In this document: piece after piece, positions 1-64,000 of the stretch
Numbering within the stretch: position 1 is the first letter of the stretch
How the letters are laid out: each line of letters begins with the position of its first letter
Assembly: GCF_963921235.1 (NCBI RefSeq)
Contig: NC_086108.1
Span: 82,524,001 to 82,588,000, forward strand
Length of the DNA stretch: 64,000 nt
From: Mobula hypostoma
Lineage: Eukaryota
Reading direction: 5' to 3'
The notes under the pieces: model-generated
What the model was told of the DNA's origin: nothing
Database searches by the model: none
The model's input: only the letters and a program-made list of their open reading frames with translations
Position numbers and translations under genes: made by a program

Positions 1-502
1 TTGAAGTGGATGGGCTAGAGCACCATAAACGCATCCAGACATGGTCAAAAGGTTAAGTTGTTGTTCAGACCAAACATCAGAAAGGGGAAGAAATGTGATT
101 CTAGAACTTTGACTGTGGAATCATTGTTGGTGCCAGATGGGGTGGTTTGAGTATCTCAGAAACTGATGATCTCCTGGAATTTTCACATACAACAGTCTCT
201 AGAGCTCACAGAGCATGGTGCAGAAACCAAAAAGCATCCAGTGAGCTGCAGTTCTGTGGGCAAAAATGACTTGTTTTTGAGTGAGGTCAGATGGAAGTGG
301 TTGGACTGGTTCAAGCTTACAGGAAGATGACAGTAGCTTAAGTAGCCATGCGTTATAACAGCGGTGTGCAAAAGAGCATCTCTGAATGCCCAACATGTTG
401 AACCTTGAAGTGGATGGGTTACGGCAGCAGTATGCACAAACATACACTCAGTGCCCACTTCATGGGTACAGGAGATCTCTAATAAAGTAGCCACAGAGCG
501 TA
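1..502 (+). mobile_element. Degenerate Tc1/mariner element: transposase N-terminal (paired-like HTH) remnant plus terminal inverted repeat
   Basis: About 108-430 translates with stops to FDCGIIVGARWGGLSISETDDLLEFSHTTVSRAHRAW...SSELQFCGQK...LVQAYRK...SISE...TLKWMGYGSS, typical of fish Tc1 transposase N-termini. It ends in TIR-like AATAAAGTAGCCACAGAGCG followed by TA (481-502). The element runs off the window start. Confidence 0.85.
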
Positions 503-2539
503 TGTTGATATAATTGCAGCCAGAAGTGCAAGGTGAGACATTAGTAGTGAAGCGTATGAGGTTTCATGTTTCAGTCTTTGTTTCACTTTGGAACATTCCC
601 TTAAAAGTAAGAGCATCCTTTGATTATTATCTGTGTGTTTATACAAGCTATTTCATTTTCTTTCAACGACAGAATCTCTGGGTTGAACGTTACTTATTTT
701 CAGGTGATACCTGGCTCATCTTTGCTTGGGTACTCAATTATTGTTAATATTACCCTTATTACCCTTCCCTGAGATGGTTTAGGAATGAAGAGATTGCAAG
801 AATTGTGTGTTAGCAATTGCAAACCAAATGACAGGGAGATTGGTGATTAGAAAATCATGGCTCTGCTGATGTGCCTGATACAACAGACCTAAAGAACTGA
901 TCTTGATGTGCCCTGGTATAAATAACATTTTGGACCCTTATTCTCTCTCCTCACCTTGCTAACAGTCAAGAGAGTTTTATGCCATACTAGTTTTCAGTTT
1001 TCAAGGAAGGAAGCCTGAGTTAATTTGGAATTTACCATTTTTTTCAGCAATTCAGATTCTTAAATGCTTTATAGTCCTTTTGGGAGAGCAATGTGAAATC
1101 TTGCATGTTTTTTCCTCCAAAGAGAACAATATTGTTCTCAGATACACAGCATATTTCAATGTTTTAGTTACATTAAGAGCAGAGAAATATCATCTGTGGT
1201 TTAGAGTTAAAAGATCAAATATTAGTTTGTTTTTTACTCTGACTTCTTAAAATCTATTGGTGTAAAATTTGTGGTAATATTGAAAAGCTTTTCAGTGCAC
1301 TTCGGTACATGTAAACAATTCACCAACTTACCAATTTATTGAGAGTACTGCATGATTTAATTTTTTGGCTCATGTGAGTGGATTGAGAGTCAAAATATAG
1401 TGAGTTTTAGACTTTTATTTGCGATAGTTCAGCTTCTATTTTAATCCTTATTTAATTCTCTGTGACGTGTTTAAAATTTTTAGCTAAGACCAGTGCCTTT
1501 TTATGGCTGGTTTGCACCTTGCGCTTTTTCTTCAGTTTGACTGGCGATTTTGTCGGTTGGATGCTGATGATCTGACTGCACTGAGGCCTGACAAGAACCA
1601 GACCGAAGCAACAACTGACTGTGGCATTCAGGCCATGAGAAGATGGTGATGGGCTTCGCTTTTTGGTGGGTTGCAGTCACTGCACGGATGATACAGCAGA
1701 AACAAAACAAAAATAATGAGGTTTATTTTTGTAGCAAGCAAGAGTCACAGTAGTAAAGATCACTGAATGGCTTGGGCTTGACAGATCAAATTCATCTGGA
1801 ATATCAGTCAGGGAAATGAAGTTGAAGTCAAAGAGCAGGTCAGTCATGATGTCTCTTAATGGTAGGGTAGACTGAATGGCCAAACGTGGCTGACTGCAGT
1901 CTCAGTTTCTTGTGCTCCAGTCTATACCTTACCTATGACACTAAAGCATCTTACATCTTGCTTAACCTGTTTCAGAGACCCTGCTCCCAGTGTAGGTTGA
2001 ATACAGGGAAAGACGTGTCTACACCCATAATGCTGGAATTATTCAGAGGTGAAAATAAACCACTGTGGGCAGCAACAGCATGCTGGTAAGAACTGGCTGA
2101 CATCTGTTTGAGATACGACTGGGTGCATAAGAAACTTATACAGCTTTATCCTTGGCATTTAGTTCACAATTGATGGTGTAAGGTTATCAGACTGAAACAG
2201 CGCATTAGCCCTAATAATCTATGGTGACACTTAATCCCCACTGGCTCTTTCACCTGTCCTTCTTTGTCTAAAAGATTGTGAAATTGTTTTGTTATACTGT
2301 ACCCTGTTTCCAATGCTTGACATTGGCGCTGTGTACACAAAAGGGGGAATACTGGATATCTCAAAGTTGTGCAATTATTTTTATGAGAATATGTTCTTCC
2401 TTTGTTTATTTTAGGCTTTATTCTGAACCATTTTGAAAACTATGATCCTTCAAGATTATTATTAAACTATTTAATTTGTTTGAGTCTCCCTTCAAGTGTT
2501 GTCACACTGAACGTTTCCAAGGAGATGACGATTTCAAGG

Positions 2540-5271
2540 AACATGGTAACATAGAAAATAGATGCAGGAGTAGGCCATTCGGCCCTTTGAGCCTGCACCG
2601 CCATTTATTATGATCATGGCTGATCATCCAACTCAGAACCCTGCACCAGCCTTCCCTCCATACCCCCTGATCCCCGTAGCCACAAGGGCCATATCTAACT
2701 CCCTCTTAAATATAGCCAATGAACTGGCCTCAACTGTTTCCTGTGGCAGAGAATTCCACAGATTCACCACTCTGTGTGAAGAAGTTTTTCCTAATCTCGG
2801 TCCCAAAAGGCTTCTCCTTTAACCTCAAACTGTGACCCCTCGTTCTGGACTTCCCCAACATCGGGAACAATCTTCCTGCATCCAGCCTGTCCAATCCCTT
2901 TAGGATTTTATACGTTTCAATCAGATCCCCCCTCAATCTTCTAAATTCCAACGAGTACAAGCTCAGTTCATCCAGTCTTTCTTCATATGAAAGTCCTGCC
3001 ATCCCAGGAATCAATCTGGTGAACCTTCTTTGTACTCCCTCTATGGCAAGGATGTCTTTCCTCAGATTAGGGGACCAAAACTGCACACAATACTCCAGGT
3101 GTGGTCTCACCAAGGCCTTGTACAACTGCAGTAGTACCTCCCTCCTCCTGTACTCAAATCCTCTCGCTATAAATGCCAGCATACCATTCGTCCTTTTCAC
3201 CGCCTGCTGTACCTGCATGCCCACTTTCAATGACTGGTGTATAATGACACCCAGGTCTCGTTGCACCTCCCCTTTTCCTAATCGGCCACCATTCAGATAA
3301 TAATCTGTTTTCCTATTTTTGCCACCAAAGTGGATAACTTCACATTTATCCACATTAAATTGCATCTGCCATGAATTTGCCCACTCACCCAACCTATCCA
3401 AGTCACCCTGCATCCTCTTAGCATCCTCCTCACAGCTAACACTGCCGCCCAGCTTCGTGTCATCCGCAAACTTGGAGATGCTGCATTTAATTCCCTCATC
3501 CAAGTCATTAATATATATTGTAAACAACTGGGGTCCCAGCACTGAGCCTTGCGGTACCCCACTAGTCACTGCCTGCCATTCTGAAAAGGTCCCGTTTATT
3601 CCCACTCTTTGCTTCCTGTCTGCTAACCAATTCTCTATCCACATCAATACCTTACCCCCAATACCGTGTGCTTTAAGTTTGCACACTAATCTCCTGTGTG
3701 GGACCCTGTCAAAAGCCTTTTGAAAATCCAAATATACCACATCCACTGGTTCTCCCCTATCCTTTCTACTAGTTACATCCTCAAAAAATTCTATGAGATT
3801 CGTCAGACATGATTTTCCTTTCACAAATCCATGCTGACTTTGTCCGATAATTTCACCGCCTTCCAAATGTGCTGTTATCACATCTTTGATAACTGACTCC
3901 AGCAGTTTCCCCACCGCCGACGTTAGGCTAACCGGTCTATAATTCCCCGGTTTCTCTCTCCGTCCTTTTTTAAAAAGTGGGGTTACATTAGCCACCCTCC
4001 AATCCTCAGGAACTAGTCCAGAATCTAACGAGTTTTGAAAAATTATCACTAATGCATCCACTATTTCTTGGGCTACTTCCTTAAGCACTCTGGGATGCAG
4101 ACCATCTGGCCCTGGGGATTTATCTGCCTTCAATCCCTTCAATTTACCCAACACCACTTCCCTACTAACATGTAATTCGCTCAGTTCCTCCATCTCACTG
4201 GACCCTCTGTCCCCTACTATTTCTGGAAGATTATTTATGTCCTCCTTAGTGAAGACAGAACCAAAGTAATTATTCAATTGGTCTGCCATGTCCTTGCTCC
4301 CCATAATCAACTCACCTGTTTCCGTCTGTAGGGGACCTACATTTGTCTTTACCAGTCTTTTCCTTTTTACATATCTATAAAAGCTTTTACAGTCAGTTTT
4401 TATGTTTCCTGCCAGTTTTCTCTCAATCTTTTTTCCCCTTCCTAATTAAGTCCTTTGTCCTCCTCTGCTGAACTTTGAATTTCTCCCAGTCCTCAGGTGA
4501 GCCACTTTTTCTGGCTAATTTGTATGCTTCTTCTTTGGAATTGATACTATCCCTAATTTCTTTTGTCAGCCACGGGTGCACTACCTTCCTTGATTTATTC
4601 TTTTGCCAAACTGGGATGAACAATTGTTGTAGTTCATCCATGCAATCCTTAAATGCTTGCCATTGCATATCCACCGTTAATCCTTTAAGTGTCTTTTGCC
4701 AGTCTATCTTAGCTAATTCACGTCTCATACCTTCAAAGTTACCCCACTTTAAGTTCAGAACCTTTGTTTCTGAATTAACTATGTCACTCTCCATCTTAAT
4801 GAAGAATTCCACCATATTATGGTCACTCTTACCCAAGGGTCCTCACACGACAAGATTGCTAATTAATCCTTCCTCATTGCTCAAAACCCAGTCCAGAATA
4901 GCCTGCTCTCTAGTTGGTTCCTCGACATGTTGGTTCAAAAAACCATCCCGCATACATTCCAAGAAATCCTCTTCCTCAGCACCTTTACCAATTTGGTTCA
5001 CCCAATCTACATGTAGATTGAAGTTACCCATTATAACTGCTGTTCCTTTATTGCACACATTTCTAATTTCCTGTTTAATACCATCTCCGACCTCACTACT
5101 ACTGTTAGGTGGCCTGTACACAACTCCCACCAGCGTTTTCTGCCCCTTAGTGTTACGCAGCTCTACCCATATCGATTCCACATCTTCCCGGCTTATGTCC
5201 TTCCTTTCTATTGCGTTAATCTCATCCTTAACCAGCAACGCCACCCCACCTCCTTTTCTTTCATGTCTATC
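2540..5271 (-). mobile_element. CR1-clade LINE, 5'-truncated, young but inactivated (partial APE endonuclease, RT, 3' UTR)
   Basis: ORF pieces 4843-5292 (GGGVALL, VVYRPP, MGNFNL, ILDWVL), 4423-4836 (SDHN) and 2730-4310 (KSPGPDG, NYRPVSL, DFQKAFD, GVPQGSVLGP, KFADDT). The 3' UTR ends in a TTCTATGT-type tail near 2540-2560. Confidence 0.97.
2730..5271 (-). pseudogene. CR1 ORF2 (endonuclease-reverse transcriptase) pseudogene
   Basis: Three visible lesions: an in-frame TGA at 4843-4845, a frameshift near 4425 (KGKKD*, with RKLAGNIKTDCKSFYRY resuming in another frame), and a frameshift near 2770 (FTQSGES instead of FTQRVVNLWNSLPQ). Confidence 0.93.
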
Positions 5272-6264
5272 ACTTTTTAAGGAGTGTATCAAATGTGCCT
5301 TAATTTATCAAACAAACACATATATTAGAAACAAAATGATAAAGGAGAAAGGTACTGCCAAGCTGGTGATGAGGTATTAAGGGGAAATAACAATTCATTT
5401 TTTAAAATTTTAAATTAAAAAATTCAGCAGATGCTGGAATTCTAAAATAAAATACTAGAAATGCTCAACAGGTAAAGCAGCATCTGAGGAAAGAAAATCT
5501 GAAGTCATTTTTGTGTTGGAGATCTTTAGTTGGAGCTGAAAATTTGGCTGTGAATGTCTCTCCTAGGGTCAGAAGTTTCTTGTTATCACATTTTAAGTTT
5601 TCTGTATTCTCCGTACAAAAATATTACACACAGCAATATGAAGTTCTACCATTTAATGTCCCCCTTTAAGTTCTGAAGTGCCTTTTATCAAAATAATCAA
5701 GGCAGTTTATTTCAGAACAATGGATTCATGACCTTAGTATTCACCAGAAGTTTTTTTTACGTCCACTGATTAGTGAGTTGTGGCTGGGACATAGTAAACA
5801 TGATTGTCTGTGTGCACAACACAATCTCTCAACAACAATGCAATGAATGGTTAATTAGGTTATTGCTCACATTGAAAAACATTGCAATGTGAGGGCTCAG
5901 AGAACACTTCAAAAAGATTAAAAAAAGCTACCAAATTTTCAAGAAGCACTGCAATGTCATCAAATAGCGACGCTGCTGTAATTTTTTGATCTTATTGGCA
6001 AAGGTTCAGTGTGCAATCAGCAAGTTAAAGGTACAAGTTATAAATGCAGCCAGAAATTATCGTTAATCTTTTTCATACTTTTATTTCTTCATTTTACCCA
6101 TTATTCATTATTTACTCAAAACACCACCGACTTCAAAATATTAGTCTCAACCCCTTACCACTCAGGTTATTTCCCATTTAATTCAATTATTACATGGAGC
6201 TGCTTTAATAGAATTGATTCCCCTCTTATCTTAGACTGAAATGGGAAGGTTGTTTTACGAGGAG

Positions 6265-6796
6265 ATGTTGGAAGTATCCTGACTGTTTGCATCAATGTCT
6301 GGTGTTGCCATTTGAATGCACAAGAATGTAAGGAGTTACAGAGTGTAGCGGACTCTGCCCAGAACATCACGGGCACATCCCTCCCCACTATTGGTAACAT
6401 CTACAGGAGGCCCTGCTTCGAGAAAGCAAGGTCCATCGAAGATATGGACCGTGCCATTTATCGCAGCTGTTATAGAGCAGGAAGTACAGAAGTTCCACAC
6501 CACCAAGGTCAAGAACAGCTACTCCCCTTCAACTACTTGGTTCTTGAAAAACTAGTAAAACCCTAATTACAACAGTTAACCAACACTCTGACCACTTTGA
6601 TCAGTTTCCTTTAAAATCAACGATTTTTTGTTATAATTGTGTTCTTTCTTGTAAAAATTGTGTATAACATTTAATTGATTTTTTTTTATGAATGCTGCTT
6701 ATATGATGCCACATGCTGTAATGCTGCTGCGAGCAAGTTTTTCTTTGCCCCTGTACATTTGTATACTTCTGCACGTGACAATAAACTTGACTTTGA
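6265..6796 (+). mobile_element. Rex1/Babar-like LINE 3' fragment
   Basis: Peptide remnant ELQSVADSAQNITGTSLPTIGNIYRRPCFEKA...; AATAAACTTGACTTTGA tail; homologous to 18240-18808. Confidence 0.7.
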
Positions 6797-7182
6797 GGCT
6801 CAACATGCTTGGTTGGCTTCTGCTGGAGATGAGTTCAATGAGAAGTGACTTGATGAAACATAAATGATGTCTTGACGGGGTACATTTAGAGAGAATTGTT
6901 CTTGTAGGGGAATCCGGAACTGGTATCAGTTTGAGAACTAGATATTGCACATTTAACAAGTGATCGGGGAGATAATCTCCCTTTTTTAAAGGGTTGTGGA
7001 GTCAGTTTTTGAATAGTTTCAAGGCTGACCTTGCCAGATTATTGATAAAACAAGGTGCTGAGAGGTTACTATGGGTAGGCAGGAATGAGAAATGCAGGCT
7101 TTAATGGGCTGAATAGTTAACATCTGATCTGAATTTGTACATCCATTATATTCCTAAATAAATGCAGTAGGAACACATAATA

Positions 7183-7197
7183 CCACTGGAGGGCGCT
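7183..7197 (+). promoter_or_regulatory. Candidate CTCF site
   Basis: CCACTGGAGGGCGCT is one mismatch from the CTCF core CCACTAGAGGGCGC and lies in apparently non-repeat sequence. Confidence 0.45.
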
Positions 7198-7689
7198 GGT
7201 CATCTTCCTCCAGCATCGTTGACCGATTCTCATTTATAGGGGTGGTTGATCATTTAACTCGCGACAGGAGCAGTTAAATCTATAGTGCAGACTGTGTTCA
7301 CATTTAAACACTTGCGAAGATGTTTATCCTTGGCCTGGATTTAAACCGGAGAGTAATGATGATAGAAGTATCATGTATTTAGAATGAACTCCTGGGGAGT
7401 CCAGTGATTAAATACACTGAAGGTTAATTTCCATTTTGTTCAATTCAGTTCATTGAGATGCTTTAGTGGAAATGAACGTTCTCATTACCAGATAGTCCCA
7501 AATTGAGCAAAACCCATTATTTGTGATCTAAATAAACCAGGAATCAATCAATCTTCTGAAAACGTCTCTCACGGAAGAGCAGCAAGCGAATAATCTAATT
7601 AGTGGAATCAGAATTCTATATTTGCCATTTCCCAGTAATCAGCTATAAATCAGTCTTTGATATAAACTTCCACAAGTACATAAGAAGGA

Positions 7690-8919
7690 AGTGAATAATA
7701 AAACTGGGGTCTCTTCATGATGAGACAGGAAAATTAATAAAGGAGAGGAAGAAAATGTCAGAGATACATTGTTCATGTTAGAAGACATTTAAAGCAGCCA
7801 AACGATATGAGAACAATTGTAGGCAAGAGTGAAGGAGGAACTCAAAGTATCACATGCAGAGGAGAAAAGGTGCTAGACATCTAATGGGACTTAAGGCTAA
7901 CAGGAGTGTTTGGTGTGATGCTGTGATTCTATGTTACTTTATGAGGTTCTGGGCTGCTTAAAGAAATGGCTGTAGAGATAATGAATATCGTATAGTAATA
8001 CTGCACACAACCAGGTCTCTCAGTCCGTGCAGACCAATGTGCCCATCTTGCTTGTATTTGGATGTATTAGGTGTGATCTTCCAACGTTGCTTGGATTTTG
8101 GAAATGTCTGATGCAACTGGGAAGCAAATATATAATACCCCTTTTCAGGGCAGTAAGGAAACAATAAGTGAGGAACTCTTCAGTGGGCTGAATGTCTACT
8201 ATTGGGAACATGCTGGAATCCATTTTTAGGAAGGGTTCAATTAATCTGAGTCAACATGGGTTTATGAAAAGGAATTGGGTTTCACAAATTTATTCATCTT
8301 CTGGGAGGATGGTACAAACTAGCTGGATAATGGGGAATCAGTGGAGGTAGTGAATTCAGATTTTCAAAAGCATTCAAGAGCTCATGGTCTTGTATTTCAG
8401 AAAATAAGCGCATCCCTTAGAACAGGGTGCAGATCTGTGGAATTCATTGGCACAGAGGGTTGTGGAGGCCAAGTCATTGGATATTTAAAGTGGGATAAAT
8501 TAGTAGGTTCTTGATTACTGTGGGTGTCAAAGCTTATAGGACAATGGCGAGGGGGATGGGGTTAAGGGGGATAATAAATCAACCTGATTGAATGGAAGAG
8601 CAGACTTGATAGAGTAAATGGCCTAATTCTTACTCTCATGGTCTTATAGTTTAGCAATTGTTTGCTAATAGGAAATAGAGAATTGGGACAATTTGTTTCC
8701 TGGCTGTACGTAATAGGTGTCTCAGTGGTTAGTGTTGAGCCTCTTCTATTTACAAGCTATGCTAGTAACTAAGGTGAAAGAACTAAGTGTATTATAGCCA
8801 AATTTGCTGATGGCAGACACTCAATGATTCAGGAGCAGCCTCTTCCCCTCTGGGCATTGAACCCGTGAACACTACCTCACTACTTTTTATTGCACTACTC
8901 TTCTAATATATATACATTA

Positions 8920-8974
<55 letters not shown>

Positions 8975-9575
8975 TCAGTTTGTTATGTATTGCATTGTAC
9001 TGCTGCCACAAAAAGAACAATTTTCACTACGCACTGCATGCTGCTGATATTAAACCTGATTCTGATACAAGCCTAGGCGGGAGAGTAAAGGGTCTGCAAA
9101 AGGGTATGAATAGGTCACGTGAGTCTGGGAGATGGAGTAGAGTTGAGGGAAAGATGTGATTACCCATTTTGAGGAAAGGAATAGTAAAACAGAATATTGT
9201 TAAATAGAGATTATAGGATGCTACTGTTCAGAGGGATCTGGGTAGTCACTAGCATGTAGGATTAGCAAATAGTCAGGAGGAGAAATAGAATGCCAGCAAG
9301 AGGCATGGAGAAAAAAAGCAGAAAAGTCTGGGCACAGCTGTATAGGACACTGGTAAATCCATTTCTTATGATTTCATTTGGTCTCTTCATTTAAGAAGCG
9401 ATGATATTATGAAGGAGGCTGTTTGTAGAAGTTTCACTAGTCCAGTGATTAGACTGACATGGAGAAAATTTGATCAGTTTGAGAATAAGCACTTTGGAAG
9501 CATACAAGGCAATCTTAGTGAAACACGAAAGGCCCTGAGGTGGTTTGACAGGGTAACTGCTGAGGGGAAAAAAGA
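7690..9575 (+). mobile_element. Old, fragmented CR1 LINE ORF2 pieces with nested insertions
   Basis: Decayed motifs (SQHGFMK near 8250, DFQKAF near 8360, AKFAD near 8800) and an inserted CR1 3' end at about 8400-8650. Confidence 0.7.
8921..8969. repeat. (AC)24 microsatellite inside a Rex1-like 3' tail
   Basis: Perfect AC dinucleotide run. Confidence 0.98.
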
Positions 9576-10879
9576 ATAAAATAATGCAAATCCTCAGCAG
9601 GTCAGGTAGGATCTGCAGGGCATGAACAAAAGCCAATCTTTCTGATTGATGACCTCTAATCAGAGCTGGGAAATTTTAAAATAAACCATGTTATAAGTTG
9701 TAGAGAAAAGGGAGGGGGGAGGGAGCAGCAGGGGATGGAGAGAACTATGGAATGTCTGAGAAGGGGTCAGGACTAGGAGCTGAGGGGCTTCCCCTCCAGT
9801 TGGAGAACCTAGAACTGGGGACATACTTTTTGAGTAAGGGACGACAAGGAAGCCCTTCTAGAAAGCGAGATCCTTTGGAATCTTTTCCCCGACGAGCTGT
9901 GGAAATGGGATCAATGAATATATTCAAGGCTGAGGCAGGTTTTTGCATTGCAGTGTTTCACGTAGAGCTGACAGGAGATGAGCAAGAGTTGATTACTCCT
10001 CCTACCCATTACACTGCTGGCGTGGAGGGCAGCAATGAAGGTCCTCCATCTCTGGATGTGTACATCCATGTCAGTGGCTTCAAGAGTTGATTGGCCATGA
10101 ACTAAAACAGCAAAGTAGTCTGAAGCAGCCAAATGGCCGACTCGTGATTCGATTTGCATTTATATGACATCTCAGCTATTTAATTCTGGGACTGAATATT
10201 ACCCTGTGCAACAAATAATAGACTACTGGCACCCACTGTCAGCACAAGAGGAATAGCCTAGTAAACACAAACAGATCCAACTTCAGAAAAGGGAGCTGCA
10301 GATTGCTGATTATATATGACAGAGACATCAGCAGTGATTTTTTTGGAAACCTTCAGAAATAGGAGAGCTGAAAATATTCAAAATGTTTCTGACAGGCTTT
10401 TATACTGCCACAGAAATGTATGAGTGAATTCAAGGAAATTTCCAGGAATGTATAGTGATATTTTAAAGACATTTTGTAATGAATATTTAAAAGAAGAGTG
10501 GTCCAGGATGCTTGTGATGATGTGTGACATTTTCTGGGGATTATTGTAGTTTCCCAGTTCTGGATTCTAATGTAATTGTTCCATACAGGCTGTTACTAAT
10601 TATTTGTTCATGGGATGTGGATATTGCTGTCAATGTCAGCATTTCTTCTGCCTGTCTAATGGTACCTTAGTTAAGACATCAATCACGCTGACGTGCCTGG
10701 AGTCACAGGTAGGCCAACCTGGGTAGGAAAGGCAGATTGTTCTCCCTGAAGAATTCCTGTGAACTGGATGGGTTTAAATGGAAATTCAGTAGTACTATGG
10801 TTATGGTTACTAGGAATTAGTTTCTAAACCAGATTTATTTAATTAATTGAATTTAAATTTCCATGCTGATTCTCTTTCA

Positions 10880-11630
10880 TGTCTCTGGCTGCGAGAGAAG
10901 ATCTTTAGCAAAGCACAAAATGCTGGGAGAATGCAGCAGGTTAGGCAGCGAACAGGGAGGGAAATGAACAGTTGCTGTTTCAGGCCAAGATCCTTCGTCT
11001 GGACTGGAAAAGAAGGGGACAGAAACAAGAATAAGAAAGAAGGGAGAGGAGCACAAGCATGGGGGTGGTGGGCTGGGGGGTGGTGCGTGGGCAGGGGGAG
11101 AGAAGGGGGATGAAAGGGAATGATATAAGAAGCTACCAGTGATAGGTGGAGAGGCAAAGGGCAAAAGAAAGAATCTGACAGGAGAGGATAGTAGACCATG
11201 ATATAAAAGGAAGAAGGTGGGAACTAGAGGGAGATGATGTTCAGGTTGTGTGGGCAGGGGAGGAAAAGAGAAGGGGTGAGATTGCCACTGAAATGTGGAA
11301 AAGCAGAGGAAAATAGGGGAGCAGTTACCTAAAGCTAGAGAAATTGATGCTGATGTCATTAGATTAGCAACCACCAAGACGGGATATATTATATTGTCCT
11401 CAACCAACGCCTGGCAATAGAGGAGGCTGTGGACAGACATGTTGGTGTGGGAATGGGAAGTGGAATTGAAATGGGTGGCCATTGGAAGATTCTGGCTGTT
11501 GTGTTGGACGAAGTGAAGATACTCTGAGCAGTCTCCCATTCCACTGATGTGGAGGCGGCCAGACTGGGAGCACCAAATGCAATAAAGTGACCCTGGCGGA
11601 TTCAGGTGAAGCCCTGCCTCACCTGGACTG
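10880..11630 (-). mobile_element. Penelope-like element 3' portion (GIY-YIG C-terminus, pyrimidine-rich UTR, terminal repeat)
   Basis: Remnant EYLHFVQHNSQNLPMATHFNSTSHSHTNMSVHSLLYCQ, homologous to 51011-51590. Decayed hammerhead-like motif at 10969-11006. Confidence 0.8.
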
Positions 11631-11949
11631 GTTGGTGAGAAAGGGCCAAATCATTAGCCAATGTACTCACGTGCGCAGATGATCATAGCACAGGAATCGA
11701 TGAGACTTTCAAATTTGTAGAGGCTCTCAAGAACAAATTTTATTTGTTGACTAAGTCATGATAGAACTTCGCACAGCCAAGTGCAAGTCTAGGGCTCCAG
11801 GGAAGCGGAACAGAATAACCTCTCTTCTCTATCCTAGGCACAAGTGATGCTGCGGATGCTTGAAATTCAGGGCAACACACACAAGATGCTGGAGGAACCC
11901 AGCAGGTCAGGCGGTATCTATGGAGAGGAATAGCAAGAAATACAAGAAA

Positions 11950-12200
11950 GGGCACCACGGAAGTGTAGTGGCTAGCGCAGCACTTCTACAGCTAGGGGGC
12001 GTCAGAGCTCAGAGTTTGACTCTGAAGTTATCTGCATGCTATGAATGCATGGGTTTCCTCTGGGTGCTCTGATTTCCTCCCACAGTCTAAAACGTACCAG
12101 TTAGTAGTTTATTTGGTCATTGTAATTTGTCCCGTGATGGTGATGCAGCTCGAAGGGCTGGAAGGGCCAACTCTTTATGATCTCGAAACAAACAAATAAA
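11950..12200 (+). mobile_element. tRNA-derived V-domain SINE (HE1-like)
   Basis: tRNA-like head; central GGGTTTCCTCTGGGTGCTCTGATTTCCTCCCACAGTCTAAA V-domain-like block; A-rich tail. Confidence 0.75.
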
Positions 12201-13854
12201 ATGCTTGTAGTTCCAAAAATAAATTGCTGCAGGCGCTGGGAATCTGAAAGATAAACAGAAAGCTCTGGAAATACTTAGTAGATCAGGTAGCTTCTGCAGA
12301 GAAACGGGCGATGCTTCAAGTCAACGACATTTCATCTGAACTGTGAAAAGTTAGAGGTAAAACATGCATTAAGGTGCAGTGAAAGTGGGAAGGGCAGCAG
12401 AGAACAAAAGGGGAGATTAGTGATAAAGTGAAGGCAGAAGGGATTAAATAATGAAAGGGCGATTGAGCGAAGTGAAAGAAGTTGGTGATGACAATCCAGG
12501 TATTGAATAACAAACATTAATGGCTTAACACCCTTTTTCTCCTGGCTACATCACTATTCTCTTACTTAATCTCTCTTGCATCCCACTTTAACCCTAATAT
12601 GTTTTAAATACAACCTATGTACGTTGAATAAACAGTGAAACAAAATGCCCTGGCTGTACCTGTCTATGACAACAGCTGGATTTCATGATGGAGAACATTG
12701 TCAATTCTTCCTGGATGGATAACTGAGAATCTCTCCCTTCTCGTAGTCTATTAATTTTGTGATTCAAATTTAACAGAATGTTAAATAAAATTAACAGTGT
12801 CTAATTATGTAACCTTTGTAATTAAATACTGAATATATTTCTAGTTATATAACATAAACCATATTATAAAGGATCTATATTATGAAATAATGTCGTTTCA
12901 ATGGATGTTATGTTGTGGTGGAGGAGATGAAGGAGGTCAGGGTGCAATTGGAATCCTAGCCATACCAGGTTCCAGATTTTAACCTGCATTATCTCTGTCA
13001 GATCCTGGGCTTCCCCGGAAATTCTGCAGGTCATGTCACTAGTAGGATTAATACATATGCAGTAATCTGAGTGTTTGCTCAGTGCTATCCCCATAACGTG
13101 GTAAGGAATTGGAAATGAATCTTACAGAGAATGGATGAAATAAGCGGTTTCCATATTACTGAAAAATGTCAGTGTATCTATTGGAATAACAAGGGTGATC
13201 TGCAATGCAAGTTTAAAAACAAGGTTTCGCCCAACACACAATGCTATGGTGCAGCTGTGTGGGTTCAATGACAAGAGTTCTAATTGCTGAAAATTAACTC
13301 GTTGATTCATTCAAGTCAATTCTTTTTCTGGGAAATGGTTGCATTTCCCTGACTGCTCCACATGACTATCAGATAAGACCACCACAGGTTGGGCTCGACC
13401 TACTAAGCTCCTCCAACAGATTGTTGTTCCAGGTTCCAGTATCTGCAATCTCTTATGTCACCAGTTAATGGGTTCAGAAAGATACCTCGCCATTCTGAAT
13501 TCATCTATGCACACAGTATGCCCCAGCATTTAATGTGAATAAGTGGAATTCACTGACATGGAAGAATCCTCCATGCAAAGATCCTTTCTGTATCTGTATC
13601 TGTTGGGTGTAAATTCATGATGATCCCGGGTACCCAGCAGCTGTGATGTTGTCTGCAAGATGTCTGAACAGCCGTCACATTAAAATCCAGGATGAGGTGA
13701 GTCGACAGATGCCAGCTCTCAGCAACGGCAGGCTGGGCTCATATTGGGATTATTAAAGGGAATTTGCCCCTGCAATCTTAATCCAGCCACACCTGGAGAT
13801 CAAGGAACAAAGTAAATCCAGCATTTTGTTTTCACTTACTTTAATATTTTGATT

Positions 13855-14222
13855 ACATAGAAACATGGAAAACCTACAGCACAATACAGGCCCTTCGGCC
13901 CACAAGGAGCTGATTGTTGTCCAAAAAGTCGTGCCGAACATGTCCCTACCTTAGAAATTACTAGACTTCCCCATAGCCCTCTATTTTTCTAAATTCCATG
14001 TACTTATCCAAAAGTCTCTTAAACCACCCTATCGTATCCACCTCCACCACCGTTGCCGGCAGCCCATTCCACGCACTTACCACTCTCTGAGTAAAAGACT
14101 TGCCCTTGACATCTCCTCTGTACCTACTCCCCAGCACTTTAAACCTGTGTCTTCTTGTGGCAACCATTTCAGCCCTGGGAAAATGCCTCTGACTATCCAC
14201 ACGATCAATGCCTCTCTTCATT
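13855..14222 (-). mobile_element. CR1 LINE 3' end (second subfamily)
   Basis: ORF 13961-14221 gives FTQRVVSAWNGLPATVVEVDTIGWFKRLLDKYM; TTTCTATGT tail. Confidence 0.9.
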
Positions 14223-14957
14223 ACCTATTGAGTCAGACAGATGCAGCAACAAAATAGGCCTTAACCAACAATCAACCTCCCAGTTTACGCTAATCCCATA
14301 TTATTTTTTAAAGTTTTATTCTTGCCACCTTCTCATCATCTCCTGCCTAGAACTATCTACACTTATGGGATCATCCACAGACTTTGGGATGTGGCAGGAA
14401 ACCGGAGTGTTCAGCGTAAACCTACATGGCCAAAGGAAAAATGGTCAAACTCCAGAGATGGACCCAGGCCCCCTGTGAGGCAATGGATCTACTAGATGTG
14501 CTGCTTACCTATTGCTGTTTTAAATCAATTTTATTTATTTCTAAAAATATATAATTTAAAAAATTATTCAAAGCAATTCTTTTAACTTTTATCTGTGCCT
14601 CACATCAAAGAGATTTAAGAACTACTACAAATTCCTGACAAGTTTGACACAAGGTAAAGGTCTGTCTCTCGCCCTGCCTGCGGTCAGCCACCGTGCAGGT
14701 TTTCTGAGGAGAGATGTCAGCAACACACCAGCAGCAGCCTGCCCACCAGCGAGGCCTCATGCTGCCTGACTGTCCATTCCCGATGGGAGCAATGATTCAG
14801 TTCCTTGATTCTAGTGTTCTGTACCATCTTAGATTCTTCCTGATCAGTATTATATCTCAGTTAAACCTTCTCTTGATGCCCTTGCAAACTGATGTCTGTT
14901 TATCTCAGCAACCAAAAATTCCTTTTGGAAGAGAATAAAATTTCCCAGTTTCCATTA

Positions 14958-15239
14958 GAGTTTATTAATTGAGATACAGCTTGGAATGGGCCCTTCTGGC
15001 CGTTTGAGCCACGTCACCCAGCAATCTCCCAATTTAATCCCAGCCTAATCGTGGGACAATTTACAATGACCAATTAACCTACCAACCAGTATGGTCTTTG
15101 GACTGTGGGAGGAAACCAGAGCACCCGGAGGAAACCCACACAGGGAGAACCTACAAACTCCTTACAGGCAGTGGCGGAAACTGAACGCGGGTCGCCTCGA
15201 CTGTAAAGCGTTGTGTTAACCACTATGCTACCATGCTGC
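14958..15239 (-). mobile_element. V-domain tRNA-SINE
   Basis: Reverse complement of the tRNA head and V-domain (TTTGGACTGTGGGAGGAAACCAGAGCACCCGGAGGAAACCCA on +). Confidence 0.85.
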
Positions 15240-16135
15240 TTTATGCAAAAGAGATCCCATATTTCACTCTTGTGTGGTCTACCACTAATGCACCCCCCAT
15301 TCATTAACTTGATTTCAACACATCAGCTAGTTCAATACATTCTCAGGCACATTCGAGACCACAACCACAATTATCTTCAGGGCAGGCACTCAGCACTATT
15401 AGCAAAAATGGAACAGTACTGTGGGTCTCCTTTTAGTTGATAATTTGTCCATCTAACCAAAAAGATCAAAGGCAAGTCATGAATAGAAGTTGACCCCACC
15501 CACTAAGTTATCCGCAGTCTTATTTGTGTATTTTTATTGTAAGGGATTAATGTTCCGACCACAAAGCTACTTGAAACCTGATGAAAGTAAATGCTGAGAT
15601 TTCTTTTATTCCAATGCTTCACGTGAAAGCCCTGAATAAAAAGTGGGCTGGCTCAGGGCGTTTGGAATTTCCCCAGTAGTTTGGGGATCAAATGCTTTTG
15701 CTGGTCATTTGTTCCACGTACCTTGCCACCCTGTGGTGGGGAGTGGAGACGGGTGGCTAGTGTGGGGAGAGCCCTGTTCGAAGTTTTTTTTAAAAAATCT
15801 TGTGTTCTTGCTGTTCTCACATTAAACCAGCAGTTAATTGTGGTGGTTTGGTTTGTATTGGCCGTGCCTGCTGGTGGCTTAAAACATATGGATTGTGTTG
15901 CTTTTAATTGCGATTTTGTTAAAGGTTCATCTATTCATCTGCCTCTGTTCCTTTGCTTAGAATCAAAAGTGCTGCTCTTCTCATGGCTATAAGCAAAACC
16001 TCAATACAGTCTTCAAGGTAGCCTGTTCAGAACTATACAGTGTGTTCCGAATGCTGCCTGTCAATTGATTTACATTTGTTAAGAAAAAGTTGTTTAATTT
16101 CAATTTAAGTGCCGCAAAATGCACCACAATACCTA

Positions 16136-16558
16136 CAGTTGAAGTCAGAAGTTTAGATACACCTTAGCCAAATACATTTAAACTCAGTTTTTCACTATTC
16201 CTGACATTTAATCCTAGAAAACATTCCCCATCTTAGGTCAGTTAGGATCACTACTTTATTTTAACAATGTGAAATGTCAGAATAATAGTGGAGAGAATGA
16301 TTTATTTCAGCTTTTATTTCTTTCGTCACTTTCCCAGTGGGTCAGAAGTTTACATACACTTTGTTAGTATTTGGTAGCATTGCCATTAAATGGATTAACT
16401 AGGGTCAAACATTTTGGGTAGCCTTCCACAAGCTTCTCACAGTAAGTTGCTGGAATTTTGTTCCATTCCTCCAGTCAGAACTGGTGTAACTGAGTCGGGC
16501 TTGTAGGCCTCCTTGCTCGCACACGCTTTTTCAGTTCTGCCCATAAATTTTCTATCGG
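16136..16558 (-). mobile_element. Sleeping-Beauty-type Tc1 transposon, right IR/DR and transposase C-terminus
   Basis: TA (16134-16135) then outer DR CAGTTGAAGTCAGAAGTTTAGATACAC; inner DR CAGTGGGTCAGAAGTTTACATACACT at 16335-16360. The minus strand encodes PIENLWAELKKRVRARRPTSPTQLHQF*LEEWNKIPATYCEKLVEGYPKCLTLVNPFNGNATKY* (stop at 16364-16366), matching the SB C-terminus as I recall it. Confidence 0.92.
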
Positions 16559-16561
16559 AGC

Positions 16562-17170
16562 TGAAGGCGGGAGGAGAAGATGGCGGCGTGCCTGCGCGTG
16601 CGCAGCGCTCCGGTGAAAAATGATATCGTATCTGTTAAATAGGGACAGTTCTGATTTGATGAAGAATGGATGTGAAAGCACAGAGGAAAATCTGGAGAAC
16701 TTTCTGAAATGCTCGTTCGCTGCTGTCGTTACTGCGTGGTCGGGAATCTTTCTGAGGGTAGGCCTCAAAATCCCCGACCTTGCCTGCTTTTAGCAACCGA
16801 GAAGGAGGCTCAGTACTCAGTGTCGGAGAGCTGATCAGAGCTCAAAGTTTTCGGATGACTCAGAGTCGGATTGTGGTCGGCATGGCAGGGAGAGTTTTTC
16901 TTCCTTCTCCCGTCTGCGTGAGATGTGGGGCATTTGAGAAACTTTGAACTTTACTATGCTCATGGACTTCTTCATCAAGTTATGGTATTGTGCACTGTTG
17001 TAACTATATGTTATAATTATGTGGTTTTGTCAGTTTTTTCAGTCTCGGTCTGTCCTGTGTTTTGTGATATCTTACCGGAGGAAATAATGTATCATTTCTT
17101 AATGCATGCATTACTAAATGACAATAAAAGAGGACTATGTGTCTTCATAATCTAAAAAATCTAAATCTAA
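16562..17170 (+). mobile_element. Non-autonomous ~600 bp retroposon with CpG-rich head and AATCT-repeat tail
   Basis: Starts near AAGATGGCGGCG and ends AATAAAAGAGGAC...TAATCTAAAAAATCTAAATCTAA. Its 3' ~270 bp recur at 34240-34495. No recognisable coding region. Confidence 0.8.
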
Positions 17171-18239
17171 CCCAGTCTACTTTTTGAATAAGTGGATAAA
17201 AATCAGATGCTAGATGCTAGATGCTAGAAATCTAAAATCAGGATAGAAAACGCCGGAAATAATCAGCAAGCCAGTCAGCATCAGTGGAGAATGAAACAGA
17301 AATAACATTGCAAGTTGGTATTCCGATGAAGGGATCTGAAATGTTAAACCTATTTCACTTCCAGTACTTTCTACCTTGACCAGTCTTTCGAAACCCTTCA
17401 CTTGGGGGAGGCTGAAGACAAATTCAATGTCTTGGCCTGCTGGTATCACATTAAATCAAGATGTTCAGATAGGAATAAAGACTAATGGGAATAAATTACT
17501 GTTCAGCGGGCAACTAATTGCCTGTACAATGTGATTTTAAATACTCGCTTGCTGTATGGGTAGAGTTAAAATACAACAACTAGCACCAGCATTTCATTTT
17601 AGATTTTATTTAGTTGCATCAATTTAAAGCCTTCAGGTCTTGTAGAATAATAAAACATGTTTCCATATTGTTAGTCCAGGCCTCTGGATTTCTAAGTGTA
17701 GTTATAGAACCACTATGCCACCATACTGTTAGTACACACATGCACATGATAGAATGATCAGAGTGAAAAGACTGAGAAGGTCTATTGTGGGTTAATTCTG
17801 CACAAATCTCAGTTCATTCAGGCATTCTGGCCATCATTACTGGCCGTGAGATATTCACTGGGGTGTAGGAAACACCTCGAGGCTGGTAATGACCACAATG
17901 ATTGAACAGAATCATGCCTCCTCTATTAGAATATATCTACCATAGTTAGCATTATATAAACAGCTAAAAACGTTGCAGACCCCTGTCCTACATTATTTTC
18001 CACCTAATACTACAATCATTCAGATCAGGGATTAAAGTTAACAATTCCTTTTGCCCCGTGGGGGACCTCAGCCTTAGTGAGGGCAGCATTCACTAAGCTC
18101 GTTGATAATTACTTTCAATTTATATTGTTGTAATTTTAAGATATGAATTTAGTAAAATTATTTCATAATGAAGTTGTGCTGATGCTAATTGTTGAAATAA
18201 TAAAATCATGCATCAGAGGATCATGGGTTAATGAATTAC

Positions 18240-18808
18240 TGAGTCATGCATAAAGACTGGTATGGAACAACCCAGTAGGAAACGCCAGTGCCCGAGAACC
18301 TGCAAAAAGTGGCCCAATTCACCACAGGAAAATCCCTCCCCACTGTTGAGCACATCTACAAAGAGCACCGCCGCAGGAAAGCACCATCCATCAATAAGAA
18401 TAAGATCCACCATTCAGGCCATGCTCGTGTCTCACTACTATCACCAGGAAGGAGATACAGGAGTCTCGGGCCCCACACCACCAGGTTCAGGAACAGTTAT
18501 TTCCCTTCAACCCTCAGGTTCCTGAACCAGCGTGGACAACTTCGCTCACTTCAACCCTGAACCAAACCTATAGACTCACTTTCAAGGACTCTACAGCTCA
18601 TTCTCTCAGTATTATTTATTAACGTATTTTTTATTTGCCCAGTTTGTCTTCTTTTGCACATTGGTTGTTTGTCAGTCTTCGTCTGGGTGTAGTTTCAGTT
18701 GATTATTCTGTATTTCTTTGTTCTACTGTGAATGCCTGCAAGAGAAAAAACTCAGGGTAGCATTTGGGGACATATACATGCTTTGATAATAAACTTACTT
18801 TGAACTTT
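18240..18808 (+). mobile_element. Rex1/Babar-like LINE 3' fragment
   Basis: ORF 18288-18560 (LQKVAQFTTGKSLPTVEHIY...LLSPGRRYRSLGPHTTRFRNSYFP); AATAAACTTACTTTGAACTTT tail. Confidence 0.75.
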
Positions 18809-20734
18809 GGGACCAGGCTCTTAGGCCCATCTAGTCTGTGCTGTCCATCAAGCATATGTTTGTGCTTATCCAATTTTTATCTGCTTTATTCAGCGTTGGT
18901 TACCTCATCCCCTTTCACCCCCATCACCCCCGTTGTCCTGCAACCCACCTTCTTAGGGGCCATTTGACAGTTGTTGCGTCTTTGGGATGTGGGGAGAAAA
19001 ACTAGACGGGAGGATTCAGAAGAAACCTATGCAGTAAAAGAAAGAGGTGCAAACGCCACACAGATGTCACTGGAGATCTGGATCAAACATCTGGAGCCGT
19101 GACAGAGTAGCGTTAACTGCTGCACCTTTGTGATGACCCTATGGTTTTCTCAAATACATAGAATTGACAAAAGGGTGTTTCAGGTCAGGAATCAGGAACG
19201 GAGTCTTCCTGCAGAGTGAACAGTTGCTTTGGATAGAGCATTGTGGAGTTGGGGCCCTAATTTATTTAATTGTGTGGCGATGGGATGATGTAATTTTTCT
19301 TGTGAATGAGCTGAGATGCAACCCAATGCGCACCATGTCCATATTTAGCTTGTGTGATTTGTGTCATGATTGTGTCAGGAGTAGATGCGAAAAGGAAAGT
19401 GCAGAGGTCAGGAGGCATCAAGGAAATTTTGGAAGATGGCTCAGAGTACATGTTCCAGCAGTTAAATTTTGGCCTCCCATTCCAGTGTTTGAAAGCGAAA
19501 TATGTAGGCAGTTGGACAACGTGGTGCATTGGTTCACCTGGTGAGTCTGGAGGTGACTGTCAGTGCAGTGGTACCTTCACCTTTTGCTCTGATTCCTGAC
19601 TACCTGCTGTTGCCCTGAGAAGGGCAGGTGACCATTGTGAGAGGGGACTTAGAGATTGTGGAGCAGCCAAAAAGCCAAAAATGAAGAAGGTAAAATGAAT
19701 ATTGTAAGCAAAGCAACAGTAAAATCTGATCCACCCATAAAGCTGATTTTAGCAGCATGGAAGTTTCTGTGTACAATATCTATCTAGAATCCTTGAAGCT
19801 CATGGTTAATGATATCACTTTGAACCTAAATTACTTGTCACTCCTTCCTCACCTTTCCCCACAGTCTTTGGGCCTTTTGAATTATTCCACTTGCATCCCT
19901 CTGTGTGCCAGAATCTTATTCCCACCAAACCTCTGAGCCTGTCCTCCCACTCTGTCTCACATGCTCCCTCCTTGTTATGACTGCTCTTGGCAAAGCTTGA
20001 GCTCAGCTCTGTCTCTCTCCTTTGCACTGCTCACTCCTCCAGAATGGTGTGAGCAACGCTGAGGGAAAATATAGTGCATTTTGGAGATAATCTTTATTTC
20101 ACTTATGAACTCTAATTATGGTCTTCTGTGAAAACAAATAACAGAATGACTCTTAAATAAGTCAATTGTTATTGGTGAATTGAGATAAAACATAAAATTA
20201 CTTTTGTATACTGTATGAGGATGAGGAGTGGGTCCTCTGCTATGGTGAAGCTAAATGGTTGGAGCTAGACTCCTGGAATGTGACAGAATAAGCCTGCTCT
20301 CAATATTGAGCTCTTTCTATCACTTCATTTCATCCATTCGCGCCTTATTAAATCCTCATAAACTTGTCAGTGAAGACAGTTAGCATTTAAGCTTAGTCCA
20401 TTAGTTTGGTAAAATAACAAGACACAAGACATATGTTCTAATGATAGGCACTTGTGATACTGTACATCCTCGTGAATTAAATGTTGAACAAAATCGTGTT
20501 TATAATATAGTCAAATGGACTTATTAACTTTAAAAGCGTACAAAGATATCCAGAGAGGTTCCTATAGTAATGATTCCAAAGCACACTTAAAAATATAAAG
20601 AAAGTTGTCTAAGTTTAGAGCAGAATCTTGATCAACTGTGAAATTGGACAAGGGAACAGCTGATGAAATTTAACTCAGGCACATGTGAAGTGATGCACTT
20701 TGGAATGTTAAACCAGGTACACAGGTCTTGAGCC

Positions 20735-20935
20735 ACACACACCAAATGCCAGAGGAACTCAGCACGTCTGGCAGCATCTATGGAGAGGAATGAACAGTCA
20801 AGGTTTCAGGCTGAGACCCTTTTATCAGGGCTAGAAAGGAAGGGGTCAAAATTCAAAATAAAAAGGTAGAGATAAGGGAAGGAGTAGAAGCCGGCAGGTA
20901 ATAGATGAAACTCGGAGGGAGGGAAGGAAGTTGGG
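20735..20935 (-). mobile_element. Penelope-like terminal fragment
   Basis: Same terminal block as the other PLE copies; decayed hammerhead-like motif at 20795-20833. Confidence 0.7.
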
Positions 20936-22171
20936 TCAAGGATTACCAGGTGTTGTATTAGGTTCCAGATTGTTGCTTTAATTTTTCCTTGTAGTTTTAA
21001 CTTTGTTTACGTTTTTCTATTCTGCTATTTGTAAATTTCCAGTAATGTTGTAGAATTGTAGCAGCAGTAAGACATCTGTGAATCCTGAGAGGCATAGGGG
21101 TGGATGATTATTGTAGGGAAGGACATTGAATCATAGCTAATGCAAGTCCATTGCTTATGATTTTGAAAGCTTTAAAATCTCAAACTCCACCATACTACTT
21201 TTTCTGGTGGCCATGGATACTTCACATACTGTGCTTGCGTCAGTTATGAATTTATGACCAATGAGCTACTGAGCTTGGACACACTCATGGCAGCTAGGTA
21301 ATGCAATGCACACTTGGATGATTGTGACTGTAGATCAGAGGCTGGGAACCTTCATATCTCTAGTCTCACCTTGGTGTTCTATCGGTTGCCGAGGACAGGG
21401 TTGGCACAATAGTGTAGGCTGAAGGGTCCGCACTGTGCTGCACTCTTCTATGTTCTATCTGCAATTTTTTGACATTCATTTTCTTCTCCAAATCATTGGT
21501 CCACCACCCTGTCTTTGAAAGACTTCTGAATTTCAGCAGAAGTGCTCATTGATAGCAAAGGAGTGTGTATGTTTTACAATGCAGGCTGAGTGCAACACGT
21601 TGGCACAGTACAGCCACAGCCTCACAGTGTCAGGAACACAGGTTCAGTATGCGCTTTGCAAATTCTCCTTCTGACTGCATGAATTTCTTCTAGTGTCCTC
21701 CATTTTTCTCCCACACCCAAAGGCATATGGGTTAGCAGGTTAATTGGCCAATGAAAATGACCTGTTAGTGGCAAAATCTGAGAAGAGTCGATGAGGACAT
21801 AGGGAGAATAAAAAATAGATTAGTGTAGATTTAGTGGAAATGGGTGGTTGCTAGTCAGCATGTCTGCAATATGCCAGAGGGCCTGTTTCTGCATTGTACA
21901 TTCTTATGAATTGATGACTCTAGATATTTTTGAAGCCAATAGAACAAATGAAAATTTCAGAATGTAACAATGGAATGATAATGCACAGGACTCAGACTTG
22001 GTGAAGATTACTTTTGGCAAAGCTTGTCTTGCTGACACAAATCGGGTTGGATGTATTCTGATTGAAGATTGGAGATTAGGGGAGGTTGGGCAAGTTGGCT
22101 TGGTATTCCATAAAATATATTGTAATGATAGCAAGTTTATTTTCCACTTTTCCGCAAATACAAAATTGTTC

Positions 22172-22282
22172 ACAACACGCTGGAAGAGCTCAGCAGGTCG
22201 GGCAGCACCTGACCTGCTGAGTTCCTCCAGCGTGTTGTGAGTGTTGCCTTGACCCCAGCATCTGCAGAGTATTTTGTGAATG
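22172..22282. mobile_element. Fold-back mini Penelope derivative with 11-bp TSD
   Basis: Near-perfect inverted repeat at 22171-22239; flanking direct repeat CAAAATTGTTC at 22161-22171 and 22283-22293. Confidence 0.8.
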
Positions 22283-23139
22283 CAAAATTGTTCCTTGCTT
22301 TGTTGAAATTACCCAATGGTAGCAGTAACAATGTGAGAGATCATTACATTTGTGAAGATGACCAAGTTGGCCATGATTGGACACGGCTGGGCTTTGACTG
22401 GGTCTTAGTAACACACCTGAATCCAGCACTACTCCTTGACTGAAAGGATAAAAAGTTTCATTCAGCAGCCACTCACCAAGTGCACACTTATCTATCCACG
22501 GGATTCTATGACCAATTTAGAGGCTGACTATTTGTGGCTCAAGGATTTTGCTTATTCTGGCTAAACCTTTGGAGAAATAGTAAAGAGATAATATGGAGTC
22601 TGCAACGCGCAGATGGGTTTAGCTGAATGAAGCATTTTGTTGTATTGAAATCCATTTATTACTGCTAAGGTTACTATTTATCGAAACCCTCGCTTAAGGC
22701 GACTCCTAACTGAGCAGAAAATCATGTAGAAGCATCAATTAACCCCCTCACTGCTGTGCTAAATGCAATCTCTTGCACAATTCTCTCTGAAAGTAACTTA
22801 TAATTAGCTGCCCTCAAGCTTGAGGTGAATTGTTTTAACTTAGACTGTTTGCCAATAGATGTCACCTTTATGTAGATAAATCTCCTCATCAAGTGACGAA
22901 TGCCCATTTGATGAATGGAAAGTGTCCCTACCTCCCAGTGATTCACTTTTCTAAAATTTCTGTGGAGGAGTTTCCAGGTGAATAGGGCTCCCTGATCGCT
23001 ACACCGACAACTTGGCTTAACCCTATCCTCACTATTGCTTCTAAACTGCTGATAAAAGCTGACAGAATAATATTTTTAGTTTTCTATCAGCAAGAGCTGA
23101 TAGCTTTGAAGTGTGGAAGGATGGCCAAAGAGGACAGAG

Positions 23140-23355
23140 GGTATATAGAACATGAGGGGAAACTTTTTCACTCAGACTGTGGAACAAGATGGTAGCGCAA
23201 GTAGTTGATTTCAATGTTTAAGAAAAGTTTGGATAGGTACATGGATAATAGGGATATGGAGAGCTATGAGCTCAGTGCAGGTCAATGGGAGTAAGCAGTT
23301 TAAATGGTTTGGCATGTTTCTGTGCTGTACTTTTCTATGACTTTATGTTTCTAAC
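23140..23355 (+). mobile_element. CR1 3' end fragment
   Basis: AACTTTTTCACTCAGA...TTTAAGAAAAGTTTGGATAGGTACATGGATA...CTGTGCTGTAC...TTCTATG. Confidence 0.75.
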
Positions 23356-24626
23356 AGAATAAACTGGGGAGAGCTGAGACTATACTAGAACTGGTGGCTG
23401 TAGGTAGGAATTTTGAAATTGCAGAGTTTGTGGGGGAGAAGTGAGTGCATGGGATGGCTCCTCTGGAGGGGATTGTGAATTTTGGATATTGCAATTGGTG
23501 AAGGGAGACTGCTGAAAAGAGAATTCAAGGTGGCAGAAAGCATAGATAATAGTTTCATAGGCAGCAATAAAATGAGAAGTTTCAGGATTATAACTTAATA
23601 TGCTTTGCTTTTAAAGTCCATAAAATAGTATATTTAATTTCTAAACAGACTCACAAGTTGATAAATGCACCTTTTAAAGGGTTGAACACATTCCCCTTAA
23701 ATATTTTAGCATTTAAATCAGTTTCCAGCATTAGAGCAACCTCCAATGGACTGTTCGGGACATCTGCCTATCTAAGTAGATCAAAAATCCATTGTAACTG
23801 CTCTTAACAGCATAACTGCAAATGTCTGGCTGCTGGGTGCCTGTATTAAAAAGAAGGCTAACATACAAACAGCTGAAATGAGTAGGAAATGCTATTTTTT
23901 AAACGTTCATACCATCTCCAGCATGTTTGTAGCATTATCGTTTCTGTAAAGTTAGTATAAAGCAAATCTGTGTGCTTGCATGCTCCACTGGTCTGGAGAC
24001 GCTTGCTTCCCATCCCTTACTTTTATTCCTCACACCCTGCTTTGTGTGTAACTCCTCTTTGGGCTGTTCTTCACAAAAACAAAATACACACTGCCTGTGT
24101 GTTTTAAGAGCTTACATATCTCTATGGCCGCAGATCATCCCATGTGGATCAGCCGCTCACTGAGTTTATTTGTGTTTTTGTGTGTGCCTTTGTGAGTATG
24201 TGCCTGGGTGCCTGGGCTCATTAATTTGAGGAATGACTTTCTGCAGAAATGGGACATCATCCACTTTATCATTTGAAGTACCATTTAGCTTTTAAAGGGG
24301 ATGGGATTCAGGTTTAATTTTGCTGGAACTTGCTAAACCACGTACTCATCAAGTACAACCCTCCAATATCCCCACTGATAATACATCTTCCTACTCTTCC
24401 TACCACTCATCATGAACAGATGATTTCTGCTTGGTGCCTTAACTTGCACAGTTTCTAGTTGACCTCATTTTGACAATCAGTGGTGACAACTCCACTTCCC
24501 TAAAGGCAACAATGATACGTATTTTTATTGAAGATATTTTGCAAATTCTGTGCCTTTTAATATTCACTTCAATATCCATATTTCTAAGTAGTGCATTTAA
24601 TTAAGGAAAAGGAGAAAGTACTGCAA

Positions 24627-24828
24627 CACCCACAAAATATTGGAGGAACTCAGCAGGTCAGGCAGCATCTATGCAGAGCAATAAAGAATCAACTTTTCAA
24701 ACTCTTTATTCAGCCTGAAACATCAACACTTTATTCTTCTCCACAGATGCTGCCTGACCTGCTACTTTCCTCCTGCATTTTGTGTGTGTTACTCTCGATT
24801 TCCACCATTTGGAGAATCTTTTGTGTTC
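24627..24828. mobile_element. Fold-back mini Penelope derivative with 15-bp TSD
   Basis: Head-to-head terminal blocks; GAGAAAGTACT(G/A)CAA at 24612-24626 and 24829-24843. Confidence 0.8.
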
Positions 24829-24859
24829 GAGAAAGTACTACAAACAGGTTAGGCCAGCA

Positions 24860-24991
24860 CAAACATGAGGAAATCTGCAGATGCTGCTCATCGGAGACCT
24901 GATGAAGGGTCTCGGTCCGAAATGTTGACTGTTTTCTCTTTTCCATAGATGCTGCCTAGCCTGCTGAGTTCCTCCAGCATTTTTATGGAGT
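24860..24991 (+). mobile_element. Mini Penelope derivative with 11-bp TSD
   Basis: TTAGG(C/T)CAGCA at 24849-24859 and 24992-25002; contains the best-preserved hammerhead-like core. Confidence 0.8.
24894..24931 (+). ncRNA. Minimal type-I hammerhead ribozyme motif (decayed), Penelope-associated
   Basis: CTGATGA (24899-24905), stem II-like GGGT-CTCG-GTCC, GAAA (24919-24922), TGTT, GACTG. Stems I and III are imperfect in this copy. Confidence 0.6.
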
Positions 24992-27789
24992 TTAGGTCAG
25001 CAGCTTGTTTCCAATAATCTACTACTGCAAACTGGGTGTGGGATTTGAACAGGTAGGTTCAGAGCGTACTTGATTATCAATCTAAATCTTTACTCTCAGA
25101 TTAGAAAGCCTTTGCAGCTTGCTACAGAGACTACTTTAATTTTGAACTCTCATCCATGATGTTGCTGGATCTCACCTGTGGAAGTTAGTGGCTGAGTGCA
25201 AAAGGACGATTTGGAGAGGTGCATAATTGGTGTGACTGGAAAAGAAGGGATGTTGGAAAAAGAGAGAGGAGTGATTGGAAGAGGCGATAACTAGGAGATT
25301 CACTGTGTGTTGCAAACTCTGATTAATCCAAATGAATTTAACAACCTGATCTGAATTGAACTTAAATTAAGCTTGTGCTCATATAATAGATGTGGTAAAG
25401 AAGTATTAATTAACATGGCATAAGTGTCCTTGAAGGTAGGGACCTCTGCTCTACTAAAATGAGCTTAAGTATAAAGAAATGGAAGCAGACTAGGTCATTC
25501 ATCCCCCAGTATCTCCTCCACCAATTAATAAAGTTATGGCTAAAGCTCCATCTCATTCCCTTGCCCATCAAATCTCCAAACTCCTTCCATTCACTAAATA
25601 ACAAAAACCTATCAGCCTCAACAATGAGTATAGATAAGCTTACCTAGCACTCCAGTGTTGAGAATTGTCAATATTTACGTCAATGCAAAAAGATATTTCT
25701 TTGCATCTCAGTGCTACAGCAAAGGCATTGTATATGTGTATTCCGTATATATAAATTCATGATGATATATTTAGATCACCCAGTGACAACCATAATGAAA
25801 GCATACCTGGCTAGGTTAGACAATCCTGTGTGAACTGAGCTTTGCTAAGAATGAATGAAAAACTCTCAAAGAATAATGTTTATATTACTCTTCCTACAAC
25901 TGAGTTAGTCCAGATATACTCACCACTGGCTTCTATCATTGGGGCATCCAGTCATTGTTGGAAATGGAGAATATTTGCTGTCAACATTTAGCTTAGGATG
26001 TCGCTTTAAAGAGTTAATGAAATAGATAATTTTCATTGCCCTGGGACAGGCACGAGAGAATTATTTGATCCATAAAGGATCACTCTGCTGGAAGCCCTAT
26101 CAGTCTCTTCAGCGTGAAATTACACAACAGCAGGGGGTTGTTCTCAGTCCTGTAAAAACATTACAGAGCTACATTTTCATGTAATGGCTCCAACTCAATG
26201 TACCGAACCCCAAGCCTTGCCATTCCAGCTAGTGAAGTTTCTATGGTATATGTTAAATCTATTTCACACAACTTCCAAAACTAAATTCAATACAAACGTA
26301 AGCTTTGGGCTTATGTAAGCAGTTTCTGACATGTCCAATTTATATCATTAATGTATTTATTGCCATACCACCACTACAAATTATTTTGAGGTTGTTTAAT
26401 AAATGTTGCATCAAGTATCATCTCAATCATTGACAGAATATCACCTCCCGCCTTTAGAGCTTCTCATTACTTTTTCTTTAATATATATTTATTAAAATGA
26501 AGGCAAAAATGTGGTTTACATTGATTAGTTAGGATCTATTCTGAAAGGGTGTCATACTGCTCATTGACAATGAAAATATATTATTCATGCGAGCAGCACT
26601 GGCCGGTAACAATGGAATTACAGCAGAGGTAGTGCTGATAATAGGGAAATTTGGTCTGGGAGGAGAAACTTCCAAATTTTCAGAAATCCCTTGCATGGGA
26701 TATAGTGTAGTAAATATGTGATATAGTAGATAAGGTATAGTAAATATAGAGAAGTATATATGTGACATACCTGTCTCATAGAGTGGACCGTGGGTTGGAA
26801 GTTTGGGATTAGTGTCTCAGAAGAATATGGGAGCAGAATCTTAAATGTACAAATGCTGCCCTTTAAAGTTGTACCTGCTAATTCTGTGTTTTATGGTTCT
26901 TTCTGGATTGACAAATTGGTCATGAACTTGAAACATCAATCCTACAACTGCTGCTCAGAGTCCATGAACTTTTCCAGGACTTTCTGTTTATTAACGCTTT
27001 GATTGCAGTTGGACATTTTGCATTTATATTGATCTGAACAAGGAGCAATTGGCTGATGAAACAGAAACTTCCTATTTTTCATCGCAGTGAGCCTGCTCAA
27101 CACAAATAACTCTTTATCAAGAGTAAGTGGTTAGGAAGTAGTTGGCTGTAGGGTTCAGTTCCTTAACTGTTGACTTCAAATGTCTAATAATATTGAAAAC
27201 TTGACTATAGAAGAAGACACCAGAGTGAGTCCCATTGATTGATACTATTCTTCGAGACTGCGCAACATCGCTTCAAGATAGTCACTAGAAACTGTGTGAT
27301 GAGCCTTGACCCTTTGATTCTGTCCTCACCTTGGAGCGTAGCATGCTGACATCTGCAGAAGCATCTGCAATGGGGCTAAAGGGTCTCTGAAGAGTGACAC
27401 GACTGATAGTTATAAGCTTTACTTGTCAAGAAATAGGTTTTGCTTGTCAAGAAATCTGGATTTTGGCTTTTGGGAGTGCTACAGGGCAACTAAATTGATC
27501 TTGGATGTCCGCAGACATATGTACACTATTGCTACACCCGGTTGTAATGCCAAATGTAGTGAATTGTTCTCTGTTGAGGAAAAATTATATTCAAGAAAGC
27601 TTTTATTTTACAAGTTGGACTCTTAGTGTTCATGCTGACAATTAATTGGCTGCTAGTTTTGGATCAATGCTATCATTGTTGGCTTTTATTCAAAGAGTTA
27701 TGGAATCATCCCATGAGGCTGGGGCCAGAGATGCTTGATGTGATGGGCTGATAAATTGTTTGGGAATTCGGCCAAACAATTGGGTCAAG

Positions 27790-28770
27790 GAGACTCAGGG
27801 TACTTAGTATACATCTTAATACTCTTTCCCCATCTTGACAAGACACAGGCTCACTGCTCCATGAGGATGTTCCTCTTCCTGAAGGAGGCTTAGAGAACAC
27901 AAGTCCTGATTTTGGAACCTAATGTCAGACATGTGGATCATGTGGCCAAGCTTAGTTGGAGCCTTAGTGTTGGTGATGTTGGCCCTGGAGAGGACACTGA
28001 TAATGATATTAGCATGTAAATAGATATAGAGGATTTAGCAGAGCCAGCATTAGTTCTACTTACCTAATACTGAGGTGCCCACTGTAGTTGTCCATGTCTC
28101 CAAATAATAAAACAGTGTCAAGTTTGTGAACTTGATCTTATTACATATTTTCCTCAGTTGTCCCGAGTCTGTGTTGAATTTCATCACTGATGTGTGTATT
28201 CACCAAGCAGTGGCTTCCAAGATATAAAAAGTAATCCACGTCTTCTTTATCTAGTCACGAATCTTTATTTATGGAGAAAAGGAATGGTTTGATGCAGTCG
28301 GCCAGTTTTTCTTGAAGGACTCTTCTTTTAGATATTGAGCATAAGACTGGCTCCTTTAGAAGTCTCAGTGCATGAATAGGAGCTCAGGTGTGAGCATGTA
28401 CACACACGAGCATCATTCGGTGTTTGATGATGAAAGTTGGCATGACCTGACTTCTAGAGTGGAGTTAAACAGCTTCCGATTTAGGTGACAGGTGGGTTTC
28501 TCTCTAGTCAGAGTGGATTGAGGTAATGACACAGCTTGACTGACCTGAGCTTGCACTGGGAAGTGTTTTTGGTAGAAGCTTTGGTAAGATTATAACTTGC
28601 ATTTCATATATTAGTAGATGTATAATGGAGATACATTTCTGAGGAAAGCCAAATTTCACAAAGCTGCTCCATAATCCTTCCCTGATGGTGGAGTTGAAGG
28701 CTTTTGAGAGTTTGCAGGATGTGATATTTAGTGGTTTATGTTGCTCCAGTATCATTGTGTAATGTAACAC
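27790..28770 (-). mobile_element. Old RTE-clade LINE RT remnant
   Basis: ORF 28504-28770 contains LSKAFNSTIREGLWSSFVKFGFPQKCISIIHLL, resembling the RTE motif KAFDTVNREGLWKIL-KFG-P-KFI-II-LLH. Confidence 0.7.
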
Positions 28771-28814
28771 AGGTGCATACTTGTTTCTAAATCTCTTCTC
28801 TCACTGCCACCCAG

Positions 28815-29410
28815 AGAACTAAACAGACCTTGCAGGTGAGACAAAGATTCATGATCCCCTCTTCCATCCTGGTCTACTGCACTCGATTGCCCTGATGTGA
28901 CCTTCTCTACATCAGTTAGAGATGTAGGCTAGATGACCAGTTTCCAGAGCACCAGTACTTCGTCCATAATGGCCTTTCGAAGCTCCTGATTGCAGGCCAT
29001 TTGAACTTCTCTTCATACTCTCTGACTGATCAATCCATCCTCAGCTTTCTCCACTCTCATGGTGAGGGCTAATATACACTAGAAGAATAACACCCATTAT
29101 TTCTGAATAGACTACAATTGTACGAATATTCAATTTTCCAATTTCAGGTAATCCTTGCTTCCTGTATTTTCCCCTGCCTAGGTCCAACCATTGTCCTTCA
29201 CCTTTATCTCCTACTGGCTCCTGTCTCACCGCTCCCCTCCCCCCTTTATTCTGGCTACCTTCCCTCCCATTTCTCAGTTCTGATGCAGGATCATGGACTA
29301 AAACATTGAGTACTCCTCCCCCAACCCCACACACACTTCTTGACCCACAGAGCTTCTCCGCAGGTTGTTTTTTTTTACATCAGATTCAATATGTGCAGCT
29401 TCTCTTGTGT
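28815..29410 (+). mobile_element. Penelope-like element 3' portion
   Basis: KQTLQVRQRF...LVYC...LLYIS remnant; decayed hammerhead-like motif at 29275-29312; terminal block. Confidence 0.7.
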
Positions 29411-29439
29411 CACTTCCAGGCAAAGTAGAAATTCTCTTA

Positions 29440-29920
29440 TACCTGTCCATTTTGTATTTGCATTTGGTGTTCACAATGTGTTGTCCTCTACATTGTGGAA
29501 ACCAAATGTAAATTGGATAAACACTTTGTGGAGCACTTCCATTTAGTCTGTAGAAGTAACTCTGAGGTTATAACCACCTGCTACTTTAATTCACTGTCTT
29601 ATTCCCACACTGACCTCTCCATCTTCGGCTTCTTACATTGTTCCATCAATGGCCAATCTAAGTTTGAGGAAGAACATTTCATCATCCCTTATCTCTCAGA
29701 ATTAAATTCAACAATTTCAGATAACCAGTTTTTTTACTGATTGTGTCGGAACTGGCCAGTTGTGATGTAAAGTCACACGTGTAATGTTGATTCCTTTTTT
29801 TTGTCTCTTTCCACAGATGCTCCCTGATCTGCTATGTTTCTCCAACATTCATTTGTTTCAGATTTCTAGCAACTGCTGTGAGATGTTCTGCATCTCACAG
29901 ATTTGGAATCTTCCTTTGTT
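29440..29920 (+). mobile_element. Older Penelope-like element fragment
   Basis: ORF 29495-29740 gives ETKCKLDKHFVEHFHLV...YFNSLSYSHTDLSIFGFLHC...KFEEEHFI, a GIY-YIG C-terminus. Confidence 0.7.
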
Positions 29921-32806
29921 CTATTACTCTGTCTATTTTGTCTCTGTCTCTCTGTCTCTCTTACTGTGTTGAAAGCAATTACATTGTTTGGACAGCTTTA
30001 GTCTCTCAGAAGTTCCTTCTGTTCCTACTTTCCTTCTGTTCTTACTGCCCTTCTCCCTTTTAACACACACTTAACTTAATCCTTTTTCCAGTTTGATTGA
30101 AAGTGCCACTGAACTGCAAAATATTGATATTATGAATTAAATATTAACACCTCTCTCCACAGATGCTGCTGGGCCTGCTGAATATATCTTATACTCGATG
30201 GTTTTGCATTTTTTTTAGGTTTTCAACTTCTAGTTGACATCTTCAACAGCAAAACATCGGGAATTAATCTGCCTAAGCAGAAATTAAAACACAATAAAGT
30301 AATTGACTTCATTTTTTCTCTATCCTGCTTAAGAGGAAATTGAATTAAATATTGAGAGTCAGGTTCTGAAATGTCCGAATGATAAAAGGCGGAAACTTTT
30401 GCTATTGTTGCAGATCATCTGCATAAAAAGGATAATTTGGTGCACACTGCATATTTAACCTGTGAGACAGAAGATTTTAGTAGTTGCAATCCCACCACAA
30501 GCTAATTGGCAAGGGTTTGGAGTAGAATGCTAGTGAACGGAGAGTTCCAGTTTTCTCTCTCAATCCCTGCAGTATTGCAAAGTTTGAGACGCTGCTGCTA
30601 GGGAAATCCTTCCTGGAACCCCAGCACCATTTAGAAACCTGTAAAGAAACTATTTTTTTCTGCATTTGTATGGACTATATAAACTGAAGCACAGCATACT
30701 GTGTATGCATGTTCTAAGTGTAATGGCTGAATATTGTGGAGAAATGTCCTTACGTGCGTTCTCCCTCTCTGTCACAGCTCATCTATGAACTTGGCAACGT
30801 GAGAGAAATGAGGAGGCAAACCTAGAAAGGTAGCTTCTATGCAGTCAGTCAAGGTATGAAATTAACTTGTGCCCAAGTGTCTCTCTGTGATGGCTTGATC
30901 ATTCTCACGAATTGTCTCTGAGGGAAGTTGTAAGGGTGTGGATTGGTGTGGCTGGTGGTTGTGTTCAATGAGAGGGGAGGGGACCGCTAAATTAAAATTA
31001 GGAACGAAAGAAATAAAATAACTCTTACAAGCTGATAATTCACAAAGCACAATATTGTAATTGCTGATTACAGCTTTTCTACTTTGGCCCCATTCTAATG
31101 TGAAGAATGTTTATTGCTTTTTCTAAATTAAATTAGCAGTGCCACTATATTAGGTTACAGGCCTGTATACTTCTATTTGAAGAAAAGAATTTGTCTTAGA
31201 GACAGTGGGTCAGTGCAGAACACTTACTTAATTCCTATTTCAGTGCTCCAGACACAGGTTCTTTTGCTTGACAGGCCCCCTTGTTTTATCTATTGTATGT
31301 TTCTAAGACTCTTTGATGCTTATCAGTGCCGTAATGCCGTTTGAGGGATTTGGTAAATGACAGGCTGAAGAATGCAGTAGAGAATTGCCATGCTGAATGA
31401 CAAAAAGGATGTTCGAAACAGGATTAATATCATATTCTTACAGTGGCTGACAGCTGCTGAATAGAGGGAGAATTCTTCAATAGTCCATAGTGGCCAGCTT
31501 CCTTTCTTCTCACTTTTCCTGGCTTAAATCCACCGCAAGTACTTTAGAATTTAACCGTGTGGCATCATTATAAAATTGAACATTGAGTACAGTGATATTT
31601 TTAAAATCTGGGTAAGCCATTTTGTGAAATGAATGCACCGTCATTTCTCTGTTGTTGAAATTTCTAAATCCTTTGTTACTTTTAGCCTTTTGCTGAAAAC
31701 TACTTTATTTCAAAAGCATTCTATCCCAATTATGCTAAAGAACTCTCCAATGACTTGAAGCAAAATAATTTAATTAGTGATATCAATAGATTTGTAGTTT
31801 CTTTGCAATAAGATTAACTTCTCAATGCTATTAATGTACTCCGCTTTAAGGCACATGAATATTCTGCTAAGTTGCCATTCATTATTTCTATACTTCGTGA
31901 CAAACTACTGAAAGTTTGTCATTTTTAACAGCGTAGAAGAGCTTTAGTTTTTGCACTGTTTTGTTTCATTCATTTCTCCTTCTTGACTCAATGTCCAACT
32001 TGGCAGAGGGAACAGACTGAAGTTTAGATTCTTCGTATAAGTCCTGGCATGGTTGGCAGAGCAGGGCAGAGTGGCCAACTGAGCTACTCCTGCTCTTTAC
32101 GCTCTCGTGCTCTTTTCGTAATAGATTGCTGTTGCAGGACTGGTGATCAGTTTTAGGACCGGTCTTGCTGGGCAAGCATCTCTATCCCTTGCTCTATTGC
32201 ATTGAAATGCTGCATCTTTTCTATTAAATTTCTCAAAGAGTTATTACGTTTGCAGTGCTTTTTAGCAAGACCCATGAGGACAATATTCCTATTCCTGGTT
32301 TGCTCTGTACAACAGAGACTCATAGAAAGCATTTAACTTCACCTGAGGGGATATGTGATGAAGCCTTTGCTTGCATATCCTTGATATCTGACTTGGTACT
32401 GTTGGTAACCTATAGTCGATGACAATATAATGAAGGTTCATAATACAAAGATATTATTTGACAGAATCCTAAAAAAAAAGTTGTTTTCCTAAATATGTAC
32501 CTGTATGTACATATTTCCATAGAAATATGTGTGGGAAAGAAATAAGAGGCTGCCTTTTGGCTTCATTGAGCTCCCTTCATTGTGGACACATTGGAGGGAA
32601 TTTGTAACATGAAAGTAAGATAGCTTCACCTCATTCTATAAAGATTTGCAGCTACAATGTATTTGCCCATGATAAGCTTTGTGCACATGGAAGTAAAGTT
32701 TATTTCATAAAAATAAACTGAAGAGTACATTTGTTCCGCCATTTGTGTTTACTAGCTCGACAATTGTCACTGTGCAGCGAACATCATTGTGACCCCTCAA
32801 TGTCTT

Positions 32807-32820
32807 GTTGCCATGGCAAT
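32807..32820. promoter_or_regulatory. RFX X-box-like palindrome
   Basis: GTTGCCATGGCAAT (13/14 match to GTTGCCATGGCAAC), about 55 bp after a Forkhead-type TGTTTAC (32746-32752). Confidence 0.45.
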
Positions 32821-33214
32821 ACCATGATCTTGAAACATGTCAATTAAGGTGCTCATACTATAACATGCTGAGAAATAGTGAATAACTTATTAAAGGAGAA
32901 GGTCAAAAAGCTAAGTACGTTTTCCTATGTAAACTTGAAGTTCTCCAGTTGATTAAAGCACTTGTTAGATACATGGAGCACCAAATGCTGTGGATGATAT
33001 TCCAGTTCTCATCTGATTCAGCCCAATGACATTTGTGAACGCTACCAGAATATTGTAAACCATGCCTCAAGTCTATGGAAAATAACTAACAGAATGCAAT
33101 GAGCGGTGGGGGGGGGGCGGGCGGGAGGGAGGGGTTGTGATTTTCAGCACTTTGTTATCCCAAATGCACTCAGAATGGGGGGGGGGTAGATAATGGCAGA
33201 GAAAAATCTACTGG

Positions 33215-33532
33215 TGGCAGGGTAGCATTGTAGTTATGTATCGTTTAACTGTTTAACCGCGCAAGCTGTAAGATCGGGGTTCAATTCCAGCTGCTGAATG
33301 TAAGGAGTCTGTACGTTTTGCTCGTGACCATGCAGGTTTCCTCTGGGTGCTCCAGTCTTCTCCCACTTTCTAAGGATGTATGTGTCAGGGTTAATAAGTG
33401 GTGGGCATGCTCTGTTATTGTACTCCGGCAGGCCGCCTCCAAAACATCCCTAGACTGTGCTGGTTGTTGATACAAAACAACGCATTTCACTGTATATTTT
33501 TTTTGATGTGTGTGTGACAAACAGCACTAACC
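33215..33532 (+). mobile_element. V-domain SINE with alternative (Rex1-like) tail
   Basis: tRNA head with B-box GGTTCAATTCC, V-domain, then GTGGGCATGCT...CATTTCACTGTAT...GTGACAAA tail. Confidence 0.75.
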
Positions 33533-34239
33533 TTTCTCCTTTCAACCACTTGCTTGGGCCACTTCCTCACTATTTTCACATCTGCATTGATTGTTTTATC
33601 CAATGCTTACCCTGGCAGCCAGAAATTCCACGTGAAAAAAATGTGAACACCATGACTAAATTCAGGATGGAATTTAATTCAACCCCTATTTAACCTCATT
33701 CCATCCACTCACATTAAGCAGCAAGTACTGAACCAGCAATTTCAAATACATTTTAAAAGAAGGAGGACATAATCTCTTATAAAAGACGTGGCACAACCTG
33801 CAGAGTGCTTCTGATATCTTCTGACAGATTTTCAACACCAGCAGTCGTTTTTACTTGTGTTGCCTTCACTAACCTGTTTGTTTGCAGCGACTGATGCACT
33901 TGATTGATTGGAGAAGTATACTGGTGCAGTTTTGCCTCCAGCTCCAATAACTCAGGTTCAGTCTCGATCTTGGCTGCTAACTGTGTGGGGTTTCCACTTC
34001 CTCCGCTGCAGCCCAAGTTTCCTTCAGGCGCACCGTTTTCCCTTCACATTTCAAAGACGCACAGAATGGTGGGGTTACTTGGCCACGGTAAATTGTCCCT
34101 CATATGTTGGTGAGAATCTGAGGAGATTTTGTGGGAATGTGGAGAGAATAAAATGGAATTGGAGTAGGATCAGTGGGGATGGGTGGTTGGTGACTATTGC
34201 AGTCTTACTGGCCCAAAGAGCCTGTAACTTCCCTAGGAC

Positions 34240-34495
34240 TTTTTCTTCCTTCTCCCGTCTGCGTGAGATGTGGGACATTTGAGAAACTTTGAACTTTACT
34301 GTGCTCATGGACTTCTACATCAAGTATTGTTACACTATTTGTAACTATATGTTATAATTATGTGGTTTTGTCAGTTTTTTCAGTTTTGGTTTGTCCTGTG
34401 TTTGGTGATATCACACCAGAGGAAATAATGTATCATTTCTTAATGCATGCATCACTAAATGACAATAAAAGAGGACTACGTGTCTTCATAATCAT
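34240..34495 (+). mobile_element. 5'-truncated copy of the 16562-17170 retroposon
   Basis: Highly similar to 16896-17152; inserted in the tail of a V-SINE (about 33925-34230). Confidence 0.9.
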
Positions 34496-35439
34496 ATACT
34501 GGGCTGCATTATGGCTCTTCTAGGATGAGACTGAGGATCTAATTTGGCTGTAGCAGGGAAGCAGCACCATAGTCCACCAGCAGGTTGCTGTGTGGAACAC
34601 TTACTGTTTAGCAGGAATACAAATGCCAAAGACATTATTATTTTGTACCATGAGCCTCCACCATCAATTGATCTGTCTTCTTATAATGGCTGTGATGCTC
34701 TTTCCCACTTTCCATGACATTTTCAGAGTGGCATGATTTCCTCTTTTAAAAGTGAACACAGGAAATAAAAACAGAAGAGTCCAGAACCGGGACTCACTGG
34801 CCATTTAGAACCAAGTTCAAGTCTTGGGTCTATGAGTCTGAAGTCCGCTGGGGAAGTCAGAGGTACTATCCGTGAGACCGCTGGAGGCCTAGTGTCATGT
34901 CCTAGGGTTCGAGGACTGTTTGTGTGGATGGGAGAGGGGAAAGGGGCTTGTTTTCCAGTTGCTCTTTTGTTAATTTGTTGTGTTCTGTTTTGTTGTGTTC
35001 AGTTTTGATCTGCCAAGCATTGTGGGCATGCTATATGGGTACCAGAATGTGTGGCAGCACTTGCAGCCAGACCCTCTCACATCGCTGGGTTGTGTCGGTT
35101 GTTAACACGAATGCCATATTTTACTGTGTGTTTTAATGTATAAGTAAATGAATCCGAATCGGATCAGGAGAAATTTCTTCACCAACAATGGTGAAGCTGT
35201 GGAATTCTCCAGCACAGAGAGCAGTAGTGGCCAAGTCATTAAATATATTTAAAAAAGGGAATCAAGGGATATAGGATAAAGTGGAAACTTGACCCTGCAG
35301 TGGGCAGATATCCATGAAGGGGCAAATGGCCTACACCTGCTCCAATTTTCCTGTTCACTGTTTCTATTTTAATCAAGGAGGGATTTGTTTTGTTTGGCTG
35401 AAGATGTCTTCCATCAACAAAAGTGCTGTACACTTCTTT

Positions 35440-35870
35440 CCAAATTCATGATCATTCTGGGTGTTCAATGCTCCGACAACCTTATGTCTCAGATCCTTGA
35501 ATCAGACATTCCATTTTTGTCATGGGAAAAGATTGTCCACCTGAAAAGATTATCCACCGGGAAGAAAAGATTCAAAATGTTCTCCAAGCCTTCTTAAAAA
35601 ATGCAACGACCCCACTATTCCTTGGTGATCCCTGGTTCAAGACCATTTAAAATGAGAAGCCAGTATTCAAAATAGAACTGTGAATCTTGTATCCATACTT
35701 TGGGACACACAGAAATCCATCCATCACGATCATACCACCTTAGGTCTACCCATCCACCCATCCCAGAGGCACCACCTGATCCAGCAGGGGTAGAGTCACT
35801 ATTTTCCATTTTGACCTCATCAGTCACTTCAGGAGCCAAGTAAGTAGACAGGGAGGAGGTCATCCTCGAT
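35440..35870 (+). mobile_element. Old RTE-clade LINE 3' end
   Basis: Decayed HGKRL...RKRFK.VL.A.LKKCN...SW.SL.QD..KWR motif and GTCATCCTCGA 3' terminus. Confidence 0.6.
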
Positions 35871-35929
35871 TTTCCTGCATAAGCAGCTTCCATTGATTTG
35901 TGACCCTGCCATGAATCCGGATGACTGTC

Positions 35930-36095
35930 TTGTTACATGATTGACTGGACCTCCAAAGGGGAGAGTGTTGGAAAGAAGAATTCTTTTGGTATCCTTGGAG
36001 GGAAGAGAAGTGATAAGGGTCGAGCTGTGAGAAATGGTGTACACCTGGAAGAGCCTGCCAACCTCAGCGGACGGAAATCTGCGCTTGCAATGAAG
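35930..36095 (-). mobile_element. Possible ancient Penelope RT-EN linker fragment
   Basis: RRFPSAEVGR...VYTISHSSTLITSLPSKDTKRILL resembles the PLE linker RGFPSTVVDRA...ISRTSALTPSPP..NKDRVPL as I recall it. Confidence 0.4.
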
Positions 36096-37260
36096 TAAAC
36101 TTGCTGATTCATTGTGCTAATCAAAAAACTTAAATCATATATCCTTAGTGTAACATTGTCTGACTTCATGCTGGTTGTTCCTCCTGTAAATCTATTCCTT
36201 GGTACTGATTTTCAACATATATAAACTATAATGTGTTTGTTGACTGAGAGGAGCAACAAGTGAGGCCAAGAGTTAATTCTGAGAATGTGAGTGTGACCAG
36301 AAAACGTGTGTGATGAACTATTTCCACTGATTTATGGACATTCATGATTGAAGGTCAGAGGAGAAATTACCGAAGAAATCATTGTTTCCTTGCTGAATTA
36401 TAATTTGGTAGGTTAATTGGTTATTGTAAGTCATCCCATGATTAGGTTATGATTAAATCGAGGCAGGGGGGGCGGGGTTGTTAGATGGCTGGCCTTGAAA
36501 GCCTGAAAGGGCCTATTCCACACTGCATCTCAATGAATGAATGAATAAATAAACAAACAAACAAACAAATATATAAATTTGAGAGCTCTAAGGAAGAGTA
36601 GTCTCAGTCTCAGTCCATTTGATATGAACCCACTGGAGCTCGGCCCATCTAACTGGCCCCATCATTTAATAGCTTGATGGCTGACATGATTGAAAGCTCA
36701 GCTTGGCATAGTTGCCTATATTGGCTGGGGTATTGAGTATAAAATTTGGGAAGACATGGTGCAGATCAAATTCAAGTTTAAGTTCAATTGTCATTTAGCC
36801 TTACACATGTATACAGCTAAATAAAACATTATTCCTCTGGGACCAAGGTATAAAACACAGTACATACAGTCACACACAACACACAGCACATATATTTATG
36901 ATAGCACATACAGTTACAATATGTCCTGAGTGGCATCAAGATTGATGGTGCATGGGATGCTGTTCTGGAGCCACATTTCTGCAAGAACAAGCATGCAACA
37001 GTTTCTCATCTCATTTAGGGTTAGTCGCAGATGAAGGCTTGTCTTCCAGGGAGCAAGTACTGGAGACGGGACATCTTGCTAGTAGGGGCCAGCTTCCAAC
37101 TCACCAAGGATTCCGGAGCATCTGAGGATCTTCTGGTCCTTTCCACACTGTCTCTGGCACCTCTTCCCCTGGGTGCCTGCAAAAGGTGATGCAGTGACAT
37201 GAGGGCCTTGAGGGTCAGGTCCATGCAACAACAAAGGCCATATAAACTTAATGTCCTGGA

Positions 37261-38440
37261 TGTTGAGTATTTATTATATCAGTAATATTAAGTAATATTG
37301 TAATTATATTGACTGATTAATCATTCTTTATTGCTTAAATAACTCATTATGGTTATATGTATGAAGTACATGAATAGCATACAGCAGGGGTCCTCAACTC
37401 TTTTTTGCAACGCAGACTGGTTTAATATTGACGATATTCTTGCACACCGGCCAACCTGGTGGTGGGGTGGGGTAGGGTTACTAACGGATAAGAGTAACAG
37501 CCAAGTACATTGTACTTACCCCAAGAAAGACTACAATGACCATGAAGCCTTGCGCGGGCACCAGTGCGCATGCGTGTACGTGCCGATTTTTTTCCACAAA
37601 TCGTTTTTGACAATTCTGTTCGGGGCGGGGTGTGGGGTGTTAAACACGACCGGAATATAGGTGATAAGTGGCTAATACACTCAATTTTGTTCCTAAAAGG
37701 GTTTCTGTAACAAATTTAATATTAAACACACAGCGCATATTTTCCTCGCATGAATATAGTGATAAGTCAATTATCAGGGGAGGACAGCGGAGCTTGAAGT
37801 AAGTGTTGAATGAACTTCTAGTAGAAGTGGTAGAGGCAGGTTCGATATTATCATTTAAAGAAAAATTGGATAGCTATATGGACAGGAAAGGAATGGAGGG
37901 TTATGGGCTGAGTGCAGGTCGGTGGGACTAGGTGAGAGTAGCGTTCGGCACGGACTAGAAGGGCTGAGATTGCCTGTTTCCATGCTGTAATTGTTATATG
38001 GTTATACAAGTCACTTATAAGTCAATAGCATCATAACATTTTAAGTAACGTTTGAATATTGAACACACAGCACATATTCTCCCTGTATGAACATATAAAA
38101 TTATTGCGACACACCAATACCGTTGAATCAGTGGGAGCCCTAGGCTGAATACTTGCTTCCCTGCAACAAGACACTGCCATCGAAGGGTGATGGGAGACAG
38201 TGATACTCGAAGGGGGTTCCGTTTGTCCAGTGTATTCTGCAATTTAGTTTTCGTTGCATTCATTGCAGAGATATGTTGGAAATGGAAGCTTTGCAGCCTG
38301 GTGGTTGGGGAAGGCTGGCATACAGCAACACACCACCACGTTATATGTGCGCACCTTTCTTAAAGTTAAAGCAAAGTTGGACTCACATTCCCTGTTTTCC
38401 TTTCAATTAATTTTTTGTTTTGGACTTACAAAACATAACA
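37261..38440 (+). repeat. 5' LTR (interrupted by a hAT element)
   Basis: TGTTGAGTA...CATAACA. With 37385-38325 removed it aligns with 42392-42638. Confidence 0.88.
37385..38317. mobile_element. Non-autonomous hAT-type DNA transposon with an embedded CR1 3' end
   Basis: Perfect 8-bp TSD GCATACAG (37377-37384, 38318-38325); ends CAGGGGTCCTCAAC and GTTGGGGAAGGCTG; CR1 tail at about 37795-38005. Confidence 0.88.
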
Positions 38441-38441
38441 G

Positions 38442-38453
38442 TGGTGATGAGGA
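38442..38453 (+). other. Primer-binding site, probably tRNA-Ser(GCU), CpG-decayed
   Basis: TGGTGATGAGGA 1 nt after the LTR; equals TGGCGACGAGGA with two CpG-to-TpG changes. Confidence 0.7.
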
Positions 38454-38887
38454 AATGTTTTAAACAAATCTGAGATGACTACCTACTTGTTGAAGTGTAG
38501 TGAGACGTTCAAGTTTAGAAGAAGTGCAGTGAGAAGCAGTTGAGTAAAAAAAACATAGCACGCGGTTCTTTGGGAATGGACAGAGACTGTTGAGTTGAAA
38601 GATGGCAGAAAATTGAAAAATTCATGAATTCATAAAAAGTGATTACCAGCTGATAATGGCTAGCTATATTGGAAAGATTGTTGCATTCAGTTGCACAAAA
38701 GATAACTGGATTTTGTATACTAAACAAATTTAGCAGTATTTTAAAGCAAATGGAATAGTAAATTAGAAACAAGTACCAGTTTTGCTGAGTGCATTGGGTG
38801 GAAAAGCATACAGTTTGTTTCAAAGTTTAACTGCTCCAACTAAACCAGCTGAAATGAGCTTTGTTGATATCGTGAAAGTAATGTAGA

Positions 38888-40072
38888 TGTCATGGTCCGG
38901 TCCGTGAAGTCGTATTCTGGTTCACGGTCTGGTCCATCAACCATTGCTCCAGGTTTTCCTGTCTACGCTGTTTCTGTTCTTGTTGAGCTCTAATTGAGGC
39001 AGCTGATGCTCGTTGGGGCTGGCTGCATAAATACCTTCAGAGATCAGGGTGTGGCTGCTGGATTGTTCTTGTCCTTACTCCTTGTATCCCTTCCTCTGCC
39101 TTCTGTTTCCTCGCCTGAAGCCTTGCCTTGTCTTGCCAGTAACGCTCGCCTCGCCTGAATTTCTCTTTTTGCCTTGCATTGCCTGAAGCCTTGCCTGGTC
39201 TTGCTGGTAATTCTTGCCTCATCTCGTCTTCAGTCTTGTCCTGGAGCCACACCATACCTAGCTCCCTTCCTGTCCCTTGCCTCCATCAGATAAGCCAGGC
39301 CGTATTGCCGTTACCTGCGGTTGGTTCTGTCCCTTCCTGTCCCTTGCCTCCCTTGGGTGGAGATCTGCGCCCTGCCCAGGAGTACTGTGCCCTACCCAGG
39401 AGGAGATTCCAGTCTCCTGCCTCCAGCCTCCAGCCTCGCCTCGCCTCAAGTCTCCTGCCTCCAGCCTCCATCCTCACCTCGCCTCAAGTCTCCTGCATCC
39501 AGCCTCCTGCCAAGCTTTGCCTCAAGTCTCTAGCATCTAGCCTCTAGCCTCAAGCTTGAAGACTCCAGCCTCATGCCTCCTGCCAAGCCTCACCTCAAGT
39601 CGCTAGCCTCTAGCCTCAAGCCTGAAGACTCCAGCCTCCTGCCTTCTGCCAAGCCTCTCCTCTAGTCTCTAGCCTCAAGCCTGAAAACTCCAGCCTCCTG
39701 CCTCCTGCCAAGCCTCGCCTCTAGTCTCTAGCCTCAAGCCTGAAGACTCCAGCCTCCTGCCTCCTGCCAAGCCTTGCCTCTAGTCTCTAGCCTCAAGCCT
39801 GAAGACTCCAGCCTCATCCTGCCTGCCAGCCAAGCCTCATCCTTGCCTAGTTCTGGGGTCCGAGCCAGAGGCAAGACCTAGGTACTGGGTCCTTTTCCAG
39901 TCTCTGGCTCGGAGTCCAAGCCCAGGCTCCTAGCTCTCTTGTCTAGCCCTGTTCCAGCTTCCTGGTTTTCGTGTCCATGTCCTTGCCCTCACCCTGTATC
40001 CTCGTCCTGTCCCTAGTACTTCAGTGTCTGGGTCTTGCACTTGGGTCCATTCCCAGCTACCGTCCTATGACA
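38888..40072 (+). mobile_element. Solo LTR of a second LTR family inserted in gag
   Basis: Termini TGTCAT...ATGACA; flanks GTAGA and GTAGG; TATA-like CATAAATA near 39026; gag continues across it. Confidence 0.85.
39410..39845. repeat. 59-bp minisatellite built from GCCTCNN heptamers
   Basis: AGCCTCAAGC recurs at 39546, 39612, 39671, 39730 and 39789 (spacings 66, 59, 59, 59). Confidence 0.92.
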
Positions 40073-41145
40073 GTAGGAACATTTATAATTGAAACCATTG
40101 TAGATTCCAGAATGCCTTAGGTTTAGTAAGTGGAATCAAAAGGAAGAGGAGTCTATTTCAGTGTATGTGGCTGGATTAAAGACATTACCTGAGCCTTGTC
40201 AGTTATGTAATGGGCTTAATGATGCACTGAGAGATCATATAGGGTGTGGAATCTTACAAGAAAGCCTTCAAATACGGCTCCTAACTGAAGCACAGCTTAC
40301 ATTTAAAAGAGCAGTAGAAGCTGCTGTATCAATGGAAACAGCAACCAGTGACACAATTGAATTGACCCTGCAATGAATCTAGATTAATCAGCAATGAAAG
40401 TGAGTATGAACAAAATTGCACTGTCTACGCTGAAACTGGCTCGGCTGACCAAATTCTGTTACCGTTGTGACAGCGGCTCACATACACCCCTGTTGATGAA
40501 CGCCTTTAAAATGCCGGTTTAAAGGCAAAACTTGCAAAAAATACAACAAATTAGGACACATGCAAAAGACTATGTTGGGCAAATAAAAATAAATGGACTG
40601 CACAGGAAATTGAAAAGGATAAAAAGTCAATTTGCGGTTTCAAAATGAGCACTAATCTGTATGCTGTTGATGAAAAATCTGATAATGATGAGAGTGACAC
40701 AGGATGGAGTAGCCTTGAGATTTACAATGTGAAAACTAACAATAGACAAGCAATATGGCTTACAGCAGAAGTGAATAGCAAATTAATTTAAATTGAATTG
40801 GACACTGGCTCAGCTGTTTCGGTCGTTCCACAAAATTAGGTTGAATAGCATTTCAAAGATATTAAATGGAAACTTACAGATATCCAACTAAGCACTTATA
40901 CTGGAGAAAAGGTAACTCCTGTGGGAATGACATTTGTAACAGTGAAATAGAACAACCAACAAACCACTTTGGGATTGTATTTGGTCAAAACAAGAGGGCT
41001 AGCATTGCGATAGCATGATTGCCTGAGATAATGATAACTTGATTGGAGATCCAGACACCATTAGCATGCCATATCCCCTCTAGGTGATGCCAAAACTGTT
41101 TCCATGCTGTCCACCATGAACATTTGCACAACAAAGGGCAAGCTG

Positions 41146-42165
41146 ATGTTGGTGTCAACCTCAAACAAAAGAAATTCTGCAGATGCTGGAAATCCAAGCA
41201 ATACACACAAAATGCTGGAGAAACTCAGCAGGCCAGGCAGAACGGATCCTGATGAAGAGTCTCGGCCCAAAATGTGACTGTTTACTCTTTTCCATTGATG
41301 CTGCCTGGCCTGCTGAGTTCCTCTAGCATTTGGTGTCATCCTTTGTGCCACTGGTTGGAAAGCATATTGGACCTAGCATATGACTGTTCAGAGTGATCAT
41401 GTAACTAAGAAAGCAGTGATCCGGCTATAACAGGTTTTATAGGCAACATATCCAAGAAAACTTCTGATATGTAACTTGCAGAAACTTGCGAAATGTGGTT
41501 TCATTTCAAGGTGGAAGAGAGTTCAGGGAGGTTCTGGAAAGTTGCAAACGTTTGGCTTTTGTGTGTATAAAGAACTAGAATCTACTCTGCATGTATTAGC
41601 GGGAGACAAAAAGCTGCTTGTAAACCATAAATGCAAAGACCAAAGCCCAGCTGGATGAATGGAAGGCTATAAAGAAAGTCAACAGAGATCTGAAAACAGA
41701 GGATTTGTCAGGTGATGTTGTGGATGAGAAGACTGAGAGGAGAAATCAGACTGTAATGGGAGCCATAGAAGAATTAATAAGAGGATACTCCAGTGAACTA
41801 AATGCACCTTCCCAAGATCAAGATACACAAACTAGAAAAAGAAAAATGGAAAAGAAAGAGGAGGATGACATAAATGCTCTGGAAATGGAAGAGGATAAAC
41901 GAGATCTAATTTCTCAGGAAATTAGCAAATTCAGAGATACTCACAAGAAACTAGAAGAAAAAGAAAGGTGGGAAAAAGAAAGGCAAGAATTTGAAAAGGC
42001 AAGTAGAGGTAGAGACAAAGAATGTGAACGAGGAAGATAATGGCATGAAAAAGAGAAGGAACATGAGAAAGAAAAAGAGAGATAAAGAGAGAGGAAGGAG
42101 CCGAGACCAGGAGAAAAACAAGGATCAAAGTAGATCCAGAGAGAAAAACTGAGAAAAAGAGACGA
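41146..42165 (+). pseudogene. RBM25: Processed (intronless) RBM25 fragment: RRM plus start of the RE/RD-rich region
   Basis: Translates with lesions to MLVSTFVPLVGKHIG...FIGNISKKTSDM...LAKCGFISRWKRVQGGSGKLQTFGFCVYKELESTL...KKLLV..NAKTKAQLDEWKA...GAIEELIRGYSSELNAPSQ...DINALEMEEDKRDLISQEISKFRDTHKKLEE...NKDQSRSREK, collinear with vertebrate RBM25 as I recall it. Confidence 0.93.
41162..41329. mobile_element. Fold-back mini Penelope derivative with 13-bp TSD, inserted in the RBM25 fragment
   Basis: TTGGTGTCA(A/T)CCT at 41149-41161 and 41330-41342; hammerhead-like CTGATGAAGAGTCTCGGCCCAAAATGTGACTG at 41249-41280. Confidence 0.82.
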
Positions 42166-42391
42166 ATGGTGTCCAGAGCTGTTAGAACCACTTCTTGCAG
42201 TCTCAGAATCAACTTTACACCCACCACAGAGGAGGCCTAGAAGCTGAGATTGTTTTCACAGCCACAAATCTCACCGGCCAAGCAGAGGGACCTTCCTTGT
42301 CAGGAATATGTTAAATCTTTAGTCCTCAACTTATATATAAGTTGAGATGCATTCTATATTGAGGTGGTGTTTATAGCTAAGCAGGGTGGGG

Positions 42392-42638
42392 TATTGTGTA
42401 ACTAATATTTCAGTAATATTTGAGTAATTTTGTAAATATATTGTTTCATTGAGCATTCTTTGTTGTTTAATCAATTCATTATGGTTATATGTACAAAGTA
42501 TGTGAATGGCATACGTCATCATGCCAGCCTGTCATATACTCGCCCCTTGCTTAAAGTGAAAACAAAGTTAGACTCCCATTCTGGACTCTGTGTTTTCCTT
42601 TCAATTAATTTTATGTTTTGGAATTACAAAACATAACA
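42392..42638 (+). repeat. 3' LTR preceded by polypurine tract
   Basis: AAGCAGGGTGGGG (42379-42391), then an LTR homologous to the 5' LTR. Confidence 0.88.
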
Positions 42639-42744
42639 TTGGACTTACAATATTTTGTATTATTAGAGTCTAACAGGGTCTTATGATCACTAAAAGAAGA
42701 CAAGCATTTGCACAATTTGTTGGACCTGGAGAGGCCGCTGTGAC

Positions 42745-43275
42745 TAAGCATTAGGCTACATTTAGAATATTTTATGCAGTTTGGTTCCTGCACTACAGGA
42801 AGGATGTAGTGATTTTGGAGAAAGGCAGGAGGAGTTCATCAGGATAATGCCTAGGTTAGAGAGTATTAGCTCTAAGGAGTAGTTGGACAAACTTGAATTG
42901 TTTCTTCTAGAGCACTGATGGCTGAGGGACAACCTGATAGAAATATATAAAATGATGTGAGCTGTAGCTAAGGTAGTTAGTATTTTATCCCAGGAGTTGT
43001 CAAATACCCAGGTTTAGCTTTAATGGTGAGAGGAGGAGGAAATTTTAAAGGAGAGTTATGAGACAAGTTTGCTTACATCAACAGTGGTAGGTACCTTGGA
43101 ACACACCAAGAGACGTGATGGAGCTAGATATGATAGTAACATTTAGGAGATATTTAGGCAGGCACATGAACAGGCAGGGAAAAGAGGGATACAGACATAC
43201 AGTATACAGGGTGATGTGCAGTTTAAATTGGTTTCTGTATTTTTCTATATCTATGTTTTCCTCTGTACTTCTTTG
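42745..43275 (+). mobile_element. Old CR1 3' portion (continuation of the fragment at about 36705-36765)
   Basis: RLHLEYFMQF...HYRKDVVILE... follows on from the LAYIGWGIEYK..EDMVQ-like piece at 36705-36765. Confidence 0.7.
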
Positions 43276-44096
43276 CATTGACTATATGATTAAGTGTGAC
43301 CAACACCAAATGGCTATTGTGTTGCTAGAAAAATCAGTGTTGGAGAAGTTTCTGAGCCCAATGTTGAGTTAACATCCACAGAGTTAAAATGACAGAATCA
43401 ACAAAGTATATCAGGTTAATGACTATTTCCTTGCTGAAGTTAATTCATCTTCATCATGGAGGTTCAGGGTCAATTATGTCTCTGTCCTAACGTTAGCTTG
43501 GATGTTTAGTTAGTTTATAATTGGCCAAAAAATAAACTGAATATTAGGTTGGGAAAATAATGTTTTTTTAAAGGAGGACAAATATTTGAGCCTTTTGTTT
43601 CAGCCCAGACCTTGACTTCTTTCTCACTTTCTCTACCATTTTTAGCTCTCAGTTACCCTGTTAAATAAAAGTAGCTATGCTTCCATACGGTACGAGGTTG
43701 CCCAGGGACATCTGGAGGTTAATGTGCTATCTGAGATTGGGCCAAGCAGCAGATGAAATTGGAGATAAGTATATTCTGCGTGAGGAGGCTTGGGGAAGAT
43801 TTAGGCCTGTGCCTGTGGAGGAGCTGAATGGGTGAAGCGATGGAAGTAAAATGATGAGAGTTAATGAAACCATTGACATTTTCATAATTAGCAATTTGTT
43901 CTAACAGCCACCAATGGACATCGTTTTCGAACATGATATTCATTTTAAGTTAGGATAATTCATAACATCAACAATAGCTTTTGAAATAACCTGTGGACAT
44001 TTCTGTTGGAAGGATTTCCCTGCGTGAAATGTCCAGAGACCAGCAACCTCTCAGATGAGGTGCTAGGAAATAGCAGATTCCCCAAGTTTAATTGGT

Positions 44097-44380
44097 TGCC
44101 ATGGTACCACAGTGGTTAGCGTAATGCTATTACAGCTTGGGTGTCAGATATCGGAGGTCAATTCCAGCACTGTCTGTAAGGAGTCTCTGTACGTCCTCCC
44201 TGCGGAATGGGTTTTCCCTGGGCGCTCCGGTTTTTCTCCCATAGTCCAAAGGCATATTGGGTAGGTTAAGTTGTCCTGTGATTACGTCAGGATTAAATTG
44301 GGGTTGTCGGGGGTTGCTGGGCAGCACAGCTTGAAAGGTCAGAAGGAACTATTCTGCACTGTATTGCTGTATAAGTAAAT
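44097..44380 (+). mobile_element. V-domain tRNA-SINE
   Basis: tRNA head, V-domain, CR1-like tail. Confidence 0.8.
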
Positions 44381-45689
44381 GATCAGTCTGAGAGTTTCCA
44401 TGTTTAGTGCATCATTGTCATAATCCTATTACTACGAGTTGCAACTTTCCTGGCTGGGGAGTCTAGAATTAGGAGTTAGCATCTCAGGATATGAGATCAA
44501 TCCCACTGGGGATGGAAGTGAATAAACAAACTCTTCATTTAGACACTAATGAAACCTGGAAATTCTTCATGGTTATTTGTTTAATAAAAAATTTTAGACA
44601 CTAAAGCAAACAAGGGATCTGTGAATTGTAAATGAAACAGGAACTTAGTCATGGTCTTATTTAATGGCAGAAACAGGCTCAAAGGGCCAAATGGCAACAA
44701 TGACTCCTGTTCTTTACACATTTATTATGCCACCCAGGTGCACGTTAAGATGTCTGGGTTGATATGGCTTCCTTCCACTTTCCAAAGAGGTACAGGTTAA
44801 ATCCCGGCTTCCAGTGCTGCCCGTGCTGAGTCTTCACATTCTCCCCATGAGTTTCCTTTGGGTGATTTCACTTCTGCCTATATCCCAAAGACGTATGGCC
44901 ATTCTAAATTGCCACTAGTGCAGTAGGAATCTGGAAGGGAGTTGATGGGATGTGTGAAGAATAGAATAGGGTTGATAAAGATGAGTGCCTAATGTCCAGC
45001 ATGGATACCGTGGGCTGAATGGCCTGTCCATTCTATGAGAATCTATGAATTGTTCACAAACTAATGTTGGTCTAGAAAGTTATTTTGCGTTTACAAACAG
45101 AAAGTTGGGTTAACTACCAGTGTTGCTAAAAGCCACGTTAAGTTCTACAAGCATGCATGCTATCTTTCAGATTGGATACACACTTCATTTTTCTCCCACA
45201 GAAACTCACTGATAAGAAATTTGATCATTGAAAATTACTTCTCCTAAAGCTTCAGTTTGACCTTGTTTCTATTAAACAGGTTCATCCTAACGTCAAACAT
45301 TCATGGCCTTGTTTTAAGGCTCTGTTTATGGTTTAATGGTTCACCTGACTGCATTCCCCAGCATGTGCCATGCCTTCTTCCCTGATGGGGTAAAGTCCAA
45401 GTACTTACGAATAATGAGAACAAAATAAACAGACACAGGAATGAACCATTCAACCTCTTGCCACTCAATAAATTCTTTAACCACAATGCCACCTTCCAGC
45501 ACCCATCTTTATCTCGAATACAGTCAATGACTGAGCATCCATGGTCCTCTTAGATAGGCAGTTCCAAAGACTCCCTATTTTCCATCCATCAGTATTTCTT
45601 CTTATCACAGTCTCAGTGGTCAGCACGTTATTTGAGATGATGACTTAGTTTTACATACCCTGCAATGGGAAACATTATTTTTGCGCTAA

Positions 45690-46360
45690 GCACAAGAGAT
45701 TCTGCAGATGCCGGAAAGCTTGAACAACACTCACAAGCTGATGGAGCAACTCAGCAAGTCAGGCAGCATCTAGAGAGGGGGATAAACAATTGACACTTTG
45801 TTCAGCACCTTCATTGTCTGCTGCAAATGCAGGATCTACTGCTGGCTACCCATTTCAATTCGACTTCCCATTCCCATTCTGACATGTCTGCCCTTGGCCC
45901 CTTGTACTGCCATGATGAGGTCAAAGTCAGGTTGGAGGAGCAACACCTCAATTTCCGTCTGGGTAACCTCCAACATGATGGCATGATTATCGATTTTTCC
46001 AACTTTCAGTAATTTCTCTCCCTCCCTCCTTCTCTCTTTTCCCATTCCCCTTTTTGGTTACCCTCTTCTCCTCACTTGTCCAACACTTCACTCTAGTTCC
46101 CATTCTCCTTTCCTTTCTTCTCTGATCCATTGTCCTCAGTTTCCTGCTTCTTCATTCCTTTATGTCTTCCATCTATCCCCTCTCAGCCTCTTGCTTCATC
46201 CCCCACCCTCACACACCTACCTTCCCCTTCACCTGCCAAATTGTATTCTTTCCCCTTCCCCCACCTTCTTATTCTAGCTTCTGCCCCCTTCCTTTCCGGT
46301 CCAGGCGACTGTTTATTGCCTTCCATAAGTGCTGCCTGACTAGATGAGTTCCTCTGGGAT
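45690..46360 (+). mobile_element. Penelope-like 3' fragment with inverted 5' terminal block
   Basis: ORF 45827-46012 gives LATHFNSTSHSHSDMSALGPLYCHDEVKVRLEEQHLNFRLGNLQHDGMIIDFSNF. The hammerhead core is deleted at 46297-46311. Confidence 0.85.
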
Positions 46361-46369
46361 ATATGCACA

Positions 46370-47520
46370 TACCATGCCAGGTCACAACAGAACGTTGTAT
46401 GTTTCAGTGAGATCAAATCTCACTCTTCTGAACACCTAAACGTACAGTACTGGTCTGCTTGATCTTTCAAAGCGCCAATGTCAAGAATGAAGCCCAAGTC
46501 ACTATTGTTGTTGCACTTCCTCTGTCATCTGTATATCCTACAACAGCTAGAGGGATCTGACTTGCTTGCAATATTCCAGGCATTCCAACCCAGGCAGTAA
46601 GACATTTTTACTGTTGGCCTCAAGTTCTCCTCCACAAGAAGTCAATAAACCATTTGCCTTCTTAATTGCTTGTTATATCTGCAAGTTTACGTGAAGTGGT
46701 TTGTAGTCACAGACATACAAGTCCACCTTGTAGCCACAGACACACAAGTCCACCTGAACACCTTGCTCTTAGTTGTCTTTTACTGCTTAAAGACTCTGCA
46801 TTCTCCTCATAATCCCCTCTTCCACCCTGCTTAGTAACACCAACAAGTTTGCTGCTCTCATTAAATCATTGATGTAACTTGTGAACAGCAGGGGTCTGAG
46901 CACCAGTTTCTGCATCTTCTCACTAGGCACAGCCTCTAAAACTGTTCCTACTCTTTTTTTTCCTCTCCATTAAACAACCTTCAATTCATGAAGTATATTA
47001 ACCCCAATCTTATGTACACTAATTTTGCTTAAATATCCTTCTTGGCGACTTCTTGAAGACCTTGTGATCATCTACCTAGATCTTCCAACAAGTATGTCAA
47101 ATATTATTTCTCTTTCATAAATGCAAGTTGACGCTGGCCATTTCCATGTTGATTTTCTAAGCATCATATTACCATATTGTAAATATAAATTCTAGCATTT
47201 TTCCAACTACAAATGACTAGTTGGCCACTTTGTTAATCCTTCCTGAGGTGGTTACATTTGCTACCTTCCAGTCTTTGGAGGTTAAGTTGTATTTTAGATG
47301 TGTCCATTATCTTCAGAGTAGCAGTCTTCAAACCCTTTGGCTCCTGCTTATCTTGTGCATTTCTCCAAACACTTTCCGTCATTAAATCTTAATTCCGCTC
47401 AGTTCCTCATTCATCCTAGACCTATTGCTCACACTTTACAAGAGATTTTCTGTTTTCTTCTGTGAAGAAAGACGCAGAACATTTGTTTAATTTTGTTGTG
47501 ATTTGCTTCATTTCTAGAAT
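46370..47520 (-). mobile_element. Ancient CR1 ORF2 fragment
   Basis: Decayed reverse-complement CR1 motifs, for example GTTACATTTGCTACCTTCCAGTC (DWKVANVT) near 47250-47275. Confidence 0.6.
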
Positions 47521-47527
47521 GCATCTG

Positions 47528-47805
47528 TTTATTTATTTATTTGGAGATACTGCATGGACTAGGTCCTTCAATCCCTTCGAGTTGCATCGCCCAGCAACTC
47601 ACTGGTTTAAACTTAGCTGAATCACAGGACAATTTATAATAACCAATTAACCAACTAAATGCTACATCTTTGGACTGTGGAAGGAAACCCGAGCACTGGA
47701 GGAAACCCACGCGCAAATGGGAGAAGTACAAACTTGCTTAGGGGACGCCGGAATTGAACTCAGAACTCCTAAGCACCAAGCTGAAATAGTGTTGCATTAA
47801 CTGCC
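47528..47805 (-). mobile_element. V-domain tRNA-SINE
   Basis: (TTTA)n tail on +; reverse-complement V-domain and head. Confidence 0.82.
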
Positions 47806-48005
47806 TCTCTTGCTTCAGTCTGTAAGGAATTAGCTTTTGCTGATCCTTTTCCATTTTAAACCATCTGGGTTTCCTCTGGGTTCTCCCATATTCCAAAGAT
47901 GTACGACTTGGGGTTAGTAAATTGTGGGCATGCTATGTTGGTGCCAGAAGCATAGCTACACTTGTGGGCTGTCTCTAGCACATCCTAGGACTGTGTTGGT
48001 CGTTG

Positions 48006-48228
48006 GGAGGGGAGGGAACGTCGACTCAGACCATGAGAGGCCTGCGTCGGGCATTTTCATGCCTTACAAGGTGCAGATTGGAAATCTGGGTGGGGCACCA
48101 CTCCTCGCACAGACTAGAGCAATGTGTGATTAAGTGCCTTGCTCAAGGGCACAAACACACTGCCACAGCTGAGGCTCGAACTAGCGACCTTGAGGTAACT
48201 GGACGAATGCCTTAACCGCTTGGTCATT
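48006..48228 (-). mobile_element. tRNA-derived CORE-like SINE nested in a V-SINE tail (about 47865-48303)
   Basis: Minus strand: A-box-like GACCAAGCGG, B-box-like AGTTCGAGCC, CORE-like TGTGCCCTTGAGCAAGGCACTTAA, (CCCTC)n tail. The host SINE tail resumes after it. Confidence 0.75.
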
Positions 48229-50659
48229 GACATTGACACAAATGACACGTTTCACTGTATTTTTCAATATTTTGATATATATGTGACAGATGAAGTTGAT
48301 CTTTGGGTGAGTGATGGAATCTGGAGGGAGTTAGTTGGAATGTGTTGAAAATAAATTACCCGCAGATAAGAGTATCTATTCCCTCCTACCTATTCTGCAC
48401 CTTATCATTGCACAGATCTGTTCACTGAGATGGCTTATACTTCCTGCAATCGGTGTAAGACTTTTATGCTGTGAGAGAAGTCCTCAGCTGAGATTCCTCT
48501 AGTGCTTGCTTCTGAATCCTCTCACTGCTCACTGCAGACATAATCCCCTGTCCCTTTTGCCTGATCATGTCTGCAGTATTTAATTTGAGGGATGGGACTT
48601 CCTTCTGGAATAAGGTGACCAGGTGACTGCTGCCTCCCTGATACATTGCAGTGCCTGACTTTGTGCTCCAGCTCACCAGGTCTAAGCTAGAGACATTGTA
48701 GATGTGGTCTCTGTGGATTCTTTTGTTCCCCATACTACAACTGCAGCACCTTGTCTGTCATGCCTATCCCTGCCTCATTTGGGTTAATTTGAACTACTTG
48801 TTTTATTTTTTTAATATAAATTTGCACTGCTGTCAATCCCAGACTGGTTAGCTGACAGTTCTGGCAAATGTAAGGGACCAGTGGTCAATGGGCTGGGCTT
48901 CATGAGAAAAATAAATAAATTTGCAAAATAACAAATACCCTGTTCCATTTGTTATTTTACTTATTTGCTCTTTTTGTATGGATTACTGTGTTGCAAAGAG
49001 CTACCTTTCAACATTTTCAACTTGTACTGATGTGCTTGGATGTTGGGGCCAATTATCTTGTCCCAGTCCCTCATTGACTTCTGTCCTCACTGCAGAGAAG
49101 TCCCTTACTTATAATATTCTATAAACTCTGCACTTACTCAACACTGAAAGCTGTGCTAAAACACACTGTGCCTTAGCAGAGCCCACAGAATTTTATCCCA
49201 AGGTTACATGGTCTGCGACCCCTGAACTTTGTTAAACAATTCTAGTTACTCATCTAATTACCTGGCAAGCTACTTGTTTGCCACATAATATCCTTGTTTA
49301 CTACTTCATGCTTCATACTACTGCAATTAAAAGCTGTAAGGTTAAGAAAACAGTTGAATGAGACGATATATAAAATGAAATCTCCCCTTGACTTCACTAA
49401 GTTCTTTAGACAGTGAACAAAACACATTTATTTCCAGGTTAGTAAGTGTGGTGCTGTTGTGCTTTGGTCCATGTCACTGGATTGTTTTTCTGCTATACAA
49501 CAAGTATTCTCTCCTTCTTCACTTCAACAAGAAAGGAGAATACTATTTTTAATAGTGCTATAATCGCTGCCTTAGGGTGTCATGCTTTAGTTAATAGCTC
49601 AGTGATTCATCACTGGTGCTTACTGGTTTGTCCACTGGTTTAGTTTCATCTCATCTGCCAGATCATTTGATCCCTGTCTCACTGAAGACACGATGATTAT
49701 TCTTTTCTATCTAGTCTTCTCTCGGTTCTTCATGACCTGCACTTAGGGGTCCAGTAATTACAGGCTAGCTGCCGGTTGTCAGAACGATACTACCCAGCTA
49801 ATTTGTCCAGTCTACAGCTCATTATGCTGACACTGACAGCAGGTGATTTGTGTTCTGTAAACCTGCAGGCTGTACCTGATACTTCTTGCAGGCAGAGAGA
49901 AGATAAAGAAACACACACAAAAAAAGTCTCTGGAGGTCCAGTGACTGTAAATAGAAATCACATGAAGCCTTGGGTAAGTTGGCAGAAAGGCAATTCCCTT
50001 GGCACATGTAGATAGAGGAATGGACTAGGTGGCATCAGAAGCTGGAGCCAAGATGAGAGGATATTCTTTTAATTGAGAAAATGAATGATAGTCAAGGTCT
50101 ATGGCATAAATTTAAAAGGGCTGTAGAGAAGAGAAGAGTAATATTTAGGCAATGGTCATATTAAAAATCTGAAGACTGCTGGAAGAGGGAGAGGCTGGGG
50201 AAGGCAAGGAGAGTCTTAGGAAAGAATGAATTGGACCAAAAGACAGTGCAGTTAAACTTTTCCTTGTGAAAGGTCTCGCCCTGATATGTCAGCTCTACTC
50301 CTTTCCTTAGATGTTTCCTGGCCTGCTGAGCTCCTCCAGCATTTTGTGTGTGTTGCTTTGGATCTCCAGCATCTGCAGACTTTCTGATGTTTATCACTAT
50401 ACACTACCTCTGCTTGTAAACTGACATCCCTGTCCTCAGCCCCATCACTTCAGGTCCCATACCCCGCCAAATTAGTTTAAACCCTTCCTAACAGCCATAC
50501 TCTAGACCAAATAATTGGGTGTTCAGGATGGCACATCAAATGAAAGAGCAAGAGAGAAAGAAAAAAACTTAAAAAAAAACAGTTAAATGGTGTCTCCTAT
50601 GTGATCTTTCCCCAGCTATCTGCACTTTCACTTCCTTGCAGTCAAGTTTAACTATATAA

Positions 50660-51640
50660 ACATAAGAGATTCTGCAGATGGAAATCTGTGGAAACGAATA
50701 AACACTTGATGTTTCTGGCTGAGACCCTTCTTTGGGATTTAAATGAAGAGGGAAGATGCTGGAATTAAAAAGGTGGTGGAGGGTAAGGAGGCTAACAAGA
50801 AGATGATCCGTGAAGCCAAGTGGATGGGGAAGATAAAGGGCTGGTGAAGAAGGAGACTGATAAGAGAGAAGAGTGAACCATGAAGGAAAGGGAAGGAGGG
50901 TGTTTAGGGGAAAGTGGCAGACAGGTGAGAAGAGGAAAAAGGACAGAGTGGGAAATAGAAGAAGAACGGGGGAGGGGGAAACTTATTTTACTGGAAGGAG
51001 AAATCAATCTTCATGCCATCAGTTTGGAGGCTACCCAGATGTGTTGCTCCTCCTCCCTGAGGGTGGCTTCATCTTGGCACAAGAGGAGGCCATGGACCAA
51101 CATGTCAAAATGGGAATGGGAATGGGAATTAAAATGTTTGGCCACCGGGAAGTTACGCTTTTGCTGGACGGAGTGGAAGTGCTCGACGAAGCGGCCCCCC
51201 AATTTACAAAGGACCTCACCAATGTAGAGGAGGCCACACTGGGGGCACTGGACACAATAGGCGACCCTAGTAGATTCGCAGGTGAAGTGTTGCCTCACCT
51301 GGAAGGACTGTTTGGAGCCCTGAATGGAGGTGAGGGAGGAGGTGATTGGGCAGGTGAAGCACATAGGCCACTTGCAGGGATAAGTGCCAGGAGGGAGATT
51401 AGTGGGGAGCGATGGATAGACAAGGAAATCACGGAGGGAGTGATTGTTGCAGAAAGTGGAAGGGGGAGTGTGTGGTAAAGATATATTTAGTGGTTGGGTC
51501 CCATTGGAGATAGCGGAAGTTACGGAGGTTGAAGTGTCGGATGCAGAAGTTGATGGGATGGTAGGTAGGACAAGAGGAATTATATCACTGTTACCATAGA
51601 TGCTGCCTGACCTGATGAGTTCCTCCAGCATTTTGTGTGT
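50660..51640 (-). mobile_element. Penelope-like retroelement, GIY-YIG endonuclease region with inverted 5' terminal block
   Basis: ORF 51011-51631: GTYPC...CFTCP...FQVRQHFTCESTRVAYCVQCPQCGLLYIGEVLCKLGGRFVEH...PVAKHFNSHSHS...LREEEQH. Decayed hammerhead motif at about 50704-50740; inverted terminal copy at 51595-51640. Confidence 0.92.
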
Positions 51641-51679
51641 CTGTGTGTGTGTGTGTTGTAGTGTAGAGTGACACTGTCA

Positions 51680-54470
51680 CTGTCAGGAAGGACAAGCAGA
51701 TGATAGGGCAAAATTGCAGTCAGTGGGATGGGTTCCTGTGTAAAAAGGGGGACAGAATTGTTAAGGATTGCAAATACAGGACTAAAGGTGTTGTATTTGA
51801 ATGCACCTGGTATACGGAATAAGGTAGATGATCTTGTAGCACAGTTAGAGACTGGCAGGTATTGTTACGGATATCAAGGAGTCATAGCTGAAAAGATTAT
51901 AGTAGTTGGGAGCATAATATCCGAGGATACACAATCTATTGAAAGGACAGGCAGGTTGGCAGAGGAGGAGGAGTGGCTCTGCTGGTAAAAAATGAAATAA
52001 ATTATTTATAAAGAGGTGACATAGGATCGGAAGATGAAGAACCCTTGTCAGTAGAGTTAAGAAACTGCAAGGGTAATAAGACACTGGTGGGAGTTGATTA
52101 CAGGCCTGTGAACAATAGCTTGCATGTGGTCTAAAAATTACAGTGGGAGATGGAAAAAGCATGCCAAAAAGGCAATGTTACATTAGTCATGGAGGATTTC
52201 AATATGCAGATAGATTGGGAAAATGAAGTTGATGCTGGATCCCGAGAGAGAGAATTTGTTTAATGTCTTTTTGAAGCAGCTTGTGGTTGAGCCCATTAGG
52301 GGATCAGCAATTCTGGAATAGGTGTTGTGTAATGAACCAGATATGATTAGAGAGCTTAAGGTAAAGAAACCCTTAGGAAAGGGTGATCATAATATAATTG
52401 AATTCACCCTGCTATTTGAGAGGGAGAAGCTAAATTCAGATGTATCAATATCAGTGTATTACTGTGGAGTAAGGAGAATCACAGAGTCTTGCCAAGAGGA
52501 CCAGGCCAGAATTGACTGGAAGGGGACACAAGCAGGGATGATGGCAGAGCAGCAATGGCTGGAGTTTCTGGGAGCAATTCAGAAGGCGCAGCATGGAAAC
52601 ATCCCAATAAAGGCAGGATGACACAACAGTGACTGATAAGGGACGTCAAAGCCAACATAAAAGCCAAAGAGAGGGCATATAATAGAGCAAAAATTAGTAG
52701 GAAGTTAGAGGATTGGGAAATGTTTAAAAACCAACAGGAGGCAACTAAAAAGAACCATAAAGGAGAAGATGAAATATGAAGGTAAGCTAGGCAATAATAT
52801 CAAACCAGATACCATAAGTATGTTTCATCAATTTTCACTGGTAGTATGCTGGAAGTTTGAGAGTGTCAGGGGGCAGAAATGACTGAAGATGCTTTTAATA
52901 GGAAGATGGTGCTTGGGAAACCAAAAGGTCTGAAGTTAGATAAGTCACCTGGACTTAATGGACTACACCGAAGGGTTCTGAAAGAGGTAGCTGAAGAGAT
53001 TGTAGAGGCATTACTAATGATCTTTCAAGAATCAATAGATTCTGGCATGGTTCTGGAGAAATGGATAATTGCAAATGTCACTCCAAGAAGGGAGAGAGGC
53101 AGAAGAAAGGAAATTATAGGCCAATTGGCCTGACCTCAGGAAATTGCTGGAATCCTTACTAAGGAGGAGGTTTTGGGGTACTTGGGGGGGTCACGTGATA
53201 AGATAGGCCATAGTCGACCTGGTTTCCTTAAAAGAAAGTCTTGCCTGACAAATCTGTTGGAATTCTTTGAAGAAATAACAAGCAGGATAGACAAAAGGGA
53301 ATCAGTGGACGTTGTGTACTTGGATTTTCAAAAGGCCTTTGACAAGGTGTCACACATGAGGCTATTAAACAAGACAAAAGCCAGGGTCCTATCGGAAATG
53401 CATTGATAGAGCATTGGCTGATTGGCAGGAGGCAAAGTGTGGGAATCAAGGGATCCATTTTGGATTGGCCGCTGGTGACTAGTGGTGTTGCACAGGGGTC
53501 TGTCTTGGGACCAATTCTTTTTATGTTATATGTCAACGATTTGGATGATGAAATTGATGGCTTTGTGGCCAAACTTGTGGATGATATGAGGACAGGTGGT
53601 GGGGAAGGTAGTGTTGAGTATGTGGCAAGGCTGCAGAGGGACTTGGGCAGGAGGAGAATGGGCAAAGAGGTGGCAGATGGAATACCGTGTCAGGAAGTGT
53701 GTGCTTATGCACCTTGGTCCATATGGGGAGAAAATTCAAAAATCCAAGGTGCAAAGTGATTTGGAGTCCTCGTGCAGGATTCCCTAAAGGTTAACTTGTT
53801 GGTTGAATTGGTGGTGAGGAAGGCAAATGCAATGTTATCATTCATTTCAAGAGGACTATAACATTAAAGCATGGATGTAATACTGAGGCTGTATAATGCA
53901 CTGGAGAGGTCTCACAGAGTATTGCGACCAGTTTTTGTGCCCCTATTTAAGAAAGGATGGGCTGATACTGGAAAGGGTTCAGAGGAGGTTCATGAGAATG
54001 ACTCTGGAAATGTAAGGGTTGTCATATGAGCTGCGATTTATGGCTCTGGGCCTGGACTCGCTGGAATTTATAAGAATGAGGGGGGACCTTATTGAAACGC
54101 ACCGAATGTTGAAAAGCCTAGTGAATGTGAAGAGGATGTTTCCTTTAGTGGGGAAGTCTATGACTAGAGGCCACAGCCTCAAAATAGAGGGGTGTCCATT
54201 TAGAATTGAGATGAGGAGGAACTTCTTTTACCAAAGGGTGATGAATCTATGAAATTCATTGCCACAGGTGGCTGTGGATGTCAGGTAACAGGGTGCATTA
54301 AAGGTGAAGGTTGATAGGGTCTTGGTAAGTCAGGGTGTGAAAGGTTATGGGGAGAAGGCAGGAGAATGGGGTTGAGAGGGCAATAGATTAGCCATGATGA
54401 AATGGCAGAGCAGACTCGATGGGCCAAATGGCCTAATTCTGCTTTTATACTTTATGGTCTTTTGGTCATA
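51680..54470 (+). mobile_element. Degenerate CR1 LINE spanning ORF2 from its start to the 3' UTR
   Basis: LKVLYLNA..IRNKVDDL, LGKGDHN, KSPGLNGLH.RVLKEVA, KSCLTNLLEFFE, DFQKAFD, GVAQGSVLGP, FFYQRVMNL; many stops, frameshifts and internal deletions. Confidence 0.93.
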
Positions 54471-54489
54471 TAGTTAATATATGAGATAG

Positions 54490-54890
54490 GACTTATATAG
54501 AGAGGGGCTTGCGTTTTATTCCTTGGAGCACAAAATATGGAAGGATGGCCTTATAAAGGTGTATACAACCATGAGGGTCATAGATAGGGTGAATGCACAC
54601 AGTGCTTTTCCTAGAGTTGGAGAATCTAATACTAGAGGGCATAGGTTTAAAGTGAAAAGAGAAATATTTAAAACGTTAGAGACCAATTCCATCATGTAGA
54701 GGACAGTGAGCCTATGGAGTGAGCTGCCAGTGGAAGGGGCGAGGCACTTGTTCAGCTATGTGGTTAGAATAGTTTTAGAGGGATGTGGGCCAAATGGATG
54801 TAAATGGAACTAGATTAGGTAGGCATCTCAGTCACAAGGACAAGTTGGGACAATGGGCCTGCTTCCGTGCTGTGTTACTCTACGACCCTA
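54490..54890 (+). mobile_element. Additional old CR1 3' end
   Basis: YSLEH...GLIKVYTTMRVIDRV...TRGHRFKV remnant and CR1-like tail. Confidence 0.75.
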
Positions 54891-56599
54891 AGTCCGAAAC
54901 ATAAAACCTGGAGATGAAATCATATTAAAGTACTGTATTCCGAAGGAGAGTATTTATTTGCACTATTCCCACTAAGCGTTCTAAAGATTTTCAGACTTGG
55001 ATACATTCACAAACCACCAAGGTATTTCGTACTGTTGATGTAGAAGTGCAGCTTCACAGGATAAGTGTTAGAAGTCCTTGGCTTTAGAGGGCACATCTGA
55101 AAGGATGAATGTTCCTGTTGGGGGAATCCACTCTAGGTAAGAACAGGTTGACTGCATGGATGAGTAACTGTGCCTGGGCAACGTGCTGATCAGAAGTAAT
55201 CTCAGTTTGACAGACATTAGTCTTTTATTTCTATGCCTAAACTAGGTACACTGAGGCCACACATGTACTGGAAATGCATCCCTGGGTAAAGGTGGCAAAC
55301 TCAGAACGTATTAGGAGTTAATCGTGGGAGCTAATAGTCTATGTAGTTCTCCAGTATACCAGGCACTGCTCTCAGTTATTGAACCATAAGAAGAGATGAT
55401 AATAAAAGAATATTGCCAGATTATTGTAATGATTACAAGATGGAATACTATAAAGAGATTTAGACGATTCATGTGAAAAGTAATGAGAAACCTGATAGTC
55501 AGTCGTACATTCAACCTGAGTGAAAAGTTAACAATTTGCTTCTTAGTGTAATAGGTATTATTATTGAGGAGTTGGTGCATTGATGCAATGAGGTTGATAT
55601 GATTGATCTTCCACAACCACACCTTCCTTAGTTGTGACTAATGAGGGAATTCTCCCATGATCCCCAATTTCTTACATTTAGCTGTAGCTCTTTGGTGCCA
55701 TGATTGACTGGATGCCTGACGTGTGTCAGCAGGTAATTTGGGAGTGTATGGTCTTTGCCAGCTTCGTTAACTCCTCCTTCCATTACTTTGCTAATGATTG
55801 AGAGATGGCTGATAATCCAATTTTGTCCTGCTTTTCCTGGAAGAGGCACTTTTATACACTGATTGCTGTAGCTGCTGGTGTTGCCGTGCCAGGAGAGCTT
55901 GGCCAGATATACTGTCAGCTATGGAGAGCAGCTCTTCAGCACCGCAACTGGATTCAGAATTTCTCTGTGCCATTTACGCAGCTGTGTCATGGTGCCATGA
56001 CTTCCTGCCGGTTACGCTTCTGGCATTTAGGGCAGCAATAAAGCTCCTCCATCTCTGGCCGTGTTCAGGGCTCCCTTCATCATGCCAGTAGCTTCCTCTC
56101 AGATGGTGCCATGAGGAATGACTGAGATTATCTGAATACTGGCAAAACAGGAGAGGGCCAAAAATGATCATTAACTCAGCATTTCTCTTCCTCCTCCTAC
56201 CAGTTGGGTAATATTCCACCACTATTTATGATTGGACTTGACAGGGTGGCATGGTCTTTTGGCTATGGGACTGCCTGCTTCTAAAAAGAGTTTGCTGATT
56301 GGATGCTGTAAATCCTATGTTATAGAGTCCAAAAAGGGAGGTTGAGTCATGCAGTACAGAAATCTGCCTTTGGCTCGCTGTGGCCTTATTGTGTGGTCAT
56401 GATGGTGGAGTGGAAGGCATGCCTGCCCCATTACTGCTTTGCACTGGTACGCAACTTGGTAATTCCTGATACCTCACACCTCACTAATGTCAAATCCTGC
56501 ACATTCACCCATGTGAGGTTGTTATCCATTATTCAGGAGATAAGATCAACCTCCTTTAGTCACTTCTCCTTGTAGAACTTGACGCCGGAGATGAGGGAT

Positions 56600-56853
56600 G
56601 GCAAGGCAGCGTAGAGGTTAACACGACGCTTTACAGTACAGGCGACCCTCATTCAATTCCCATTGTTGCCTGTAAGGAGTTTGTACATTTTCACCATAAC
56701 TGCACGGGTTTCCTCCCACAGTTCAAAGACGTACTGGTTGGTAGGTTAATTGGTCATTGTAAATTGCCCCAGGATTAAATCAGGTGATTGCTGGGCAGTG
56801 AGGCTCAAAGGGCCAAAAGGGCCTTCTCCGCGCTGTATCTCAATAAATAAAAA
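56600..56853 (+). mobile_element. V-domain tRNA-SINE
   Basis: tRNA head, V-domain, tail GCTGTATCTCAATAAATAAAAA. Confidence 0.82.
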
Positions 56854-57189
56854 AACCAGGAAAGTTCCCAGATATACTCAATGGAATTAGTAATAAAAAG
56901 CAGCACAGAGCTTCATTGGAGACTCTCACTTTTGTATTAATTTCTGCAGCTCTTTCTTTATGCTAGTTTTGTTTAATTTTTTTATTAAATTACTAAATCA
57001 GCGCTGCATATTTGACTATGTCATCTCTTTTCTGTATATAATCCTAATCTAACAATGACAACATGCACTTGGAAAGATGTGGATAGAAAATTTCCAATGG
57101 TTTCATAGAAAATTTATGAACCACTTTTAAACCTAATTGGTACACATTGTATAAGCCATCATTGCCAGAAAGCTAAAATAAAATCTTTT

Positions 57190-58030
57190 TGAGAGGCTTA
57201 AGCGTTTTAGAAACATGCCTGTGAATACCAAAACTAATGTGGTGCTTATGTTCCAGTGGCTTCCAGTCCACTGGGTGTTCATTATTTTTATTGTCTGTCC
57301 TTAATACAGTTTAGCCCATCTTTTAATAGATGGTTGAATTTTTTTTCCCAAAATAAACAGAAAAGTATTTAATATAACTTGCTGTAGTTGTCACGTTCCT
57401 AACCAGAGCAATGTGGAGTATTAAGGATGCTGCCAGTTGAACAGTTGTTAATACTTCAGAGCTGATACCTGAGGCTTTAGATATTACCTTGAGGAGAGTT
57501 AATAACTTAAGTTTTCAGAGAGAGCTTAGACATTAAGAGGAATCTGAAATAAGTTGTGGAATGATCATGGGGCTGTGAAAAAAGCAGATCAGTACAGCTT
57601 TCAGGTGGTAGCTAAAACATAGTTATTTTCATCCTCCTAATCCTGACCTTTGCAAATCTCATTCAGGCTTGTGGGAGAGGGAGAAAGGAGATGAGCTTCT
57701 AGTCATCTGCGGTGGAGGTGCATTTTTCTCCTTGGGCAAACACCTGGACGGTGCCAACCTCTGTGGAATCAATTTCTGAGCCATGTCTGATTAGCGCCGG
57801 GTTGAGAGGCTCACGCGTTTTAGAAACTCGCTGCCTCCTAATAGGTTCTGTGCATACCACAGCTAATGTGATGTTTCTTTCCCATGGCGTCCAATCCACC
57901 GGATGCTCACTTGCCTTATTGTTCACCCTTAACCCAATTTAGTCCTGTCTCTGAAGCACTTCTGACTGAGAAGTGATTTAAGACTCAAGCAGGGGAAATT
58001 GGAGTATTTAATGTGGCTTTGGAGCTTTCA
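57190..58030. repeat. Diverged local direct duplication (about 57190-57390 vs about 57804-58030)
   Basis: Collinear anchors: GAGAGGCTTAAGCGTTTTAGAAAC / GAGAGGCTCACGCGTTTTAGAAAC, CTAATGTG, CCAGTCCACTGG / CCAATCCACCGG, TTATTGT, CCTTAA, AGTATTTAAT. Confidence 0.8.
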
Positions 58031-60186
58031 GCTTGTGGATAAGGATTGTGTTCTTTTTTGGGGGCTTAATTTTTTAAAAAAGCACTAAGTGTGGGGGTTG
58101 GGACTGATAGAGCAGGAGCTATAATTTTGTGTTAATTTTTCCCGGTCATACTGGGGGAAGAATTGGCAAGTTATAAGAATATCCTCTTGTGCATTGTGAC
58201 CTAAATTTCCAGTAAAATAACTAGCCAAATTAGTGAGCCAATCAACTTAACATTCTTTGTACGTGGGTGTAGAAAATGCCCTGTCAACGCAAGGATTTAG
58301 TCAGTACATTAATTAATTTAATTATTTGTTAATTTTATGAATACAACTGCTTGCATTTATGGAAAACGGTTCTAAGGTATTTCACAGCAGTGGGAATTAT
58401 AACATGATGAGAGCCAATGAAAGGGATGTAAGCATAAACGAATAAAACTTTGGTCAAAGAGGTAGGTTTCAAGTAGAGGCTTAAAGGAGAGAAAAATTAA
58501 GTTTCAAAGAGATTTAGAAAGGGAATTTGGGTTCAGAATGGTCACCAGCGGCAGATGAAAGGCTGGGAGATATACAGGAAGCTTCTTGACAGATTCATGG
58601 GTTAGAAATTCATCCTCTTTCATATATGTCAAACGCACTGAATGTCAAATTCAATTATATATACATTGGCGGGGGCTGAAAATCAGAAGCAAAGTTTAAG
58701 GCACATACATTGCATGTCATTGAACTTGAGGAGATTACAAAGATACGTGTGAGTGGCGAGCTGGAGCAGTCTGAACGTGAGAATGAGCGTTTTCAATTCG
58801 AGGCATCGCTGGATCAAGAATCAATGCAAGTCATCAAGCAGGGAGAGCACTGTGAGATGTGAGTAACATTTGGGAAAACAGCTTGTTTTTTTGGCAATAT
58901 ACAGTGTCCAGGAAAAGATAATGGGATAGATATCAATCACTGTGGGGGCTCAAAAGCGGTCAATGAGGAAGCTTACACTGTAGTGACAAAGGTTCTGCTG
59001 TGCACAAGATGATTGTGGAAGGAGCTGATTGCTGAGAGCTCAGATAATGAGAGGAAAATACTCTCCTGTGAGTAATGGTAGTCTATTTGATATTTTACCA
59101 CCCTGTGTATTACGAAGTGCTGGATCTCCTGCCCTGCCTACCAGAGCAGCCAGCTGGGACCTGTCACCGTGTCTGGCCACTGACCCAAGGCCAGTGCCGT
59201 AGCTTGGCCAGCATCCCAGCCTAGCCCAATACTGAGGGTGGAGTGGTGGAGATTGGTTTGGAGGATAGCCAAAAGAGGTATGGGGAAGATTGGGTGGGGG
59301 GCATGGAATGGAGGTGGAAGGAGAATGAAGAACAGAGGAAGACTGGGTTGGGGATGTGTGGAGCAAGGTAGGATATCTGGGCTAGGCAGCAAAGTATAAG
59401 AGAGAGAGGGTAGAAAGGTTCTGAGCGAGGCTGGGTGGAGTGGAAGCAAAGTAGGAGGGATCCTTGCATTTGCCCTCTCACTCAATCTATCCATTTCTCA
59501 TTGCAAAATCACAGCAGCCTTATTACAATATGCCCTTCCACGTATTTTCATGCCATTGGCAAATTTGCAAACTTTGCCTACTCGTTCTTCCTCTTGGTTG
59601 TTTATGTAAGTAGTGAACAACTGCAGTCCAAGAATTGATATCTGTGGTACTCCACTAGTTGATCTGAAAAACGAATATTTATTCCAACTCTCTGGCTTTC
59701 ATTAATCCTTTACTTTGCACTATTTAGTTAATTTGTAATTTATGGTAGCTTTATGTAATTGCACTCTACTGTTGTTGCAAAACAACAAATTTCATGTCAT
59801 ATAAACATTGATAATAAACCTGATTATGAGTTTAGTCTGCAGACTCTGCCAAATCATGATGGGTAATTAAATCAAGATGGCGGAGGGGGTAAAAGGTGTT
59901 TCCGAATCGTTGAGTGTGGGTTTTCAGTTACTGTAACTTCTTCCTGATGGTATTAACGATAAGAGGGCATGTCCCAGTTGGTGAGCGACTTTAATGATGG
60001 ATGCTGCCTCTTGAAAATGTCCTTGATAGTGGGAAGTGTTGTGCCTGTAATGTGTGTAAAAATCTGTGTTTATCTCTGAGTGTATGTGCATGTGTATCTA
60101 TGTGTAAGTGTGCTTTTTGTCAACTCATGTGCACGAAGGAAGTTTCCAGCTGAATATTACAGCGGTGTCTTAATATCATCTGCACA

Positions 60187-60390
60187 ACTGTTGAGGCCAG
60201 TTCATTGGCTATATTTAAGAGGGAGTTAGATATGGCCCTTGTGGCTACGGGGGTCAGGGGGTATGGAGGGAAGGCTGGGGCGGGGTTCTGAGTTGGATGA
60301 TCAGCCGTGATCATAATAAATGGTGGTGCAGGCTCGAAGGGCCGAATGGCCTACTCCTGCACCTATTTTCTATGTTTCTATGTTTCTATG
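60187..60390 (+). mobile_element. Short 5'-truncated young CR1 copy, same subfamily as 2540-5271
   Basis: Nearly identical to the reverse complement of 2549-2738; (TTTCTATG)3 tail; TGCACA at 60181-60186 and 60389-60394 as possible TSD. Confidence 0.93.
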
Positions 60391-63300
60391 CACACATTTC
60401 AATGCCCATGCTAAATTTTTTAAAAAGTGCTTCTGGTTGGTGACCTAACCTGGATGTCTAGATCATTTACATTGTAGAACTTCAATCTCTCTCAATGAGT
60501 TCTGCAAAAACAACATTTGGTGAGACAAACCTGGATTTGAAATGGTCATTTTATATCACAGTAAAGTGAATATATAAAATAGCAAGCATTGTCATATTTA
60601 ATTCAGATACCATACGTTATCCCAGCACAGTAACACAAAATAAAGGAGATCACATTTCCCCATTTACTATAAATGGATTATCCTTTTTGGATTTAATCTT
60701 CTCACAGCCTTTGCTGTCCAGGAGGTCAGTAGCTACTGATGTTTATGCATTTATCTTCCACTGACTGGTTTAACCTCTCATTAATTCTGTAACTATTTCG
60801 ACCTACTTTTTTTGAAAGAGGTTTAGTTCTAGTCATTTGCATGAAAGTGATGCAGTAAGTAATAAATAATAATTAGTAATAAGTTAAATATTTAAAAATA
60901 AGTATAATTAATAATAAGTAATAAAATGACTGCCAGAAATGCAGCCAATTGTGCTTCACTTTTACTAATGTAACAGAATAAATTGTATGTCATTTGTTAG
61001 ATACTAAATGTTGGACACGACTTGATTAATTGCAACTTTTAATTTTCTCAGTAATGTGTACTGAACATGCCTGGAGTGTATTATTGTACACTCATCCCAT
61101 CAAATAAAAAAAAACAAAACTAAGATTGTTAAACCATTCAACTATCTCAGTTACTTTGTTCCTATATTAACATGCTTGTTAGAGACAGATGGTTGGAAGA
61201 TACTGTCCAATATCTGTGGCAAAAAAAAACATAGGGCTACAGCAAAAGATTTTGTAATGGAGACCATGCGGCTCTTGGGAATGCATATCCATTCACTGAA
61301 TTAGCCAGTTGCATTGTGCCAACCACTGGAAGGATTGATGACTTTGGAGAATAGGTAAGAGAAGAAGCAGCAGATTAATATTGTTACCTGTGGTGGTGCT
61401 CTTAAGGAGTTACTGGTGGGCTTTTAAAAATGTCACCATCAATCGAAAAGAGTGAAGACTGGCACATAATGTGTTAGTGTGCTAATTACTAATATCAGAC
61501 AAGGGGGTTCCTGCTCCCTAGGCAAAGGAGGATCTAAGAATCCCTTTCCATTTTGCTCTGTAACATGTTACTGAAGTAATGTTTAAAAATTCTAAATCCG
61601 TCTGCAGAGGTTTGCTCTTTCTTCACTAAGTTTGTTTCTATCAGGGCAATGCTGTAGTTAAGATCAGGGTTTCACTGTGCGTATAGAGTCATGTCTCACC
61701 ATTGTTTTGACACTATCATGTGGCACAATAACACCACCTAAGATAAGGTGATGAAATCATTCACTGAAAAAGGTGAAATCAGCTCATCTGTTATGTACTC
61801 TAATGCAAAATCATCATCATTGAGCAGTCCTATATGGCTGAACAATAGGGGGCCTTTACTCTAGTAGGACGTTGGAGAATATGGTCAATAGACTGTAATG
61901 TAAAACAATCACCAGTGCACACTCCAATAACACTCAAACAGTGGGGGTCCTTCACTCCAGTAAGTTGCTCTAAAATATTATCTGTATAAAAGAGTTATAT
62001 GATCCTTTCCTGAACTCAGACAAATGAATGGATAATAATTCCAACAAAGAGTTCAGTTTGACAGTAAAGTTTTCTTTTTGCAACACATGAATCAGTTTTA
62101 GTAATTGTGACCATATCAACATTCTTTTTGTGAGACCAGTTGTGTGGACTCACACCCACTGGGAACTAAATTGACACTGCCTCACCTCATTTCACTATGG
62201 ATCTCATCAGACATGGACAGCAAATATTTTACTCCAAAAATGCCTGGGCCATATTTGAAATAAAGACTGAAGAGGGAAGAAATAATGCCCTAACATTCTG
62301 CATTACTTATTCTGTCATCTAATATTGAGGGCTTTATGTTCTCTGCCTTGGGATTCAATGTCCTATTCCAGACAAAAAAAAAGGGTAAATTTAAATATTA
62401 GTTTGCTGGACTCTTCTGTGAACTGATGTTTGGAAATTGAGCCCCCAGAGTGGACGCAGTGGAGTTCCTAAAGTACAAATTTATTTTCCCTTCCAAGTTT
62501 GGCTTTCAACTGTTGTAGTGCTCCTGAATTAAAGGGAACATAGTATTTTCTAGTGTCCTTTCCATTTTTTTTTAAACATCTTCAAAATGAACACAAATGA
62601 AGAGGGTTTTTTTGGAACAATGGTGGTGATATATTTCCTTATGCAGATATATGTAATCATTTTTATTTCAAAAATTAAATATGTTAGAAAAAGTTAGAAG
62701 ATCAACACAATTTTGGGGAGAGACTGGAGAGTCTCAATTTGTTTTCTTTGCGAAGGAAGCTGGTGAAGGGGTGGGGAGTACCCTGATTATAAAGGTTAAC
62801 AAAATTATGAGGAGTATAGTAGTAGGAAATAGTTGGACATTTTCCGCCATTATGGAGGTGTCAAAAATTAGAGGCTATATGTTTAGGATAAGGGGAAGAG
62901 ATTCAGAGATCTGAGGAAGAACATTTGCATCCAGAGGGTAGTTGGAATCAGTAGCACAACGCTTATGTGGTTGGAAACATATCTCACAACATTAAATTAG
63001 TAGCTACACAGGTTTTTGATTTGTCAAGGTGTAGAAGGCTATTGGCCCATTGCCAGTGATGGGATTAGTATAGGTACCTCCTTTATAGTCAGCAGGGCCG
63101 ATAGGCTGTGCTAAATGACCTCAAGGCTCTATGACAACTTGCAGAACAATGGAGTTTGTCTGGGGTTACGGAGGCATTTATACCTCAGTAAATATCATTA
63201 AATTACATTGGCTCCAAATATGGTGGCAATTGTCCTTAAAAAATAGAGTGAAGACTGAAATATAATATGTTATTGTGTGAATTTCCAAAATCAGACTGTA

Positions 63301-63489
63301 TGGTAAAGGAAGATATAAGAATCTCCTCTCATTTTGCCAATAACTGAGCCAGGGTTTTGAAGAGCCTATCATGCTGCCCAAACAATCCAGCAATGTTGCC
63401 TTGAATAAGTGACAATGGAGAAGCCCCACTGATAGCCTGATGTTTGGCAAAATAGTGCTGAATGATAATTCTGAATAATAATTAAATAA

Positions 63490-63865
63490 TTGCAGGTGGC
63501 GGGGTGAAGATATATCTCTACAAAAGGAGGTGTAAGGCTCTCTTTCCTTCTGCTAGCTTACAGGTTACCTTTGGGCTTAGCACCACCCCTCCACTGATCA
63601 GAGACACATGAAGCCATGGGAGCAGGTGGTGGATGGTCATATGAGCACTGGTGCATACGACAAAACCTGGTTATGCGATCACTGATGTCAAGTAGACAGT
63701 CGGCGAAGAGTATTGATAATGGCTGGGGTCACCCATCTTGTAAAGATAATGCCCAGAAGAAGGCCATGATAGACAACTTTGTAGAACAATTTGCCAAGAT
63801 CAATCATGGTCTAAAGACCATGATCATCCATGTCATATGACTCAGCACATAAAGACGATAATGAA
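63490..63865 (+). mobile_element. SINE-like element with RTE/BovB-type tail
   Basis: GCCCAGAAGAAGGCCATG...CTTTGTAGAACAATTTGCCAAGATCAATCATGG resembles RTE-partner SINE tails; ends in GATAATGA. Confidence 0.55.
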
Positions 63866-64000
63866 TTAAATAATGAAATCAGCATTGCTTTGAAATGTAG
63901 GAAAGCAAATGCAATTAAAATCACTAAAATTAAAGTTATTTTTTAAAAATGACCGAAATGATTTTGGACAGATGAAAAGTCGCTATTAGATTTGTGCTTG

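Follow-up and report, generated by a model that had tools for sequence, protein, structure and literature searches.

How did a piece of the host gene RBM25 come to lie where the replication enzymes of a Gypsy LTR retrotransposon belong, and did it travel further from there? The question is raised by positions 37261-42638 of the window, the 64,000-nucleotide stretch of Mobula hypostoma DNA analysed here, which hold a decayed Gypsy LTR retrotransposon derivative carrying a spliced RBM25 piece. Our answer, to which we assign a probability of about 0.85, is that the element is a dead member of a non-autonomous Gypsy family that carries a fragment of spliced RBM25 mRNA in place of RT, RNase H and most of integrase; a single origin of the family through two template switches is likely, as is its copying in trans. 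The element runs in the order LTR, tRNA-Ser primer-binding site (PBS), gag, protease, spliced RBM25, integrase tail, polypurine tract (PPT), LTR. Its parts are given below; tblastn matches are to P0121, a full Gypsy polyprotein, with which parent copies are co-linear and on which Pfam finds the parent domain order PR-RT-RH-IN.

37256..37260, + strand: left target-site duplication (TSD) CTGGA, 4/5 match to the right flank
37261..38440, + strand: 5' LTR with TG...CA ends, interrupted by a later insertion; only two parts alignable to the 3' LTR, 98/124 and 95/115 identical
37385..38317, no strand: later insertion in the 5' LTR, CAG...CTG ends, flanked by the 8-nt duplication GCATACAG
38442..38453, + strand: PBS for tRNA-Ser(GCT), two CpG-type transitions off a perfect match
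38656..38887, + strand: 5' part of gag (broken), P0121 aa 1-76, 51%
38888..40072, no strand: nested element from another family with TGTCAT...ATGACA ends, flanked by a 5-nt duplication (4/5)
40073..41087, + strand: remainder of gag, aspartic protease and linker (broken), P0121 aa 79-228 and 249-387
41088..42167, + strand: spliced sense-strand RBM25 fragment including the RRM, 8/8 exon junctions joined
41088..41094, + strand: 5' switch point, where a 7-nt microhomology lies; the window copy has one base of it mutated
41162..41329, no strand: later insertion in the RBM25 piece: a short, very abundant element that has inverted arms and is flanked by a 13-nt duplication (12/13)
42159..42167, + strand: 3' switch point, where a 9-nt purine microhomology lies; the window copy has two bases of it mutated
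42168..42378, + strand: C-terminal tail of Gypsy integrase, with the 3' untranslated part, co-linear with parents L108 and L111
42379..42391, + strand: PPT, directly 5' of the 3' LTR
42392..42638, + strand: 3' LTR, 247 nt, starting TA in the window copy
42639..42643, + strand: right TSD TTGGA, 4/5 match to the left flank

Apart from the TA start of the window 3' LTR, both LTRs have TG...CA ends, and the element has a PBS complementary to a tRNA 3' end and a PPT before the 3' LTR. The PBS of copy L118 has the perfect 12-nt tRNA-Ser(GCT) complement, and tRNA-Ser(gct) genes matching the PBS are present in the same genome. The flanks lend a TSD modest support: in nine other copies they match on average at 3.1/5 positions, with at least 4 in 3/9, against a mean of 1.0/4 in 4-nt registers. 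The insertion in the 5' LTR is presumably hAT-like; the nested element, which contains internal tandem repeats, is likely a solo LTR. The protease is marked by a DTGS motif near 40805 (Pfam places the domain at P0121 285-370), and the stretch from gag to linker has about 40 nt less in the window copy than in other copies. Pfam gave nothing useful on four ORF fragments of the window. RT, RNase H and integrase of P0121 find no sense-strand match in the window element even at E<=10. Downstream of RBM25, the tail and 3' LTR are co-linear with the integrase-bearing L111 (371/468) and L108 (382/464). The earlier note's order of parts holds, as do its enzyme core missing where RBM25 sits and its tail of the same Gypsy family; the flanks it had called TSD-like agree at 4/5 positions.

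We identified the insert as RBM25 by protein search (best E 6e-37) and by matching it to the host gene, to which it is 85.3% identical over 896 aligned nt. It runs from the final 10 nt of one exon through seven whole exons into the first 28 nt of the next, and all nine host exons involved are bounded by AG/GT. The earlier note had recognised an intronless sense-strand RBM25 piece of about 0.85 kb at 41146-42165 with a later insertion inside it. Identity, orientation, splicing and insertion hold, and the limits change: the piece begins at 41088, a 10-nt exon end and a 48-nt exon having been missed, and ends at about 42167. Some 0.9 kb can be aligned out of 1,072 nt captured, and near 42081 about 140 nt are deleted in the window copy. 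A complete RRM lies within captured nt 169-388. The 48-nt exon is missing from the bony-fish RBM25 proteins compared; the copies preserve an old spliced isoform that contains it. Only one PWI-encoding RBM25 locus was found in the genome, so it is only the internal piece that was amplified; other candidates from the PWI family search were rejected, their sequences not matching RBM25.

A double template switch, as the earlier note had proposed, is supported by microhomology at both joins. At the 5' join TGCCACA is common to the host gene and to the RT-bearing parents L071, L077, L079, L084, L086 and L094, and parent and RBM25 are in the same codon phase. At the 3' join, located as claimed in purine-rich sequence, GAGAAGAAA is common to the host and to three parent extensions (L106, L108, L111); L110 has a near match, the remaining extensions lack the site or have deletions, and the codon phase differs. 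Between the two joins the open reading frame jumps from about P0121 aa 407 to a point after the integrase RRHxDQL motif. Composition gives the 3' microhomology a chance of 1e-4, an estimate that is too optimistic because the match lies in purine-rich sequence. Against template switching, the exact 3' microhomology occurs in just 3/21 parent extensions, and DNA-level recombination with cDNA could give a similar chimera.

The same joins recur in hundreds of copies. An exact 18-mer across the 5' junction has 247 chimeric matches versus 618 parent-type matches, and controls have none; amplification as a non-autonomous family, suggested by the earlier note, is borne out by these copies, which share their joins on many contigs. 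We estimate about 1,700 chimeras (730-5,900), likely over a thousand. When 40 of 3,022 candidates were scored, RBM25-type matches were found at 39 other loci (72-79% identity), and in 20 of those loci fetched wider, gag-pro lies upstream in 19/20 and the tail downstream in 19/20. Of the loci picked by protease, 7/29 are chimeric, and the chimera makes up 24-29% of the Gypsy family. Its gag-pro differs from that of the parent in 2 of 1,187 columns.

Chimeras occur in several lengths. Among 40 junction-picked copies, 18 are a short form that has lost the repetitive RE-rich half and kept the RRM, and 4 are intermediate. Deletions common to at least four copies all fall after captured nt 588, and no deletion in gag-pro or the RRM half is common to more than three. 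The RE-rich half has 202 8-mer repeat pairs per kb, versus 7-13 elsewhere. Thirteen copies share one RE-region deletion; that it is fixed in the family was rejected, as there are several other endpoints and some copies keep more. Exact 22-mers across the 3' join number 30 short and 51 long, counts that are not comparable because A-runs vary in the short join. Some long copies, the window copy included, have short-form letters at captured nt 591-594; simple recombination between short and long forms is unsupported, as 0/5 scorable copies have the short-form marker at nt 23.

The copies decayed neutrally and stand about 10% from their source. Private N/S over 70 copies is 1.19 for transitions and 1.08 for transversions, and the copies have diverged by 9.9% at 0-fold and by 8.7% at 4-fold sites. 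The captured frame shows no purifying selection, a result that holds for inserted copies and not for the brief replicating phase. LTR-LTR K is about 0.24. The element is decayed, as the earlier note had it. At 19/207 degenerate sites and 1/354 non-degenerate sites the host letter is not the one commonest among the copies; synonymous differences between host and copies number 29. At the single non-degenerate difference P0123, a shark protein, has the residue of the copies, so the piece need not have spent long in the element before the burst. A slight excess at host 4-fold sites, which is not significant (11/79, P=0.09), would allow a brief phase in the element alone. Capture and burst appear to lie close together in time. 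In one sequencing run, presumably of RNA and represented by contigs only, high-depth contigs carry host-type letters and contigs of the family are low-depth, a pattern that speaks neither for nor against expression of the family.

We considered whether the captured domain served the element. An in-frame Gag-protease-RBM25 polyprotein may have been translated, its RRM helping the chimera to package or process RNA or to evade silencing, and this would have let a single capture grow to a quarter of the family, with stepwise loss of an RE-rich half that was dispensable. Codon phase is maintained at the 5' join, the entire RRM lies inside the captured piece, and gag-pro needs no frameshift because a single frame of copy L051 aligns with P0121 aa 4-404; the sparing of gag-pro and the RRM half by the shared deletions and the large share of the family also fit. 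However, a join falls in phase by chance one time in three, the deletion pattern tracks repeat density, and nt 1-588 contain only two subfamily-marking substitutions, both amino-acid changing. Copies are star-like, with a distance of 0.19 within and between forms, and therefore have almost no internal branch to show selection. Protein searches, which are weak tests, did not find the fusion protein. Of the Gag-Pro-RBM25 fusion that the earlier note had thought possible, the codon phase at the 5' join is as far as the guess holds; that such a product aided spread is possible but unsupported, and we think it improbable.

A still less probable origin, already disfavoured, is a LINE-made processed pseudogene of RBM25 that inserted in a Gypsy element, after which deletions removed pol and the ends of the retrocopy and the product transposed. 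The genome does have LINE/SINE-type insertions with long duplications, one of them inside the RBM25 piece, and deletions at short repeats are common in the family. Yet the piece is an internal, intronless partial mRNA copy that lacks the RBM25 3' end, and no poly-A or TSD flanking it was found in the window, in agreement with the earlier note; two extra deletions would be required, each ending at a Gypsy-RBM25 microhomology, and capture and burst are apparently close in time. An assembly artefact or local rearrangement, in whose favour no evidence was found, is refuted by the 247 exact junction copies, by another organism's contigs over the RBM25 part of the window copy (4 differences/251 nt and 7/341 nt) and by a contig of a further organism that spans the 3' LTR into the flank.

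Capture by template switching would have begun with an RBM25 mRNA co-packaged in a Gypsy particle. Reverse transcriptase may have jumped to it within the 9-nt purine microhomology and returned to the Gypsy template within the 7-nt one, and the chimera would then have been mobilised in trans by the parent family's enzymes. RT may have slipped from one direct repeat to another within the RE-rich half, giving deletion forms that were then copied in their turn. Most likely the RBM25 piece was carried along as neutral filler in a short RNA that retains every cis signal (LTRs, PBS, PPT) and gag-pro. Neutrality alone does not explain how a single event reached a quarter of the family.

With the parent, the donor, both switch points and the deletion series in one genome, the case documents cleanly both template switching and the shrinking of a non-autonomous family as it spreads. 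Annotation of these genomes, and the mapping of reads to them, can be misled by the RBM25-like pseudo-exons, which likely number more than a thousand. A host RNA-binding domain would have been co-opted by a transposon if the RRM did serve the element. Among the literature matches listed, none by title concerns RBM25 retrocopies or RBM25 in retrotransposons, and those for RBM25 in shark are unrelated; the family may already be held in subscription papers, repeat databases or supplements, outside the scope of that search.

Acutely transforming retroviruses carry a captured oncogene as an in-frame gag fusion to spliced host cDNA that replaces pol, and depend on a helper. Gypsy-RBM25 shares the in-frame gag fusion, the spliced host cDNA in place of pol and, probably, the dependence on a helper, but it is a Gypsy element without env, was amplified in the germ line and shows no sign of selection on its captured gene. 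TR-GAG elements of plants, as described in the part of Chaparro et al. 2015 (PMC4350172) compared, resemble it in being under 4 kb, in having LTRs and gag without RT or integrase, and in being mobile; unlike them, with gag as sole ORF between the LTRs, Gypsy-RBM25 has kept its protease, carries host cDNA and lives in a vertebrate. Maize Bs1, in the portions of PMC5131818 and PMC13317346 compared, is likewise an LTR element with host gene segments and common switch points, with 1-5 copies, three donor genes and reported transcription and translation, whereas Gypsy-RBM25 has one donor, far more copies and no sign of function. The closest likeness is to the LTR-mediated retroposition chimeras of animals, whose mechanism was published by Tan et al. 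2016 (PMC5131818). In the cases set out in the sections of that paper compared, some of the internal ORF has given way to an incomplete spliced mRNA and both LTRs are kept, microsimilarity is present at both joins (median 6 bp; here 7 and 9 nt) and poly-A and TSD are absent; secondary retroposition with shared joins and a recurrent switch site in BLASTOPIA are also described. No cartilaginous fish is among those cases, and the secondarily copied ones have few insertion sites, in contrast to 247 exact-junction copies, likely over a thousand, making up about a quarter of the parent family, divided into deletion subfamilies, old and dead. The capture mechanism is known (Tan et al. 2016); what is unusual in this vertebrate capture is its scale, about a thousandfold beyond the published cases compared, and its stepwise shrinking.

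We find that the decayed Gypsy element in the window carries host RBM25 mRNA in place of RT, RNase H and most of integrase, as the earlier note had proposed. The LTR-LTR alignment and the flanks define the element, and three later insertions each have their own duplication:

37261-42638, plus strand: Gypsy element with LTRs
37385-38317: later insertion
38888-40072: later insertion
41162-41329: later insertion

The two LTRs are identical at 98/124 and 95/115 positions (K2P 0.25 and 0.20), and the flanks read CTGGA on the left and TTGGA on the right. P0121, a full polyprotein with its domains in Gypsy order (protease, RT, RNase H, integrase), matches the element at aa 1-76, 79-228 and 249-387, and its RT, RNase H and integrase have no sense-strand match in the window at E<=10. 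The PBS is a perfect tRNA-Ser(gct) complement minus two transitions. Copy L118 has a perfect 12-nt complement, and tRNA genes of this type were found in the same genome.

The first insertion, which we take to be hAT-like, has an 8-nt duplication and apparently contains another repeat fragment near 37800-37990. The second, a nested element of 1,185 nt, has TG...CA termini and contains pyrimidine-rich tandem repeats; it is likely a solo LTR from a different family, and related sequence is also present in locus L019. The third, a short element with inverted arms, recurs near 45688-45788 and 46307-46360. It is extremely abundant, its contig depths in three other organisms each summing to more than a million, and many copies appear as head-to-head halves within host introns.

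An ORF at 41624-42037 matches RBM25 proteins. Searching with the PWI end identified one host RBM25 locus, on contig G000:C1 (L060) near 99.8 Mb (99,832,600), minus strand; the PWI-domain loci L021-L023 on C76 and C2 do not match RBM25. All 9/9 host exons used have AG/GT bounds, and one of them matches the shark protein P0123 at 98% identity, which points to a cartilaginous fish as the likely host. The captured interval spans 1,072 nt: it opens with the final 10 nt of one exon, runs through seven exons and stops 28 nt into the following one. Alignment to the host exons shows that 8/8 host exon junctions are crossed and joined in the window copy, and across 70 copies junctions are mostly ungapped where covered (range 18/28 to 61/61). 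The window piece shares 85.3% identity with the host across 896 nt. The spliced capture suggested earlier therefore stands, with its start moved from 41146 to 41088. The second captured exon, 48 nt in frame and upstream of the RRM in the host gene, is likely a cassette exon; its peptide is present in P0123 and had no motif match among 120 fetched RBM25 proteins, mostly from bony fish.

A DNA search with the protease linker yielded 29 new loci, of which 22 run on into RT (parents) and 7 into RBM25. At the 5' join, TGCCACA is common to the host mRNA and to parents L071, L077, L079, L084, L086 and L094, among others, after which the sequences diverge. At the 3' join, GAGAAGAAA is common to the host and 3/21 parent extensions (L106, L108, L111); L110 comes close, and in the remaining extensions the site is missing or deletions are present. 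Microhomology thus lies at both joins, in agreement with the double template switch postulated earlier. From the tail through the 3' LTR, the window copy matches L111 at 371/468 positions and L108 at 382/464, confirming that the region after RBM25 belongs to the same Gypsy family. The suggested Gag-Pro-RBM25 fusion holds as far as codon phase at the 5' join, where parent and host both read Ala-Thr in the same phase; at the 3' join, the host and integrase-tail frames differ. In parents L102 and L103, an internal deletion begins within integrase (about P0121 aa 993) and ends at the purine site of the RBM25 3' join, which suggests that this site is a template-switch hot spot; their deletion form may be a second non-autonomous derivative.

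The chimera proved to be an amplified non-autonomous family, as anticipated. Exact 18-mer counts were 247 chimeric and 618 parent-type, with 0 for reversed controls. A search with the RBM25 part produced 3,022 candidates at first look; among 40 scored, 39 other loci match at 72-79%. In twenty of these loci taken at 10 kb, gag-pro lies upstream in 19 and the tail downstream in 19. The chimeric 18-mer is retained in 4/27 copies not selected on it, giving an estimate of ~1,700 chimeras (95% range 730-5,900), which may be low since the 27 copies were top hits. The chimeric share of the family is 29% from the 18-mer counts and 24% (7/29) from the sample. In contigs from three studies, covering organisms B, C and E, summed depth, which is no copy number, was 9,573-30,902 over RBM25 bins 41607-41844 and 0-17 in the last flank bins. 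Organism B contigs cover the window copy at about 98%, and one organism E contig crosses from the 3' LTR to the flanking DNA with 31 differences over 364 nt, indicating that the window insertion is older than the splits from those organisms. Chimeric copies L006 and L014 have a second family member within about 1-2.5 kb, nested or tandem, with gag-pro rearranged. In L049 (4183-4872), an RT-RNase H fragment, probably from another element, lies inside the gag of a chimeric copy.

Deletion forms were classed by eye in a sample of 40 drawn from the 247 exact-junction loci: the first 20 listed for C1, plus the first 20 for C12 and C18 together. In 18/40, the short form, RBM25 ends near captured nt 590-620 and is joined to the tail. 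The other 22 comprise 4 intermediate, 7 retaining more later exons, 1 with a different large deletion, 1 ambiguous and 9 insertion-cut or truncated; the window copy is of the long form. Two substitutions distinguish short and intermediate forms from the long form (17/23 vs 2/23; 16/22 vs 3/22), indicating that the shorter forms replicated as such. The long-form window copy, L006, L039, L040, L048 and L050 carry short-form letters at captured nt 591-594 (in the window copy near 41828, with the 41928-41937 region also noted) and keep the downstream exons.

Deletions common to at least 4 copies all lie after captured nt 588: 588-707 (4), 716-760 (5) and 834-978 (13). This placement, the intact RRM and the codon phase fit the main rival explanation, that an in-frame RRM aided the element. 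We consider it improbable: the placement is accounted for by 8-mer direct repeats (202 per kb after nt 588, 7 in the RRM half, 13 in gag-pro), both form-marking substitutions are amino-acid replacements, and the tree is star-like and offers no branch on which to test selection.

Decay after insertion is neutral. Copies differ from the commonest letter at 9.9% of 0-fold, 10.1% of 2/3-fold and 8.7% of 4-fold sites, with private N/S ratios of 1.19 and 1.08. LTR-LTR divergence, a relative, rate-free measure, had a mean K2P of 0.24 (range 0.17-0.32) among the 12 loci, out of 60, that have two nearly full-length LTRs. Most copies carry 29 synonymous and 3 replacement differences from the present host gene, two of the latter at the short-form join and the third at a position where P0123 agrees with the copies. 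The host differs at 19/207 degenerate sites, similar to a single copy, so these differences are likely host-lineage changes, and the burst likely followed soon after the capture. Chimera and parent gag-pro differ in 2 of 1,187 columns.

The observed anatomy, joins, counts and decay are best read, with a probability of about 85%, as a double template switch followed by mobilisation in trans and slippage-derived shorter forms. Drawing on established LTR biology for co-packaging, switching direction and trans-mobilisation, RBM25 mRNA would have been packaged together with parent RNA. During minus-strand synthesis, RT would leave the element at the purine match, copy 1,072 nt of mRNA and re-enter at the 7-nt match, leaving a product that still had LTRs, PBS, PPT and gag-pro. 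Parent RT and integrase could then mobilise it, and slippage in the RE-rich repeats could produce shorter forms that were themselves copied.

Literature searches, which covered papers outside repeat databases and supplements, found none on an RBM25-bearing Gypsy family. Transcription aside, every structural feature of LTR-mediated retrocopies, as described in the portions of Tan et al. 2016 (PMC5131818) considered here, is present in the chimera. The secondarily copied cases in those portions are far smaller than the RBM25 family, and maize Bs1, at 1-5 copies (PMC5131818, PMC13317346), is likewise far less numerous. The RBM25 chimera is an LTR-mediated gene capture of known type, and a new and unusually large case of it.
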